From NCBI GenBank assembly GCA_943787795.1, contig CALSNU010000007.1, forward strand, positions 96,001 through 160,000: 64,000 bases of DNA, read 5' to 3'. Every line of letters starts with the position of its first letter. The first letter of the stretch is position 1. The notes under the pieces were generated by a model. It was given only the letters and a program-made list of their open reading frames with translations. It had not been told where the DNA came from and did no database searches. Of this stretch, positions 1 through 64,000 are shown piece by piece. Source of the stretch: an uncultured bacterium. Its GTDB lineage: Bacteria; Planctomycetota; UBA1135; GCA-002686595. Both the position numbers and the translations under genes were made by a program.

Positions 1-599
1 CGGCGCTGGGGGTCGTTCCACGCGTCTCTGGGCGCGTGCGGGTGCTGGGCGAAGACCCGGCACGCAGGCGCCGCCTGGTGGCGTATGTTCCGCAGCGGAC
101 GAGCGTCGACTGGGACTTCCCGACCTCGGTCCTCGACGTCGTCTTGATGGGCACCTACGGCCAGCTCGGCTGGTTCCGGCGCCCGGGCCGCAAGGAGCGC
201 GCTCTGGCCCTGCAAGCCCTCGAGCAGATGGAGATGGCGGATCTGGCGGGCCGGCAGATCGCCGAGCTGTCAGGCGGCCAGCAGCAGCGGGTCTTCCTCG
301 CACGCGCGCTGGTGCAGGACGCCGAGGTCTACTTCATGGACGAGCCCTTCGCCGGCGTGGACGCGGTGACAGAGCAGAGCATCGCCTCGCTCATGGGGCT
401 CCTCGCCCATCAGGGCAAGACCATCCTCTCCGTGCACCATGACCTCGCGACGGTGCCGCGCTACTTCGAACATGCGGTGCTGCTGAATCGGGTCGTCCAG
501 GCGGTCGGGACGGTCAAGGAGGTCTTCCACCGCAGCAATCTGGATCGCCTGTACGGGGGGCGCGTCCCCGCGAACGTCCCCGAGTTCGCGTCGTCATGA
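1..599 (+). CDS. Mn/Zn/Fe ABC transporter ATP-binding subunit (TroB/MntA-like), 5'-truncated by window edge
   Basis: AYVPQRTSVDWDFP, signature LSGGQQQRVFLARAL, Walker B YFMDEPFAGVD, H-loop VHHDL; frame open to window start. Confidence 0.93.
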   Translation, partial: ALGVVPRVSGRVRVLGEDPARRRRLVAYVPQRTSVDWDFPTSVLDVVLMGTYGQLGWFRRPGRKERALALQALEQMEMADLAGRQIAELSGGQQQRVFLARALVQDAEVYFMDEPFAGVDAVTEQSIASLMGLLAHQGKTILSVHHDLATVPRYFEHAVLLNRVVQAVGTVKEVFHRSNLDRLYGGRVPANVPEFASS

Positions 600-1528
600 G
601 CGCTCCGTGGGTCGACCTCGACCCGACCCTGGTCGTCGTGGCGGCGGGGACCACGACGGTGGGGGCGGTGAGCGGGGCCCTGGGTTGCTTCGCTTACCTC
701 CGGCGACAGGGGCTGGTTGGGGACGTGGTCTCGCACTCGGCGCTGCTCGGCGTCGTCGTCGCCTTCGTGCTCTCCCACGCGATCACGGGGAGCGCTTCGC
801 GGTCCCTCATGGTCCTTGTTCCAGGGGCGCTCATCGCGGGCACCGCGGCGCTGATGCTGGCGCGCTCCGTGTCGACCCGTACCCGGCTCAACGAAGACGC
901 GAGCCTGGGGGTGATGCTCTCGATCTTCTTCGGCGGGGGGCTCTTCCTGCTCCGCTGGGTGCAGCGGCAGAGCCCGCCCATCCCGGGGCATACGGGGCTC
1001 GAGGACTACCTCTTCGGGATGGCCGCCGCCATGACCCGGGCAGACCTGTGGATGATCTTCGCCCTCGGAGGCTGCGCCGTCGTGGTGCTGTTCCTCGCCT
1101 GGAAGGAGCTCAAGGTGTTCACGTTTGACCCTGACTTCTCCAGGAGCCTGGGCCTACCCTCGCGCGTGCTCGACACGCTGATGATGGCGCTGCTCGTGGC
1201 AGGCGTCGTGATCGGGATCCAGACGGTGGGGGTGATCCTGATGATCGCCCTCCTCGTGACGCCCGCGGCGGCGGCCCGTCAGTGGACCTCACGCCTGTCG
1301 ACCATGGCGCTGCTGGCGGCGGTGTTCGGCGCGGCCTCAGGAGCCGGCGGCGCGCTGTTGAGCGCCTCGGAGGCGGGTCTCCCCACAGGGCCGGTGGTGG
1401 TCCTCCTCGCAACAGCCATCTTCGCGCTGTCTCTCCTGCTGGCGCCGCAGCGCGGGGTAATCGCGCGCGCGCGCGCGCGCCGAGCCCTGCGTGACGTGCC
1501 GCCTCCGGCGGCGGGAGGGGCCTCGTGA
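596..1528 (+). CDS. Metal ABC transporter permease (ABC-3, TroC-like)
   Basis: Multi-TM protein; GDVVSHSALLG, KELKVFTFDPDF, GIQTVGVILM, PAAAARQWT; ATGA overlap with ATPase gene. Confidence 0.92.
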   Translation: MSAPWVDLDPTLVVVAAGTTTVGAVSGALGCFAYLRRQGLVGDVVSHSALLGVVVAFVLSHAITGSASRSLMVLVPGALIAGTAALMLARSVSTRTRLNEDASLGVMLSIFFGGGLFLLRWVQRQSPPIPGHTGLEDYLFGMAAAMTRADLWMIFALGGCAVVVLFLAWKELKVFTFDPDFSRSLGLPSRVLDTLMMALLVAGVVIGIQTVGVILMIALLVTPAAAARQWTSRLSTMALLAAVFGAASGAGGALLSASEAGLPTGPVVVLLATAIFALSLLLAPQRGVIARARARRALRDVPPPAAGGAS

Positions 1529-2589
1529 TCGAGTTCTGGACCCTGGCGATCGCGGCGGTGACCGCGCTGGCCTGCGCCCTCTCCGGGACCTTCCTCGTGC
1601 TCAAGCGCGAGGCGCTGGTCTCCGAGGGCCTGGCTCACGCGGTCCTCCCGGGGATCGTGATCGCCTATGCGCTGATCGGGGATCGGACCTCTCCGTTGCT
1701 GCTCGTTGGCGCCGCGGCCATGGGCCTCTTGATGATCCTCGCCGTCCAGGCCATTCGTCGGACGGGGGTGGTGGACTCCACGGCGTCGCTCGGCGTTGTG
1801 TTCCCCGCGCTCTTCAGCGTGGGCGTCCTCTTGACCAGCATGGATCTCGCGGGAACCTACTTCCACGCCGACTGCATCATCGAGGGGAACCTCGCCCTCG
1901 CGCCCCTCGATCGCCTCGAGCTCGGAGGCCGCGACCTGGGTCCGCGGGCTTTCTGGTCCGTCTCTGCCGCGCTGCTCCTCGTCGCCGGATTCGTGTTGCT
2001 CCTCTTCAAGGAGCTCAAGCTCTTGACCTTCGATCCTGAGCTGGCGGCCAGCCTCGGCTTCCGACCGAGTCGGATCCACGTGGCGTGGCTCGCGGTGGTG
2101 TCTTTCACCGTGGTCGCGTCCTTCGAGGCAGCCGGTTCGATCCTCGTTGTGGCCCTGATGATCGCGCCACCTGCAGCCGCGGTCCTGTGGGTGGACGACG
2201 TGCGGCATGTCCTCGGCCTGGCCGGTGTGTTCGCGCTGGTGAGCGCCGCCGTGGGACACGAGTTGGGGATGGCCTTGGATGTCGCCCCGGCGGGCCCGAT
2301 GGCCACCTCGGCGGGCGTCTTGTTCCTCGCGTCGCTGGCCCTCGCGCCGAGGGGCATCGTCATGAGGGGGCGCGCGCGTCGGAGCGTCCTGGCCCGTCTG
2401 GAGGTGGACCTGGTCGCGGCGCGGCTCCGATCGGGGTCGCCCAGGGACTCCGAGTCCGTGCGGGGTGAGCTGGGCTGGCCTCGCCGCCGCTTCGAGGCCG
2501 TCGTCGCCCGGGCGGTGTCCGGGGCCGCGCTCATCCATGATCCCGCGGCGGGGACCCTCCACCTCGCGGCGAGACCGGCGGGGAGTTGA
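1525..2589 (+). CDS. Metal ABC transporter permease (ABC-3, TroD-like) with C-terminal soluble extension
   Basis: GTFLVLKREALVSEGLAHAVLPG, KELKLLTFDPELA, ASFEAAGSILVVALMIAPP. Confidence 0.92.
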   Translation: MIEFWTLAIAAVTALACALSGTFLVLKREALVSEGLAHAVLPGIVIAYALIGDRTSPLLLVGAAAMGLLMILAVQAIRRTGVVDSTASLGVVFPALFSVGVLLTSMDLAGTYFHADCIIEGNLALAPLDRLELGGRDLGPRAFWSVSAALLLVAGFVLLLFKELKLLTFDPELAASLGFRPSRIHVAWLAVVSFTVVASFEAAGSILVVALMIAPPAAAVLWVDDVRHVLGLAGVFALVSAAVGHELGMALDVAPAGPMATSAGVLFLASLALAPRGIVMRGRARRSVLARLEVDLVAARLRSGSPRDSESVRGELGWPRRRFEAVVARAVSGAALIHDPAAGTLHLAARPAGS

Positions 2590-2650
2590 CCGCTGAAAGG
2601 ACCGTTCGGCGGTGGTCCAGGAGCAGGGCGCTCCCTATCCTCTGCGCCTC

Positions 2651-3761
2651 ATGTCACCCACCCCCGCCGACTACCGCGACCGTACGAAGGAGCTCCGCGG
2701 CAGACTCAGTCTGCTGACGGAGAGTCTTTGACTACCCCATCAAGCTGAAACGATTCGAGGAGATCGAGGAGCTGCAGGTCAGCCCCGACTTCTGGAATGA
2801 CCAGGACCAGAGCCAGAAGCTGGTCCGGGAGCTGAAGGGGCTCCGGCACGTGGTGGAGCCCGTCAGGAGCCTGGAGAGCGGCTTCGAAGAGGTCGAGCTC
2901 CTGCTGGAGATGGCCGAGGAAGGGGGTGAGCTCGAGGAGGTCTCCAGCGAGCTGGACGCCACCCTTGAGGGAGCGAAGGACACGCTCGACGACCTCGAGT
3001 TCAAGGTCATGCTCGGCGGGCCGAGCGATCAGATGGGGGCGTTCCTCCAGATCAGCGCTGGCGCCGGCGGGGTCGACGCCTGTGACTGGGCCTCGATGCT
3101 CATGCGCATGTACGTACGCTGGGCGGAGCGCCGCGAGTTCGACCTCACCCAGGTCGAGCTGAGCGAGGAGGACCAGGGCGGCATCCGCGGCGTGACGCTG
3201 CACATCGAGGGGCCCTACGCCTTCGGCTACCTGAAGGCCGAGACCGGCGTGCACCGGCTGGTTCGCATCAGCCCCTTCGACGCCCAGGCTCGTCGCCAGA
3301 CGGCCTTCGCCTCGGTGGACGTCACCCCTGCGACCGATGATTCGATCGAGATCGACATCAACGAGTCGGACGTCAAGGTGGACACCATGCGCGCGGGCGG
3401 CGCCGGTGGTCAGCACGTCAACAAGACCGAGTCGGCGGTCCGCCTGACGCACCTGCCGACCGGGATCGTCGTCCGCTGCCAGAACGAGCGCAGCCAGCAC
3501 AAGAACCGCGCCACGGCGTGGAGCATGCTGAAGGCCAAGATCCTCGCCATGGAGGAGGCCAAGCGCGACGCCGAGATGAGCAAGCTCTACGGCGAGAAGG
3601 GTGAGATCGCCTGGGGCAGCCAGATTCGCTCCTACGTGCTGAACCCGTACCAGATGGTCAAGGACCACCGGACCAACGTGGAGGAGGGCAACGTCCAGAA
3701 GGTGCTCGACGGTGAACTCGACCCCTTCATGGAAGCCTACCTCAAGCTGAAGAAGGGCTAG
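2651..3761 (+). CDS. prfB: Peptide chain release factor 2 with programmed +1 frameshift at CTT-TGA-C (2726-2732)
   Basis: ATG 2651 reads 26 codons to CTT TGA; +1 frame continues DYPIKLK...PDFWNDQ into ORF with SPF motif (RISPFD), GGQ ([12 protein letters not shown]), WGSQIRSY. Confidence 0.97.
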
Positions 3762-3830
3762 GGGCAACGAGGCGGCCGGAATCGGCGGCGGTGGGGTGGC
3801 AAGCCCCGCCGTGCGGACTAGGCTCCCCGC

Positions 3831-4223
3831 ATGAGCGCCTCCAGCCACCCCCACTTTGACGACCGCGGAACCCTGACCTGGTACACGACCATGGCGGAGG
3901 CGAAGGCCGCCGCCGCCGCGGAGGGGAAGAAGATCTTCATCGAGTTCGGGCGCGAACTCTGAAGCCAGTGCCGCAGCCTCGTGGAGGCTGTCATTCCCCG
4001 CCCTGACGTGGCGCCCATGCTCCAGGCCTGCTTCGTGGCCGTGGCCTCGGACTGCGATGAGCCGGAGGACGAGGTCATCGCCCTCGCCCAGAAGGTTGAG
4101 GACGCGATGATGCTGCCCTTCGTTCTCTTCGCCGATGCGGACGGGAACTACCTCGACGGGTACTCGGGGGTCGTGACGCCTCCGTACCTCATCAAGAAGC
4201 TCACCGAGTTCTCCGGCTCGTGA
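3831..4223 (+). CDS. Thioredoxin-fold selenoprotein with UxxC motif (Sec at TGA 3960-3962), 130 aa
   Basis: ATG 3831 reads ...[39 protein letters not shown]...; same frame continues to cis-Pro loop [15 protein letters not shown] falls at first Cys of CxxC; SECIS-like hairpin follows. Confidence 0.85.
3973..3991 (+). promoter_or_regulatory. Bacterial SECIS-like hairpin
   Basis: GCAGCCTC-GTG-GAGGCTGT: 8-bp stem, GUG loop, starts at the 11th nt after the in-frame UGA. Confidence 0.7.
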
Positions 4224-6433
4224 TGCTCGTCGCCCTCTGCGTCAGCGCGGCCCTCTCCATCCCGACCATGACCGGCGCCACGCCGCAGGATGACGAGCCC
4301 GCGCACGGCGTCAGGGCACCGCTACCCTCTCCAGAGGAGATCGCGGCGCTCCCGGCGGACGGCGGCGATGAGTTCAATCGGCTGGTCTTCTCTGGCAGCC
4401 CCTACCTCCTCCAGCACGCGCGCAACCCCGTGGACTGGCACGAGTGGGGCCCGGCGGCGTTCGAGCTCGCGGCCGAGCGCGGCGTGCCGGTGTTCCTCTC
4501 GATCGGCTACTCCACGTGCCACTGGTGCCACGTGATGGAGCACGAGAGCTTCGAGGACGCAGAGGTCGCGAGGCTCATGAACGAGGCGTTCGTGTGCGTC
4601 AAGCTCGACCGCGAGGAGCGGCCGGATATCGACCAGCTCTACATGTCGGTGACCCAGGCGCTCACGGGGAGCGGCGGCTGGCCGATGACCGTGGTCATGA
4701 CCCCGGACAAGCGCCCCTTCTTTGCGGGGACCTACTTCCCGAAGCAGTCCATCGGCCAGCGCTTCGGGATGCTCGAGCTCGTCCCCGCGCTCTCGACAGC
4801 GTGGAGCGAACGTCGTGAGGAGGTGCTGCAATCGGCGAAAGCGATCACCGAGGACCTCGCGGCGCGGGTGGCGGGTGCTCCAGGGGGCGACCTGACGGCG
4901 GAGCACCTCGCCGAGGGAGAGGCGGAGCTCTCCCGGCGCTTCGACAGCGCCCGGGGCGGCTTCGGCGCCGCCCGCAAGTTCCCCGTGCCTCACGAACAGA
5001 CCTTCCTCCTTCGGCGCCACGGCGCCACCGGCTCGGCTCGCGCCCTGGAGATGGTCGAGCGGACCCTGGGTGCCTGGCGCCTTGGCGGCGTGTTCGATCA
5101 GGTGGGCTTGGGGATCCACCGCTACTCCACGGACCCGAACTGGCTCGTCCCGCACTTCGAGAAGATGCTCTACGACCAGGCGCTCTGCAGCCTCGCCTAC
5201 GTGGACGCCTGGCTCGTGACTGGTGACGCCACGTATGAGCGCGCGGCCCGCGAGATCCTGGCGTACGTGAGCCGGGACATGACCTCGCCGGAGGGCGGCT
5301 TCTACTCGGCGGAGGATGCGGACAGCGAGGGGGAGGAGGGGCTCTTCTACCTCTGGACCGAGGCCGAGCTCGGCGAGGTGCTCGACGCCGAGGAGGCAGC
5401 GTTCGTACGGGAGCGCTTCCGGACCAGCGACGAGGGGAACTACCGGGACGAGGCGACCGGGGAGCGGACGGGCCGCAACGTGCTCCATCTCAATGCGCCC
5501 CTCTCCGACGCCGAGCGAGCGCGCTGGGACGTCATGAGGGCGCGGCTCTTCGAGGCCCGCGAGGGGCGGATCCACCCGCTCAAGGACGACAAGGTCCTCA
5601 CGGACTGGAACGGTCTGATGATCTCGGCCTTCGCGCGAGCTGGCCGCGCATTTGGCGACGAGGCCCTGGTGGCCACCGCTCGGCGGGCGGCGGACTTCGT
5701 GCTCTCGGAGCTGCGCACCGATTCAGGGCGGCTCCTGAAGCGCTGGCGTGGCGGGGAGGCGGGGCTCCACGGGATGCTCGAAGACCACGCGTTCCTGGCC
5801 CAGGGGCTCCTGGACCTCTTCGAGGCCTCCCACGAGGTCGCTTATCTCGTAGCCGCTCGTGAGATTGTCGACACCGCTGTCCTGCACTTCCATGACGACG
5901 AGGCTGGCGGGTTCTTCCTGAGTCCCGATGACGGTGAGGCGCTGCTGGTTCGCTCCAAGACCATCTATGACGGCGCGCGCCCCTCCGGCAACTCGGTCAT
6001 GGCCTGCACCCTCCAGCGGCTCTCACGGATGACCGGGGAGACGGGCTACGAGGAACTTGCCGCCGGCACCATTCGGGCCTTCAGTGCTCAGGTCGAGCAG
6101 AGCCCCAGCTACTCGACGCAGCTCCTGGCGGCCGTGGACTTTCAGACCTCCACGACCCGCGAGATCGTGGTCGTGGGTCCGCCGCAGGCGCCGGAGACAC
6201 GGGCCATGCTGGCCCTGCTCGCCCGCCGCTATGCGCCCAACGACGTGGTGTTGCTCCGTCCGCCCGGTGAGGAGGGTGCGTCGTTGGCCGCCGCCTGCCC
6301 CTTCACCGAGCCCCTCGTGCCGGTGGACAGCAAGGCCACAGCGTACGTGTGCACCAACTTCGCCTGCGCTGCGCCGGTGACGACGCTCGAGGCCCTGGCT
6401 GGACTCCTCGAGGATGGCGCCGCGGATCGCTGA
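4220..6433 (+). CDS. Thioredoxin domain-containing protein YyaL/SPATA20 family (DUF255 plus six-hairpin glycosidase-like domain), with N-terminal hydrophobic segment
   Basis: NRL...[64 protein letters not shown]. Confidence 0.95.
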
Positions 6434-6459
6434 GGGATCCGAGCACCTCACCAACGAGC

Positions 6460-6498
6460 GCGCCCCCCGCGCAGGCTGGTCGGCCTGCGCGGGGGCGC
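6460..6498. terminator. GC-rich hairpin between convergent genes (likely bidirectional terminator)
   Basis: gcgccccccgcgcaggct-ggtc-ggcctgcgcgggggcgc inverted repeat; no clear U tail. Confidence 0.55.
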
Positions 6499-6538
6499 AT
6501 TGGTTGGCTTCAGGCTCCGGGTCACCCGGAGGCTCCCA

Positions 6539-7750
6539 TCAGAGGAGCGGCACGGCGACGGCGCCGGTGAAGTTTGAGACGGCGCTGCCGCCGACGGAGT
6601 CGCGGTGCCAGGCCTGGAAGTTCCAGGTCTCGCCCGGCATGGCGGAGACGGAACCGGTCGGCGTCGGAAGGGCCCCCAGGTCGATCTCGAGGCTGAACGT
6701 GCCAGTGGACCCAGAGGACTGGATCTGGCCGGGGCCAACGTAGCGACCGATCGAGCCGCCGAGGCAGAGGTCACCCTGGCTGCCACCCGGGTTCGCCGTG
6801 AAGCCCTGCGTGTCGGAGACGAGGAAGAACCCGAAGGCGTTCTGCGGGAGCGAGGACGCGCGCAGCGTCATGTCGTGGTCGCCGATGAAGCGGCTTCCGT
6901 CGGCCTCGATCGCGCCGCCGACGCCGGTCGAGTTGATCGCACCGTTGCAGTAGACCGCGCCCGGATCGAGGGAGCGCGGGAGCCACGCCGCGGCGCTCGT
7001 GGATGTGGCGCCAGAGGCGTTGATGCCGTGCGGAGCGTCGTACGTCCCGGTGCCCAGGTTGAAGACCTGCGGCGGGAACGTCGGGTCGTCGTCGATGAGG
7101 TAGACCTTGTTGTTGCCGACCGTGCACCCGTCGACGTCGGCCGAGCCAGAGATGTAGGCGGAGCCGGGGACCGGGGTGGCCGTCCCGGCATCGATGTCGA
7201 TGGCTACGATCTCAAGGGCGATATCTTCAGGGGCGTAGAACAGGCCGTCTGCACGGTTGAAGCCCAGGCCGCTGATGGAGGCTGAGATGCCGTTCGTGCT
7301 GTAGGAGATGACCTGGGTCGCCACGAGCGTGTTGGGATCGAGCTCATAGAGACCGCGGGCCGTCGAGGGAGCGCCGAACGGCGGGAAGGCGAGCGCGAGG
7401 ATCAACCGGTCGTTGATGCTGTCGTAGCCCATGCCGTCCCAGCGGTAGAGGCCGCCGGTGTCGGTCACGATCGGGCCGACGTCGACGGGCCCATTGGGGC
7501 TCCCGTACTCCCACGTGGAGAGGCGACCGGGGGTGCCGCCGACCAGCCACATGAACTGCTCGGCGTCATTGGCTGCAGCACCAAAGACCTCGAACAGGTC
7601 GAACTGGAGCAGGGGGGAGACCGTGCCGGTCTCGACTTCTTCGAGGTAGGACTCTCCGAAGGAGAAGCCACCGTAGAGCTGAGCAGAGGCCGGGGCGCAG
7701 AGGGCGAAGGCCAGCAGGGAGGAGCCGGCGACAGTGATGGTGGAGTTCAT
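6539..7750 (-). CDS. Secreted beta-rich (propeller-like) protein with conserved ~140-aa C-terminal domain
   Basis: Signal peptide MNSTITVAGSSLLAFALCAPASAQ; repeated blade-like segments (GMGYD, GLGFN); C-terminus PGGSQGDLCLGGSIGR...GETWNFQAWHRD shared with 19525-22176. Confidence 0.8.
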   Translation of the reverse strand: MNSTITVAGSSLLAFALCAPASAQLYGGFSFGESYLEEVETGTVSPLLQFDLFEVFGAAANDAEQFMWLVGGTPGRLSTWEYGSPNGPVDVGPIVTDTGGLYRWDGMGYDSINDRLILALAFPPFGAPSTARGLYELDPNTLVATQVISYSTNGISASISGLGFNRADGLFYAPEDIALEIVAIDIDAGTATPVPGSAYISGSADVDGCTVGNNKVYLIDDDPTFPPQVFNLGTGTYDAPHGINASGATSTSAAAWLPRSLDPGAVYCNGAINSTGVGGAIEADGSRFIGDHDMTLRASSLPQNAFGFFLVSDTQGFTANPGGSQGDLCLGGSIGRYVGPGQIQSSGSTGTFSLEIDLGALPTPTGSVSAMPGETWNFQAWHRDSVGGSAVSNFTGAVAVPLL

Positions 7751-7923
7751 ATGGAGGAGGGAGCGGGGGCTCGGGCGTGTCGGGACTCTTGGCCCGAGCT
7801 GGGGATGTAGCCGAATACGGATTCGCAATAATCAGGTGGTGAGCGTATCACCAATTTCGAACTCTGGAGAAGTTTCTGGAAACCTTGACCTCGCACCTGG
7901 CCGGTCTGGGGGATGATCTTGAC

Positions 7924-9159
7924 ATGTCCAGGCGGCAGACTCAGCGGTCCGTGTCGAGCCGCACCGACCCCATCCCCTCGAATTCGGGGTTCGAATCCGA
8001 GGCGTCCACAGCCATCCATGCCCTCCGGCGGCATCTGGATGGGGTCATGAGCCTGTTGCCAGGTCCCATCACGCGCGCCTCCGAGCTCCAGCACGCGCTG
8101 GAAGTGGACAAGGCGCTGGCATGGCGAGTGTTCAACGCGGTGGAGTGCCCCGACGCCTTCACCGCAGCTCGCTACCTTCCGCGCTCCGCGGGCATCCGCT
8201 CATTCCTGGTGGCCGCTCGCAGGAAGGGAGTCGAGTCCAGCGCGCTCGAACGAGTCAACGCTGCGGTGGAGGCTCTTGATCGCGTCGTGAAGTCGCACGC
8301 GGGGGACCGCAAGCGCTTCGACATGCTCCTCGCGGCGCACTCGGTGGAGGGAAGGCAAGAGGCGGACCTCGCGCATCGCCGGATCGCCTTTGAGGGGAAC
8401 TCCTACGTCTGGGGCGCCTCGGCCGATGTGCAGCTCCGGAGCGCCTTCCTCGCGCCCTCAGCCGACAGGGGATTCGCAGACATGGCCAATCTCCGCGGCC
8501 TCCTCGGGCTCGAGTTCCTCCGCCCCGCGATGTCATGGCCGGTGGGTATCACTTGGCCGAGGCAGGACGACCTACGCACGACCAGGGAGGCGTCGATCGA
8601 GCCGCTCTTCGACCTGGATGACGCGCCTGATGATGCCGCTTCGCTCTTCTTCAGCGATCCCGGGCTCCGCGTGGAGTCGCGCGTGAGCGAGGGGGGAGGC
8701 CGGCAGTACATGGTCTCGACCGAGCGAGTCGGTGCCACCGGCGCGATCTCATGCGTCACCGGCGACGTGGTCCGGCCGGTTGGCCCGCTGACGGCGGAGG
8801 AGGGCAGCCGCAATGCCGGCGCCATGGCGACCATCTCCTGTCCGGTCCGGCTCCTCATCCTCGATGTCCTGGTCCACCGGAGCCTCTTCCCAGGGGTCGT
8901 CCCGGATGTCGTGATCCGGAGCGACTTCTCGCCCGGCTACGAAGGCCAGAGCCACCCGATGCCCCTCACCGAGGCCCCGGTCTTCATGGGGCCGGCGACC
9001 GGCCCGATTCGGACCTCCGAGGTGCCCCGGTATGACGAGATGCGGAGCTTCGTCTTCGAGAATGTGGGCTGGAGCGCGTCGGAATTCGACGTCTTCCGGC
9101 TCAGGGTCGAGTACCCGATCCTCTCGACCGCCTTGGCGCTCAGCTTCAAGCTGGCCTAG
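7924..9159 (+). CDS. Hypothetical protein (~410 aa), possible N-terminal helix-turn-helix
   Basis: Long ORF with high-GC codon usage; segment TRASELQHALEVDKALAWRVF resembles an HTH; start 7885 or 7924. Confidence 0.7.
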   Translation: MSRRQTQRSVSSRTDPIPSNSGFESEASTAIHALRRHLDGVMSLLPGPITRASELQHALEVDKALAWRVFNAVECPDAFTAARYLPRSAGIRSFLVAARRKGVESSALERVNAAVEALDRVVKSHAGDRKRFDMLLAAHSVEGRQEADLAHRRIAFEGNSYVWGASADVQLRSAFLAPSADRGFADMANLRGLLGLEFLRPAMSWPVGITWPRQDDLRTTREASIEPLFDLDDAPDDAASLFFSDPGLRVESRVSEGGGRQYMVSTERVGATGAISCVTGDVVRPVGPLTAEEGSRNAGAMATISCPVRLLILDVLVHRSLFPGVVPDVVIRSDFSPGYEGQSHPMPLTEAPVFMGPATGPIRTSEVPRYDEMRSFVFENVGWSASEFDVFRLRVEYPILSTALALSFKLA

Positions 9160-9177
9160 CCGACGCCTGGCTGGGCT

Positions 9178-9534
9178 TCAGCGGTTCATCCACCAGCCCA
9201 TGGCGACCGCGCTCGCGAGGAGCAGCATGGGCTGCCCGACGCGAAAGACCGCCTTCTGGGTCTTGTGCCTGAGGGACTGCATGGCGAGCACCCCCGCCAG
9301 CCCCCCGCCAAGGAGCGAGAGGAGGTGGAGCGTCCACTCGGGCACCCGGAAGCCCTCGCGCCGAGCCTGTCGCTTGTCGACCCACCAGACCGGATAGGTC
9401 ACCAGGTTGATCCCGATCCACCAGCCGATCAGCAGGGCCCCGCCGACGTACTTGTGAAAGACCCACCCGATGGCGGTCGCGATGAGGAGCGCGGGCAAGA
9501 GGGTGTAGCGGACAGGGTGGGCTCGCAGGCTCAT
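9178..9534 (-). CDS. DUF1294 membrane protein
   Basis: INLVTY..WWVDKRQARREGFRVPEWTLHLLSLLGG..G..AMQSLRHKTQK; ATG 9534 overlaps HNH stop (ATGA). Confidence 0.88.
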   Translation of the reverse strand: MSLRAHPVRYTLLPALLIATAIGWVFHKYVGGALLIGWWIGINLVTYPVWWVDKRQARREGFRVPEWTLHLLSLLGGGLAGVLAMQSLRHKTQKAVFRVGQPMLLLASAVAMGWWMNR

Positions 9535-10124
9535 GATGCTTCGACCCAGTTTTGTTCGCCGATGAAGCGTCGCCACGCAGCGGGCTTCTCGGCGCCCGTC
9601 ACCTCGAAGATGGGTGACCAGGCGGGGGGCTTGGGTTCCTGGAGGAGGATCATGCCGACCTCGGAGGCCAGCTTGTTGCCCTTCCGGCGATTGCATCGAA
9701 GGCAGGCGAGGACACAGTTGGCCCAGGAGGTCTCGCCGCCCTTGGAGCGCGGGATGACGTGGTCCACCGACAGCTGCGCCTGGCCCGGCTGCTTCCCGCA
9801 GTACTGGCATCTGGAGAGGTCTCGGCGGATCAGGTTCTTGCGAGTGAACGGCAGGGATTGCCTGGGGATGCCGCTGAAGGAGTTCAGGACGATCACCTCC
9901 GGGACTCGGAGCTCGAGCCGCACGGTCGAGATGGACAGCTCCCCCTCGGGAACCTCCAGCCCAGACCAGCTCTGGAAGTCATGGACCTCAAAGGTGTCTG
10001 GCTGGACGACCATGGCGGCCTCGGAGTAGAGGAGCCGCAGAGCGTTCCTCACGGGGGTGGACGCGATGGCCAGCCAGGCGCGATTCAGCACCAGCGTGTC
10101 TCGGCAAAGCGCTGAGTCCGTCAT
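9531..10124 (-). CDS. HNH endonuclease (McrA/HNH_5-like)
   Basis: LVLN..., RKNLIRRD..CQYCG, SVDHVIPRSKGG..SWANCVLACLRCNRRK. Confidence 0.92.
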   Translation of the reverse strand: MTDSALCRDTLVLNRAWLAIASTPVRNALRLLYSEAAMVVQPDTFEVHDFQSWSGLEVPEGELSISTVRLELRVPEVIVLNSFSGIPRQSLPFTRKNLIRRDLSRCQYCGKQPGQAQLSVDHVIPRSKGGETSWANCVLACLRCNRRKGNKLASEVGMILLQEPKPPAWSPIFEVTGAEKPAAWRRFIGEQNWVEAS

Positions 10125-10345
10125 GGCTTGCGGCGGACCTCGGCGCGCCCTGAGCCAAGGCTCGGTGTCCACTGTTCCTCCTGAGCTCCGCCCATGCCTC
10201 CAGGATAGGTCGAAGGGGCCGGTGATTCATGGTCGGAGACCAGGCTGTCGCAGGCAGCCCCGCACGTCGTCTGAAGCGGGCGGGCAGGCCGATCGAGCGC
10301 TCCCACGTAGTGGATGCTGCCCAGGGTCCTTAGATTGGGAGGCAG

Positions 10346-11017
10346 ATGGCCTCAGACGAGCATGGATCACCGGGGGGCGCCCCGCCCCCCTTCGAAGCCG
10401 AGGGCCCGGAGTCCGAGTGGAAGGAGCGGCTCCCGCGCCCTGAGCGCATCGCGCGGACCATGTCGGCCTTCGCCAACGGCGTCGGCGGCAAGATCTGGGT
10501 CGGGGTGCGGGACGATGGCGCCGTGATCGGTGTCGCTGACGCCGCCGAGACCGCGGGAGAGCTGCGCCGGATCGCGAGTGACCTCGTCGCGCCCTCCCCG
10601 GCGCTCCGGGTGAAGACGGTCCGCTTCGCCCGGGTCGCGCTGGTGGTCGCCGAGGTGGGCGCCTCCGAGGTCCGCCCGGTGTTGGCGCCGGGCAGGGACG
10701 GCAGGCTCGCGCCATTCGTCCGCGACGGATCGTCCACGCGCCCCGCGCCGCGCGCGATCCAGCGGGTCTGGTCGAGAGGTGCATCTCGGGTCTCGCTCGA
10801 CGCGCGCGAACGCCGGCTCCTGCGCGAGATCCGTCTCCGTGCGCAGGACGGAACCTCGGGGCCGGACCTCAAGGAGCTCGCCCGGGCATCGCGGGTGGGG
10901 CAGCGCGCGGCGCGTCGGGCGCTCGTCCAGCTCCAGGCTTCAGGTCTCGTGGCGGAGCGAACCGCGGGGCACTTCGGGCTCACGCCCGAGGGGCACTCGC
11001 GAGCCCGACGTCGTTGA
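10346..11017 (+). CDS. Schlafen/AlbA_2 domain protein with C-terminal winged helix
   Basis: EGPESEWKE, IARTMSAFANGVGGKIWVGVRDDG..IGV; C-terminal LKELARASRVGQRAARRALVQLQASGLV. Confidence 0.8.
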   Translation: MASDEHGSPGGAPPPFEAEGPESEWKERLPRPERIARTMSAFANGVGGKIWVGVRDDGAVIGVADAAETAGELRRIASDLVAPSPALRVKTVRFARVALVVAEVGASEVRPVLAPGRDGRLAPFVRDGSSTRPAPRAIQRVWSRGASRVSLDARERRLLREIRLRAQDGTSGPDLKELARASRVGQRAARRALVQLQASGLVAERTAGHFGLTPEGHSRARRR

Positions 11018-11155
11018 TTGGACTCGACCTACGGCCGATGCCGTCAGCGCGAGGATCAGGGCGCGCCGAATCGTTGGGCCGCGTTACGATGGTCCCTCGC
11101 TTCGTCTCGCTTGAACTCCATCACTGACCGCGGCCCGGGTGGGCCCGGAACCCCC

Positions 11156-12739
11156 ATGTCACGACCGATTCACCGCGCACTGATCTCCGTCTCCGACAAG
11201 AGCGGCCTCGAGAACTTCGCCCGCCAGCTCGCGGACTACGGGGTGGAGCTGCTCTCCACCGGGGGCACCTACCGGGCGCTCGAGGAGGCGGGAATCACCG
11301 TCACGGAGGTGAGCGAGCACACGGGCTTCCCGGAGATGATGGACGGTCGGGTCAAGACCCTTCACCCCACGATCCACGGGGGCCTGCTGTCCGTGAGGGA
11401 CAACGTCGCGCACGTGGCGGCAATGGACGAGCACAAGATCGCGCCGATCGATCTGCTCGTGGTCAACCTCTACCCCTTCGAGGCGACCATCGCGCGCGAG
11501 GGCGCGACCCGGGACGAGTGCGTGGAGCAGATCGACATCGGCGGCCCCGCGATGGTGCGCTCCGCCGCGAAGAACCACCGCTTCGTCGCCGTCGTCACGG
11601 AGCCGGAGCTCTACGGGCGCGTGCTGGATGAGCTCGCCACCAACGAGGGGGGGATGAGCGACGGCTTCCGGCGCGAGCTCGCCCAGCGGGCCTTCTCTCG
11701 TACCGCGGCCTATGACACGGCCATCTCCACTTGGATGTTCCAGCAGGACCACGAGGAGGCCTCGGAGGAGGCCTTCGCGAGCACCTTCGCCCTCGCGGGC
11801 TCGAAGCAGATGGAGCTTCGCTATGGCGAGAACCCCCACCAGAAGGCGGCGTTCTATCGCACCGAGCCCCGCCCCGAGCCTTGCGCGGCCCACGCTGAGG
11901 TCCTGAACGGGAAGGCGCTCTCCTACAACAACCTCGTGGACCTCGACGCGGCTCACGCGCTCGCGGCGGAGTTCGACGGGCCCTTTGTCAGCGTCATCAA
12001 GCACACCAACCCCTGCGGGGCGGCCGAGGGAGCGTCGATCTCGGAGGCGCTCGAGCGCGCCTGGTCAGGCGACCCCATCAGCGCCTTCGGCTCGGTGCTC
12101 GCGTTCACCCGCCCCCTGGACCTGGCCTGCGCCACATTCCTGGTCGAGGGCAATCGCTTCGTCGAGGCGATCATCGCACCGGACTTTGATGACGACGCCT
12201 TCGAGCTGCTGACCCGCAAGCCGAAGTGGGGCAAGAGCGTGAGGCTCCTGGCCTGCGGCGCCTTCGGCCCCTCGTCCCGAGCGGGCGACCAGTACGAGGT
12301 GAAGAAGCTCGCGGGTGGCTTCCTGGTTCAAGACCGTGACCTGTCGATCGAGACCGAGTTTCAGGCGGCCGGTGAGGCTTCGGCGTCAGCGGACCAGCTC
12401 TCCGAGCTCGCGTTCGCGAACAAGATCTCCAAGCACGTCAAGTCCAACGCGATCGTGCTGACGAGTGACCGCACGGTCGTCGGCGTCGGAGCTGGCCAGA
12501 TGAGCCGCGTGGATTCCGTGAGGATCGCCGCCCACAAGGCGGGCGACCGGGCGTCGGGGTCGGTCCTCGCCAGTGATGCGTTCTTCCCGTTCCCCGATGG
12601 GGTCGAGGCGGCCATTGACGTCGGCGTCGCGGCGATCGTTCAGCCCGGCGGTTCTGTCCGGGACGCCGAGGTCGTGAAGGCGGCTGACGCCAAGGGGGTG
12701 CCCATGCTCTTCTCGGGCGCCCGTCACTTCCGCCATTGA
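11156..12739 (+). CDS. purH: Bifunctional AICAR formyltransferase / IMP cyclohydrolase
   Basis: RALISVSDKSGL, GRVKTLHP, IDIGGP, LRYGENPHQ, KHVKSNAI, SDAFFPF, RHFRH. Confidence 0.98.
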   Translation: MSRPIHRALISVSDKSGLENFARQLADYGVELLSTGGTYRALEEAGITVTEVSEHTGFPEMMDGRVKTLHPTIHGGLLSVRDNVAHVAAMDEHKIAPIDLLVVNLYPFEATIAREGATRDECVEQIDIGGPAMVRSAAKNHRFVAVVTEPELYGRVLDELATNEGGMSDGFRRELAQRAFSRTAAYDTAISTWMFQQDHEEASEEAFASTFALAGSKQMELRYGENPHQKAAFYRTEPRPEPCAAHAEVLNGKALSYNNLVDLDAAHALAAEFDGPFVSVIKHTNPCGAAEGASISEALERAWSGDPISAFGSVLAFTRPLDLACATFLVEGNRFVEAIIAPDFDDDAFELLTRKPKWGKSVRLLACGAFGPSSRAGDQYEVKKLAGGFLVQDRDLSIETEFQAAGEASASADQLSELAFANKISKHVKSNAIVLTSDRTVVGVGAGQMSRVDSVRIAAHKAGDRASGSVLASDAFFPFPDGVEAAIDVGVAAIVQPGGSVRDAEVVKAADAKGVPMLFSGARHFRH

Positions 12740-12825
12740 GCCTGCGGGGGCTCGTCGGGCCCGGGGGCGTCCTCTCGCAGGGTTCCGCGCTCAAGGGGCT
12801 TCCCCGCTCTCGGACCCTCTTGCCC

Positions 12826-13683
12826 TCAGGGGGCCTCGTCCGTCGTAGCCCTCTCGTCTAGGAGCGCTCCGTACCCCTCCCGGAAGGATGGATAGCGGAA
12901 CTCGAAGCCGGTCGAGGCGAGCCGTCCGCAGCTCACGCGCCGGTCACCGCTGCCCTGGCGGACGGGTGGGGCCGCCGAGGTCAGGAGCTGGGTGTTGAGC
13001 CGAGACGCGAGCCACTTGAGCACGTCGGAGCGCCGGGCCGGGTGGGGGTCGACGACGTTCAGGACGGGGGGTTGAATCGATCCGGTGGCGAGGTGGACGA
13101 TCGCCCGCGCGGCATCGTCCCGGTGGATCCGGTTCGTCCAGTGCTCGATGGTCGCGGCGGGGAATGGGCGCCCCGAGCGAAGCGCGTCGAGGAGGAAGGT
13201 CCGCCCGGGGCCGTAGATCCCGCCGAGGCGAAGGCTGGTCCCGGTGAACTCGCTCGCGCGGAGCACGTCCTCCGCCTCCAGCATCGCGCGCCCGGTAAAC
13301 GTCGTGGGCTGGACCTCGGTGGTCTCGTCCACCCAGTCGCCCTCCGCGTCCCCGTAGACACCGGTGGAGGACACGAAGAGGGCGCGGGCTCCGCTCGAGC
13401 CACTCTTCTTGACCGCGCGCAACACGTTCGCGAGGCCGATCGGGTACGCATCCTGATAGGCGCCCTCCTCCCTGGCTCCTGCTGAGACGCAGTAGATGAC
13501 CGCGTCGACCGCGGGCGGCAGGATCAGGGACGCAGGGTCGGTGACGTCGCCCTGCAGGAGGGCGACGTCAGGGGGCGCCGGAGCGGCGCTCCGCCGGACT
13601 CCGAACACCTCGTGGCCCCCGTCTGCGGCGAGGGATGCGACCTTCGCGCCGAGGTCGCCGAGGCCGGCGATCAGGATCCGCAT
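12826..13683 (-). CDS. NAD-dependent epimerase/dehydratase (atypical SDR, YeeZ-like)
   Basis: ILIAGLGDLG, FVSSTGVYG, LRLGGIYGPGR, NRIHRDD, YPSFREG. Confidence 0.88.
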   Translation of the reverse strand: MRILIAGLGDLGAKVASLAADGGHEVFGVRRSAAPAPPDVALLQGDVTDPASLILPPAVDAVIYCVSAGAREEGAYQDAYPIGLANVLRAVKKSGSSGARALFVSSTGVYGDAEGDWVDETTEVQPTTFTGRAMLEAEDVLRASEFTGTSLRLGGIYGPGRTFLLDALRSGRPFPAATIEHWTNRIHRDDAARAIVHLATGSIQPPVLNVVDPHPARRSDVLKWLASRLNTQLLTSAAPPVRQGSGDRRVSCGRLASTGFEFRYPSFREGYGALLDERATTDEAP

Positions 13684-13710
13684 TGGACGATCAGAGCCAC
13701 GCCCTTGGGA

Positions 13711-15657
13711 TCAGCGGCGCCGCCTCCGACGGAAGCCGCCGCGCCGACCGCCACCGCGCCGCGGACCTCCGGCGCCGGTCGGCCCGCGGTCACGGCGGAT
13801 CATGGTGGTGGGGTTACGCTCGTCGCGTTGCCCGGCGTTCTTCTCGAACTCCATCGCGACGCCCTCGTGTACGTCGAACGTGGTGGCGTTCGGGTGGATG
13901 GAGATGGCGCCGACATCCGAACCCTGGACGTTGCCTCGCCGGCAGACCTGGGCGAGCACCTTGGACGGGTTGGCGCCCTTGAGCGAGCCCCAGTTGATGA
14001 AGAAGCGCACCATGCCGGGGGCGGAGACGCTCCCTTGGTCGTACCGATCACCGCGTGGTTGGCTGTCGTAGCGCTCGTTTCCGTGACCTGAACCGCCGCC
14101 GACGTCCCGCGCCTTGGCGCGACGCTTCTCACCGAGCCGGGCGAGAAGCGCGGCCACCAGCCGGGGACCCTCGTACTCCTCGAGGAGCGAGTTCGCGTGC
14201 TCCAGCAACACCGCCTTGGGCTCCTTCTGGAGCGCCTTGTCGAGCTCGGCTCCGAGCTTGGCCCTGAAGCGCTCTTGCAGGACCGCTTCGACCTCGGCTG
14301 CGGGGGGGAGCGGGCGCCACTCGAGCTCGACGCGAGCGTCCGCGAGGAGGTAGCTGAGCTTGCGCCGACGGTTCGGCGGCGCGAGCAGGATGCTTCGACC
14401 CGTCTGACCGGCCCGGCCGGTCCGCCCACTCCTGTGAGTGTAGACCTCGGGGTCGATGGGGGGCGAGGTGTGGATGACTGTCGTGACGTCGGGCACGTCC
14501 AGTCCTCGCGCGGCCACGTCGGTGGCGACGAGGATCGTGGCGCGACCGTTCCTGAAGGCCGCCAGCGTGTGGTTGCGTTGGCTCTGCGCCAGCTCGCCGC
14601 TCAAGGGGAGGGCGGAGAAGCCGTCCTCGGAGAGCATGGTCGCGACCTGCGCCGCGTCAGAGCGTCGCTCGACGAACACGAGTACGCGCTCCTCGCCGGC
14701 GAGCAGCAGGAGGTTGACCAGCGCGGTGTAGCGGTCCGAGCGCTGGACGAGGTGTCCGATGTGCTCGATGTTCGCGTTGGCCTCCCCAAGAGCGGTGCCT
14801 TCGACGGACACGGGGTCCCGCTGGTAGCGCTCGGCGAGCCGCTCGATCCCCGGAGGGAACGTGGCGGAGACCATGTGGGTGCGACGCTCGCCGGGCGTCG
14901 CGTCGAGGATGGTCTCTAGGTCCTCGCGGAACCCCATGTCGAGCATCTGGTCCGCCTCGTCGAGCACGAGCTCGCGAGCGTTACCGAGGTCGAGGTTCTC
15001 GTTCGTCAGGTGATCGACGAGGCGCCCAGGGGTCCCGATCAGCACCCGCGGTTCATTGCGCAAGGTGTTCTTGTCCTGGAAGATCGGCGTGCCCCCGGTG
15101 ACGGAGGCGACGATCGTGTCCTCGAGGTCAGCGAAGAGCCAGCGGAGCTCGGTCGAGACCTGCTGCGCGAGCTCTCGGGTCGGCACCACGACCAGCACAT
15201 CCGGGCCACGGTCGCCGCGGGGCTCCACGAGGACGCGAGCGACGACGAGTCCGAGGGCGACGGTCTTGCCGGAGCCGGTCTGGGAGGAGATGCGAAGGTC
15301 GCTGGCACCGGAGTCGGCCGCGAGGACGGCGGACTGGACCTCGGAGAGCTCCGTGAAGCCGCGTCGCTGAAGGGCCGGCTGGAGCGCGGCGGGGACCTTC
15401 TCGAAGGGGCTCGGTTGGGCGTCCTCGACGGCGGCATCCGCCGCGTTCTCTTCATGGGCGTCCTCTCCATGTGCGTGCGAGCCGTGGGAGTCAGCGCCTG
15501 CGTCGTGGGCACCCGCCAGGTCCCCTGCTCCGGGGGCGGCGTGCTCGAGTGACCCCTCTCCAGGCCCCTCTGGGCGTTCTTCGGGCGTGCTCGGCTGACG
15601 CTGCTCGGACGAAAGGTGCTCTTCGGCGCCTTCCGGCGCCGTCATTTCAGGGTCCAT
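13711..15657 (-). CDS. DEAD-box RNA helicase with C-terminal DbpA-type RNA-binding domain
   Basis: QTGSGKT, PTRELA, TPGR, LDEADQMLDMGF, SAT, ATDVAARGLD, HRSGRTGRAG; basic RG-rich tail; start 15657 or 15645. Confidence 0.95.
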   Translation of the reverse strand: MDPEMTAPEGAEEHLSSEQRQPSTPEERPEGPGEGSLEHAAPGAGDLAGAHDAGADSHGSHAHGEDAHEENAADAAVEDAQPSPFEKVPAALQPALQRRGFTELSEVQSAVLAADSGASDLRISSQTGSGKTVALGLVVARVLVEPRGDRGPDVLVVVPTRELAQQVSTELRWLFADLEDTIVASVTGGTPIFQDKNTLRNEPRVLIGTPGRLVDHLTNENLDLGNARELVLDEADQMLDMGFREDLETILDATPGERRTHMVSATFPPGIERLAERYQRDPVSVEGTALGEANANIEHIGHLVQRSDRYTALVNLLLLAGEERVLVFVERRSDAAQVATMLSEDGFSALPLSGELAQSQRNHTLAAFRNGRATILVATDVAARGLDVPDVTTVIHTSPPIDPEVYTHRSGRTGRAGQTGRSILLAPPNRRRKLSYLLADARVELEWRPLPPAAEVEAVLQERFRAKLGAELDKALQKEPKAVLLEHANSLLEEYEGPRLVAALLARLGEKRRAKARDVGGGSGHGNERYDSQPRGDRYDQGSVSAPGMVRFFINWGSLKGANPSKVLAQVCRRGNVQGSDVGAISIHPNATTFDVHEGVAMEFEKNAGQRDERNPTTMIRRDRGPTGAGGPRRGGGRRGGFRRRRRR

Positions 15658-16010
15658 GATGTGGTCCACGTGGGGCTTCTTGCCCCGTAACGGATTGCGG
15701 CGTCTTCGCCGCTCTGAAGGACCTGTCGATGGCCCCGATGATGATGATCGCGCTTCTTTGCTCCGGACTTTCAACGCCGGGCCGTTTCTCGCGCTTGCTC
15801 TGACACGAGCGTAGCCCCGTGTCCGAGGCGAATGTGGAGGACGGGGCGAGAAGGTCGGGATTCCCTGGACGGAACGACCGATTCGCCTCAGATCGAGCGC
15901 CAGGGGGATGCTCGCCGGCGCCGACTTGAGGAGCAGCCAGGGTTGCGGGGTCAGGGCGCAGCTCGGCCCAGTTGGCACGCTCGGAGCGGGTGATCGGATA
16001 GAACGAGGGA

Positions 16011-16952
16011 ATGAAGAAGCCCTTCCATGGCCTCGTTGCAGCGCCGCACACGCCCTTCGTCGATGAGAACGGTCAGGGCGGTGCCGTGCACCTTGGGGCC
16101 GTCCCGGCGCAGGCGGAGCACCTGGCCCGGGATGGGGTCAGCGCGGTCTTCGTGGCCGGCGCGACGGGTGAAGGCGCTTCACTCGGTCTGGATGAGAAGC
16201 GAGACCTGTTCGAGGCCTGGGCCGAGGCTGGGCCGGCGGCAGGCCTCCGCGTCATCGCCCAGGTCGGCGGAGAGAGCCTGCGCGACGCTTCGCGCCTGGC
16301 CGAGTTCGCCGCTGGCCTTCAGGGCGTGGAGGCGCTGGGTGCGATCTCGCCCTGCTTCTACCGGCCGGCATCCGCGGAGCTCGTGGCGCGCTCCATCGGC
16401 GAGATCGCCGCGGCGGCTGGCGACCGCGCGCTGTACTACTACGACATCCCGGCGCTCACGGGCCTCCCCTTCAGCGGCCGGGAGCTCGCGCGGGCGTTTG
16501 GCGAGCACGCCCCCGGGCTGCGTGGGATCAAGTGCAGCCGGTACGAGGGCTGGCATGTGCAGGACTATCTGAGCGCGCACGGCGGCGCATACGACGTGCT
16601 CTGCGGGACGGATGAGGCCCTGCTCTCTGCCCTGAGCCTCGGGGTGGAGGGTGCGGTCGGCAGCACCTACAACTTCGCCGCGCCGCTGTTTCATCGGATC
16701 ATGGCGGCGCACGCGGCCGGCGAGATGCAGCGTGCCCGCGAGTTACAACGGGTCTCGATTGACCTCGTCCAGACCCTCGCGTCCTTCGGCTACATGGCCG
16801 CCGCGCGCCGCACGATGGCGCGGCTCGGCGTCCCGCTCGGGCCCCCGCGGCTCCCGATCGCTGGTCTCAATTCAGAGGGCAGCTCGCGGCTCGACGCGGC
16901 GCTCGACGCGCTCGATCTTGAAGGGACCGTCCGCGCTGGGGTGGACCGTTGA
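16011..16952 (+). CDS. nanA: N-acetylneuraminate lyase (DHDPS/NAL family)
   Basis: GLVAAPHTPF, GATGEG, YYDIPALTG, GIKCS, GTDE, GAVGSTYNF; adjacent to sialic acid-type SSS. Confidence 0.82.
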   Translation: MKKPFHGLVAAPHTPFVDENGQGGAVHLGAVPAQAEHLARDGVSAVFVAGATGEGASLGLDEKRDLFEAWAEAGPAAGLRVIAQVGGESLRDASRLAEFAAGLQGVEALGAISPCFYRPASAELVARSIGEIAAAAGDRALYYYDIPALTGLPFSGRELARAFGEHAPGLRGIKCSRYEGWHVQDYLSAHGGAYDVLCGTDEALLSALSLGVEGAVGSTYNFAAPLFHRIMAAHAAGEMQRARELQRVSIDLVQTLASFGYMAAARRTMARLGVPLGPPRLPIAGLNSEGSSRLDAALDALDLEGTVRAGVDR

Positions 16953-19528
16953 TCGCGGCCCTGCTGCTCTCCCTGTGTAGCGTCGCGGCTCCCCAAGGGG
17001 CCACGCCGCCCGCCCCGATCCTCTGGGAGTCCCTCCCCCCGGTCCCCGATCCGGTCGGCCTTGGAGGCCCGTTCGTCGCGGCGCTGCAGGGTGCGGACGG
17101 GGAGCAGCGGCTGCTGGTGGCTGGGGGCGCGAACTTCCCGGAGGCGCCGCCTTGGGAGGGCGGAGCCAAGGTCTGGTACGCAGGCACCTGGGTCTTCGAC
17201 GGAGAGGGCTGGGCCTCCGGGCCGCCCCTGCCCGGACCGCGTGCCTATGGCGCCGTCGTGCACCTCGACGGGCGCGCCCTGCTGATCGGCGGCGGGGACT
17301 CGAGCCAGGCCACGTCCGAGGTGCTCATCGCCGAGATGGATGGGAGCGGCGCGGTGCGGTTCGCCGCGGGTCCCGCCCTGCCAGCGCCGTCCCAGTTCCT
17401 GGCGGCGGGCCTCGTGGACGGTCGCGTGATCGCGCTCGGCGCCCAGCGAACCGGAGATCCATCCGACCTCGTACGGGCCACCTGGATCCTCGACCCGGAG
17501 GACATGGCGTCGGGTTGGACCGAGTCCGCGCCGTTCCCCGGACGCGCTGGCCTCAAGTTCGTGGCTGCGCCCCAGCGCAACGCCGAAGGTAAGGAGGCGC
17601 TCTTCGTCTACTCGGGTGAGGTGCCGGGCCAGGGGCCGGAGAGCCTCCCGGACGGGCGCCGCTTCCTGCCGGTCTCTAACGAACTCTGGAGCTTCGAGCC
17701 GGGTCGTGAGACCTGGACTCAGCACCGCTCTCCCTCCTCCCCGAGGAGCGGAGCGCATGGCCAGGCGGTTGGCCGATCAGCGGGCTTGGCCTGGCCCACG
17801 GGCCAGTCGCACATCCTCTTCTTCTCAGGCGTGGCCGCCGTGCCGCTCGACCTCCCACAGGCGACGCGCTCTGAGTTCACGGCCGACGTGGACGCCTACC
17901 ACACGCTCACCGATACCTGGACCTGGGAAGGGTCCATGCCGCGGGGAGTGGTCACCACGGGGATCGCGCCCTGGGACGGAGGCTTCGCCATCGCCAGCGG
18001 CGAGGTCCGGCCTGGCGTTCGTACGGCCGAGGTCCAGTGGGGGCGCGTGGACCGCGAGCCGGCGCGGCTGGCCACCCTCGACTACGCGGTGATGGCCCTC
18101 TATCTGCTCGGCATCCTGCTGCTCGGAGTCTTCTTCGCGCGACGCGAGCGCACGGCGGAGGACTTCTTCCTGGCGGGCCGGCGGATCCCCTGGTGGGCGG
18201 CAGGGCTCTCCATCTACGCCACGCAGCTCTCAGCGATCACCTACGTCGCGGTGCCGGCCAAGGCGTACATGGACGACTGGGTGTTCGCGCTGACGTCCAT
18301 CACGATCCTCATCATGGCGCCGATCGTGATCGTCTTCTACCTGCCCTTCTTCCGGCGGCTGGAGATCTCCACCGCGTATGAGTACCTCGAGCGTCGCTTC
18401 GGGCTCTCCATTCGCCTCTTCGGCAGCGCCTCCTTCATGGCCTTCCAGGTGGCGCGGATGGCGATCGTGGTGTTCCTGCCGTCGCTGGCCCTCTCCACGG
18501 TGACTGGCGTCGACGTCTACACCTGCATCGCGACGATCGGCGTGATGGCGACCGTGTACACGGTGCTCGGCGGCATGGAGGCCGTGGTCTGGACCGATGT
18601 GCTCCAGGTCTTCGTGTTGATCGGGGGCCTGTTCGTGGCGCTTGCGCTGGCGGTCGACGGGGCAGGAGGGCTTGAGCCTGCGCTCGAGATCGCGCGCTCC
18701 GGGGAGAAGCTGCGCTGGTTCGCGCCCGGGGCCTCGTGGACGGACACGGCCAGCTGGTCGGTGCTGCTCGGAGCCATGTTCCTTCAATTCGGCCCGTACA
18801 CCACCGATCAGGCGGTGGTGCAGCGCTATCTGTCCACGAAGGACGAGCGGAGCGCCGCGCGCGGCATCCTCCTCAATGGGCTCGTGGCCATGCCCTTCAC
18901 CCTGTGCTTCTACGCCCTGGGGTCCGCGCTCTTCGCCTACTTCAGCGCGCGGCCCGAAGCGCTTGATCTCGGGATGAAGAATGACGAGGTGTTCCCGCTC
19001 TTCGTGGCGCTGGAGCTGCCTGCAGGGCTCGCTGGCCTGGTGCTCGCGGGGATCTTCGCGGCGTCCATGTCGAGCCTGGACTCCTCCATGCACTCGATCG
19101 CCACGTCCTGGACGAATGACTGGCATAGGCGGCTTGGGATCGGCTCCGCCTCGGACCTCCAGACCGGACGCCGGGTGACGCTCTTGATGGGGGTGGTCGG
19201 GACCGGCACGGCTGCGCTCTTCGCGGCGTCGGACCTGCGCTCCCTCTTCGATACCTTTCAGAGCGTCCTCGGCCTGCTGATCAGCCCGCTGGCGGGGCTG
19301 TTCTTCCTGGGAATCTTCACGACCCGGACCTCCTCCCGGGGGGCGGCTCTCGGGGCGCTGCTCTCGATCGCGGTCCTGGCCTACGTGCAGAACGCGACCC
19401 CGCTCAACTTCATGCTCTACGGCGCCGTGGGGAGCACCACGTGCGTGGTGGTCGGATACCTCGCGAGCTTCGTGATGCGCGACGAACGCGACCTTGCGGG
19501 GCTCACCTGGTGGACGCGACCGAGCTAG
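16949..19528 (+). CDS. Fusion of Kelch-repeat (NanM-like mutarotase) domain and sodium:solute symporter (SiaT-like)
   Basis: Signal peptide; AGGANFP, IASGEVRPGVRT Kelch motifs; then DFFLAGRRIPWWAAGLSIYATQLS, TAYEYLERRF, AVVWTDV, TDQAVVQRY, AASMSSLDS. Confidence 0.9.
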   Translation: MIAALLLSLCSVAAPQGATPPAPILWESLPPVPDPVGLGGPFVAALQGADGEQRLLVAGGANFPEAPPWEGGAKVWYAGTWVFDGEGWASGPPLPGPRAYGAVVHLDGRALLIGGGDSSQATSEVLIAEMDGSGAVRFAAGPALPAPSQFLAAGLVDGRVIALGAQRTGDPSDLVRATWILDPEDMASGWTESAPFPGRAGLKFVAAPQRNAEGKEALFVYSGEVPGQGPESLPDGRRFLPVSNELWSFEPGRETWTQHRSPSSPRSGAHGQAVGRSAGLAWPTGQSHILFFSGVAAVPLDLPQATRSEFTADVDAYHTLTDTWTWEGSMPRGVVTTGIAPWDGGFAIASGEVRPGVRTAEVQWGRVDREPARLATLDYAVMALYLLGILLLGVFFARRERTAEDFFLAGRRIPWWAAGLSIYATQLSAITYVAVPAKAYMDDWVFALTSITILIMAPIVIVFYLPFFRRLEISTAYEYLERRFGLSIRLFGSASFMAFQVARMAIVVFLPSLALSTVTGVDVYTCIATIGVMATVYTVLGGMEAVVWTDVLQVFVLIGGLFVALALAVDGAGGLEPALEIARSGEKLRWFAPGASWTDTASWSVLLGAMFLQFGPYTTDQAVVQRYLSTKDERSAARGILLNGLVAMPFTLCFYALGSALFAYFSARPEALDLGMKNDEVFPLFVALELPAGLAGLVLAGIFAASMSSLDSSMHSIATSWTNDWHRRLGIGSASDLQTGRRVTLLMGVVGTGTAALFAASDLRSLFDTFQSVLGLLISPLAGLFFLGIFTTRTSSRGAALGALLSIAVLAYVQNATPLNFMLYGAVGSTTCVVVGYLASFVMRDERDLAGLTWWTRPS

Positions 19529-22176
19529 CGGAACTCCACCGCCAGGGAGCCTGAGAGGTTGGAGGTGGCGGCGCCGCCGATCGAGGCGCGGTACCAGGCC
19601 TGAAAGCGCCAGGTCTCACCGGCCAGGACGCTGTGTGAGGAGAGCGGGCCGGGGATCGCCTCGAGGTCGACCCCGAGGGTCACCAGCCCGTCGGGGCCAG
19701 CGCTCTGGGCCTCCCCTGGCCCGTCGAAGCGGCCGATGCCGCCGCCGAGGCATAGCGTGCCCTGGCTCCCGCCGGGGGCCACCACGAAGCCGGGGGTCTC
19801 GCTGGTGAGGAAGAGCGTCAGCGACCCTGGAGGCAGGTGCGCAGCTCGGAGCTGCAGGGCGTTCGCGGAGCGCCACGGCGACCCCACCGCTTCGAGGCGT
19901 ACGGGCGGCGTGCCAGCACCGACGCACTCTGCCGTCCCAAGGAAGCCCCGCCCGGTGCCGCGGAGAAGGGTCACGGAGTCGGCCCGTTCGGAGGTGAGGA
20001 TGACGTCTGCATCACCGTCCGAGTCCACGTCGGCGACGAGGAATGAGGACACCCCCTCGGAGCGCTCGACGACCATCGGGGGCGCGCCAAAGGGCGCGGT
20101 GTACACCTTGAGCGCGAGGGGCTCGACGGAGGCATCGCGCGGCGTCGTGACGAGGTCGAGGTCTCCGTCGAGGTCGATATCGACCGCCTCGATGGAGGAC
20201 CATCCCTGGACCGCGCTGCCCACGTAGTCGGCACCTCCAAATTGACCTGGGGAGAGCTGCGGGATCCACTCGAGGAGGGGGAAGACGAAGCCAGCGCCCC
20301 CGACCACAAGGTCAAGGTCGCCGTCGCCATCCGCATCCATCGTGGCCACGTTGCGAGGCTGAAAGTTGATCGTGGGGATGGCGATCCGCGCGCTGAAGGT
20401 GCCAGAGCCCTGACCGGGGAACCACCCGACGGAGCCGCCGAAACCCGGGCCGGCGAGGATCAGATCCCTGTTTCCGTCCCCGTCCATGTCGCGGATCGTG
20501 AGGTCGGCCACCGCCGGCTGATCGCTGATGAGGATGCGCGGGGTGGGGTCGAGGAGCCCTGGGGTGCCGCGAAACCAGAGCACGTCGCCCTGGCCAGTAA
20601 TGGAGAGGACGAGGTCCAGTCGTCCGTCTCCGTCCACGTCGGTCGGCGTGATGGTGCCGCCGGTCGCCGCCGAGAAGGACCGGAGCCTTGACGGCGGGGA
20701 GAACTGCCCCGAATCGAAGGTGTGCAAGTCGACCCAGCCTCCGCTGAAGGACGCGAGGACGAGGTCTTGATCCCCGTCGCCGTCGAGGTCAGCGGCGACC
20801 ATCTCCTCCAGGTCGGGCGGGGTCTTGAAGCCCGCCTGGGGGATCGCGAAGTCGCCAGCGCCCAGGTTCTCGAGGGTCATGACCCGGCCCGCTCCGGTGG
20901 CCGCGACAAGCAGGTCGAGGTCGCCGTCAAGGTCGATGTCCGCTGCCGCGACAGCGCGCGCTCCATCCGCGCGCCGCGTGATCTCACGGAACGGGCCGAA
21001 CGCTCCGGAGCCAAGCGCGGGGCTCCAGCCGACCTGCTCCGTGGAGCACGCCACGACGCGGTCGGGCAGGCCGTCGCGGTCGAGGTCGACGAGCTGTTGA
21101 TCCAGCACGCTCCAGCCCGGCTCCGCGGCGAAGGGGCGGGGCTGGACGTCGAACCCCGAGGTGAGGTTCTCTAACCAGTGGGGCGCGCCCATGGTGGCGG
21201 GGAACAGGAGGTCCAGGTCACCGTCGCCGTCCACGTCGCCGGTCGAGAGCGGGGAGGGCTCGATCCTGGGTTCGGTCGCGAGCGTGACCGGAGGCATGAA
21301 CGCACCGCTGCTCGCCCCTCGGTAGAAGAGGACCTCCTGCCCGAAGTCGAGGCTGGACGACGTGCCGCTCGCGACCAGGTCCAGTCGACCGTCCCCGTCG
21401 AGATCAAGGGCCTCGACGGAGCACAGCTGGCTCAACTGATCGACGATCAGCGGACCCTGCGCGAAGGTCGCGCCCTGGTTTCGGAACCAGACGATGCGGC
21501 GGAGGTCACGGTCGAGGACGAGGAGGTCGAGGTCGCCGTCGCTGTCGAGGTCTGCCAGTTGTTGCGAACCCGTGACGATCCCGGCGGCTCCCTGGCTTCC
21601 AGGGGTGAAGCGCGTGGGCCAGCCGAGGCCGCCGCCACCGATGCCTCGGAGGATGAAGTGTCCACGGTGGGCCGGGTGGATGGCATCGAATGCGATCAGG
21701 ACGTCCTCGAGACCGTCCTGGTCGAGGTCGCCCACATCGAGGTCCAGGGCCTCACCCGAGAAGCCGGCGACGCGTCGAGCGGCGCGGTATCGGTCACCAT
21801 CTCGCTCATGGACGTACAGCTGAGAGGGGGACCTCGTCAGCGCGAGGACATCGAGGTCGCCGTCGCCGTCGAGGTCGGAGAGGTCCCAGTAGGTGGAGGG
21901 AGACGGAGATTGCAGGAGCAGCGCCAGCTCGCCGGCGACCCCGGGGGCCTGTTCGATCCAGAAGAGGCGGTGGCCGCCAGCGTCGGTCACCAGGAGGTCG
22001 AGGTCCCCGTCGCCATCCACGTCCGCCGACGGGAGCAGCCTCGGGCCGTTCACGGTCGAGGTGAGCTCGACGGGCGCCGCGAGCTGTGCATTCGCGCCAC
22101 CGGAGGTTGCGAGGACCGCCCAGAGGGCCGCTGCGAGCGCAGGGGCGCACGCGAGGGAGGGGCACCGAGGTCCCAT
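19525..22176 (-). CDS. Secreted FG-GAP/VCBS repeat protein with conserved C-terminal domain
   Basis: Signal peptide; many DxDGDGDLDL repeats; C-terminus PGGSQGTLCLGGGIGR...GETWRFQAWYR. Confidence 0.9.
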   Translation of the reverse strand: MGPRCPSLACAPALAAALWAVLATSGGANAQLAAPVELTSTVNGPRLLPSADVDGDGDLDLLVTDAGGHRLFWIEQAPGVAGELALLLQSPSPSTYWDLSDLDGDGDLDVLALTRSPSQLYVHERDGDRYRAARRVAGFSGEALDLDVGDLDQDGLEDVLIAFDAIHPAHRGHFILRGIGGGGLGWPTRFTPGSQGAAGIVTGSQQLADLDSDGDLDLLVLDRDLRRIVWFRNQGATFAQGPLIVDQLSQLCSVEALDLDGDGRLDLVASGTSSSLDFGQEVLFYRGASSGAFMPPVTLATEPRIEPSPLSTGDVDGDGDLDLLFPATMGAPHWLENLTSGFDVQPRPFAAEPGWSVLDQQLVDLDRDGLPDRVVACSTEQVGWSPALGSGAFGPFREITRRADGARAVAAADIDLDGDLDLLVAATGAGRVMTLENLGAGDFAIPQAGFKTPPDLEEMVAADLDGDGDQDLVLASFSGGWVDLHTFDSGQFSPPSRLRSFSAATGGTITPTDVDGDGRLDLVLSITGQGDVLWFRGTPGLLDPTPRILISDQPAVADLTIRDMDGDGNRDLILAGPGFGGSVGWFPGQGSGTFSARIAIPTINFQPRNVATMDADGDGDLDLVVGGAGFVFPLLEWIPQLSPGQFGGADYVGSAVQGWSSIEAVDIDLDGDLDLVTTPRDASVEPLALKVYTAPFGAPPMVVERSEGVSSFLVADVDSDGDADVILTSERADSVTLLRGTGRGFLGTAECVGAGTPPVRLEAVGSPWRSANALQLRAAHLPPGSLTLFLTSETPGFVVAPGGSQGTLCLGGGIGRFDGPGEAQSAGPDGLVTLGVDLEAIPGPLSSHSVLAGETWRFQAWYRASIGGAATSNLSGSLAVEFR

Positions 22177-22330
22177 GACCTCACCTTTGGTGAACCCCGG
22201 CAGGCTCGCCAGTCCCTTGGACGGGAAACTCTCGCGGCGCCCGGAGAGCGAGCCCTGGGGTCACTGGGGCACCGTCGACGGGCCGCTCGTCAGCGGGCTA
22301 GCGTCCCCCCGGCTGAAAGCGACGCTGGCC

Positions 22331-22435
22331 CAGCTGAGGGTCTTGATGACTCAGCTGAGGGTCTCGATAACTCAGCCGAGGGTCTCGATAACTCAGTCGA
22401 GGGTCTTGATCACTCAGTCGAGGGTGATGATGGCG
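22331..22435. repeat. Tandem repeat, ~5 degenerate copies of a 21-bp unit overlapping the protease stop codon
   Basis: cagctgagggtcttgatgact / cagctgagggtctcgataact / cagccgagggtctcgataact / cagtcgagggtcttgatcact / cagtcgagggtgatgatggcg. Confidence 0.9.
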
Positions 22436-23568
22436 CTCCCCGCGCCCTCGATGATGGAGGCGACTCCGCTACCGTCGATCCAGTCGTAGATCGCGCCGAG
22501 CGGCGTCACCAGACCCATGTGGGGGATGACGGTCGGCCGGATGGACCCGTGCGTGTAGATCTTGGAGAAGATGCCCAGCAACTCGTGGGAGGTGAGCCCG
22601 TAGATGCCGCCGCCGGAGTTGCCGATGTAGGTGGGCGCGGAGATCATCCAGAAGCGGGCATCAGCGACCTCGTGATGAAGGTCGGTGAGGTGCCCCTGGG
22701 TCGGAATGGGGTCGTTTCCAAGCGGGCAGCCGACGGCGACCACGTCCTCGAAGACCTCCGTGGAGGCCAGCCGATCGCGCGTGGGCAGCATGGCTCCAAC
22801 GTCAAAGCGCTCGCATGAGTCGAGGATCAGGAGGGCAGAATCCAGCTCGACGCTGTGAGACAGGACCGTCGCCGTGAACTCGCTCTTGGCGCCGTCGAGA
22901 TCTCGGACGATGACGGGGATCGGGCAGTCCGCGTCCTGGGAGTCCGCGCGGATGTCGCGGATCACGTGCCACGACGTGAGCATCAGCGTCCTGTAGGCCT
23001 CGGGGTTGGCCTCGGAGGGTCGGGACTGGAGCAGCACGCCGCTGCCAACGGTCGAAGCCCCTCGAAGCTGGACGGTGGGTCCCACCGTTGCCGACCAGAG
23101 TCCGCTGGAGTCCACCTGATCCTGCTCGCCGTCAGCAAGCTGCGAGCGGACGTCGCCGAGCTCGGCCCGTGTCTCATCGACCAGCGTCGTCGTGGCGTCC
23201 AGCGCTCGAACAAAGCCAGCCCACCGAGAGTTCATCCCCTGCTCAAGGTCATCGATCCGCCGGACTTTGAAGGCGATCTGTGAGACCTCGTCCAGAGCGT
23301 CGCGCTGGGACTCCAGCGTCCGTCGAGCGTCGGCGAGGCGAGCCTCGAGGGAGTGCAACCGAGACTGAAGGGCGGTGACCTGACCCTCTCCGGGCAGTCC
23401 ATCGAGGCGTGACGAAAGCTGGTGGAGCTCCCGGTCCTGGCGGGCGGGGACCTGCTGGGTGAACTCTTCCAGTGAGACGAGGCGTCGCTCCAGGTTGGAC
23501 TGACGGGTGACGCCCATGACCAACAGAGGGGAGGCGGCGGTGATACCGATGAGCAGGGTGCGGTACAT
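22414..23568 (-). CDS. Trypsin-like (S1) serine peptidase with N-terminal anchor and coiled-coil stalk
   Basis: GSGVLL, LTSWHVI (His), LDSALL (Asp), VAVGCPLG, IGNSGGG (Ser); heptad-rich N-terminal half. Confidence 0.88.
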   Translation of the reverse strand: MYRTLLIGITAASPLLVMGVTRQSNLERRLVSLEEFTQQVPARQDRELHQLSSRLDGLPGEGQVTALQSRLHSLEARLADARRTLESQRDALDEVSQIAFKVRRIDDLEQGMNSRWAGFVRALDATTTLVDETRAELGDVRSQLADGEQDQVDSSGLWSATVGPTVQLRGASTVGSGVLLQSRPSEANPEAYRTLMLTSWHVIRDIRADSQDADCPIPVIVRDLDGAKSEFTATVLSHSVELDSALLILDSCERFDVGAMLPTRDRLASTEVFEDVVAVGCPLGNDPIPTQGHLTDLHHEVADARFWMISAPTYIGNSGGGIYGLTSHELLGIFSKIYTHGSIRPTVIPHMGLVTPLGAIYDWIDGSGVASIIEGAGSAIITLD

Positions 23569-23672
23569 CGAGGAGGGGACTGGGGACTGGGGCGGGCTGC
23601 AACCCCTGACGAGAAGGGGCAAGGGGGTCGCCACTTGTTTGCGACTTCCTTTTCTCTCGTCATTACGGCCTC

Positions 23673-24012
23673 TGTGGAACGAGCCTTTCTCCTGTGGATC
23701 TCTTGTGGAGACACCGGACTTGGCCGTGCCAAGTCGAGCAGGCCTCTCACGCCTCCCTCGTCGTGTGCCGGGGAGTTCTCCACACCGCGTGGAGCGTTGT
23801 GGAATGGGCGTAACTCACTTATTTGATGTTGTTTATGTGCCCTTCTCCGAGCTTCTCCCCGAACTCTACCCACCTTTCCACTAGCTCGCTGCGATGGCCT
23901 AGGACTCTCCTTGCCCTCGGTGTATCGATGTTGGGGATATTACTAGGTTCTGCGTCGACGTCAGCCCGACGCCAATGGGAAGGAGCTGGGCAGAGATCGC
24001 AGCGGATCCACA
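23673..24012. promoter_or_regulatory. Cluster of DnaA-box-like 9-mers flanking an AT-rich tract
   Basis: TGTGGAACG 23673, TGTGGATCT 23693, TGTGGAGAC 23704, TTCTCCACA 23776, TGTGGAATG 23798, GGATCCACA 24004; AT-rich 23811-23838. Confidence 0.4.
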
Positions 24013-24109
24013 GCGATAGCGGTCGGGTCGGAGCCCAGCGCGACCTAGGATGGCTCGCCAAAAGCCCCGTCAAATCTCCGCCAGAGTCCGCAACCGGTCC
24101 CGCCCCACC

Positions 24110-25390
24110 ATGCCCATCTACTCCATCCCCGAGATCATCGAAGACCTGCAGAAGGGGCGCATGATCATCCTCGTCGATGACCCTGACCGCGAGAACGAGG
24201 GCGACCTCGCCATGCTCGCTGACAAGATCACGCCGGAGGCCGTGAACTTCATGGCCAAGGAAGGGCGAGGTCTGATCTGCACGCCGATGTCGGGAGAGGT
24301 CTGCGACCGGCTGGACCTGCCGATGCAGGCGGCGCACAACACCAATGCCCACGGGACGGCCTTCACGATCTCGATCGAGGCGACGACCGGGGTCTCGACG
24401 GGGATCAGCGCAGCCGACCGCGCCAGAACGATCGAGGTCGCAGCGGCTCCGACGTCCCAGGCCTCAGACCTTGCGCGGCCGGGGCACATCTTCCCCCTCC
24501 GGGCACGGGAAGGCGGGGTGCTCGTGCGCGGCGGTCAGACCGAGGGGATCGTGGATCTCGCCCAGCTGGCGGGCGGCTCCCCGGTCGGCGTCATCTGCGA
24601 GATCATGAACGACGACGGGACCATGTCGAGGATGCCCGAGCTCGAGGTCTTCGCTGCCCAGCACGACCTCAAGATCTGCACCATCGCGGACCTGATCGAG
24701 TATCGACGCAAGAACGAGCAGCTCGTGGAGCCCGTGGTCGAACGGCCGGTTCCCCTCCAGACGGACTACGGTCTGTTCCACACGCACCTCTTCCGCTCGA
24801 AGATCGACGGAAAGGAGCACGTGGCGCTCTCGCACGGTCTGGTCACCGGGGACGAGGCTGAAGGAGCCTCTGAGCCCGTTGATGGGGAGGTCTTCGTCCG
24901 GGTCCACTCGGAGTGCCTGACGGGGGATGTGTTCGGCTCCCAGCGGTGTGACTGCGGGATGCAGCTCGACCAGGCCATGAAGATGCTGGCCTCCAAGGAT
25001 CGCGGCGTGCTGGTCTACCTGCGCCAGGAGGGCCGCGGGATCGGCCTCGCGAACAAGCTCAAGGCGTACCACCTTCAGGACGGTGGCATGGACACCGTCG
25101 AGGCCAACGAGGCCCTCGGCCTGCCTGTGGACCTGCGCGAGTACGGGATCGGCGCTCAGATCCTGTTCCACCTCGGCGTTCGGAAGATGAGGCTCCTCAC
25201 CAACAATCCCAAGAAGATCCATGGGCTTGCGGGCTACGGCCTGGAATTGGCCGGCCAGGAGCCCCTTGAGGTTGAGCCTAACCCTAATAACCTTAAGTAC
25301 TTGAGGACCAAGAAGGAGCGCATGGGGCACACCCTCAGGGCGCCCCTCCAGGCCCCCGCGGCCGCCGAATCTGCGCCCGACCGGGAATAG
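24110..25390 (+). CDS. ribBA: Bifunctional DHBP synthase / GTP cyclohydrolase II
   Basis: [69 protein letters not shown]. Confidence 0.97.
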
Positions 25391-25391
25391 C

Positions 25392-26054
25392 GTGTCCATC
25401 GAGGCGTCCACGCTTCCGAAGATGGGAGCGCTGATGCACAAACCGAGCCTCGAGAGACAGGACGACAGCTTGCTCGTTCAGGGGACCCTGGACGGGGACG
25501 CCCGTTGTTTTGAGGTGCTCGTGGAGCGGTACCAGCGGCGGTTGTTCGGGCTGGTCCGCCACTACACTCGCAGCGCGGTGGAGGTCGAGGACATCGTCCA
25601 GGACACCTTCCTGAAGGCGTTCAGCCGCCTGGAGACGTTCCAGCAATCCTCCGCCTTCTACACCTGGCTGTACAGGATCGCGGTCAACACGGTCCTGGAC
25701 TTCATGAAGCGCCAGGGGCGAAGCCCGATCAGGGCCGTGGAAGACCCGGAGGCCGTCAGCAGCTCCGTCGACGAGACCACCGAGCGCAAGTCGATCCGCC
25801 CGGATGCCCGCCTCGAGCAGGCCGAGATCTCGGAGATCACTCGGAGCGTCATGGATGACCTCCCGGAGATCTTCCGGACGGTCCTGGTCATGCGAGAGCT
25901 CGAACAAATGCGCTACCAGGACATCGCCGATGTGCTGCAGGTGTCCATCGGGACCGTCGAGTCCCGTCTGTTCCGCGCGAGGGCCCGCTTCAAGAAGCGC
26001 CTCCTTCAGCTCCATCCGGAGTTCGCGGCCAGCCAGTCCAATCCTCCTGAGTAG
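25392..26054 (+). CDS. ECF sigma-70 factor (RpoE/SigW-like)
   Basis: FEVLVERYQ, EDIVQDTFLKAF, FYTWLYRIAVN, YQDIADVL..SIGTVESRLFRAR. Confidence 0.93.
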   Translation: MSIEASTLPKMGALMHKPSLERQDDSLLVQGTLDGDARCFEVLVERYQRRLFGLVRHYTRSAVEVEDIVQDTFLKAFSRLETFQQSSAFYTWLYRIAVNTVLDFMKRQGRSPIRAVEDPEAVSSSVDETTERKSIRPDARLEQAEISEITRSVMDDLPEIFRTVLVMRELEQMRYQDIADVLQVSIGTVESRLFRARARFKKRLLQLHPEFAASQSNPPE

Positions 26055-26065
26055 GAGACCGAGGT

Positions 26066-26611
26066 ATGAGTTCCACATCACCGATTCAGTGCGAGGTCGT
26101 TCTTGCGCTTGTTCCGACCTTCGTTGACGACGAGGTCACTGACGGCGTTGGTAGCACCGTACGACGCCACTTGATGGACTGCCCGGCCTGCCGTAAGGCG
26201 GTCCAGGAGGAGCAGACCCTCCGGCAGTGGTTCGTTGCGAGTCCAGAGGTCGAGGTGCCCGATGGCTTCGCAGCCCGCGTCGCCCGCAGGGCCTTGGCTG
26301 GCGATGTCGGCCTCATTCCTGCGGTCGCCCCGCGGTCCTCCAGCGAGCGTGAACTTCACGCTGAGGCTCCCGATGGGGCTCCCGATGGGGGACCCGCGGG
26401 GCGGGTCCTGGCCTTCTCGCGCGCCCTGGTCGCGGTGGCCGCCGCTGGCCTTGTGGTGACCACCCTCCTCCTCTCGGGTGGCGACCGACCCGAGGTCTCG
26501 GGGCTCGACGCGGGCAACGATCTTCAGGAGGCGCTCATGGAGCTCGATGAGGAGAATCAAAGGCTCGAGCTGGAGCTTGACGCCGCATCGACGCCCGCAG
26601 GTGGGCGCTGA
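26066..26611 (+). CDS. Zinc-binding anti-sigma factor (zf-HC2) with TM helix
   Basis: HLMDCPAC (HxxxCxxC), one TM, directly after ECF sigma with AGGAG RBS. Confidence 0.82.
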   Translation: MSSTSPIQCEVVLALVPTFVDDEVTDGVGSTVRRHLMDCPACRKAVQEEQTLRQWFVASPEVEVPDGFAARVARRALAGDVGLIPAVAPRSSSERELHAEAPDGAPDGGPAGRVLAFSRALVAVAAAGLVVTTLLLSGGDRPEVSGLDAGNDLQEALMELDEENQRLELELDAASTPAGGR

Positions 26612-26620
26612 TCTTCAGCC

Positions 26621-26986
26621 GTGAAGGACATCCGCGCCTGGTCACTCGCTCTGGCCGTCTCCTGGTTCCTCCTGGGCCTTGGGGCTGGGCTAGCGGTTTC
26701 CCGACAGACTCCGAGCCCGAGCCCTCTGGCCGGATACGCTGATGCGCTCTCAGAGGAGTTCGAACTCTCAGGACGCCGCCGCCGCGTCCTGAATCAACTG
26801 CTCGACGAATACGACAGCCGCCAGCGGGAGATCCGCGACCGGCATCAGGTCGCCACGCTCGACGCGATGGAACCCGAGTTTCGGGCCCTCTGCGCCGAGT
26901 TCGACGACAAGATCCGAAACCGAATACTCCCCCCCGCCGCCCGCGCCCGCTACGACGCCCTCGCCCGTCCGCTGGCGGCTCGCTGA
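26621..26986 (+). CDS. Small membrane-anchored helical periplasmic protein (possibly Spy/CpxP/ZraP-like)
   Basis: N-terminal TM (WFLLGLGAG), helical body LSEEFELS...IRNRILPP..RARYD; third gene of the ECF cassette. Confidence 0.6.
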   Translation: MKDIRAWSLALAVSWFLLGLGAGLAVSRQTPSPSPLAGYADALSEEFELSGRRRRVLNQLLDEYDSRQREIRDRHQVATLDAMEPEFRALCAEFDDKIRNRILPPAARARYDALARPLAAR

Positions 26987-27011
26987 CCGCACGCCCCACC
27001 AAATCAACTGA

Positions 27012-28778
27012 ATGGCACGCTCTTGCGGAATCCGAATCGGTCCCCGAAGGTTCGAACTCGTCGTCCTGGACGGGAGTCCTAAGCGTCACAAGATCTCCGC
27101 GTACTACGCGGGTGAGTTCACCGCGGAGGAGACCACGGCATACCTGGCTGGGGACGTCTCCAAGGTGGCTGAAGTGCTGAAGGACGCGGCCGCTTCCCAC
27201 CGCGTTCCCAAGGAGAACGTGTCGTTGGTCCTCCCGGCGGATCACGCCGCGTACCGCCGGATCACCCTCCCCTTCGCTGACCGCGGGAAGATCGACCAGG
27301 TCATCAAGTTCGAGGTCGAGAACGAGCTGCCGCAGTTCGACATCGATGACGTCGTCGTGGACTACCACGTGATGTCGGAGAACGACCAGGGGGCAGAGCT
27401 CCTCGTCTCCGCCGTCCCCAAGGACTGCGTCAGCCGCGCGATCCAGGCGATGGAGAAGGCGGGCCTCGAGCCGCTCGAGGCCGAGCTTGAGAGCTCGGCC
27501 ATGGTCAACTCCGCGCTGGCCGCCGATATCAGCCACATTGACGATGCCCAGCTCTTGGTCCACGTGGGCGAGCACTCGACGTGCGTCGCTGTCGTGGCCG
27601 GCGCCGAGCTGCGTGAGATGCGCGTGATCCACATCGGCGCCATGTCCCACCTCGGCGCGGAGCTGTCCGCGGCCTCCGCCGCGGCAGAGGAGTCGGGCAG
27701 CGATGCCGATGAGGGGGCCGCGGCGGATCAAGCAGCGGCCGAGGAGACGGCGGTGGACGCCCTCGATCCCATCGAAATGAACCGGCGGATCGACCAGGCG
27801 ATCAGGCGCATTCGTCGCGAGATTGGACGCACGATCTCGGCCGCCCGGACGGCGCAGCCGATCGACGCCATCTACGCCTGTGGCATGGAACTCCCGGGGC
27901 TCATCGGGAGCACCGTGCTCGACGTCCCGGTCTATGTCCTCGATTGCTTCGAGGAGGATTCCGGGCAGCCGTCCGAGGGCTCCGGTCAGCTCGTGGCAGC
28001 CTACGGCGGCGCCTTCCGGCAGCTGGGCGGTGGTGTGATGGCGCCCTCTCTTCGGAGGGAGGAGCTGAGCTACTCCGGCGCCTGGGAGCGCCTCGAGTTC
28101 CCCATCGCGTTCGCCGCGCTGATGCTCACCACGTTCCTCGGGATGGTGAACATCGTCCAGATCCGGAAGATCGACGCCCTCAACTACACGGGCATCCTCC
28201 AGTACCTCCGGAACGTCAACGCCTTCATCGTCGGCAGCGAGGCCTCGCGCGGCCCGGCCATCCTGAACCCAGTCCCCAAGGATCTCGTCGTGAGGGCGAG
28301 GGCCTACGAGGGCAACGTGGAGTTCGGGGGCGATGTCCAGGAGCCCCTGGACGAGCTCGAGACGATCGAGCGGATGATCAACAAGAAGGTGCTCGACCTC
28401 AAACGCGAGGTCGGGGACATCCAGGAGGTTCCGCTGCCTCCGTCGGCGTTCACGGCCATGACCTGTGTCCTCGGCGTGTTGAACGGCAATGACGACTGGC
28501 GCCCTTCACTCCGCGCGCTCAAGGCGGACTACGTGAAGAAGAACAAGGACCTGCCCGAGCACACGAAGATCCGCCTGAGCGCGTCGTTCTTCGCCGATAG
28601 CGTTGCGGAGGCCAGCGATGACATCACGGCCTTCGATTCGGCGCTCCGAGAGCAGCCCTGGTGCCTTGAGGTCGAGCCGGCAACGCTGACCCCGACGGAG
28701 GGGGACCTTGGACTCAACTTCCGAGCGAAGGTTATCCTGGTGGATCCTTCGAAGCTCTTCTCATCCCGCGCCGACTGA
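27012..28778 (+). CDS. PilM/GspL-like protein (actin-like cytoplasmic domain, TM, periplasmic domain)
   Basis: GIRIG..FELVVL, RRITLPF..KIDQVIKFEVENELP.FDIDDVVVDY, LLVSAVPK, AGLEP, LLVHVGEHST; later TM FPIAFAALMLTTFLGMV. Confidence 0.7.
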   Translation: MARSCGIRIGPRRFELVVLDGSPKRHKISAYYAGEFTAEETTAYLAGDVSKVAEVLKDAAASHRVPKENVSLVLPADHAAYRRITLPFADRGKIDQVIKFEVENELPQFDIDDVVVDYHVMSENDQGAELLVSAVPKDCVSRAIQAMEKAGLEPLEAELESSAMVNSALAADISHIDDAQLLVHVGEHSTCVAVVAGAELREMRVIHIGAMSHLGAELSAASAAAEESGSDADEGAAADQAAAEETAVDALDPIEMNRRIDQAIRRIRREIGRTISAARTAQPIDAIYACGMELPGLIGSTVLDVPVYVLDCFEEDSGQPSEGSGQLVAAYGGAFRQLGGGVMAPSLRREELSYSGAWERLEFPIAFAALMLTTFLGMVNIVQIRKIDALNYTGILQYLRNVNAFIVGSEASRGPAILNPVPKDLVVRARAYEGNVEFGGDVQEPLDELETIERMINKKVLDLKREVGDIQEVPLPPSAFTAMTCVLGVLNGNDDWRPSLRALKADYVKKNKDLPEHTKIRLSASFFADSVAEASDDITAFDSALREQPWCLEVEPATLTPTEGDLGLNFRAKVILVDPSKLFSSRAD

Positions 28779-28806
28779 CGTCCCCCAGGAGAACAGGTAA
28801 CAACCC

Positions 28807-29343
28807 ATGATTCGCATCATGATCGGCCTGCTGCTCGCAGGCTCAGCGTTCCTCGGCTGGCAAGCCACACAGCAGCGTGAGACCATCGCTCGGTATGAGG
28901 CTGCCGTGGCAGAAGGAGGAGCCGCGGAGAAGCTCGCCCAACGGATCCTGCGGAGCGCCTTCAGCTACACCCAGTACAAGGAACGCAGCGCCAAGGAAGG
29001 CGTCAAGGGCGATGGAGCTGACCAGGTCAACTCCTACATCTTCGCCATCGCGGCCAACCCCAAGGTGCTGTGGGGCAACCCGAAGATTGAGAAGCCCAGG
29101 GACTCGAGCCCGCTCCCGGGCTACACAGACCTCACCTACAAGATCACGCCGGCGGAGAAGGACGCCTGGTTCGACCGAGCGAGGATCGCCAACTTCTTCT
29201 ATCTGCTCGAGTCGAGGAGCCGGAAGCTCCGGATCACGAGCATCGACCTGCGGACCGCCGATAAGAAGGTCAAGCCACACGAGGTGCCCGAGGACCGGTG
29301 GGCGGTGGACCTCTCGGTGACCATGCGCGAGCGGTCCAAGTAG
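28807..29343 (+). CDS. Hypothetical membrane-anchored protein, GspM/PilO-like
   Basis: N-terminal TM, coiled segment, C-terminal IANFFYLLES..KLRITSIDL..WAVDLSV pattern; follows GspL-like gene. Confidence 0.55.
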   Translation: MIRIMIGLLLAGSAFLGWQATQQRETIARYEAAVAEGGAAEKLAQRILRSAFSYTQYKERSAKEGVKGDGADQVNSYIFAIAANPKVLWGNPKIEKPRDSSPLPGYTDLTYKITPAEKDAWFDRARIANFFYLLESRSRKLRITSIDLRTADKKVKPHEVPEDRWAVDLSVTMRERSK

Positions 29344-29354
29344 GACGAGGACCC

Positions 29355-30890
29355 GTGGCGCTCAGCACTGCCTCGACCCTCGGTGGGTCCGGCCGCTCTC
29401 GTGCCCCTCGGCGCCACGCCGGCAGATCGAGATCTGTGGCGGCAGGTCATTCGAGCTGGCCCTCCAAGCTCGCCGTGGCTTGCTGGCTGGTGACGTCTGG
29501 ATGCGGCGGCTCCGCGCCGCAGGGTGTGGCCTCCGGCGGCACGGACTCGGAGGAGGGTCTGGAGAGGATCGCTCTCGCGGGTGGAGAGGTTCCGGAAGGG
29601 CTCCTCCGCGAGCGACCTAACCTCCTCGTGATCACCATCGACACGCTCCGCGCAGACCACCTCGGTGCGTACGGCTACATGCGGCCGACGAGCCCGCAGC
29701 TGGACGAACTGGCCGCGGAGTCGGTGCTCTTCGAGCGCGCCTTGGCCCCCGTGGCCACGACGCTTCCCAGCCACACGACGATGTTCACCGGGGTCTCTCC
29801 CCACGAGCACGGGGTGCTCGCCAACATCGCCGACGGCAAGACCTACAGGCGGCGCCCCGACCTGCAGACCCTCGCGGAGCTCTTCTCGGAGAGCGGCTAT
29901 CGCACGGACGCCGTTGTGGCGGCGTTCCCCCTCCGTCCGGAGTTCGGGCTCGACGCCGGGTTCGATGGCTACTCAGCGCCGGAGGCGAAGGCCCTTGTGG
30001 CGAAGGAGGTCACGACCGCCGCGTTGGAGGTCATGGAGCGCCAGGTGAGTCTGTCGGAGCCGGGCATGCTCTGGGTGCACTTCTTCGACCCTCACGGGCC
30101 GTACACGCCCCCGCTCAGGGTCGCGCGGGGCTTCATGATGGATGATCCCACCCGTGCGTACCTGAGGGAGCGGCGATTCGCAGAGCGCGCGCAGCGCCCC
30201 ACGGGGCAGTGGAACGAGCTAGAGAAGGGCATCGACGGCTATGACGGTGAGGTCGCGTTCGTGGACCGCCAGGTCAAGCGCTTGCTCAGCAAGGGGACGG
30301 AGCTGGGCTGGGTGAGCGACGACTGTGTGATTGCGGTGCTAGGCGACCACGGAGAGGGTCTCAATCAGCACGGCGCGCCGGGCCACGGCCAGCTCTGGGA
30401 TGAGCAGCTCCACGTGCCCTGGATGATCCGGGCCCCGGGGGTCGCGCCGCGGCGGCTTCCCGAGCCAGTGACCCTCGCTGACTTTGCTCCGACGCTGCTG
30501 CACCTCTTCGACCTGCCGGGGAAGGAGGCGCTCCTCGAGCAGGTCACCGGAGTGGATCGGTTCGCGCCGATGGTGGGGCACGCGGATCTGCGGATCCTCG
30601 CGCAGACGTCACCGCGGCAGTCGGTCGTGGATGGCATCGGCTACGCGATCCGCGCCGGCAGGTGGAAGCTACACCGAGGCGAGGATGGCGAGGTGCACCT
30701 CTTTGACCTCGACTCCGATCCGTTCGAGCTGGAGGACGTCTCCCACCGCCGCCCGGAGGTCGTGGACCGCCTCTCCAATGACCTCGAGGCCGAACTTCAG
30801 CGGCAGATCTTGGGGGTGCGGACCGAGGCCGCGAGCGAGACCACGGCCGCCGAGCTGCGAGCGCTGGGCTACGGCGGCGACGACCGTTGA
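29355..30890 (+). CDS. Sulfatase-like hydrolase (alkaline phosphatase superfamily), possible lipoprotein
   Basis: PNLLVITIDTLRADHLGAYGY, TLPSHTTMFTG, WVHFFDPHGPY, YDGEV, GDHGEGL, C-terminal LRALGY; start uncertain. Confidence 0.88.
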   Translation: MALSTASTLGGSGRSRAPRRHAGRSRSVAAGHSSWPSKLAVACWLVTSGCGGSAPQGVASGGTDSEEGLERIALAGGEVPEGLLRERPNLLVITIDTLRADHLGAYGYMRPTSPQLDELAAESVLFERALAPVATTLPSHTTMFTGVSPHEHGVLANIADGKTYRRRPDLQTLAELFSESGYRTDAVVAAFPLRPEFGLDAGFDGYSAPEAKALVAKEVTTAALEVMERQVSLSEPGMLWVHFFDPHGPYTPPLRVARGFMMDDPTRAYLRERRFAERAQRPTGQWNELEKGIDGYDGEVAFVDRQVKRLLSKGTELGWVSDDCVIAVLGDHGEGLNQHGAPGHGQLWDEQLHVPWMIRAPGVAPRRLPEPVTLADFAPTLLHLFDLPGKEALLEQVTGVDRFAPMVGHADLRILAQTSPRQSVVDGIGYAIRAGRWKLHRGEDGEVHLFDLDSDPFELEDVSHRRPEVVDRLSNDLEAELQRQILGVRTEAASETTAAELRALGYGGDDR

Positions 30891-30894
30891 CCGT

Positions 30895-31911
30895 TCAGGC
30901 AACAGCTGCGCCGATGAGTCGGTAGAGCAAGCGAGCGCCGATGATGGCGTCCCAGGAGGACCCGCCCGGGTCACCTCTGGGCCCGGGGCTCACCTCATTC
31001 AGGTCGAGGCCGACCACCCGCCGGTCGCTGGCCGCGAGCTCTTCCAGCCAGATCATGGCCTCGTCCCACCCGAGCCCGCCCGGGACTGGGGTCCCTGTGT
31101 TCGGGCAGAGCGCGGGGTCGAGGCCGTCCACGTCGAAGCTCACGAAGACGTGTTCCGGCAGGGAGGCGACGGCCTCCCGGGCCAGGGCCCGGGTGCCACT
31201 GCCGTGTCGGGCGGCGGCAAGCTCGTGACCGAAGTGCGTCCTGACGCGTGGGTCGCCCTGAATGACGTCGTGTTCCTGCTCGCACAGATCCCTGACGCCC
31301 ACCTGGAGCAGGCGGGAGATCCCGGCAGGACCGTGCAGGGCGTTGTGCATCACGGATGCGTGGGACCACTGGAAGCCTTCGTAGGAGGGGCGCAGGTCAG
31401 CGTGGGCGTCGAACTGGAGGACGGCCATGCCGGGGAAGCGGACACCGCAGGCCTCCATTGCGCCCAGCGGCGTCGAGTGATCCCCGCCCAGGATGACCGG
31501 GAGCCCACCGTGCTCCAAGCAGCGCTCGGTGAAGGCGCGGACCTCGCCGCGGACAGCGTCGCACAGGAAATCCACCCGAGCGACCGCCGGAGCGTCGCTC
31601 GCCGTCGCGCCGCCTCGCTCGATGATCGGTGCCGCGAGCTCACGGGCCTCCAGGTTCCAGTCAGTGACCCGCGCGGCCAGGGGAGCCATCCAGATCCCGC
31701 GCTCGTAGGGCTTGTCGAAGTGAAGGTCAAAGAGATCGACCTGACGGCTGGCGGCGAGGATGGCCTCGGGGGCGTGGCAGGTGCCCGCGCGGTAGGAGGT
31801 GGTCGCCTCGAAGGGCACGCCGAGCACGTGGACGTGCGCCTCCGCCGATCTGTGGGGCAGGCCGAAGAGGCCGCTATCGGCAGGCGAGGCGGCGTTGGCG
31901 TCGAAGTCCAT
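30895..31911 (-). CDS. Agmatinase/arginase family ureohydrolase
   Basis: GVPFEATTSY, LGGDHS, FDAHADLR, SHAS, SFDVDGLDP..CPNTGTPVPGG. Confidence 0.93.
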   Translation of the reverse strand: MDFDANAASPADSGLFGLPHRSAEAHVHVLGVPFEATTSYRAGTCHAPEAILAASRQVDLFDLHFDKPYERGIWMAPLAARVTDWNLEARELAAPIIERGGATASDAPAVARVDFLCDAVRGEVRAFTERCLEHGGLPVILGGDHSTPLGAMEACGVRFPGMAVLQFDAHADLRPSYEGFQWSHASVMHNALHGPAGISRLLQVGVRDLCEQEHDVIQGDPRVRTHFGHELAAARHGSGTRALAREAVASLPEHVFVSFDVDGLDPALCPNTGTPVPGGLGWDEAMIWLEELAASDRRVVGLDLNEVSPGPRGDPGGSSWDAIIGARLLYRLIGAAVA

Positions 31912-32074
31912 GGCACGATTCTGACGGATTTGGCGGAGAAACGCCCGTGCGGGGGCTTCCTGAGGGCGGAGCCTCCCGAAGAGATCAGTGGGGCGGTGTG
32001 AATACAGCGAACCGGCTCGAGTACCTCTCTTCGTGAAACCGGCACCCACCGGCTCCCAATGACCCTGTGAACCC

Positions 32075-33301
32075 ATGAGCACCGAGAACAACGAGGACGG
32101 CTGGCCCCCGTCCGGAAAGGCCCGCCGCCCCTCCGGCGGGGACAGCTTCGAGACCCCTTGGAGCAAGATGAAGTCCCGTCGAGGTGGCGGTGGCGGGGAC
32201 TCCGGTCCCCCGACCGTGGTCAAGGTGATCGTGGGGGTCACGGTGGCCCTGGTCGTTGGGGTCGTCGGTCTCGGAGTCACAGGTCGCCTCGGCGTCACCA
32301 GCGTCGAGGCCAACGAGGTCGCTGTACGGGTCAACTACCTCACCGGCGTGGAGACCGTCATCACCACGCCGGGCTACCAGTTCTTCATCCCCTTCCTCGC
32401 GGACATCTACAAGTTCGATGGGACGACGCAGGAGTACGTGATGGCTGGCAACAGCTACCGCGGGACCAACGTGGCGCCCAACCTCACCGTGCGGGCGAAG
32501 GACGGCTCCAACTTCTGGTTCGACGAGCTGAAGATCCAGTACGAGCTGATCCCGGGCGCCGCCACCGAGGTCCTGCGGGACTCCGGGCTCGGGGACAACT
32601 ACAAGGAGGAGTGGATCAAGGCCTACGCGCGCTCGATCCTGCGGGACGAGTTCGGCCTCTACAGCGCCGTTGACGCCGCGGACCCCACGACCTACAAGGC
32701 CGCTCCCGAGCAGGCTCGTCAGCGCATGAACACGATCCTCGAGCCCCACGGCGTGAGCGTGGTGCGGATCATCACTCCGAACCCTCAGTTCGACGACCGC
32801 TACGAGAACGCGATCGAGCAGCGCAAGGAGGCCGACCAGGAGGTCGAGGAGCTGCGCGCGAGGGTCCAGCAGCTCGAGCAGGAGCGCGAGCAGCGCCTCG
32901 CGGCGGTCCGCAAGGACAAGGAGGTCGAGATGCAGGAGCTGACCGGCAACCTGCGCAAGGAGCTGCTCGCCGCCGAGCAGGAGGCGATCCGCCTGACCAG
33001 GAGCGCGGACGCCTACGCCACCGAGCGCACCGCTGAGGGCCAGGCCACCGAGGCCCGGTTCATCGCCGAGGCGAGCGGCCTGACCGCGAAGTACACCAAG
33101 GAGGCCGAGGGCATCGAGAGCCGCGCCAAGGCCCTGGAACAGCGCGGCGAGGTGGTCGTACGTGAGGCGCTCGTCGAGAAGCTCCTTGGCGTGAAATTCA
33201 CCCTCGTGCCCTACAGCCGCGATCCAGCCCCTGAGCGGCTCGAGCACAGCGGCTCCAGTGGCGTCCTTGAACCGGCCAAGGCCTCCGGAGGTCAACGATG
33301 A
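32075..33301 (+). CDS. SPFH/Band 7 domain membrane protein with coiled coil
   Basis: One TM, VEANEVAVRVN..PGYQFFIP, ARSILRDEFG, long EA-rich coiled coil. Confidence 0.85.
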   Translation: MSTENNEDGWPPSGKARRPSGGDSFETPWSKMKSRRGGGGGDSGPPTVVKVIVGVTVALVVGVVGLGVTGRLGVTSVEANEVAVRVNYLTGVETVITTPGYQFFIPFLADIYKFDGTTQEYVMAGNSYRGTNVAPNLTVRAKDGSNFWFDELKIQYELIPGAATEVLRDSGLGDNYKEEWIKAYARSILRDEFGLYSAVDAADPTTYKAAPEQARQRMNTILEPHGVSVVRIITPNPQFDDRYENAIEQRKEADQEVEELRARVQQLEQEREQRLAAVRKDKEVEMQELTGNLRKELLAAEQEAIRLTRSADAYATERTAEGQATEARFIAEASGLTAKYTKEAEGIESRAKALEQRGEVVVREALVEKLLGVKFTLVPYSRDPAPERLEHSGSSGVLEPAKASGGQR

Positions 33302-34377
33302 ACCAGCTCTCCAAATTCCTCGTGGGGGCCTTCGTCCTCCTCATCCTGGCGCTGCTGGCGTCGACCACGCTCTTCGTGCGGATCCACCCCTGGGAGATCG
33401 GCGTGAAGCAGAACCTACTCGCCAAGGAGATCCTCCCCGAGGACTTCGGGACGGGCTTCGCGGTCCGGATCCCGGGCGTGCACCAGTGGCACCGGATGGA
33501 CCGGAGGACGCACTTCGTGACCTTCGCTGAGAAGGACGTGAGGACGTCACTGGGCATGAACCGGCCGGCGCTCGAGATTCGAACCAAGGACAACAACCTC
33601 GCCACCTACGACCTGTCGGTCTCCTACAAGATCATCGACGGCAGCGCGTACAAGATCGTGAGCGAGCGCCGCAAGGAGGTCTACCGCGAGCGGGTGCTCG
33701 CGACGGTCGAGGCGGTCATGCGTGAGGAGCTTGCGCAGCTCGCCTCGGAGGAGATCTTCAGCACCGAGGCTCGCCTCGCCGTGGCAGCCACCGCCCTCGA
33801 TCGGCTCCGGACCGACCTGCTCGAGTTCCACTGCCTCCCGGACCAGGTCCTGATCCGCGCCGTCCGCTTTCCGGACGGCTACGAGGCCCGTCTCCAGGAG
33901 AAGCAGCTGACCTACCAGAAGCTCGAGCTGGCGGTGTCCAAGCGGGCGGTGGAAGATCAGACGGCGATCACAGACACGAGCGCTGCGGAGATCAGCGCGG
34001 CGGAGAAGGAGCTCCGTGGCGACTGGGACAAGCGTCTGCAGACGTCGATGTCCGAGAACGCCGTGGCGATCGCCTCTATCGTGGCCGAGGCCAACATCTA
34101 CGACCAGCAAACCCGGGCCGAGGCGGACGCGCTCTACGAGACGTCCATCGCCAACGGCAACCTCGCCATCCAGAAGGCGGAGGCCCTGCGAAACGAGCTG
34201 CGCAACCAGGCGCTCGACACCAGGGGCGGCCGGATCTACCTCGCCCAGAAGGCGGCCGAGAACCTCGAGTTCGAGAGCGTCACCCTCAACAGCAACGACC
34301 CGCGGGTCCCCTCGATCATCGATCTCGGCGCGCTGACGCGCCTGCTGATCGGTGAGGACCCCGAAGACGACGAGTGA
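33298..34377 (+). CDS. SPFH/Band 7 domain membrane protein (partner of upstream SPFH gene)
   Basis: TM, RIHPWEIGVKQ, IPGVHQW, EIRTKDNN...DLSVSYKI, VLIRAVRFP; ATGA overlap. Confidence 0.85.
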   Translation: MNQLSKFLVGAFVLLILALLASTTLFVRIHPWEIGVKQNLLAKEILPEDFGTGFAVRIPGVHQWHRMDRRTHFVTFAEKDVRTSLGMNRPALEIRTKDNNLATYDLSVSYKIIDGSAYKIVSERRKEVYRERVLATVEAVMREELAQLASEEIFSTEARLAVAATALDRLRTDLLEFHCLPDQVLIRAVRFPDGYEARLQEKQLTYQKLELAVSKRAVEDQTAITDTSAAEISAAEKELRGDWDKRLQTSMSENAVAIASIVAEANIYDQQTRAEADALYETSIANGNLAIQKAEALRNELRNQALDTRGGRIYLAQKAAENLEFESVTLNSNDPRVPSIIDLGALTRLLIGEDPEDDE

Positions 34378-34382
34378 CCACA

Positions 34383-34407
34383 GGCGCGGCCCCGCCGGGG
34401 CCGCGCC
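34383..34407. terminator. Perfect 11-bp GC hairpin between convergent genes
   Basis: ggcgcggcccc-gcc-ggggccgcgcc. Confidence 0.65.
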
Positions 34408-34411
34408 ACCC

Positions 34412-34784
34412 TCAGCGGGCCGCGGCGGTGGCCTCGATCTCCACGAGGCAGCCCCCGTGGAGCGGGCCCGGTGGGCACCACGATGCGGGCGGGGCGGTGC
34501 GCCCCGAAGAACCCGGCGTAGGTCTCGTTCACCGCGCCCCACAGCTCCACGTCGCAGACGTAGATCCGCACCTGGATGATGTCCTCCAGGCGGCTCCCGG
34601 CGGCCTCCACGAGGCCCCGGACCTTGCCCAGCGCAGAGAGGGTCTGGGCCTCGATGCCCTCGGGGAAGGCGCCGTCCTCCTCGGCGGGGAGCTGGCCGGA
34701 GACGTACAGGACGCCCCCGTGCTCGACGATGGGGGAGTAATGCCCGGCGGGGGTGGGGATGTCGGGGTGCTGGATCGCTCTCAT
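34412..34784 (-). pseudogene. RidA/YjgF family protein with a 1-nt frameshift near 34463-34470 (pseudogene or sequence error)
   Basis: PAGHYS..LYVSGQLP..IEAQT..VNETYAGFF..HRPAR..VPTGP; conserved end LHGGCLVEIEATAAAR-stop (34412) lies in another frame. Confidence 0.8.
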
Positions 34785-34912
34785 GGGGTGGAGGTTAGTG
34801 GTGACAGGGCCCGGGGGCGCCCGCTATGTGGGAGGGGCCTCCAGAAGTTCTGGATTCTCCCAAGGGGCCGGCTCCGCGCTCCGTTCCCCCCGCAAGACGC
34901 CCCCTCCCGCCC

Positions 34913-35494
34913 ATGAACGAGCAAGAACCCCCGACCCCCGAGCCCGGCGACGCCGAGCTCCTCGGCCGCTGGCGCGGCGGGGACCCGTCGGGCTTCGAGC
35001 TCCTCGTGAGGCGGTACGAAGGCCCGCTCCTCCGCCACGCCCGCACCCTGCTCCGGCACGGCGGCGGCGCGGAGGACACGGTCCAGGAGGCGTTCCTGCG
35101 GCTGGCGAAGACCCCGCCGGACCTCGAGGGGCGCGAAGGCGTCCCCGGGGACCGGGAGCTCAGCGCCTGGCTGCATCGAGTCACGAGGAACCTGTGCCTG
35201 GATGTCATGCGATCAGAACAACGGAGACGCGCCCGCGAGGCGGAGCGAGCGAGCGAGGCGGACGCGGTCGAGGCGCGCGGCGTCGAGGCGCTGGATACCC
35301 GCTCCGCGGTGGAGCACTCGATCTCGAGCCTGCCGGACGACCAGCGAGAGGTGGTCAGCCTGCGGCTCCTCGAGGAGTGCAGCTACGCGGAGATCGCGTC
35401 CATCACGGGGCGCAACGTGGGCACGGTCGGCTGGCTGATCAGCGTCGGTATGAAGGCGCTCGCCCGGGACCTGAGCCCGCTCATGGAGGCCTGA
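34913..35494 (+). CDS. ECF sigma-70 factor
   Basis: FELLVRRY, AEDTVQEAFLRL, AWLHRVTRNLCLD, LPDDQREVV.LR, SYAEIA..G..VGTV. Confidence 0.9.
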   Translation: MNEQEPPTPEPGDAELLGRWRGGDPSGFELLVRRYEGPLLRHARTLLRHGGGAEDTVQEAFLRLAKTPPDLEGREGVPGDRELSAWLHRVTRNLCLDVMRSEQRRRAREAERASEADAVEARGVEALDTRSAVEHSISSLPDDQREVVSLRLLEECSYAEIASITGRNVGTVGWLISVGMKALARDLSPLMEA

Positions 35495-35498
35495 GGAG

Positions 35499-38318
35499 AT
35501 GAACATGGAATCGAACGACGACCGGACGGGCGCCGACGGGGCGCAGCGCGATCACCAGCACGAGCTGCTCTGCAAGCTCGTCTTCGGCGAGGCCAGCGAC
35601 GCGGAGCGCGCCGAGATCGAGGAGGCCCTGGCGGCCTCCGAGCACCTCCGCGAGCAGCGAGCAGAGCTGGAGGCCACGGTCCAACTGGTGGCCGGCGTCC
35701 GGGGCTCGGCGACGAGCTCCGCGAGCGAGACGCTCTCCGCTGACCGCCACGCGGCGATCCTCGAGGCGGCGACCCCGCCGGGCAAGACCCTGGGCGGTGA
35801 GGCCTGGTTCCGGCGTCCGGCCGCGCGGGTGGCCGCCGCGGTCACGCTCCTGGTGGGGATGGGCGTCGCGGTCATGGAGATCAGGCAAGACCCCTGGGTC
35901 GCCCACGACCAGAGCGTCACGGCGAGCGCCGAGGTGCCGCAGGACGCTCGGACGGACGCGGAGCCCGCGATGAAGCGGTCCTCCGAGGAGCTCCTCGCCG
36001 GGTACGGATACAGCGGGAACGCCTCAGGCGGGCTCCCGCCGGCTGACTTCGGGGTCGAGGTCGCCCAGGGAGCGGTTCTCCTGGGGGCTGCAACGGAGAA
36101 CCGCCGCGGTGCCGGCGGCGGTGGCGGAGTCACCGGTTCGGACACCCGCTTCGACTGGCAGCAAGGTGCCCCCACGGTCGAGTCCACCATGGTGGGGGAG
36201 AGGCCCGCAGCTGGAGGTGGATTACCGCGGCCTTGGAGCGCCCGCTCCGCCCGTGGAGAGCGAGGCGCTCAAGTCGCTCGGCTATGGAGGGAGCGGTGAG
36301 ACCGTTCCGCCTGGCGGCGGTGGTGGCGGCGGCGGTTCCTCCTCCCCTGGCCCGTCCGGTCCCTCCTCCCCCGGGGCCCCCTTGGGGGCTGTGGCTGGTG
36401 GGCCCTCGTCACCGGGCCCCGTGGGCCCCGCGGGGACCGTTCTGCCCGGGATCCCCCACGCGGGCGCCATGATCATCAAGAAGGCGCCTGGCGAGGCGGC
36501 CGGGTCCCCAGCGGCTGGCTCCGAGCCACCCGCGCTGTCGGGGGAGACCAGCGTGGTTCCGCCGACGGAGAGGCTTCGGCGCCGGAGTCCCGGGTCTTGC
36601 TGTCGACGCACGATCGGCCGCCGACCTGGGGTTGGACCGTCACCTCTCTCGGCAGGAGCGCTGCTCCTCGGGTGATTTCTGCCGCGGAAGGGGCGCCATG
36701 GTGCCGGCCTGAGGAGGCGGTCAGCGTCGCCCCGTGGCGGGGGGCTGGGCGACTGCCTCCCCGAGCCGCTCGACCGGGTGAGAGCCCGCGGGACATGTAC
36801 TTCCGCTTCTGGGGGGACAACCCCTTCGTCCCCACCCGCCAGGACGGCCTCTCGACCTTCGCCGCGGACGTGGACACGGCCAGCTACGGCCTCGCGCGGC
36901 GGATGCTGCGGGAGGGCTTCCTGCCGCCCCGCGAGCAGGTCCGGACCGAGGAGTTCGTCAACGCCGCGAAGCCCGACCTCGCCGCTCCGGAAGACGGGGC
37001 CTTCGCCCTCCACGCCGAGCTCGCGCCTTCGCCCTTCGGGGGGCGGGAGGACCGCTGGCTCCTGCGCCTGGGCGTGCGCGCCCGGGAGGTCGACCGCGAC
37101 GCGCGGCCGCCCCTGGCGCTGACCTTCGTGGTCGACACCTCGGGCTCCATGCGCCAGGGGAACCGCCTCGAGCTCGTGAAGCACGCGATCCGCCTCCTGG
37201 TGGGGGAGCTGGACAGCCGCGACTCCATCGCCATCGTGCGCTTCTCCAAGGAGGCCACTGAGGCGCTGCCCCCCACTTCGGCGACGTCCCGTGACGCCAT
37301 CGAGACGGCGCTCTTCTCCCTGCAACCCGGCGGCGGCACCAACGCCGAGGCCGGCCTGGAGCTGGGCTACTCCCTCGCCTCCATGACGCTCATGGAGGGG
37401 GTGCAGACCCGCGTGGTCTTCCTCTCCGACGGCGTCGCCAACCTGGGCGAGACGGACCAGAAGCGCCTCGCCGACGAGGTCGCCGACAGCGTGGGCCGCG
37501 GCATCTTCCTGAACACCATCGGCGTCGGGATGGCGAACCACAACGACGTGTTCCTCGAGCAGCTCGCGGACCGCGGTCAGGGCGTGTGCGACTACGTGGG
37601 CGACGCCGCCGATGCCCGGCGCGCCATCGTCGAGCGCTTCGTCGGCAGCTTCGTCACCGTGGCCCGGGACGTGAAGATCCAGGTGGAGTTCGACCCGAAC
37701 CAGGTCGTCCGCTGGCGTCAGCTCGGTTACGAGAACCGGGCGGTCGCGGACCGCGACTTCCGCAATGACGCCGTGGACGCGGGCGAGATCGGCGCGGGCC
37801 ACCAGGTGACCTGCCTCTACGAGCTCGAGCTCCCCGGGGGCGAGGTCTCCCGCGAGGCTGCCCTCGCAAGGCTCCGGGTCCGCTGGAAGCCGGTGGTCTC
37901 CGGCGAGCAGCCGCGCGCCGTCGAGGCGCTCGAGCTGGAGCGGCCGGTGACCTACGAGGGCGCGGCCTGCGCCTCCTTCGACGCGGCGCCCCGAGGCTTC
38001 CGCCGCGCGGCTCTCGCCGCGCAGCTCGCCGAGTGCCTGCGCCGCTCCACCCACGCCCGAGGAGACTCTGTGGAGGCCGTGGGCAAGGCGATCGGGGCGC
38101 TCCTCGCCGAGGACCGCTCTGACGAGAGCGCCCAGCTGGCGGAGATGGCCCAAGCGGCCATCCAGCTCGATCTCCAGAGCCAGATCCCGGCCGTGGGCCC
38201 GGACGACGGGGACGCCGCCCACCGCAAGGCCTACCTGGACGCCCTCATCCAGAGCCTGGGCGGCGACCCGGAGTCGGCGTCAGGCGAGGACCCGCTCTCC
38301 GAGATCCTGGGTCGTTGA
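35499..38318 (+). pseudogene. Anti-sigma-like TM protein with YfbK-type vWA/DUF3520 domain; frame interrupted several times at ~36190-36780
   Basis: N-terminal anti-sigma-like helices plus TM; low-complexity linker in shifted frames; DMYFRFWGDNPF, LSTFAADVDTASY, VRTEEFVN, MIDAS DTSGSM, GGTN, LSDGVAN, RQLGYENR, DAGEIGAGH. Confidence 0.75.
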
Positions 38319-38513
38319 GCGCTGAAAGGGGCGAAGTCTCACTCCTGGACTCTCGGCGAGGCCCTCTCCCTTGAGGAGGAAGAGGCTCTCCTGGTGCCTG
38401 GAGGGCCCTTCAGGGGAGCGCAGGGCGTGAGGCCTCGGAGAGCCCCCGACCTTTCGGGGAAATGAGCGTGGAGGTAGGTTTATATCCTAGGGGTATGTAG
38501 GTACTGTGTGGGT

Positions 38514-38614
38514 CCGAGATCTGCGCACCGGATGGCTGTAGCTATCAGGAGTGCAGGGAAGGATGGAGAAGGAAGGCCGCCAGCGATCTTGTCGCGGGTG
38601 GCCTTTCTCCTTTT
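38514..38614 (+). ncRNA. Candidate ~100-nt sRNA (promoter, hairpin, intrinsic terminator)
   Basis: TTTATA-17bp-TACTGT at 38479-38507; hairpin 38521-38556; terminator stem 38575-38603 followed by TTTCTCCTTTT; lies in ~660-bp gap between convergent genes. Confidence 0.45.
38575..38614 (+). terminator. Rho-independent terminator
   Basis: GGCCGCC-A-GCGAT-CTT-GTCGC-G-GGTGGCC followed by TTTCTCCTTTT. Confidence 0.7.
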
Positions 38615-38983
38615 CAGGGTCCATGCGGGGCCTCGATCCGCTGGGAACGACGGCGGAGCCTCGCAGTGGGGCCCTGAGGTCCTTGAGCCCTCGAGCTTGG
38701 TGCCACGGCCGCGGCGGGTATCCAGCTCGCCCTGGCCCGTGCGGGCGCTTCCTGGTCACTGGACCGTCTCGGGCTTCGAGGTGGAGCCTCCCGCTCATGG
38801 CCGCGTCCGAGCGTCAGGGTCGATCCCAGGAGCAGGGTCTGCCCAGCGTCCAAGCTCGGACCAGGTATCAGCGGCCGACGAGGCGTCAATGTTTGGCCGA
38901 GACTCCGTGTGGACTCCCGTGTCGGTGTCCGACCTCGGGTCCCGAGCAGCGCCGGGTCCTGCCCGTCGTGGAGGGTCCCGTCC

Positions 38984-40321
38984 TCAGGGAGCGATGGTCC
39001 AGTCGGACCAGCCCGCGCCCGCCGTCTCGTGGAGGGTCACGGTGCCCGAGGCGGCATCGTAGGTCCACGCTGAGGTCGACACGCCCCGGCGGAGGACGTT
39101 CATGGGCGGCTGGGGGAATCCCATGAGGACGACGTCGGGCGTGGAGGTGTCGGTGACCTGGAGCACGACGCGGACGTCGGCGCTGCTGTCGAGGGCCATG
39201 TCGTCGAGGTGTGCGCCGATCGATTGGGCGTTGGCCATCTCGATCAGGTACAGCATGTTGCTGGTCGGCTGGCTGCTCCAGACCACCGGGGTGAACTGGC
39301 CTTGCTGGTCCTGGGTCACGTTGAGCTGATGCCAGCGGCCGTCGCGGTCGGCCACGGTCTGGACCACCTCACCGGGGGCGGGGAGCTGCGCCCGCTCTTG
39401 ACCGAGCCAGTCCATCACCGCCACAGCGTCAAGGGTCTCCCACTCGTGCTGGTTGGACTGGACGATGTGCCGGGCGGAATCGGCGCCGTGAGAGAGCATC
39501 TGGGTGTGCAGTTGCTCGGTCTGCTCCACGATGTAGGGGTTGGGATCGAAGTCGGCGTTCCAGTGTCGGGTGGGGACGTGGGAGAGGTTCGAGGCCATCT
39601 CTCCCTCGGAGATGAGCTGGCCGCTGAGGGCGTCGAGGTCGATCGTGGAGCTCCGCTGGTAGGCGAACGGATCCTCGGAGGGCGTCGCGCCGAACATCAG
39701 CGGGCTGCGGAACAGCATGGTGTCGTTGGACTGCTGATAAGTGGCGCGCAGGGAATTGGTCCCCGTGTGGTTCACCACCGCCGCGATTCGAAGGCCGGCG
39801 GGGTCCATGTGGCGAGCCGCGAAGCTGGCGGCCGCACCGCCGCCCATGGAGAAGCCTGCGGCGTAGATCCGGTCGAGGTCGATGGGGAGCCTGGCGGACA
39901 GGAACTCGAAGGCGAGCTCGATATTCCGCTGGGAGTACTCGATGCCGTAGTTGTACTTGTGGGCGCCGAGGGGGATGAAGACGATGTAGCCGCGGGACAT
40001 GGCCTCTCCGACCAGCGGCTTGGCGATGAGGTCCGAAGGTTCTTCCCCGTAGCCGTGGAAGAGCGTCAGCATCGGAGCGGGCCACACCACGGTGGAGGGG
40101 ATCGCGAGGATGAACTCCTCTTGCCAGGCCTGGGTGGGCAGGTTGAGCGTCACGTTCAGCATGCGTGCGCCGACGAGGTTGGCCTGCATGGTCGGCGCAA
40201 AGGGCGTCACGGACAGGCCGCCGAGCGAGGCCTGCGTCGGGGCTCCCTGGTTCGAGGGGCTCTGGGCAGACGCGGGAGCGCCCTGGAATGCGGCAAGACT
40301 TAGAGCGAGAGCGAAGATCAT
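38984..40321 (-). CDS. Secreted alpha/beta hydrolase (esterase/peptidase S9-like) with C-terminal beta domain
   Basis: Signal peptide MIFALALSLAAFQG; LFHGYG, IDLDRIYAAGFSMGGG nucleophile elbow, later Asp (DFDP) and His (QHEW). Confidence 0.8.
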   Translation of the reverse strand: MIFALALSLAAFQGAPASAQSPSNQGAPTQASLGGLSVTPFAPTMQANLVGARMLNVTLNLPTQAWQEEFILAIPSTVVWPAPMLTLFHGYGEEPSDLIAKPLVGEAMSRGYIVFIPLGAHKYNYGIEYSQRNIELAFEFLSARLPIDLDRIYAAGFSMGGGAAASFAARHMDPAGLRIAAVVNHTGTNSLRATYQQSNDTMLFRSPLMFGATPSEDPFAYQRSSTIDLDALSGQLISEGEMASNLSHVPTRHWNADFDPNPYIVEQTEQLHTQMLSHGADSARHIVQSNQHEWETLDAVAVMDWLGQERAQLPAPGEVVQTVADRDGRWHQLNVTQDQQGQFTPVVWSSQPTSNMLYLIEMANAQSIGAHLDDMALDSSADVRVVLQVTDTSTPDVVLMGFPQPPMNVLRRGVSTSAWTYDAASGTVTLHETAGAGWSDWTIAP

Positions 40322-40432
40322 CGAGGCAGAATCGGTGCGGTGTGACGGCGCGCGGAGCGGCGCAGCTTCCCCCACTGCAACCCCCTCCAAAGAAACCTAT
40401 CCCGCCCATGAAGGGCGGCTTCGGAATCCCTG

Positions 40433-40828
40433 ATGACTCCCAGAATGAACCCGATCGCCGCCACAGGAGCGACACTCTCGTGCCTCGGAGTGGGAATGGG
40501 AGCCTTCGGTGCCCATGGCCTCGAGTCCTTGCTGGAGGGTGCACCGGAGGCTGCGAAGCGGATGGCCTGGTGGACCACTGCCGGCGAATACCACCTGCTC
40601 CATGGGGTGGCGCTGATCGCAATCGGGGCGGCTGCCGGGAGGCGGGTCGGATTCGTCGCGCCGGTCTGGTGTCTCGTGCTGGGAACGGTCGTCTTCTCGG
40701 GCACGCTCTACGCCATGGCGCTGGGCGCACCTCGGATTCTGGGCGCGGTGACGCCTCTGGGGGGGCTCGCGCTCATGGTCGGATGGGCCTGGCTGGGGCT
40801 GCGGTTCATGAAGCCAGCGGACGCCTGA
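40433..40828 (+). CDS. DUF423 (YgdD/TMEM256) membrane protein
   Basis: GAFGAHGL, TA.EYHLLH, FSGTLY, LGAVTPLGG. Confidence 0.93.
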   Translation: MTPRMNPIAATGATLSCLGVGMGAFGAHGLESLLEGAPEAAKRMAWWTTAGEYHLLHGVALIAIGAAAGRRVGFVAPVWCLVLGTVVFSGTLYAMALGAPRILGAVTPLGGLALMVGWAWLGLRFMKPADA

Positions 40829-40904
40829 GTCGCGAGCCGTCAGGCGGCTGCATCATCCCCTGCCCCAGCGGGGTGCGGATGGCTCGCACGTCAACCCACG
40901 GGGG

Positions 40905-41834
40905 TCAGTAGCGCGCCTGCTCGCGCGCCGCCGGGTCGGCGGCGTCCGACGCCGTGAGCTGGTCGTAGAGCGCGCTGAGGCGCAGCGTCAGCGGCCCTGG
41001 GGCCCCGAAGTGCACATCGTCGATGCTCTGAATCGGCACGACGCTTCGCACGGAGGTGGTCATGAAGGCCTCGTCGAAGCTTGGGAGGCTGCTGACGGGT
41101 ACGAAGCGCTCGTGGACCGCGATTCCCGCGGCGCGAGCGAGGTCGAGCACGGCTCGTACCGTGACCCCCGGGAGGACGCCAGTGGGCGCGTGATAGACCT
41201 CGCCACCCTGTACAAGGACGAGGTTGCTCTGAGTTCCCTCGAGCAACATCTGGTCCTCGGAGAGCATGACGTGCTCGTACGCCTCTGAGTCGCCGTGCGC
41301 GTTGATCCAGGCTTCTCTGAGGGGGATGAAGTCGGAGGTCTTCACGGCCGGGTCAGGACGGCGCAGGCCCGGGGCGGTCCGGAGCCTCGCGCCGTGGGCC
41401 AGCACGTCCTCTGGAGTCCCGTGGTAGGCGCTGGCTGCGATCACGATGTTGCTCTCGGCGCCGAAGGCAAGCGCGGGGCCCGACGCGACGTCGAGTCGCA
41501 GGCGTGCCTCGGCGTCGAAGGCGTGAGTCGCCTGACGGGCCGCTGACTTGAGCGTGCGGACGAGCCGCTCCTCGTCGTAGCGCAGGGGCGTCTTGAAATG
41601 AGCGGCGGACTCCCGGAGCCGTGAGAGATGGGTCCGCAGGCCAAAGAAGCGGCTCCTCCCGAAGGTCCGCAATCCCTCGTACACGCCAGGAGGGATCACG
41701 TCGAGGGCCCGAGACGCTGTACCGAACGCCGCCGGGAAGTGGACGGCCGTGGCCCCGTCAGGGCCTCCGACGAAGAGGAGCTGATCCCGGGTGGTCTCAG
41801 CCGGCAGCATGGGGAGGGTGGCGCGATGGTGCAT
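40905..41834 (-). CDS. PLP-dependent aminotransferase class IV (IlvE/PabC-like)
   Basis: GVYEGLR, HLSRL..SA, VKT (PLP Lys), EGTQSN, LPGVT, DEAFMTTS. Confidence 0.88.
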   Translation of the reverse strand: MHHRATLPMLPAETTRDQLLFVGGPDGATAVHFPAAFGTASRALDVIPPGVYEGLRTFGRSRFFGLRTHLSRLRESAAHFKTPLRYDEERLVRTLKSAARQATHAFDAEARLRLDVASGPALAFGAESNIVIAASAYHGTPEDVLAHGARLRTAPGLRRPDPAVKTSDFIPLREAWINAHGDSEAYEHVMLSEDQMLLEGTQSNLVLVQGGEVYHAPTGVLPGVTVRAVLDLARAAGIAVHERFVPVSSLPSFDEAFMTTSVRSVVPIQSIDDVHFGAPGPLTLRLSALYDQLTASDAADPAAREQARY

Positions 41835-41945
41835 ATAGGGGACGTCCTGCTGTAGGGGGCTTGTGAGCCCGCGGACCGCCCCTATGATCCGCGCCCTGTG
41901 TTCGAACTGAAGCCTCATTCGGAGGTTCCCGATCAGCGCGCCTCC

Positions 41946-42578
41946 ATGCTCCCTGCCCGACTCCCCCAACTGGCTCTACTCGCCGTGGCGCTGTGCCTCG
42001 TGGGCTGTGCTGGACACGCGACGGACGCGGATTATCGGTTACCACCGCGACTCGACGCCGAGCCGCTCGGCGGTGTGAAGCGCTCGCTGACCTACGGCGG
42101 TGACTGGGTGGGTGGCGCGCCCACCGACGGGTCTGTCGAGGCGACGATCAACCTCGCGCGCCGTCGAGGCGTGGAGATGGTGGTGGACCTGAGGCGCGCC
42201 TCGGAGGCCAGCGGGCTCGTGGAGTCGATCGCGCGCGAGGCGGGCCTGGAGTTCGTCGCAGTGGACCCCACAGGTGACGAGTGCGCGGCTGGGGAGGCGT
42301 CGACCTCGGTCGAGGATCACGGCGTCCTCCTCGCGGACGGGGCGCTCGGACAGCTCCGGCGCATGCTCAACGCGCCTGCTCGACCCAGGGTCCTGATCCT
42401 CGACGACGACGGGACCCTGGCCGCGGTGATGTACGGCGTCTACCTCGCCCAGGACGTCGGACTTGAGGAGGGGGCTGTGATCGATGCCCTGCGGACGACC
42501 GGGCTCTCGAGCGAGGAGCTTCATGCGATCCTCAAGGCTGCTGCTGGGGGCGACAGCCCATCCCCTGGGGCAAATTAG
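41946..42578 (+). CDS. Lipoprotein, DUF442/protein-tyrosine-phosphatase-like fold lacking catalytic Cys
   Basis: Lipobox LVGC; VGGAP, GVEMVVDLR, AREAGLEFV; VLILDDDG in place of VLVHCxxG. Confidence 0.55.
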   Translation: MLPARLPQLALLAVALCLVGCAGHATDADYRLPPRLDAEPLGGVKRSLTYGGDWVGGAPTDGSVEATINLARRRGVEMVVDLRRASEASGLVESIAREAGLEFVAVDPTGDECAAGEASTSVEDHGVLLADGALGQLRRMLNAPARPRVLILDDDGTLAAVMYGVYLAQDVGLEEGAVIDALRTTGLSSEELHAILKAAAGGDSPSPGAN

Positions 42579-42626
42579 AGCCCCTGGATCATCCGGCCCG
42601 ACCCAGCGGCCGAACCGCCCAACACT

Positions 42627-43448
42627 GTGACCGACCGCGTTCTCTCCTTCTTACACGTCACGCTCCTGCTCTCGGTGGCAGCTCTGACCGTGGGAGGCCG
42701 GTCGCCAGACGACCCGTTTGACCACGCGCACGCTGGCCTTGGAGCTGTTCTTGACAGGGTGCTTGAGGAGGGGCTGGTGGACTACGCCGAGCTTCGTCGG
42801 TCACCTGAGGCCCTGGATAGCTACCTCGCTTCGCTCGCTGATGTGACGCCGCGTGAGCTTGGGAGCTGGAGCCGCTCCGAGCGCTTCGCCTACTGGATCA
42901 ACGCCTACAACGCCTTCACGCTCCAGCTGGTGAGGGACGAGGGGCCGGTCAAGAGCATCAAGAAGATCGGCGGCTGGTTCGGTTCACCCTGGAAGAAGCG
43001 CTTCATCCCGATGGCAGGCTTTGATCCGAAGGGCAAGGGACGCAAGCTCTGTCTGGACGACATCGAGCACGGGATCCTCCGGCCGCAGTTCGTCGACGCG
43101 CGGCTGCACGCGGCCGTCAACTGCGCGTCGCTGGGGTGCCCACCCCTGCGCGCAGAGCCTTACCGAGGTACCGTGCTCGACCGGCAGCTGAGGGACCAGG
43201 TCCGTAGCTGGCTAATGGACGCTGACCGGAACAACCTCAGGCAGGTCAAGGGCGCCATCCGGGTATCGAAGATCTTCGATTGGTTCGAGGAGGACTTCGG
43301 GGGTAAGGACGAGGCTGTCGTGAACTGGATCGCGGAGCAGCTCGGTGATCCCGAGCTTGCAGGCGCGCTCCGCCGCGCTTCTCCCGAGCTCAGGGTCCGC
43401 TACATGGACTACGACTGGGGCCTCAATGCGCTGCCCGAGCGGCGCTGA
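42627..43448 (+). CDS. DUF547 domain protein, secreted
   Basis: GLVDY, AYWINAYNAFT, LDDIEHGILR, RLHAAVNCASLGCP, SKIFDWFEEDF, YDWGLN. Confidence 0.93.
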   Translation: MTDRVLSFLHVTLLLSVAALTVGGRSPDDPFDHAHAGLGAVLDRVLEEGLVDYAELRRSPEALDSYLASLADVTPRELGSWSRSERFAYWINAYNAFTLQLVRDEGPVKSIKKIGGWFGSPWKKRFIPMAGFDPKGKGRKLCLDDIEHGILRPQFVDARLHAAVNCASLGCPPLRAEPYRGTVLDRQLRDQVRSWLMDADRNNLRQVKGAIRVSKIFDWFEEDFGGKDEAVVNWIAEQLGDPELAGALRRASPELRVRYMDYDWGLNALPERR

Positions 43449-43528
43449 CGCCACCGACGAGCCGTCCTCCCCGGAACCACCCCGTCGGCCAGTATCGCCG
43501 CGCTCCATGGAGAGTATTCTCGCTCCCC

Positions 43529-44653
43529 ATGAAGCCAGCTCCGACCACGTACTGGGACTACATCCGGGTTGAAGAACTCCTCTCGCTCCAGCAAGGGCTG
43601 GCCGCTGATGACGAGGAGATCTCGAACGAGGAGGCGTTGTTCGTCACGGTCCACCAGGTCTACGAGCTCTGGTTCAAGCTCATCCTTCGCGACCTGCGGA
43701 GCGCCCGTGACTTGTTCATGTCACCCCGTGTCGCCGAGCAGGAGCTCTCAAGTGCCGTCGAGCGGCTCCGACGAATCGCGACGATCTTCAGGGTCGCCGT
43801 GGCGCACTTCGAGGTCGTCGAGACCATCTCCACGCGGTCCTATCTCGGGTTCCGCGACAAGCTCATGCCGGCGAGCGGGTTTCAGAGCGCACAGCTGCGT
43901 CAGATCGAGGTTCTGTTCGGCCTCGAGGAGGCCGATCGGATCCCCCTGGGGCCGCCGGGCAGTCACCTGGCAGCGCTCGAGAAGCCCGGAGGTGGGTCGA
44001 GCCCTGCACTGCGCCGGGTCGAGGAGACCATGGCCGACGGGCCCAACCTCAAGGAGGCGATCGAGGCCTGGCTCGCCCGGACGCCCATCGATGCCACGCG
44101 GAACGCGAGCGGCGAGGTCGAGAGCGATGCGCTGGGGTTCGTCGAGCGGTACCTCGCCGCCCACCGCGAGGTCATCGGGCGTACTCGCGATCACGCCGGT
44201 GCCGTGGCCGCGGAGACCGGCCGGGACGTGAAGGTCGCCCAGGAACGACTCGCTGCAAACTACGAGCGGGAACGCGCCTCCGTGGAGGAGTTCCTGGCTC
44301 CCGCCGACCCACAGGTCCGGGCGTCAACCGGGGTCGTTCGTGCTGCGCTGGTGTTCCTCGAGTCTTATCGTGAGCTGCCGCTGCTCGCGTGGCCGCGCGA
44401 GGTGCTCGCTGCTCTCCTCGAGGTCGAGCAGGGGTTTGTGATCTTCCGTCAGCGTCACGCGCGGATGGTGGAGCGCGTTATCGGGCGGCGAACCGGCACG
44501 GGCGGGAGCGCCGGCGTCGAGTATCTCGACAAGACCGCCGTCGAGTATCGGATCTTCAAGGACATCTGGGCCGTGCGAACGGTCCTGCTTCCCGTGGAGG
44601 ATGTCCCCCCGCTCAGGGACCCAGCCTTCTACGGCTTCGGCGCTCTCGATTGA
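43529..44653 (+). CDS. kynA: Tryptophan 2,3-dioxygenase
   Basis: YWDYIRVEELL, FVTVHQVYELWFK, ASGFQSAQ, RHARMVERVIG, GTGGSAGVEYL. Confidence 0.93.
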   Translation: MKPAPTTYWDYIRVEELLSLQQGLAADDEEISNEEALFVTVHQVYELWFKLILRDLRSARDLFMSPRVAEQELSSAVERLRRIATIFRVAVAHFEVVETISTRSYLGFRDKLMPASGFQSAQLRQIEVLFGLEEADRIPLGPPGSHLAALEKPGGGSSPALRRVEETMADGPNLKEAIEAWLARTPIDATRNASGEVESDALGFVERYLAAHREVIGRTRDHAGAVAAETGRDVKVAQERLAANYERERASVEEFLAPADPQVRASTGVVRAALVFLESYRELPLLAWPREVLAALLEVEQGFVIFRQRHARMVERVIGRRTGTGGSAGVEYLDKTAVEYRIFKDIWAVRTVLLPVEDVPPLRDPAFYGFGALD

Positions 44654-44749
44654 GGACCCTGGCGCATCGGTCTAGCTCGAATCTGTGCTGAGCTTCACAC
44701 TCCCTTGATGCTTCAGCCGCACATTGGGCTGCAGATCACCGAAGATCCC

Positions 44750-45433
44750 ATGGGCAAAGAGACCATCCTTATCGTCGAAGACGACCCCGATATCGTCGAG
44801 CTCCTTGAGTACACCCTCGAGCGGGAGGGCTACTCCGTCCTGATCGCCCGCAACGGCGAAAAGGGGCTCTCCGAGGCCAAGCGGCGCAAACCGTCGATGG
44901 TCATCCTCGACCTGATGCTGCCGGGGCTGGACGGGCTCCAGGTCTGCCGGGCCATGAAGGAGGACGGCGGCACCAAGGCCATCCCCGTGATGATGCTCAC
45001 GGCGCGGGGGGAGGAGAGCGACGTGATCGTGGGGCTTGAGTTTGGGGCCGATGACTACGTCCGCAAGCCGTTCAGCCCGAGGGAATTAATCGCGCGCATT
45101 CGGGCCGTCCTCCGCCGCGGCCGGCCTGCGGCCGAGGCGCGCCTTCGTATCGAGCTGGGCCCGGTGACGCTCGACAAGGAGCGCCATGAGGTCACGATCG
45201 ACGACGCGGTCGTAGTCTTCACTCGTTCCGAGTTCCGGCTGCTCTGGCGCCTCGCCAAGTACCCAGGTCGGGTCTACACAAGGGACGAGCTCGTGGAGAG
45301 CCTCACTGATGGTGAAGCCGTGATCCTCGACCGGAATATCGACGTCCACGTGAGCGCGATCCGGAAGAAGCTGGGGCCCCACGGTGGCACGATCGTCACG
45401 GTTCGAGGCGTCGGCTACAAGGTGCTGGACTGA
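44750..45433 (+). CDS. OmpR/PhoB-family response regulator (PhoB-like)
   Basis: ILIVEDD, LDLMLPGLDG, GADDYVRKPFSPREL, DRNIDVHV, TVRGVGY. Confidence 0.93.
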   Translation: MGKETILIVEDDPDIVELLEYTLEREGYSVLIARNGEKGLSEAKRRKPSMVILDLMLPGLDGLQVCRAMKEDGGTKAIPVMMLTARGEESDVIVGLEFGADDYVRKPFSPRELIARIRAVLRRGRPAAEARLRIELGPVTLDKERHEVTIDDAVVVFTRSEFRLLWRLAKYPGRVYTRDELVESLTDGEAVILDRNIDVHVSAIRKKLGPHGGTIVTVRGVGYKVLD

Positions 45434-45554
45434 GGCCTAAGGTCTGCCCTGCCCGTGGGACCGGGCGAGGTGATCCTCAGGGGGCGCGCCGCTCTGCTGG
45501 CACACGCCGAAGTCCTTCACCCTCCAGCGGCCCAGGCGGTAGCTTGTGATCGCG

Positions 45555-47342
45555 ATGTTCCGCTCGAAGTTCTTCTGGAGGCTGTTCAGCTCCTACACGC
45601 TCCTCATCTTCCTCACGGTCGGAGCGGTCGGGGTCCTCGTCCACGACAAGTACAGTCGTAGCCTCCAGGAGCAGGTGGCGACGGACCTTCGCAACGTGGC
45701 GATCGCGCTCGGCGAGCTCTCCAAGGACGACTTCGGCGGAGTGGACCGCCGCTATCTCCAGCGTCGTGTGGCCGAGGTCAGCCTGCGGACCGGTCGGCGT
45801 ATCACGATGATCCGTCGCGATGGCCAGGTGCTCGCAGACTCCGAGGAGGAGCCCGATGAGATGGAGAACCACCTCGTCGGCCGGCGTGAGATCCTGGACG
45901 CCATCACCCTGGGCGAGGGCCTCGCCGTCCGCAAGAGCGCGACCACGGGCGTCGAGACCCTCTACGTGGCGGTGTGCCGGGACCACGACCGAGACCTCGG
46001 TGGGCTCGTTCGGGTCGCCGCCCTCACCGAGTCTCTTGAGGAGAGGAAGCGCGAGGTGGCGCGGCTCCTGTTCCTCGGCGCCTTGATCGCGAGTCTGCCG
46101 GCCCTCCTCGTGGGTGCGCTGCTGGTCCGCCGCGTCTCGACCCCATTGGTCCAGATGCGTGCGGTGGCCGTCGCCATGGGAGAGGGAGACTATGAGGCCG
46201 CGGCGAGGCTCCCGCGGGGTGCCCGCGACGGGGATGAGGTTGGCGACCTCGCCCGGTCCTTCCAGCAGCTAGGGCATGACATCAATCAGCAGGTCGCCGA
46301 CCTGACCGCGGAGCAGGAGAGGCTCAGGGCCATGGTGGCGGGCATGACCGAGGGGGTCGTCGCGCTCGACGTCGACGATCAGGTGACCTTCTCCAATCAC
46401 GCGGCGCGGAGCCTCCTGGGAATCCGCGAGGATGAGCGCGACCCGACCGCGTGGCGTGAGGGGACACTCGCGGGCCTGGACGAGCTGGTGCACCGCGCCC
46501 GTACGACGGAGATCCCGGCGCGTCAGGAGCTGGAGCTGAGTCAGACGGATGACACGGCGATCGTCAACGCCGAAGCGCGGAGCTTCCAGGACGGTGACGC
46601 CGTGGGCGTGGTCGTCGTCCTGAACGATGTCTCCGAGGTGCGTCGGCTGGAGCGCATTCGCCGCGACTTCGTGGCCAACGTCAGCCATGAGCTCAAGACG
46701 CCCCTCACCAACATCCGTGGATACGTTGAGATGCTGCTGGACGGGGCGGCGGCGGATGAGGAGCGTGTCCAGCGGTTCCTCGCGATCGTCCAGAAGAACG
46801 TGCTCCGGCTCAACCACCTCGTCATGGACCTGCTGAGCCTGGCGCGAATCGAAGAGAACGTGAGCCGTCCCGTCCTCTCGCCGCTCGATCTCCGGGCCTT
46901 CGTGGAGGAGGGCGTGCGCCGGCATGACCCGACTTCGATCGGACGGAATCAGAGCGTGAGCTTGGAGAGCATCGACGGCGAGGTCTGGGCGATGGCCGAC
47001 CGGGAAGCGCTCCGGCAGATCTTCGACAACCTCCTCGATAATGCGCTGAAGTACACGCCGACCGGCGGCCGGGTGGTGGTCAGCGTGCGGATGGAAGAGG
47101 GGAAGGCGGTGCTGGCGGTCACGGACAACGGCCTGGGAATTCCAGAAGAGGATCAGGCGCGGATCTTCGAGCGGTTCTACCGCGTGGACAAGGCGCGCTC
47201 GCTCGAGGTGGGGGGGACAGGTCTGGGACTCTCCATCGTGAAGCACCTGGTCCAGTGGCTCGACGGCACCATCGAGCTGGACAGCACGCCTGGCTCGGGG
47301 AGCACCTTCCGCGTGTACCTGAACCTGGCCGCCGTCGACTAG
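45555..47342 (+). CDS. PhoR-like sensor histidine kinase (2 TM, HAMP, PAS, HisKA, HATPase)
   Basis: RRDFVANVSHELKTPLT, NLLDNALKYT, DNGLGIP, IFERFYRVDKARS..GGTGLGLSIVKH. Confidence 0.93.
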   Translation: MFRSKFFWRLFSSYTLLIFLTVGAVGVLVHDKYSRSLQEQVATDLRNVAIALGELSKDDFGGVDRRYLQRRVAEVSLRTGRRITMIRRDGQVLADSEEEPDEMENHLVGRREILDAITLGEGLAVRKSATTGVETLYVAVCRDHDRDLGGLVRVAALTESLEERKREVARLLFLGALIASLPALLVGALLVRRVSTPLVQMRAVAVAMGEGDYEAAARLPRGARDGDEVGDLARSFQQLGHDINQQVADLTAEQERLRAMVAGMTEGVVALDVDDQVTFSNHAARSLLGIREDERDPTAWREGTLAGLDELVHRARTTEIPARQELELSQTDDTAIVNAEARSFQDGDAVGVVVVLNDVSEVRRLERIRRDFVANVSHELKTPLTNIRGYVEMLLDGAAADEERVQRFLAIVQKNVLRLNHLVMDLLSLARIEENVSRPVLSPLDLRAFVEEGVRRHDPTSIGRNQSVSLESIDGEVWAMADREALRQIFDNLLDNALKYTPTGGRVVVSVRMEEGKAVLAVTDNGLGIPEEDQARIFERFYRVDKARSLEVGGTGLGLSIVKHLVQWLDGTIELDSTPGSGSTFRVYLNLAAVD

Positions 47343-48583
47343 ATCTGGATCTGGAGACGGCCCAGGACCGCCCAGCCCTCATCGCGCGGACCGTCTGCGG
47401 GCTCTGCGCTGATCCCGACCCAGTGCAGCATCAGCCGCGTTGTCGGGCTGACGTAGAAGTTCAGCCCGGTCTCCAGGTCGAGAACCTGGCCCGCCTGAAT
47501 CGCCCCCCCGGTCAGGTCGGTGTAGCTGATGCGAGCAACGGCCTCCAGGGCCTGCAGGCCCCCGCCGCCCCGACGCATCGCGCCCTCGATCTTCGGGGGC
47601 CCCAGCGCCCCGCGACCGCGTGACCAGCTGGTCTCGCCAGCGCCCAGGAAGCGTGAGAGCGAGAGGTAGCCGCCCGACAGGAATGACTCGCCGGGGACCC
47701 CGTTGGCGCCGTTGACCCAGACGCCGAAGGCCTCGGACTGCGCGGTCCACGGTCCCTGCCGGTAGAGCGCCTCGAGGCCGCTGGAGACGGCACGGTCAGC
47801 GTCGATGGAGCCGGTGTCGGCAATCCGCTCAAGGAGCCTCGAGCCGGTCGTCCCACGGAAGATGAGCAGGTCGCCCCCCGGGTCTCGCAGGGAGATGGAG
47901 GCTCCCGCCTGGGTCAGCCCCTGCCCGTCGCCTTGCCAGACAGCGCGAGCGGTGAGCGCGCGTTCATCGAGGGTCTCATCCGGAAATGGACGACCGTCGG
48001 TACGCCGGAAGGCGCCTGCCTGGAAGAGGCCGTGGGCGGATCGAAGGGTGGCCTGGCCGCCGCGGGATCGGCCGGGCGTGAAGGTGTTGGTGGCGGTGGA
48101 GCGCTCGATGAACGGCAAGTAGCTGACGCTGGTCATCGCCTCGAGCCCAAACGGTTCGCGGAACTCACCCGCCCGGAGGTCGCTCGCGATCACCGCGCCC
48201 CCCGAGAAAAGGCCGTCGTAGCGCGCGTAGAGGTCGAGCCAGCGCACCTCCAGGTCCTTGAAGTCCACCTGGGCGCGGAGCCGGAACGGCCTCAGGGCGG
48301 AGCCCTCTGCACCTCGGATGTCCAGGAGGGCTCGCGCCCGACGGAACTCGGTCGAGCCCTCGGCGGTGGCTCCTGACGCTCCGCCGAGGTCACCGAATCG
48401 GGGCTCCACGAGGTCAGCGTGCAGGCGGAGGCGGAGGCGGGCCTCGAGGTCCCATCCGGTCGCGGTCAGCCCGTCTCCCAGGGCGTAGCCCGGTCCCTCC
48501 TCACCCCCGTTCGAGTCTTGAGCCAGGGCCATCGCTGACGATAGCGCGCCGAGGCACGCGAAGGCTCGGAGGAGGCGCCGCAC
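47339..48583 (-). CDS. OprO/OprP-family phosphate-selective porin
   Basis: Signal peptide; EFRRAR, GEFREPFGLE..TS..LPFIERS, GGYLSLS, ARISYTDL, GLNFY, C-terminal RLQIQI. Confidence 0.8.
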   Translation of the reverse strand: MRRLLRAFACLGALSSAMALAQDSNGGEEGPGYALGDGLTATGWDLEARLRLRLHADLVEPRFGDLGGASGATAEGSTEFRRARALLDIRGAEGSALRPFRLRAQVDFKDLEVRWLDLYARYDGLFSGGAVIASDLRAGEFREPFGLEAMTSVSYLPFIERSTATNTFTPGRSRGGQATLRSAHGLFQAGAFRRTDGRPFPDETLDERALTARAVWQGDGQGLTQAGASISLRDPGGDLLIFRGTTGSRLLERIADTGSIDADRAVSSGLEALYRQGPWTAQSEAFGVWVNGANGVPGESFLSGGYLSLSRFLGAGETSWSRGRGALGPPKIEGAMRRGGGGLQALEAVARISYTDLTGGAIQAGQVLDLETGLNFYVSPTTRLMLHWVGISAEPADGPRDEGWAVLGRLQIQI

Positions 48584-48615
48584 CCGCCGAGGGTAGCAGG
48601 CCAGAGCGGAAGGCC

Positions 48616-50430
48616 TCACCCGGAGAGATGCCCGAGGTCGGAGTCTCCCATCTCGATACCGCCGCCCGGGAAGTACTCCTTCCAGCGGCGGTCCACGGTC
48701 GCCGCGGTCTCGGGGTCACAGAACAACTCGGCCGGATAGTCGGGCTTCATCCGTGCGTCGATGACGATCGGCGGCGTGAAGGATGGGTGGTGGTGCACCA
48801 GCTCGACCTCTCTCGCGAAGAGGTCCCGCGCGGGGTCAAAGCGCGTGAACGTCGTCCAGAGGAAGTTCATCGCGCTGCGGCTCGCCGCCTCCGCGTCGTC
48901 CACCACGACCACCAGGGGCCAGCCCTCGAAGGCAGGGTCGCGCGCGATGGAGGCCGCAGCGTCCGGAGCGTCCGCATGGGCGGGGGCCTCGACGCAGAGC
49001 GCGCCGTCCGTGAACACCTCCACGCGCCCCGCCGGGCGCGCGGGGGTCCCCGTGAACGTGTCGGGGAGCTTGCGCCGAGGCTCGCCGAGGCCGAGCAGGA
49101 CTCCCTTGCTGCCCTCGTTGATCTTGGGCCCCGCGTAGTCCAGCGAGTCCATGGAGACGTTCGAAAGCACGAAGAGGTCCGTGCGGAAGTCGGCGCGCTC
49201 CAGGACGTGCCGGAGCGTTGTGGCGAAGTCCTTCAACTCCACGGGCCGATCCGTGGCGAGCAGGAACTTCGTCAGGGAGAGTTGGCCCTCGCCCAGGATC
49301 CTGAAGGCAGAGACCATGGCCTCACGTCGATATCGCTCCCGGACCACCGCTGCGGCGAGCGCGTGGTAGCCGGTCTCCCCGTAGCTCCACAGGTCCAGGA
49401 CGCCGGGCATCGCGACCTTGGCGAGGGGCTTGAGGAGCTCCTGCAGGTAGTCGCCGATGAAGAAGTCCTCCTGGCGAGGCTTTCCGACCACCGTGGCGGG
49501 CCAGACCGCGTCCCGCCGGCGATAGAGCGTGTCGCACTGGAACCAGGGGTAGTCGTGCGTCTCCGAGTAGTACCCGTAGTGATCACCGAAGGGCCCCTCG
49601 GGGCGGCGAGCGCCGGGCGCGATCTTGCCAGCGAGGACGAACTCGGAGCGCGCGACCAGCGGCAGGCCTCCGCTGTCGATCGCCCGGCACAGCTCCAGTC
49701 GCCGCCCGAGGACGAGGCTGGCGAGCAGGACCTCGGGGACGTTCTCGGGCAGCGGTGCGATCGCCGCAAGGACCAGCGCCGGCGGGCCGCCCACGTGCAC
49801 GTGGACGGGCAGCGGTTGTCCGATCCGCTCGGCCTCCGCGAGGTGGAAGCCGCCGCCCTTGCCGATCTGGGCGTGCATGCCGACGCCGCCGTCCTCGAAC
49901 AGCTGCGCCCGGTACATACCGAGGTTGAGCCCGCCATTCTCGGGGTGCCCGGTCAGGACGAGGGGCAGCGTCACGAAGGGGCCGCCGTCCCGCGACCAGG
50001 TGGTGAGCGCGGGGAGCGTGGAGAGGTCTGGGGACCGATCGACGATCTCGGTGACCGGGCCGCGGCGGCCCCGCTTCAGCCCGACCCGGGCCAGCGAGGC
50101 GAACAGGGACCGTTGGGCCCACAGCTTCTTCGGCGTGGGCGGGAGGGCCTCTTCGGGTAGAGCGGCGATGCGTTCGACCACGGCCTCCGGACGATCCCCG
50201 AAGGCGAGCTGGACGCGGCGGGCCGTCCCGAAGAGATTGGTCACCGCCGGGAACGAGGCGCCGCGGGGGCGCTTGAAGAGGACGGCCGGGCCCCCAGCTG
50301 CGATGACCCGCCGGTGGATCTCGGCCATCTCGAGCTTCGGGTCGACCTCTGTCTCGACCTCCACGAGCTCACCCTCCGCCCGCAAACGGTCCAGGAAGGC
50401 GGGTAGATCGACGGGTGCAGAGTGAGGCAT
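48616..50430 (-). CDS. UbiD-family prFMN-dependent decarboxylase (menaquinone/futalosine-pathway type)
   Basis: DGGPFVTLP, NLGMYR, EGPFGDHYGYY, VGKPRQED, GEGQLSLTK, IDARMKP. Confidence 0.93.
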   Translation of the reverse strand: MPHSAPVDLPAFLDRLRAEGELVEVETEVDPKLEMAEIHRRVIAAGGPAVLFKRPRGASFPAVTNLFGTARRVQLAFGDRPEAVVERIAALPEEALPPTPKKLWAQRSLFASLARVGLKRGRRGPVTEIVDRSPDLSTLPALTTWSRDGGPFVTLPLVLTGHPENGGLNLGMYRAQLFEDGGVGMHAQIGKGGGFHLAEAERIGQPLPVHVHVGGPPALVLAAIAPLPENVPEVLLASLVLGRRLELCRAIDSGGLPLVARSEFVLAGKIAPGARRPEGPFGDHYGYYSETHDYPWFQCDTLYRRRDAVWPATVVGKPRQEDFFIGDYLQELLKPLAKVAMPGVLDLWSYGETGYHALAAAVVRERYRREAMVSAFRILGEGQLSLTKFLLATDRPVELKDFATTLRHVLERADFRTDLFVLSNVSMDSLDYAGPKINEGSKGVLLGLGEPRRKLPDTFTGTPARPAGRVEVFTDGALCVEAPAHADAPDAAASIARDPAFEGWPLVVVVDDAEAASRSAMNFLWTTFTRFDPARDLFAREVELVHHHPSFTPPIVIDARMKPDYPAELFCDPETAATVDRRWKEYFPGGGIEMGDSDLGHLSG

Positions 50431-50562
50431 GGGCGTGAGAGGCAGGTTCAAGGGGAGTCTAGTCCCATGACGGTCCTCACCGGAACCCGGGGGGGAGCGT
50501 AGTGTTGGATAGACTGATACGCGCCGCGCCGGCGCGGGTCTCCAGATGCGACGCTTCGTCCG

Positions 50563-52314
50563 ATGATCCAACTTCAACCGTCCGCTGCAGTGCTCCGAAC
50601 TCTGCTCGCCACTCTGTGCTTCATGGGGGCCTCCCTTGAGGGTCTTGCGGCATCGGGAGCCTCCTCAGCTGAGCCCTTCGTCGGCAGCGAGGGGTCCGAG
50701 GGCTCGGGGTCGACGGCGGACGTCGGCTTCGACGACATCCCCTGGGACCGCCGCGCCGTGGAGCACGTCTGGAACCGAGCGGGATTCGGCATCCGCGCGG
50801 AGCAGGTCGATGAATGGGTCGAGGCCGGCCCCCGCGCACTGGTGGAGCACCTGGTCCGGCCGCGCCCTACCGTCGGTGAGGGCGCGTGGGTGCCCCACGA
50901 GTACGAGCGGCTCCCGTACAGCGCTGAAGCGTTCAACCGGGCATCGGACGGGGAGAAGCGGGAGCTCCGCAAGCGCCGCAACCGCTGGTACCGAGATCAG
51001 TTCGCCGCCCTGCGTGAGGGCTGGGTCGAGAGCATGCTCGCCGGAGACGATCCGCTCCGCGACCGGATGACCCTGATGTGGCACGGCGTGTTCACCTCGT
51101 CCCTCGAGACGGTGAAGCGGCCCGCGCTGATGATCGAGCAGCACAACACGATCCGAGCGCAGGCGCTGGGGAGCTACTCCGAGCTGTTGCACGCGATGCT
51201 GGAGGACCCCGCGCTCCTCGTCTATCTGGACAACGACGACAACCGGAAGGGTCGTCCCAACGAGAACCTCGCTCGAGAGGTCATGGAGCTCTTCTCTCTG
51301 GGCGAGGGCAACTATGGCGAGGTGGACATCCGCGAGGCCGCCCGCAGCCTCACTGGCGCTGGCGTGGCGCCGGCGCTGGACGTCGCCACCTACCGGTTCA
51401 ATCCCAAGCGGCACGATGACGAGCCCAAGGTCATCCTCGGAGTCAGAGGGAACCACGGCCCCGCAGACCTGGCAGACATTCTCCTGGGCCAGCCGGCCTG
51501 CGCGACGTACGTCGCGCGCACCGTGATCGAGTACCTCGAGGGCGTCCCGGCCACGGATGAGCGGGTCGAGGAGTACGCGGCGCGGCTGCGGGAGACGGGC
51601 TACGACGTGGGCTATCTCGTCGAGCGCCTGCTCCTCGACCCGCGCTTCTATCGGGATGAGGTGATCGGCGCACGGGTGGCGAGTCCGGTCGACTTCCTGG
51701 TCGGAAGCGCCATCCGCCTCGAAGCGGAGCTCCCCCCCGCCTTCATCGTCGAGGCGGCGGCGGACCTGGGTCAGGACCTGTTTCAGCCGCCCAACGTGAA
51801 GGGTTGGGACGAGGGCCTCGCGTGGATCACCACCTCGACCTTCATGATGCGCGGCAACATCGCCGGTGCGATCGTGGGCGCGGTGGACATCGAGACGCTG
51901 CGGGCGGATGCCTCGGACATGATGGACATGTCGGGGGCCATGGACGAGATGGGCCCGATGACCGGCAAGGAGAAGCGCAAGGCCGAGGGGCAGCAGGTCA
52001 AGCGCTACGAGGTGGCTGGGCTGGCGAACATCTTGCGCCGGGCGAAGTACGAGCCCAGTTCCATGGAGGCTCGGGTGGTGCGCGACGCGAACGCCAGCAG
52101 CGACCGCGAGGTCGTCGCGCTGCTGACGGGCCGGCTACTCGCCATCGAGCCGCCGGTGGAGACGCTCCAGATGCTCGAGCTCCAGCTGGGTCAGATCCGG
52201 GAGAAGTACGAGGTGGAGGAGGCAGACATGCCCCGCTTCCGCCGCAAGAACCAGCGCGTCTTCCACGACTTCACTCACCTCGTCCTGTCCTTGCCTGAGG
52301 CGCAGCTCCATTGA
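50563..52314 (+). CDS. DUF1800 family protein
   Basis: RAGFG, LRDRMTLMWHG.F, DPALLVYLDN, PNENLAREVMELFSLG, LGQDLFQPPNVKGW, LPEAQL. Confidence 0.93.
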   Translation: MIQLQPSAAVLRTLLATLCFMGASLEGLAASGASSAEPFVGSEGSEGSGSTADVGFDDIPWDRRAVEHVWNRAGFGIRAEQVDEWVEAGPRALVEHLVRPRPTVGEGAWVPHEYERLPYSAEAFNRASDGEKRELRKRRNRWYRDQFAALREGWVESMLAGDDPLRDRMTLMWHGVFTSSLETVKRPALMIEQHNTIRAQALGSYSELLHAMLEDPALLVYLDNDDNRKGRPNENLAREVMELFSLGEGNYGEVDIREAARSLTGAGVAPALDVATYRFNPKRHDDEPKVILGVRGNHGPADLADILLGQPACATYVARTVIEYLEGVPATDERVEEYAARLRETGYDVGYLVERLLLDPRFYRDEVIGARVASPVDFLVGSAIRLEAELPPAFIVEAAADLGQDLFQPPNVKGWDEGLAWITTSTFMMRGNIAGAIVGAVDIETLRADASDMMDMSGAMDEMGPMTGKEKRKAEGQQVKRYEVAGLANILRRAKYEPSSMEARVVRDANASSDREVVALLTGRLLAIEPPVETLQMLELQLGQIREKYEVEEADMPRFRRKNQRVFHDFTHLVLSLPEAQLH

Positions 52315-52343
52315 CATCGTCCGGTCGCCCAGAGGGCCACGCC

Positions 52344-53582
52344 ATGAACTTGCCCAAGCCTGACCGTCGCGCCTTCCTTCGAGCCGCCGCTGCATCTGCG
52401 GCGGGCTTCAGCCTGTTGCCTGAGGTCCTCGCCGGAGGGGTGCAGCTTCAGAGCTTGCCCGGGTCGGGTGGCAAGAACCTCGTCCTCATTCAGCTGTCTG
52501 GGGGGAACGACGGGCTCGCGACGGTGGTGCCTTACGGAGACGACCAGCTGCGCCGACACCGCCGTTCCACCGCTCACAAGACCTCGGACCTGCTGAAGAT
52601 CGACGACTATCGGGGCTTCAACCCTGGGCTCGAGGCGCTCCGCCGCCGCTTTGATGAGGGGCAGATGGCCATCGTCGAGGGCTGCGGCTATCCGGAGGCG
52701 ATTCGCTCTCACTTCAAGTCCTACGAGGTCTGGCACACCGCGCACCGAGCGGGCCGGATCTCTGGCGACGGCTGGATCGGCCGCCTCGCCGCTTCGCAGT
52801 GGGCGGAGGAGCCACGACCGGATCGCGTGGTTCACTTCGGTGGCAAGGCGCCCTACTCGCTGTTCTCCCGGGAGCAGCCGCCCGTTGCTCTCGCTTCGCC
52901 CACCGGCTATCGGTGGTTCGGAGATGAGGAGGCCTACGCCCGCGGCGGCGCGGCGATCTGTGAGCATGAGATGGAGCGTGACCCCCGCCATGTGGGCCGG
53001 GACGGCGCCCTCGACCGGCTGCGGGAGACCCTCGACGACGCTCGCGAGTCCTCTGGTCGGATCCGCCGCGCGGCGGCGACCTATCGCACGGGCGTGGAGT
53101 ATCCCAAGACCCGGCTGTCCGCAGAGCTGCGTGACGTCGCCGCTCTGGTGAGCGCTCGTTCGGGCACGCAGATCTTCTCCGTCACCGATAACGGATACGA
53201 CACGCACTCCAAGCAGCGGCAGGCCCACGACCGCAAGATCAAGGACCTCGGAGACGCTCTTGGTGCATTCATGGCGGACCTGGATCGCAGCGAGGTCGGC
53301 CGGGAGACAGTGGTGCTCGTCTTCAGCGAATTTGGCCGGAGGGTGGCAGAGAACGGCTCAGCGGGGCACGACCACGGCAAGGCGGGTCCGATGTTCCTGC
53401 TGGGGCACTCGGTGAAGGGAGGCCTCTATGGCGCACACCCTTCGCTCACCGAGCTGGACGCAGGCGACCTCGCCTTCACAACGGACTTTCGATCGGTCTA
53501 CGCCACGCTCATTCAGGGGCTGTTTGACGCGGACCCCGTCGCCGTTCTGGGGACGGAGTATCCGCTCCTGCCGCTGATCTGA
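52344..53582 (+). CDS. DUF1501 family protein with Tat signal
   Basis: DRRAFL Tat motif; LIQLSGGNDGL, RSHF, YDTH, SEFGRR..ENG..G.DHG, TTDFRSVY. Confidence 0.93.
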   Translation: MNLPKPDRRAFLRAAAASAAGFSLLPEVLAGGVQLQSLPGSGGKNLVLIQLSGGNDGLATVVPYGDDQLRRHRRSTAHKTSDLLKIDDYRGFNPGLEALRRRFDEGQMAIVEGCGYPEAIRSHFKSYEVWHTAHRAGRISGDGWIGRLAASQWAEEPRPDRVVHFGGKAPYSLFSREQPPVALASPTGYRWFGDEEAYARGGAAICEHEMERDPRHVGRDGALDRLRETLDDARESSGRIRRAAATYRTGVEYPKTRLSAELRDVAALVSARSGTQIFSVTDNGYDTHSKQRQAHDRKIKDLGDALGAFMADLDRSEVGRETVVLVFSEFGRRVAENGSAGHDHGKAGPMFLLGHSVKGGLYGAHPSLTELDAGDLAFTTDFRSVYATLIQGLFDADPVAVLGTEYPLLPLI

Positions 53583-53615
53583 CCCCGCGCGCCTTCGTAA
53601 GCCTGTGCTCTCCGC

Positions 53616-53693
53616 TGCGAGGACCTCAGCTTCGGGTTGCGAGGACCTCAGCCTCGGGCTGCAAAGACCTCAGCCTCAGGCCGCAAGGACCTT
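53616..53693. repeat. Tandem repeat, ~3.5 copies of a 22-bp unit overlapping a stop codon
   Basis: tgcgaggacctcagcttcgggt / tgcgaggacctcagcctcgggc / tgcaaagacctcagcctcaggc / cgcaaggacctt. Confidence 0.85.
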
Positions 53694-54098
53694 GGTGTGC
53701 AGGCGCATCACGGCGGCGCGGTCGAGCTCGAAGCCGAGGCTGCGATAGGCGTCGTCGAAGGTGGCCCAGCGGTGAGCTGCCCAGTCGGGTGAGATGCTCT
53801 CGGGGCGCACGATGTCCTCGGTCCGGACGCCGAACATCCACTCGATCACCTCCTCGTCCCCGATACTCCAGCGGCCCGGCATCTCGAGATCCAGCAGGCG
53901 CTCCGGGGTGGAGAGCCCGATACCCTCGTGGACCTGGTGCCGGATGGCCGTCTCGAGCTTGTCTCCGAAGCCCAGTGAGGCCTGGAGGGGACCCCACATC
54001 GCCTCCAGTCCCTGGTCGCGCTTCAACAGCAGGTAGCTCGGCTTGGTCTCGGCGAAGCGGTAGACGAAGATCTTGATGCGGTGGATGAGTTCGCTCAT
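53676..54098 (-). CDS. Nudix-fold protein with degenerate Nudix box (NudB-like)
   Basis: YLLLKR...W...SLGFGDKLETAIRHQVHEGIGL, RWATFDDAY; ATG 54098. Confidence 0.65.
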   Translation of the reverse strand: MSELIHRIKIFVYRFAETKPSYLLLKRDQGLEAMWGPLQASLGFGDKLETAIRHQVHEGIGLSTPERLLDLEMPGRWSIGDEEVIEWMFGVRTEDIVRPESISPDWAAHRWATFDDAYRSLGFELDRAAVMRLHTKVLAA

Positions 54099-54252
54099 CT
54101 TTTCGTGGCGTCGGGCCTCAGGGATGGGTCGGAGCACCCGAGGTGAGGCCCTGCTCTCGCAACGCCCCGAGGACACAGCGGGAGGGCGCCCGCGGACCGC
54201 ACGCACCAATACGAGACGGCGTCTCCCAACGAGCCAGCGCTCGCTCACCCAC

Positions 54253-55593
54253 ATGTCGGACCCGCTCCCCCTCGAACACGTGCTCGACCAGCTCGAGGCT
54301 CGCATCAATTGGGAGCGTAAGGACCGGGCCAGCGGGTGGCGTGTGGACCTCGCTCCGATCGAGGACCTCGTGGCCCGGGCCGGTGCCCCAGGGCGCGACC
54401 TTGGCCTGTGCCACGTCGCGGGCTCGAAGGGCAAGGGGTCGGTGGCCACTCTCATCGCGGCGGGGCTGACACGTGCGGGGTTCCGGGTGGGGGTCTTCGG
54501 GTCACCGCACGTGGAGCGGATCAACGAGCGGATCCAGATCGATGGTCAACCCATCTCGGATGACGCCTTGGCGGCGGCTCTCTCAGTCGCGCTCCGGCTG
54601 GTGGCAGAGGCCGAGGAGGCCGGGACGAGCGGGGCAGAGGCGTCGTGGTTCGATCTCGTCACGCTGGCGGGGCTCTGGGCGTTCCGTGAGGCTGGCGTGG
54701 ACTGGGCGGTCCTCGAGGTGGGGCTCGGCGGGCGGCTGGACTCCACCAACGTGATCGACCCTCCGGAGGTGGCCGTGGTGACGACCATCGCGCTGGAGCA
54801 CACGGCCATCTTGGGCGACACCCTGGCGGCGATCGCGCAGGAGAAGGGTGGGATCGTCAAGCCGGGGTCGAGGTTGGTCACAGGGACACCGCCGGGGGGC
54901 GAGGCTCACGCGGTGCTCGCGGGGATCGCTGAGGCCCAGGGGGTCGAGCACCGGGTCGCCTGGAGCGAGGCGGATCGGACGTTCGAGGAGGCCAACGTCA
55001 CGGTGGCCCGAGCGGCCCTCGATGTCCTGGGACAAGGCCTTCAGGTTCGCAGCCTTCAGGTTCGCAGCCTTCAGGGCCACGGCGTCCCGGAAATCGGGGG
55101 CGGGCTCCTCACGCCAGAGGTCATCGCCGGCGCGCGGCTGCCAGGGCGCATGGAGTGGTTCGACTCGGGCTCGAACCGTGTGCTGCTGGACGGGGCTCAC
55201 GTCCCTGGTTCCCTCAGAATGGCCTGCGACGAGGCCCTCGCCGCCTTGGACGGCCCGTGGGGAGTGGTCGTGGCCGTGCACGGAGAGAAGGACGTGGCGG
55301 AGCTACTGGAGCCGCTGTCGGGGGCGGGCTTCGGGCGCGTCTTCGCGACCACGGTGCCCGGCTCAGGGGTCCACCACCCCGCGACGGCGGTGGCGGAGGC
55401 CGCCGCCTCCTGGGGGCTCGAGGCCGAGGTTCATGACCTGCCCAGGTCGGCCCTCGCCGCGGCGCTGCGCTGGGCCGAGGCTGCGGGCGCGGAACCACCC
55501 GGCGGTGCATCGGCGGGCGTCATGGTGACCGGCTCGCTCTATCTCGTTGGAGCCCTCCGGCCTGGGCTCAGGGACCCTCGCGGCTTCCAATGA
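54253..55593 (+). CDS. folC: Folylpolyglutamate synthase / dihydrofolate synthase
   Basis: HVAGSKGKGS, SPHV..INERI, EVGLGGRLDSTNV, EHT.ILGDT..IAQEKGGI, LPGRME, LDGAH, VTGSLYLVG. Confidence 0.93.
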   Translation: MSDPLPLEHVLDQLEARINWERKDRASGWRVDLAPIEDLVARAGAPGRDLGLCHVAGSKGKGSVATLIAAGLTRAGFRVGVFGSPHVERINERIQIDGQPISDDALAAALSVALRLVAEAEEAGTSGAEASWFDLVTLAGLWAFREAGVDWAVLEVGLGGRLDSTNVIDPPEVAVVTTIALEHTAILGDTLAAIAQEKGGIVKPGSRLVTGTPPGGEAHAVLAGIAEAQGVEHRVAWSEADRTFEEANVTVARAALDVLGQGLQVRSLQVRSLQGHGVPEIGGGLLTPEVIAGARLPGRMEWFDSGSNRVLLDGAHVPGSLRMACDEALAALDGPWGVVVAVHGEKDVAELLEPLSGAGFGRVFATTVPGSGVHHPATAVAEAAASWGLEAEVHDLPRSALAAALRWAEAAGAEPPGGASAGVMVTGSLYLVGALRPGLRDPRGFQ

Positions 55594-55708
55594 GAGCCAC
55601 TGGCCGGTCCTGGAAGGGGCCTTGCCGGTCCTATAAGGGGATTGCACGCCACTGCGTAGGCGGCTCAAGGCCGCGCGGGCCAGGGGTCGATACTCCCGGA
55701 CGCACGCC

Positions 55709-56206
55709 ATGCTTTGCTCTGACCTCTTCCTGACCGACGCCTTCCTCATCAAGGGGAACGTCGAGAACAAGTACACGCGGCTGTCCAAGATCCTGGACGA
55801 GCATCGAAAGACGTTCCTCCGGATCCGGGACTGCACGCTCGTGGACCTGAAGTCGCGAGACCAGATCCACACGCCGCTGCTCCACATCAACCTCGACGAG
55901 GTGCTGATCGCCCACGAGTTCCTCGATGAGGCCGGGGATGGCGTGATGGCTGAGATCTCCCGTGAGGCGGACCTCGACAAGGTGCGTGTCTTCTACACAG
56001 GGCACCTCAACATCGAGCTGGCGGGCTTCATTCGGCCGGGTTCCTACGACGTGTCGGACACGTCCACGCGCCGCTTCTTCGTGATGCGGGAGCCCGAGCT
56101 GCGCGGCTTCAACGATCAGGGCGACGACGAGCTCCGGAAGCTCACGGACCTCTCCTACGCGATCGTCAACAAGCAGCGCCTGAGCTACGTCTACGACTTC
56201 AATTGA
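55709..56206 (+). CDS. Conserved hypothetical protein, two tandem beta-rich repeats (possibly DUF6812-like)
   Basis: Strong coding bias; IKG...RLSKILD..FL.IRD and second half LAG...FFVM..P, AIVNK. Confidence 0.7.
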   Translation: MLCSDLFLTDAFLIKGNVENKYTRLSKILDEHRKTFLRIRDCTLVDLKSRDQIHTPLLHINLDEVLIAHEFLDEAGDGVMAEISREADLDKVRVFYTGHLNIELAGFIRPGSYDVSDTSTRRFFVMREPELRGFNDQGDDELRKLTDLSYAIVNKQRLSYVYDFN

Positions 56207-56249
56207 GTCGTCGGCGGTCGGGCAGGCGTCTCCGCGCCCGACCCACGGG

Positions 56250-57263
56250 CTACTCTTCGGGAGCCTCGCTCGAGTCGTCCGGGTCATAGGCCCCCTCGGG
56301 GTCGACCTCGTCCAGCAGGCTCAGGTAGCTCGCATAGCGCGTGTCCGCGAGGAGCCCCTCTTCCGACGCGTCGGCCACCCCGCAGCCCGGCTCATGGTCG
56401 TGGGTGCAGTCGGTGTACTGGCAGCTCGCCTGGAAGGGCGCGAGGTCAGGGAACAGGTCCCGAACCTGGGGGCGCTCCAGCCCGTGCAGGCGGAACACAC
56501 GGATCCCGGGGGTGTCGACCACGTAGCCGCCCATCTCGAGGCGGTGGAGCCGTGAGTAGGTGGTCGTGTGCTTGCCCTGCTTCCAGTAAGAGCTGATCTT
56601 CCCCTCCTTGATGTTGAGTCCCGGCTGAATCCGGTTCAGGAGGGTCGACTTCCCCGCCCCGCTCGGCCCGTAGAACACCGACACCCGATCCTTGAGGAGC
56701 GCGCACATCTCCTCCACGCCATCACCGGACTTGGCAGAGGTGACGAGGACGCGCAGGTCCGGGACGTCCTGATAGGTCGAGACGTAGCGATCGACGAACG
56801 TGCCCTTCTTGTCGAGGTCCGCCTTGTTGAACACCAGCACCGCCGGGATCTGGTGCCAGCTACAGGCGGCGAGGATCCTGTCGGTCCGATTGCTCGAGAA
56901 GCCGGGGCTCCGGAGAGAGCCGATGACGAACAGCTGGTCCACGTTCGAGACGAGGACCTGCTCGCGCGGGTCGTGGGAGGAGGCGACCCTGCCGAGGTAG
57001 TTCCGCCTGGGCAGGACCTCCTCGAGGCTCGCGGGGTCCGTGGAGAGGTCCAGCCGGACCCGGTCGCCCACCGCGACGGGGTTCTTCTGCCCCTGGAGGT
57101 CCTCGAACAGCGCGCCGCGCAGGGCCGCGAGGATGGGCTCCCCCGGGGCGGTCTCGCGTACGGCAGACGACCCTGCGGTGACGGTCTCCTCGTCCACGTC
57201 CACGTGGACCACCTTGGCGTCCACGCGGACGACTCTCCCGAGAGCGTTGGCGCCAGCAGTCAT
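56250..57263 (-). CDS. rsgA: Ribosome small subunit-dependent GTPase A
   Basis: AVGDRV, NKADL, GPSGAGKSTL, GKHTTT, DTPG, Zn motif CQYTDCTHDHEPGC. Confidence 0.95.
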   Translation of the reverse strand: MTAGANALGRVVRVDAKVVHVDVDEETVTAGSSAVRETAPGEPILAALRGALFEDLQGQKNPVAVGDRVRLDLSTDPASLEEVLPRRNYLGRVASSHDPREQVLVSNVDQLFVIGSLRSPGFSSNRTDRILAACSWHQIPAVLVFNKADLDKKGTFVDRYVSTYQDVPDLRVLVTSAKSGDGVEEMCALLKDRVSVFYGPSGAGKSTLLNRIQPGLNIKEGKISSYWKQGKHTTTYSRLHRLEMGGYVVDTPGIRVFRLHGLERPQVRDLFPDLAPFQASCQYTDCTHDHEPGCGVADASEEGLLADTRYASYLSLLDEVDPEGAYDPDDSSEAPEE

Positions 57264-57294
57264 TGGCGACAAGGGTACGCGGTATCCTCTCACC

Positions 57295-58068
57295 ATGGAT
57301 GAGGGACAGGAGGTGATCCGTTCACGGGCCAACCCGGCCCTGAAGCGCGTCGACCGCGTGGCGCGGGGCAAGGAGCCCGAGGCCATGCTCCTGGAGGGTG
57401 AGCGGCTGGTGCTCGATGGGCTAGGTGCCGGGCTGGAGCCGGAGCTGCTCCTGGTGCGGGACGATCGCTTGGAGTTGATGGAGCGGCTCCAGGGTCCCAG
57501 TACGCGGGCCGTTGCCGCCCCGCTGTTCGAGCGCCTCGGCACTCTCTCCACGCCGCCCGGGGTCCTGGGCGTGTTCCCACGGCCTGCGCAGCTCGATGAG
57601 GTCGACCTCGAGGGGTCCCTTCAGCGCCACGGGCTGGTGCTCGGCGTCGCCGGGGTGGCCGATCCGGGCAACCTCGGAGCCCTCGCGCGCAGCGCCGAGG
57701 CCGCTGGTGCCACGGCGCTCGTCGTGGCAACGGGGGGCGCTCGACCCTTCACTCCCAAGGCGCTCCGGGGCTCCATGGGGAGCCTGCTTCGTCTGCCGGT
57801 GTACGAGATCTCGGACCTTGGTCGCGCCGTGGGAGCGCTCGAGCGCGGTGGGTTCCGCCAGCACATCGCCGCGACCCGCGGCGGCGCTCCGCTCGACTCG
57901 ACGTCGTTCTCCAAGCGGGTGGTCGTCTGGATGTCGGGAGAGACCGGGGAGGCTCCGGCCGAGCTGCGCGGCTGCGAGCCGGTCACCATCCCCATGGCGG
58001 GCCAGGTGGAGTCCCTCAACGTCACCGTCGCCGGCGCGCTCATGCTGTTCGCCGCCGGGCGTCGCTGA
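57295..58068 (+). CDS. TrmH/SpoU family RNA methyltransferase
   Basis: IRSRANP, EGERL, DPGNLGALARSA.AAG, RGSMGS, IPM.G.VESLNV. Confidence 0.92.
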   Translation: MDEGQEVIRSRANPALKRVDRVARGKEPEAMLLEGERLVLDGLGAGLEPELLLVRDDRLELMERLQGPSTRAVAAPLFERLGTLSTPPGVLGVFPRPAQLDEVDLEGSLQRHGLVLGVAGVADPGNLGALARSAEAAGATALVVATGGARPFTPKALRGSMGSLLRLPVYEISDLGRAVGALERGGFRQHIAATRGGAPLDSTSFSKRVVVWMSGETGEAPAELRGCEPVTIPMAGQVESLNVTVAGALMLFAAGRR

Positions 58069-58188
58069 GGAGCCTTCAGGCCCGGACCGCTTGTGGCTCG
58101 GGGTGCCGCGGGCCACACTCAATCCGGGGTCGCGTGCCCGCGGCACCTTCGTCGCACGGCGACCTGGAACCCGGGTGGGAGAGCGACG

Positions 58189-59508
58189 ATGGAATCACGA
58201 CGATGCGCGCTGGCCGGATCCTTCCTCTCACTGGTGGGTGCGGTCCAGCTCCCCGCTCAGGAGGCGGCTGCCCCCGCCACCGGCGCTCCCGATGCGACCA
58301 TTGGGCCGGTCCTCGGGGACCTGCGCCCCGACGGCGCGAAGGTGTGGCTCCGGCTCGACGGCGGCCGCACGGCGCGGCGCACGCTGTTCGAGGACGGCGC
58401 CCCCCGCAGCCGGGGCCCGCTCAAGCCGCGGGTCGACGCGGACGGGACGGCGGTGCTCGAGCTCGAGCGGCTCCGGCCAGGGACGGACTACCGGGTCCTC
58501 CTCGAGGTGGAGGGAGAGGCCGACCTGGAGGTCACCTTCACCACGCCGAGGCCCCACGCCGAGGTGACGTCCGCGCGGGTGGTGTTCGGCTCCTGCGCGA
58601 GCCACGACCGCTTTGAGGCCCAGCCCATCTGGACGTCCATGGCGGCCGTGGAGCCTGACGCCGTGGTGCTGCTGGGGGACACGCCCTATATCGACAGCAC
58701 GGAGCTCGCGCGGCAGCGCCGCCGCTATCGGGAGTTCTGGTCCATCCCCGAGCTGCGTCCGCTCGCAGCGAGCGTCCCGGTCTACGCCACATGGGACGAC
58801 CACGACTTCGCCACCAACGACCAGGTGGGGGCCCAGCCGGGGCGGGAGCGGTCGCGGCGTGCGTTCATCGAGTATCACCCCCAGCCCTCCTTCGGCGACG
58901 GCGAGGGCGGGATCTACACGTCCTTCCGGCGGGGACCCATGGAGGTCTTCCTGGTGGATACTCGGTGGTTCGGAGACGAGGAGGCGTTTGGTGAACCGGG
59001 CTCGGGGCAGACCTCCTTGCTCGGCGCCGTGCAGCGGGAGCAGCTGATCGCTGAGGTCTCCGCGTCGGAGGCGGACGTCAAGGTGCTGGCGTGCGGGATG
59101 GTCTGGAACGGGGCGGTCCGGCCGGGCAAGCGCGACTGCTGGTGGACCTGGCGCCACGAGCTCGACGGGATCCTCTCCGCCCTCGGTGCGGCCAAGGTCA
59201 AGGGCGTCGTGCTGGTGGGCGGGGATGTCCACAGGCCCCGCATCATCCGGCACGGAGACGCGCGAGAGCGCCTGGGGTATGCGCCGATCGAGTTCGTCTC
59301 GTCTCCCATGGCGAATCACCCGATCGCCGCGGCCGCAGCGCCGCACCCTGGTCTGCTCTGGGACGCGACCGCGGACTCGGTGGCCTTCGTCCTCGAGGTC
59401 GAGGTCGAGGTCGGTGAGTCGGCGCCGAGGGTGGAGGGGCGGATGATCGGCCCCAAGAACGAAGTCCTCCGGACCCACCTGGTGGATCCAGAGGACCTCG
59501 GCTACTGA
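58189..59508 (+). CDS. PhoD-like alkaline phosphatase D family metallophosphoesterase
   Basis: Signal peptide; FGSC, LGDTPYID, WDDHDF, DTRW, GGDVH. Confidence 0.88.
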   Translation: MESRRCALAGSFLSLVGAVQLPAQEAAAPATGAPDATIGPVLGDLRPDGAKVWLRLDGGRTARRTLFEDGAPRSRGPLKPRVDADGTAVLELERLRPGTDYRVLLEVEGEADLEVTFTTPRPHAEVTSARVVFGSCASHDRFEAQPIWTSMAAVEPDAVVLLGDTPYIDSTELARQRRRYREFWSIPELRPLAASVPVYATWDDHDFATNDQVGAQPGRERSRRAFIEYHPQPSFGDGEGGIYTSFRRGPMEVFLVDTRWFGDEEAFGEPGSGQTSLLGAVQREQLIAEVSASEADVKVLACGMVWNGAVRPGKRDCWWTWRHELDGILSALGAAKVKGVVLVGGDVHRPRIIRHGDARERLGYAPIEFVSSPMANHPIAAAAAPHPGLLWDATADSVAFVLEVEVEVGESAPRVEGRMIGPKNEVLRTHLVDPEDLGY

Positions 59509-59517
59509 GCTCCTGCG

Positions 59518-60201
59518 CTAGCGGCGAGAGCGCCTGGATCCCGTGCGTCCCTTGAGGGCGCTCGAGCCGCGTCGCTGGGGCTGCCGCTGGACTCGTTCAG
59601 GGAAGCGGCCGGTGCCGCCCCGGGCTCCGGCGCGGCGCTCATCAGAGCGCTGCCACCGGGACCGCTGGTTGTCGGAGGGCCCGACGGCGCCTCGGGGCGC
59701 GCGCTGAGCGCGGGCCGGGCGCTGCCCTTGGGCCTTCGACCGTCCGCGCGCGTCGCCCAGCCGTCGGGCGGCGCGCCCGCGCTTCATCCGCGCCTGAGCA
59801 CGCGCGGACCTGACGCGGGTGGAGCGGTCGCGGCTCGGTCGGGCCGACCCAGCGCGGGTCGACTCAGCGCGGGTCGACTCAGCGCGGGCCGACCCAGGGC
59901 GAGCGTTGGGCCTGCGACGAGCTCCCGCTTCCTCCCGTTGACCGGCGCGCCTGCCCTCCGCGCGGCGCGCTCCCTGGACGTCCCTGCGGGACCTGAGCTT
60001 CGAGCTTGAGCCCCGGACTCGTCGTCCCTCCCGGGCGTCGAGGCCGTCGAGGCCGTCGAGGCCGTCGGGGGTGGCCGGCGTCTCCGACGTGACGGGCGCC
60101 TTCTGGCCACCGCGACGCGTCTCCTGGGGCTGCGCCTCGGCGGACGGGGAGAGCGAGATGACGAGCGCCCAGGCGAGCAGCGCGAGTGAGATGTGCTTCA
60201 T
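59518..60201 (-). CDS. Secreted Arg-rich low-complexity hypothetical protein
   Basis: Signal peptide MKHISLALLAWALVISLSPSAEAQ with AGGA RBS; DGL and RAEST repeats. Confidence 0.55.
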   Translation of the reverse strand: MKHISLALLAWALVISLSPSAEAQPQETRRGGQKAPVTSETPATPDGLDGLDGLDAREGRRVRGSSSKLRSRRDVQGARRAEGRRAGQREEAGARRRPNARPGSARAESTRAESTRAGSARPSRDRSTRVRSARAQARMKRGRAARRLGDARGRSKAQGQRPARAQRAPRGAVGPSDNQRSRWQRSDERRAGARGGTGRFPERVQRQPQRRGSSALKGRTGSRRSRR

Positions 60202-60337
60202 GTGTCGTTCCTGTTCAGGGTCCATTCGATGCCGCGACTGGTGGGCGGCACGAGGGAGGAACCGGGGGGAACGAGCGTGGGTTTGCGCCGATACGTCAGC
60301 GGAGGGGTCGCTGTTGCCAGCGGTCGAGAACGGACCG

Positions 60338-60814
60338 TCAGGGGGGCGGCGCCTCGTCCGGCGTCTCGTCCGGAGCCACGTTGACCATCCAGGTGGAGAA
60401 GCCGTCGAGGAACGCCCGGAACCCCTCCACGTGCTCGGCGGGGAAGCCGTAGTTCGCCGGCGCCTCGTCGATCACCCGGTGGAACGCGTCCAGCCAAATG
60501 CCCCTGGCCGCCTCGTCGATCTCGAAGGGGAAGTGCCGCATCCTCATGCGCGGCGGCCCGTACCGCTCGTTGAACAGTGGTGGCCCCCCGAGCAGCTGTA
60601 CGAAGAAGGCCGCCGAGCGCTCGGAGGCGGCCTTCATGTCGTCAGGGAACCAGCGCCGCAGGTCCGACTGCTCCAGCTCCCCGTAGAAGTCGGCGAGCAT
60701 CCGGAAGACGCCCTCCTGACCGATCGCCTCGAGGATCTCGGGGGACGGCCGGGTCATCTGGGGCGGCCCAGAGGCGGGGACGTGAATCGGGCGTGTGCGT
60801 TCAGGCGCGGACAT
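60338..60814 (-). CDS. Truncated hemoglobin (group II, trHbO-like)
   Basis: IG......ADFY, FP, FFVQLLGGPPLF..RYGPPRMRMRHFPFEI....WL..F, MVN. Confidence 0.85.
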   Translation of the reverse strand: MSAPERTRPIHVPASGPPQMTRPSPEILEAIGQEGVFRMLADFYGELEQSDLRRWFPDDMKAASERSAAFFVQLLGGPPLFNERYGPPRMRMRHFPFEIDEAARGIWLDAFHRVIDEAPANYGFPAEHVEGFRAFLDGFSTWMVNVAPDETPDEAPPP

Positions 60815-61014
60815 GGTGGGAGTCTAGGGCCTCTCCGCCGGACGTCGCCCCCCATGCTCCAGAGTCATGGATACGCCGGCGGAGGAGGGATGGGCGCTGG
60901 ACCTCCTCACGCCTTCTCCGTCCTTGCTGGCGGCTCTCTTCTTCGAGTCATGGTCCCGTCCGGGGGGGGGGCGTACCATCGACCCCGAGGCGCCGACGGA
61001 GGTCCTCGATCACC

Positions 61015-62310
61015 ATGACCGCAGCCCTCTTCGATGATGACGATCCGCGTGGGCGTGATCGTGAGGACCCGGTCGCGGAGGCGCCCGCCGACGCGCCCCT
61101 GGCCGAGCGCGTCCGGCCGCGACGGGCGGGGGAGGTCTTCGGACAATCGCACCTGCTGGGCGAAGGGAAGCTCCTGCAGCGTGTCCTCGACGGGGAGGTC
61201 CAGCAGAGCCTGCTCCTCTGGGGGCCGCCGGGCGTGGGGAAGACCACCCTCGCGCGCCTTGTGGCCGACGCTTCGGGTGCGCGTTTTGTGCCGTTCTCGG
61301 CCGTGCTCTCCGGGGTGAAGGAGGTCCGCGCGGTGATGGGAGAGGCGCGGGACCGCCGCGCGCGGACCGGCGATCGCACGCTGCTCTTCGTGGACGAGAT
61401 TCACCGCTTCAACAAGGCGCAGCAGGACGCCTTCCTGCCGTTTGTCGAGCGGGGGGACGTGCTGCTCATCGGTGCGACCACGGAGAACCCGTCCTTCGAG
61501 CTCAACGCGGCGCTGCTCTCGCGCTGCCGCGTGCTGGTGCTGGAGCCGCTCTCGTCGGAGGAGACGGTCGGGCTCATCCAGAGCGCCTGCCAGTCGGAGC
61601 GGGGCCTGGGCGGCCGGATCGAGCTGGATGACGAGCAGGTCAAGCGGATCGCCAACGCCAGTGACGGGGACGCCCGGCGGGCGTTGACCCTGCTGGAGAC
61701 CGTGGCCGCGGTGAGCCTGAGCGGCGGCAGGGTGGACGACGACGCCCTCGCCGAGGCGCTCCAGCGCAAGTCTGTGCGCTACGACCGCTCGGGAGATCAG
61801 CACTTCGACCTGGTCAGCGCGCTCCACAAGAGCATCCGCAACTCGGACCAGAACGCCGCCATCTACTGGCTGGCGCGGATGCTGGAGGGAGGAGAAGACC
61901 GGCGCTACCTCTCCCGGCGCCTGGTCCGGATCGCCTCCGAGGACATCGGCCTGGCTGACCCCTTTGCGCTCCGGGTGGCGCTCGATGCCGCGGATGCGTT
62001 CGATCGCCTCGGGGTTCCCGAGGGCGACCTGGCCCTCGCCCAGGCGGCCGTGTACCTCGCCAGGGCGCCCAAGAGCAACGCCGTCTACAAGGCGCTGGCG
62101 GCCGCCCAGCGGGATGTGCAGGACACCGCGAGTGAACCCGTCCCCCTGCACCTGCGGAATGCCCCGACGGCCCTGATGAAGGGGCTGGGTCACGGCCAAG
62201 GCTACCGGTACGTGCACGACGACCCCAAGGCTCGCGAGGAGATGAAGTGCATGCCGCCGGGGCTCGAGGGCCGCAAGTACCTCGAGGACGATCCTCCGGC
62301 GCGTTTCTGA
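61015..62310 (+). CDS. rarA: Replication-associated recombination protein A (MgsA)
   Basis: PLAERVRP, WGPPGVGKTT, DEIHRFNKAQQD, GATTENPSF, SALHKSIRNSD, SEDIGLADP, VPLHLRNAPT. Confidence 0.96.
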   Translation: MTAALFDDDDPRGRDREDPVAEAPADAPLAERVRPRRAGEVFGQSHLLGEGKLLQRVLDGEVQQSLLLWGPPGVGKTTLARLVADASGARFVPFSAVLSGVKEVRAVMGEARDRRARTGDRTLLFVDEIHRFNKAQQDAFLPFVERGDVLLIGATTENPSFELNAALLSRCRVLVLEPLSSEETVGLIQSACQSERGLGGRIELDDEQVKRIANASDGDARRALTLLETVAAVSLSGGRVDDDALAEALQRKSVRYDRSGDQHFDLVSALHKSIRNSDQNAAIYWLARMLEGGEDRRYLSRRLVRIASEDIGLADPFALRVALDAADAFDRLGVPEGDLALAQAAVYLARAPKSNAVYKALAAAQRDVQDTASEPVPLHLRNAPTALMKGLGHGQGYRYVHDDPKAREEMKCMPPGLEGRKYLEDDPPARF

Positions 62311-62440
62311 GCGGCTACAGGCCCCTCGAATCGAGCACTAGAGCCTTGTCTGAGGCATCTGAGGGCTCTACAACCTCGCAACCCGCAGGTGACTGTGGGC
62401 GCGGAGGACGGCGTGTTGCCGTTCCTTCCGTAACGCAAGC

Positions 62441-62480
62441 CACGGGGCTGCGGCGCTTGCGTCGTGGCCCCGTGACTTTT
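62441..62480 (+). terminator. Intrinsic terminator: 15-bp stem, CUUG loop, U-tract
   Basis: CACGGGGCTGCGGCG-CTTG-CGTCGTGGCCCCGTG-ACTTTT; G-U pairs favour the + strand. Confidence 0.75.
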
Positions 62481-62525
62481 CATGCGCCGCGTCCCTCGAC
62501 GGTGGAACGTCGATGCGTACGGCGG

Positions 62526-63413
62526 CTACTCGATCCGGAGGGCCAGCACCGGACCGCTGGCCTGCTTGAGGACGGCGTGGGTGACTCCCCCGAGGATCGC
62601 GGCGCTCAGGCCGGTATGGCCTTGGGTGCCCATGACCGTCAGGTCGCCTTCCTGTCGAGCCTCCTCGATGGCGCTGATCGTGGGGCCGACGACAAACTCA
62701 GTGGTGTGCTCGACACCCTGCCAGTCGACCTCGTCCATCCGCGCTTCAAAGCTCGCCTTGATGGACTCGTGAAGTCCTTCGACGACATAGGCGGGGACCA
62801 TGAGGTCTGCGCTCCCCTGCGTCATGGGGTCGAAGAGCGCCGGGGGCTGGCTCACGTGCAGCACCGAGAGCGGCAGCTTGAGGTGAAGCGCCAGGTCGCG
62901 TGCCATCTCGAGCGCCGTCATGCCACGGGTGGAGAGGTCACAGGGCGCCAGGATCCGCGTGAGCGGGCGGGGCTCGGTGGGCTGGCTCCAAACATGGCAG
63001 TGGGCGCCGGCAAAGACCGCGCGCTGGGTTCCGCCGAGATCGAAGAAGTGCTGCTTCGTGTGCGGCCCAAGGATGACCAGGTCAGCCCCGATGGACCGCG
63101 CGGCGCGCAGCAGCGCAGCGTGGGGGCGACCGAGCTCCACGTGGACCTCACTGGCGCCCCGGCCGAGGCGTGCGTCCGATCGTTCTCGCATGCGATGGGT
63201 GGCGGCCTCGGCGAGCTTCACCGTGTGATCGACGATCTCGGTGATCGGGCCGCTCGTGTCATCGACCAGCGGCACGTCGAGGGCATGGACAACGTGGAGC
63301 TGCGCCCCGAAGGCCGCGGCGATCTTCGCCGCTGCGTGCAGCGCGCGGTCGCCTCCGGCGCGGCCGTCGTCTCCAACGACCGCGGACGCGATGGGCAGGA
63401 GAGTCTTCGTCAT
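62526..63413 (-). CDS. Universal stress protein (two USP domains)
   Basis: LHVVHA, GRP..ALL..A..ADLVILG; ILAPCDLS, DLTVMGTQGHTGL..AILGGVT.AVL..ASGPVL. Confidence 0.92.
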   Translation of the reverse strand: MTKTLLPIASAVVGDDGRAGGDRALHAAAKIAAAFGAQLHVVHALDVPLVDDTSGPITEIVDHTVKLAEAATHRMRERSDARLGRGASEVHVELGRPHAALLRAARSIGADLVILGPHTKQHFFDLGGTQRAVFAGAHCHVWSQPTEPRPLTRILAPCDLSTRGMTALEMARDLALHLKLPLSVLHVSQPPALFDPMTQGSADLMVPAYVVEGLHESIKASFEARMDEVDWQGVEHTTEFVVGPTISAIEEARQEGDLTVMGTQGHTGLSAAILGGVTHAVLKQASGPVLALRIE

Positions 63414-63420
63414 GGCAGGT

Positions 63421-64000
63421 TCAGTCCGAGGTGTCAGCGGCGTCTCTCAGACGTGCGGACAGAAGGCTGAGCCGGCTGGACTGCTCTGCGTTTTCGACCG
63501 CACGCTGAAGCGCCCTGCGCTCTCCGACGAGCACAACGAGGCGCTTGGCCCGCGTCATCGCAGTGTAGAAGAGGTTCCTCTGGAGCATGTGTGCGTGCTG
63601 TGTCGAGAGCGGGAACACGACGCAGGGGAACTCTCCTCCCTGGCTGCGGTGGACCGTCATGGCGAAGGCGGGCCGCAGATCGCCGAGCGCACCGCGCTCG
63701 TAGACGACCTCTCGTTCGGGAAATTTCACGGTCACCGTCCCGTCCGCGTCGACCTGCGAGATGCGCCCGAGGTCTCCGTTGAAGACCTCGCGCTCGTAGT
63801 CGTTGCGGGTCTGGACGACCCGGTCGCCGGTGCGCCACGTCTTTCCGTCGAAGAGGACCTCTCGGCCTCCCTCGCCGAGGGCGTCGCGCAGGCGCTCGTT
63901 GAGGGAGTCCACCCCGGCGGGGCCCTTGTACATGGGAGCCAGGACCTGCACGTCCCGGGCCCAGTCGAGCCCAAAGGTCTTGGGGACCCTCTCGGTCGCG
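63421..64000 (-). CDS. recD2: RecD2-like SF1B helicase, C-terminal part (5'-truncated by window edge)
   Basis: QVLAPM.KG..GV..LN, GDRVVQTRNDY..VFNGDLG, AFAMTVHRSQGGEF, RNLFYTAMTRAK. Confidence 0.93.
   Translation of the reverse strand, partial: ATERVPKTFGLDWARDVQVLAPMYKGPAGVDSLNERLRDALGEGGREVLFDGKTWRTGDRVVQTRNDYEREVFNGDLGRISQVDADGTVTVKFPEREVVYERGALGDLRPAFAMTVHRSQGGEFPCVVFPLSTQHAHMLQRNLFYTAMTRAKRLVVLVGERRALQRAVENAEQSSRLSLLSARLRDAADTSD

Follow-up and report, generated by a model that had tools for sequence, protein, structure and literature searches.

The 64,000 nucleotides of planctomycete DNA analyzed here (hereafter the window; contig CALSNU010000007.1, positions 96,001 to 160,000) contain at 3831-4223 a gene that, to judge from comparison with related sequences, almost certainly encodes a single selenoprotein of 130 residues and approximately 14 kDa, with selenocysteine (Sec) inserted at an in-frame TGA in codon 44. 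The explanation that best accounts for the evidence as a whole is that this protein acts as a cytoplasmic disulfide reductase of the thioredoxin type, a prediction to which we assign a probability of about 0.8. The features on which the argument is based are collected in Table 1.

Table 1. Predicted features of the selenoprotein gene and its immediate neighbors (positions in the window)
Feature	Position	Strand	Evidence or remarks
prfB (release factor 2), upstream neighbor	2651..3761	+	Pfam PCRF, RF-1; programmed +1 frameshift CTT TGA C at 2726-2732
Thioredoxin-fold selenoprotein gene, complete, predicted 130 aa, without signal peptide	3831..4223	+	Translation, PF13899, full-length homologs, AlphaFold model
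HPHFDD signature of the family (codons 6-11), 5' to the TGA	3846..3863	+	H6, P7, F9 and D11 invariant in 73-row alignment
Glu38, six residues ahead of Sec	3942..3944	+	Acidic in 117 of 118 full-length homologs (E 109, D 8; among the best 120 of 328 listed)
In-frame TGA, predicted Sec codon (U44), first position of UxxC	3960..3962	+	Codon column of 76 loci; Cys in homologs
Cys47, predicted resolving cysteine	3969..3971	+	Cys in 118 of 118 full-length homologs (among the best 120 of 328 protein matches)
Bacterial SECIS-type hairpin	3973..3991	+	Stem 3973-3979 with 3985-3991, loop C-GUG-G 3980-3984; folds, covariation, synonymous constraint
Pro96 in M-L-P-F, likely cis-proline	4116..4118	+	L95 and P96 invariant; cis conformation predicted
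YyaL/DUF255 protein, downstream neighbor, CHWC, signal-like N-terminus	4220..6433	+	PF03190, 243 bits; start overlaps the selenoprotein stop

Reading frame and codon 44

The frame opens with ATG 3831, is interrupted by a sole in-frame TGA (codon 44) and closes with a second TGA at 4221-4223. Of this gene, the list of open reading frames for the window gives an 80-aa fragment with a GTG start (3981-4223) and nothing more. An earlier note on this DNA, made from the letters alone, had joined the fragment to the in-frame ATG across the lone TGA at 3960, and we found the frame, the codons and the sequence to be as it described. The read-through product possesses the active-site motif U-S-Q-C, and the thioredoxin-like fold that had been proposed for it is borne out by the Pfam profile PF13899 (Thioredoxin_7), which matches residues 16-103, i.e. 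across the TGA, with 43.6 bits (cut-off 27), and by an AlphaFold model with a pLDDT of 94, in which U44 is located just ahead of the helix 45-54 and P96 ahead of the strand 97-101. The same note had aligned the product by eye with the thioredoxin domain of the neighboring YyaL protein and had placed the TGA at the nucleophilic Cys; BLASTP recovers this alignment (26% over 69 aa, E-value 3e-5) and sets codon 44 opposite the first Cys of the YyaL CHWC motif.

Analysis of codon 44 in 76 related loci of the genome collection (the locus L120, a 36% match, was excluded) reveals TGA in 45, TGC in 27 and TGT in 4 of them. Among the best 120 of 328 protein matches, Cys is present at both 44 and 47 in 118, and the remaining two are 80-aa fragments that start past codon 44. 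The homolog search that had been suggested as a check on the Sec assignment thus returned Cys or TGA at this site and nothing else. One TGA is retained in the match in all 17 genomes of the same genus, with the codon checked (these overlap with the 76 loci), and DNA contigs assembled from two runs, each belonging to a separate study (X6 and X13), span position 3960 with no letter difference listed there, which argues that the TGA is neither a chance occurrence nor an assembly error. The earlier note had looked to raw reads to expose a sequencing error; our comparison is of contigs of other runs, rather than of raw reads, and at this level the TGA stands. The RNA contigs X15 and X16, which represent two runs within one study, extend over both halves of the gene and are both gapped over 3940-4011, a region that comprises the codon and the hairpin; since they are contigs of a single study, we take the gap as evidence neither of expression nor of cleavage. 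Relative to 16 close relatives with TGA, synonymous changes outnumber replacement changes in the upstream half of the gene, which indicates that this half is coding, and both halves are under purifying selection.

The family is found mostly in Planctomycetota, with a few members in Acidobacteriota. When 401 genomes were sampled evenly across the phylum, 45 contained the family, and 23 of the 50 matches contain one TGA; the best 30 of these matches, in which the position was checked, comprise 18 with TGA and 12 with Cys. Among named cultured organisms, the nearest relatives are Saltatorellus ferox Poly30, with TGA and 80% identity, and Engelhardtia mirabilis Pla133, with TGC and 58%; the Cys homolog of E. 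mirabilis is WP_145067317.1. On a tree of 75 loci (calculated from only 124 columns, with the site of codon 44 masked and L092, which contains a run of N, left out) the Sec/Cys label takes 17 changes (bootstrap range 15-18), and at least 10 changes are forced by well-supported branches. Two Cys genes, L051 and L056, have TGA genes as their sisters on the tree and retain the full stem of the hairpin described below, which suggests that they are products of recent Sec-to-Cys changes. The selA gene is present in 44 of the 45 family-bearing genomes, the one miss being an 84% complete genome with the TGA form; since selA is frequent in the phylum at large (290 of the 401 genomes), its co-occurrence with the family lends weak support. 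Judged by the latter count, Sec use is widespread in the phylum. Loss of the Sec trait was considered as the cause of the Cys forms and ruled out: all 22 examined genomes with a stop-free match possess selA. The Cys forms therefore arise where selA is still present, with the qualification that related genomes do not count as independent cases. With its repeated switches, nearly all in selA-bearing genomes, and with Cys genes that retain a perfect hairpin next to a TGA-bearing sister, the family provides a natural test of Sec versus Cys.

Predicted activity and genomic neighborhood

The sequences of the family conform to the pattern HPHFDD...GRxx(U/C)xxC...LP. The acid six residues ahead of the Sec/Cys site occupies what we take to be the position of the buried acid of E. 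coli thioredoxin (presumably Asp26 in its numbering). A thiol/selenol-disulfide redox activity of the 130-aa protein is probable. The genome contains trxB and a separate canonical trxA that lies elsewhere, and neither of the canonical TrxA models, TIGR01068 and PF00085 (the latter searched at E<=0.1), matches the 130-aa protein; the presence of trxB and a separate trxA suggests that the protein is likely a specialized reductase. In the mechanism that we propose, the U44 selenolate would attack a disulfide of the substrate, Cys47, aided by the conserved Glu38, would resolve the adduct to a selenenylsulfide, and this would in turn be reduced again by the cellular NADPH/thioredoxin reductase; as for TrxB in particular being the reductant, we consider the chances even. 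The invariant HPHFDD motif and G40-R41 probably form the substrate-recognition surface. A profile search against 1.84 billion representatives revealed two shapes of the family. The short form has no signal peptide, whereas the long form combines a signal-like N-terminus with an extended C-terminus, the last residues of which are often RG(T/S)RW. Some long forms (L086, L089, L094, L119, L194-L196, L199 and L201) likewise possess TGA along with the hairpin, and about 240-270 aa follow the site in them. For the short form studied here, the likely role is that of a cytoplasmic disulfide reductase.

The main alternative is a selenoprotein with a function other than that of a reductase. U44 and C47, together with a conserved cluster of His and Asp residues (HPHFDD, D74 and D76), might bind or pass on metal or selenium species, or the protein might be a redox-regulated binding partner in the manner of ERp18/AGR or UAS domains. 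We regard such a role as unlikely, given that the conservation of both positions of the CxxC motif, of the acid at -6 and of the Pro96 loop follows the pattern of catalytic thioredoxin folds, and that the only recurrent metal-handling genes in the neighborhood are ABC permeases of close relatives.

Within 4 kb of the gene, prfB is found in 26 of the 76 loci, purH in 23 and yyaL in 18, and this neighborhood has the look of a stable housekeeping block and does not suggest a pathway. The stop of the selenoprotein gene overlaps in frame with the start of yyaL in at least 11 of the 16 loci in which the YyaL motif was found, all of them close relatives. The CxxC motif of YyaL is CHWC, never with TGA in the loci checked, and the protein has a signal-like N-terminus. 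A fixed partnership with yyaL was rejected as a general rule: only 18 of the 76 loci have this neighbor, and YyaL looks exported while the 130-aa protein does not. The overlap of the two genes is at the root of a further, rather doubtful reading, according to which the gene doubles as a selenium switch, with the supply of selenium setting the output of yyaL, whose product is a related thioredoxin-domain protein of the Cys type. As the stop of the selenoprotein overlaps the start of yyaL, ribosomes would reach the latter only after insertion of Sec at codon 44, and release factor 2, the competitor for UGA, is encoded directly upstream. Were this reading true, the repeated replacement of Sec by Cys in Sec-capable genomes would have altered this control along with the catalysis. 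A search for a sigma-70 promoter or terminator within 2550-6700 found none, a result that is uninformative at 69% G+C. The start of prfB is placed at 2850 by ORF finders. Other genes of the window, named by eye, include a metal ABC transporter ATPase with two permeases (36-2589), a minus-strand gene for an exported repeat-type protein (6539-7828), an HNH-like gene (9531-10172) and purH (11018-12739).

The hairpin and the decoding of TGA

The putative SECIS hairpin spans 11-29 bases past the UGA, and the GUG of its loop (3981-3983) is the false GTG start of the 80-aa fragment. The bSECIS model, as given in section 5 of PMC13188914, comprises a loop of 3-9 nt, a stem of 4-16 bp, a G in the first two loop positions, a distance of 16-37 nt from the UGA, and a minimum free energy of -7.5 kcal/mol or lower; the hairpin agrees with the model in every respect, having a stem of 7-8 bp, a spacing of 17-18 nt and an energy of -12.0 to -12.6 kcal/mol. 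All seven pairs are formed in 36 of 40 unique TGA sequences; for Cys sequences the count is 2 of 31. Of the cells in 29 TGA rows (the window and 28 of the 45 loci, hand-picked for diversity), 97.5% are paired and 30 are changed on both sides, a result reached by none of 500 shuffles; for all 31 Cys rows the paired fraction is 64.5%, which 278 of 500 shuffles reach. In the phylum sample, the seven pairs are complete in 17 of 18 TGA genes and in 0 of 12 Cys genes (partly the same genes as in the other counts). Relative to the 16 close TGA relatives, synonymous changes affect 4 of 160 codons in the hairpin region, compared with 139 of 608 before it and 278 of 1120 after it, and are thereby suppressed approximately tenfold in the hairpin. 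Residues 49 and 53 covary (S/A, S/G, A/G, A/S, T/G) in a manner that preserves the stem, so here the SECIS dictates the protein sequence. The stability of the hairpin does not differ significantly from that of dinucleotide shuffles (z -0.50; z -1.43, 16 of 200 shuffles), and the case therefore rests on the covariation and the synonymous constraint; under synonymous recoding, the hairpin of the window is matched by about 1% of 2000 draws.

The machinery for Sec insertion, for which the earlier note had advised a search, is present in the genome: selA, selB, selD and a tRNA-Sec with the anticodon UCA were all found with scores above the family cut-offs, and selD itself has an in-frame TGA at its UxxK site (CAG-U-AAK). 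By analogy with the E. coli paradigm, SelB would bind the hairpin and bring in Sec-tRNA(UCA), with release factor 2 competing for the codon. If the TGA were instead a true stop, the locus would be a pseudogene or would encode two small proteins of 43 aa and 80 aa, and public collections do call both fragments as proteins (in clusters of 20 and 17 members). We consider this highly improbable, as 45 loci from scattered branches of the tree have the same TGA in place of the catalytic Cys, selection is purifying on both sides of it, the hairpin covaries only where TGA is present, and a cut between the strand 34-40 and the helix 45-54 would, according to the structural model, split the fold. Genome-wide reassignment of TGA to Trp or Gly, read-through by a suppressor as Cys, or a sequencing error are more improbable still, since TGA otherwise serves as a normal stop and terminates this very gene in 35 of 44 TGA-type loci (L092 excluded), the gene for release factor 2 adjoins it, the only UCA tRNA found by ARAGORN is tRNA-Sec, no homolog has Trp or Gly at the site (in the 76 loci and the best 120 of 328 proteins), and contigs of other studies keep the TGA. 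Even when combined, a true stop and an altered code have very little probability next to the insertion of Sec at codon 44.

A screen of the genome for in-frame TGA codons accompanied by a SECIS-like hairpin retained 45 of 266 sites, and about 17 genes look real by eye, several of them without a curated model (candidate loci L127-L141). Candidates with recognizable relatives are SelD, two TlpA/redoxin-like proteins (UGPC), a Trx7 protein (UGWC), DsbD (UVVC), an AhpD-like protein (CHYU), a PrdB/GrdB-like protein (UPMC) and a heavy-metal-associated domain protein (UGAGC). Three FG-GAP/ASPIC-UnbV paralogs (L137, L138 and L139; G000:C8:5572, C1:1248719 and C3:277088) share the motif D(L/T)-TGA-S-x-(F/Y)-W, with the hairpin loop 18 nt downstream, and the TGA is kept in many relatives; candidates of this type are listed in Table S9 of Kim et al. 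2016 (PMC4807772). Candidates without any NCBIfam match include L135:87-1421 (minus strand, NGHPLGCT-U), L141:101-1381 (plus strand, CQGVPGVW-U), L129:189-1838 (plus strand, SGYI-U-IC, with a weak match to DsbD_N) and L131:121-1425 (minus strand, FG-GAP, NNW-U-C). A protein encoded on the minus strand of L127 (290-1087; G000:C4:265189-265986) begins with a signal-like N-terminus, and its frame contains two TGAs (SGKG-U-S and TPGLT-U-S), both accompanied by a hairpin; it has no Pfam or NCBIfam match at E<=1e-4 and is a candidate double selenoprotein.

Relationship to known selenoproteins and thioredoxin folds

Thioredoxin folds with a UxxC motif are the commonest kind of bacterial selenoprotein. 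The earlier note had suggested that the present family may be uncatalogued. This holds for NCBIfam 20.0, in which no model reaches its cut-off for the 130-aa protein (the 73 aligned family members match the same NCBIfam models weakly, with a best E-value of 2e-8), and for Table 1 of the 2026 review (PMC13188914), in whose 119 families we found no entry with the HPHFDD...GRxx(U/C)xxC...LP signature; the broad PF13098 UxxC entry of that table could absorb the family. A literature search for an earlier account of the family found nothing. Planctomycetes go unmentioned in the main text of the 2026 review of prokaryotic selenoproteomes, as they do in the available portions of the deep-Sep (PMC12013277), SelCysML (PMC13745706) and Haft and Gwadz (10.1101/2022.07.06.499078) papers. 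According to the accessible part of the BSepDB paper (PMC13326102), the genome of Saltatorellus ferox Poly30 is among those examined. The portion of Kim et al. 2016 at hand reports two thioredoxin-like candidates without SECIS in the planctomycete P1, given as IMG identifiers. In RefSeq/UniProt the S. ferox Poly30 gene (Poly30_05560 / WP_419190883.1) is annotated as a 43-aa hypothetical protein. Recognition of the family corrects database entries that, where checked, split it in two, and adds a small, well-folded predicted selenoprotein that has a cultured host.

With the catalogued UxxC selenoproteins of thioredoxin fold, the 130-aa protein shares the fold, Sec in the first position of UxxC, a SECIS within the ORF and many Cys homologs. 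Its score against PF13098, the domain of the broad UxxC entry (representative WP_011366075.1), is 26 bits versus a cut-off of 27, and precomputed PF13098 matches exist for most homologs; the family has a signature of its own, which may set it apart from that entry. The best NCBIfam match, found in 73 of 73 members, is the Trx7/PDZ family NF041199, which is of the same Pfam type (Thioredoxin_7), but the 130-aa protein scores only 24.6 bits against a cut-off of 300, and NF041199 is a model of 390 positions, named for PDZ, in which Sec is second (CxxU), whereas here it is first (UxxC) in a protein of 130 aa. In YyaL/DUF255 (PF03190) proteins, which total about 700 aa, the thioredoxin domain is followed by a long C-terminal part, whereas the protein described here is standalone; PF03190 matches only its residues 15-80, with 30.3 bits compared to 243 bits for the neighboring YyaL, and structural alignment with the N-terminal thioredoxin domain of YyaL (PDB 7tkv, 3ira) gives 15-18% identity. 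The DsbD gamma domain, DsbH, the Thermus thioredoxin 2lst and ERp18/AGR share the fold (Foldseek TM 0.6-0.7; phmmer E-value 3e-7 for 2lst), but with identity of at most 25%, and the short form described here lacks an export signal. On the basis of these comparisons, we regard the 130-aa proteins as a family for which we found no curated model, and as a solid new predicted case of a well-known kind of selenoprotein.
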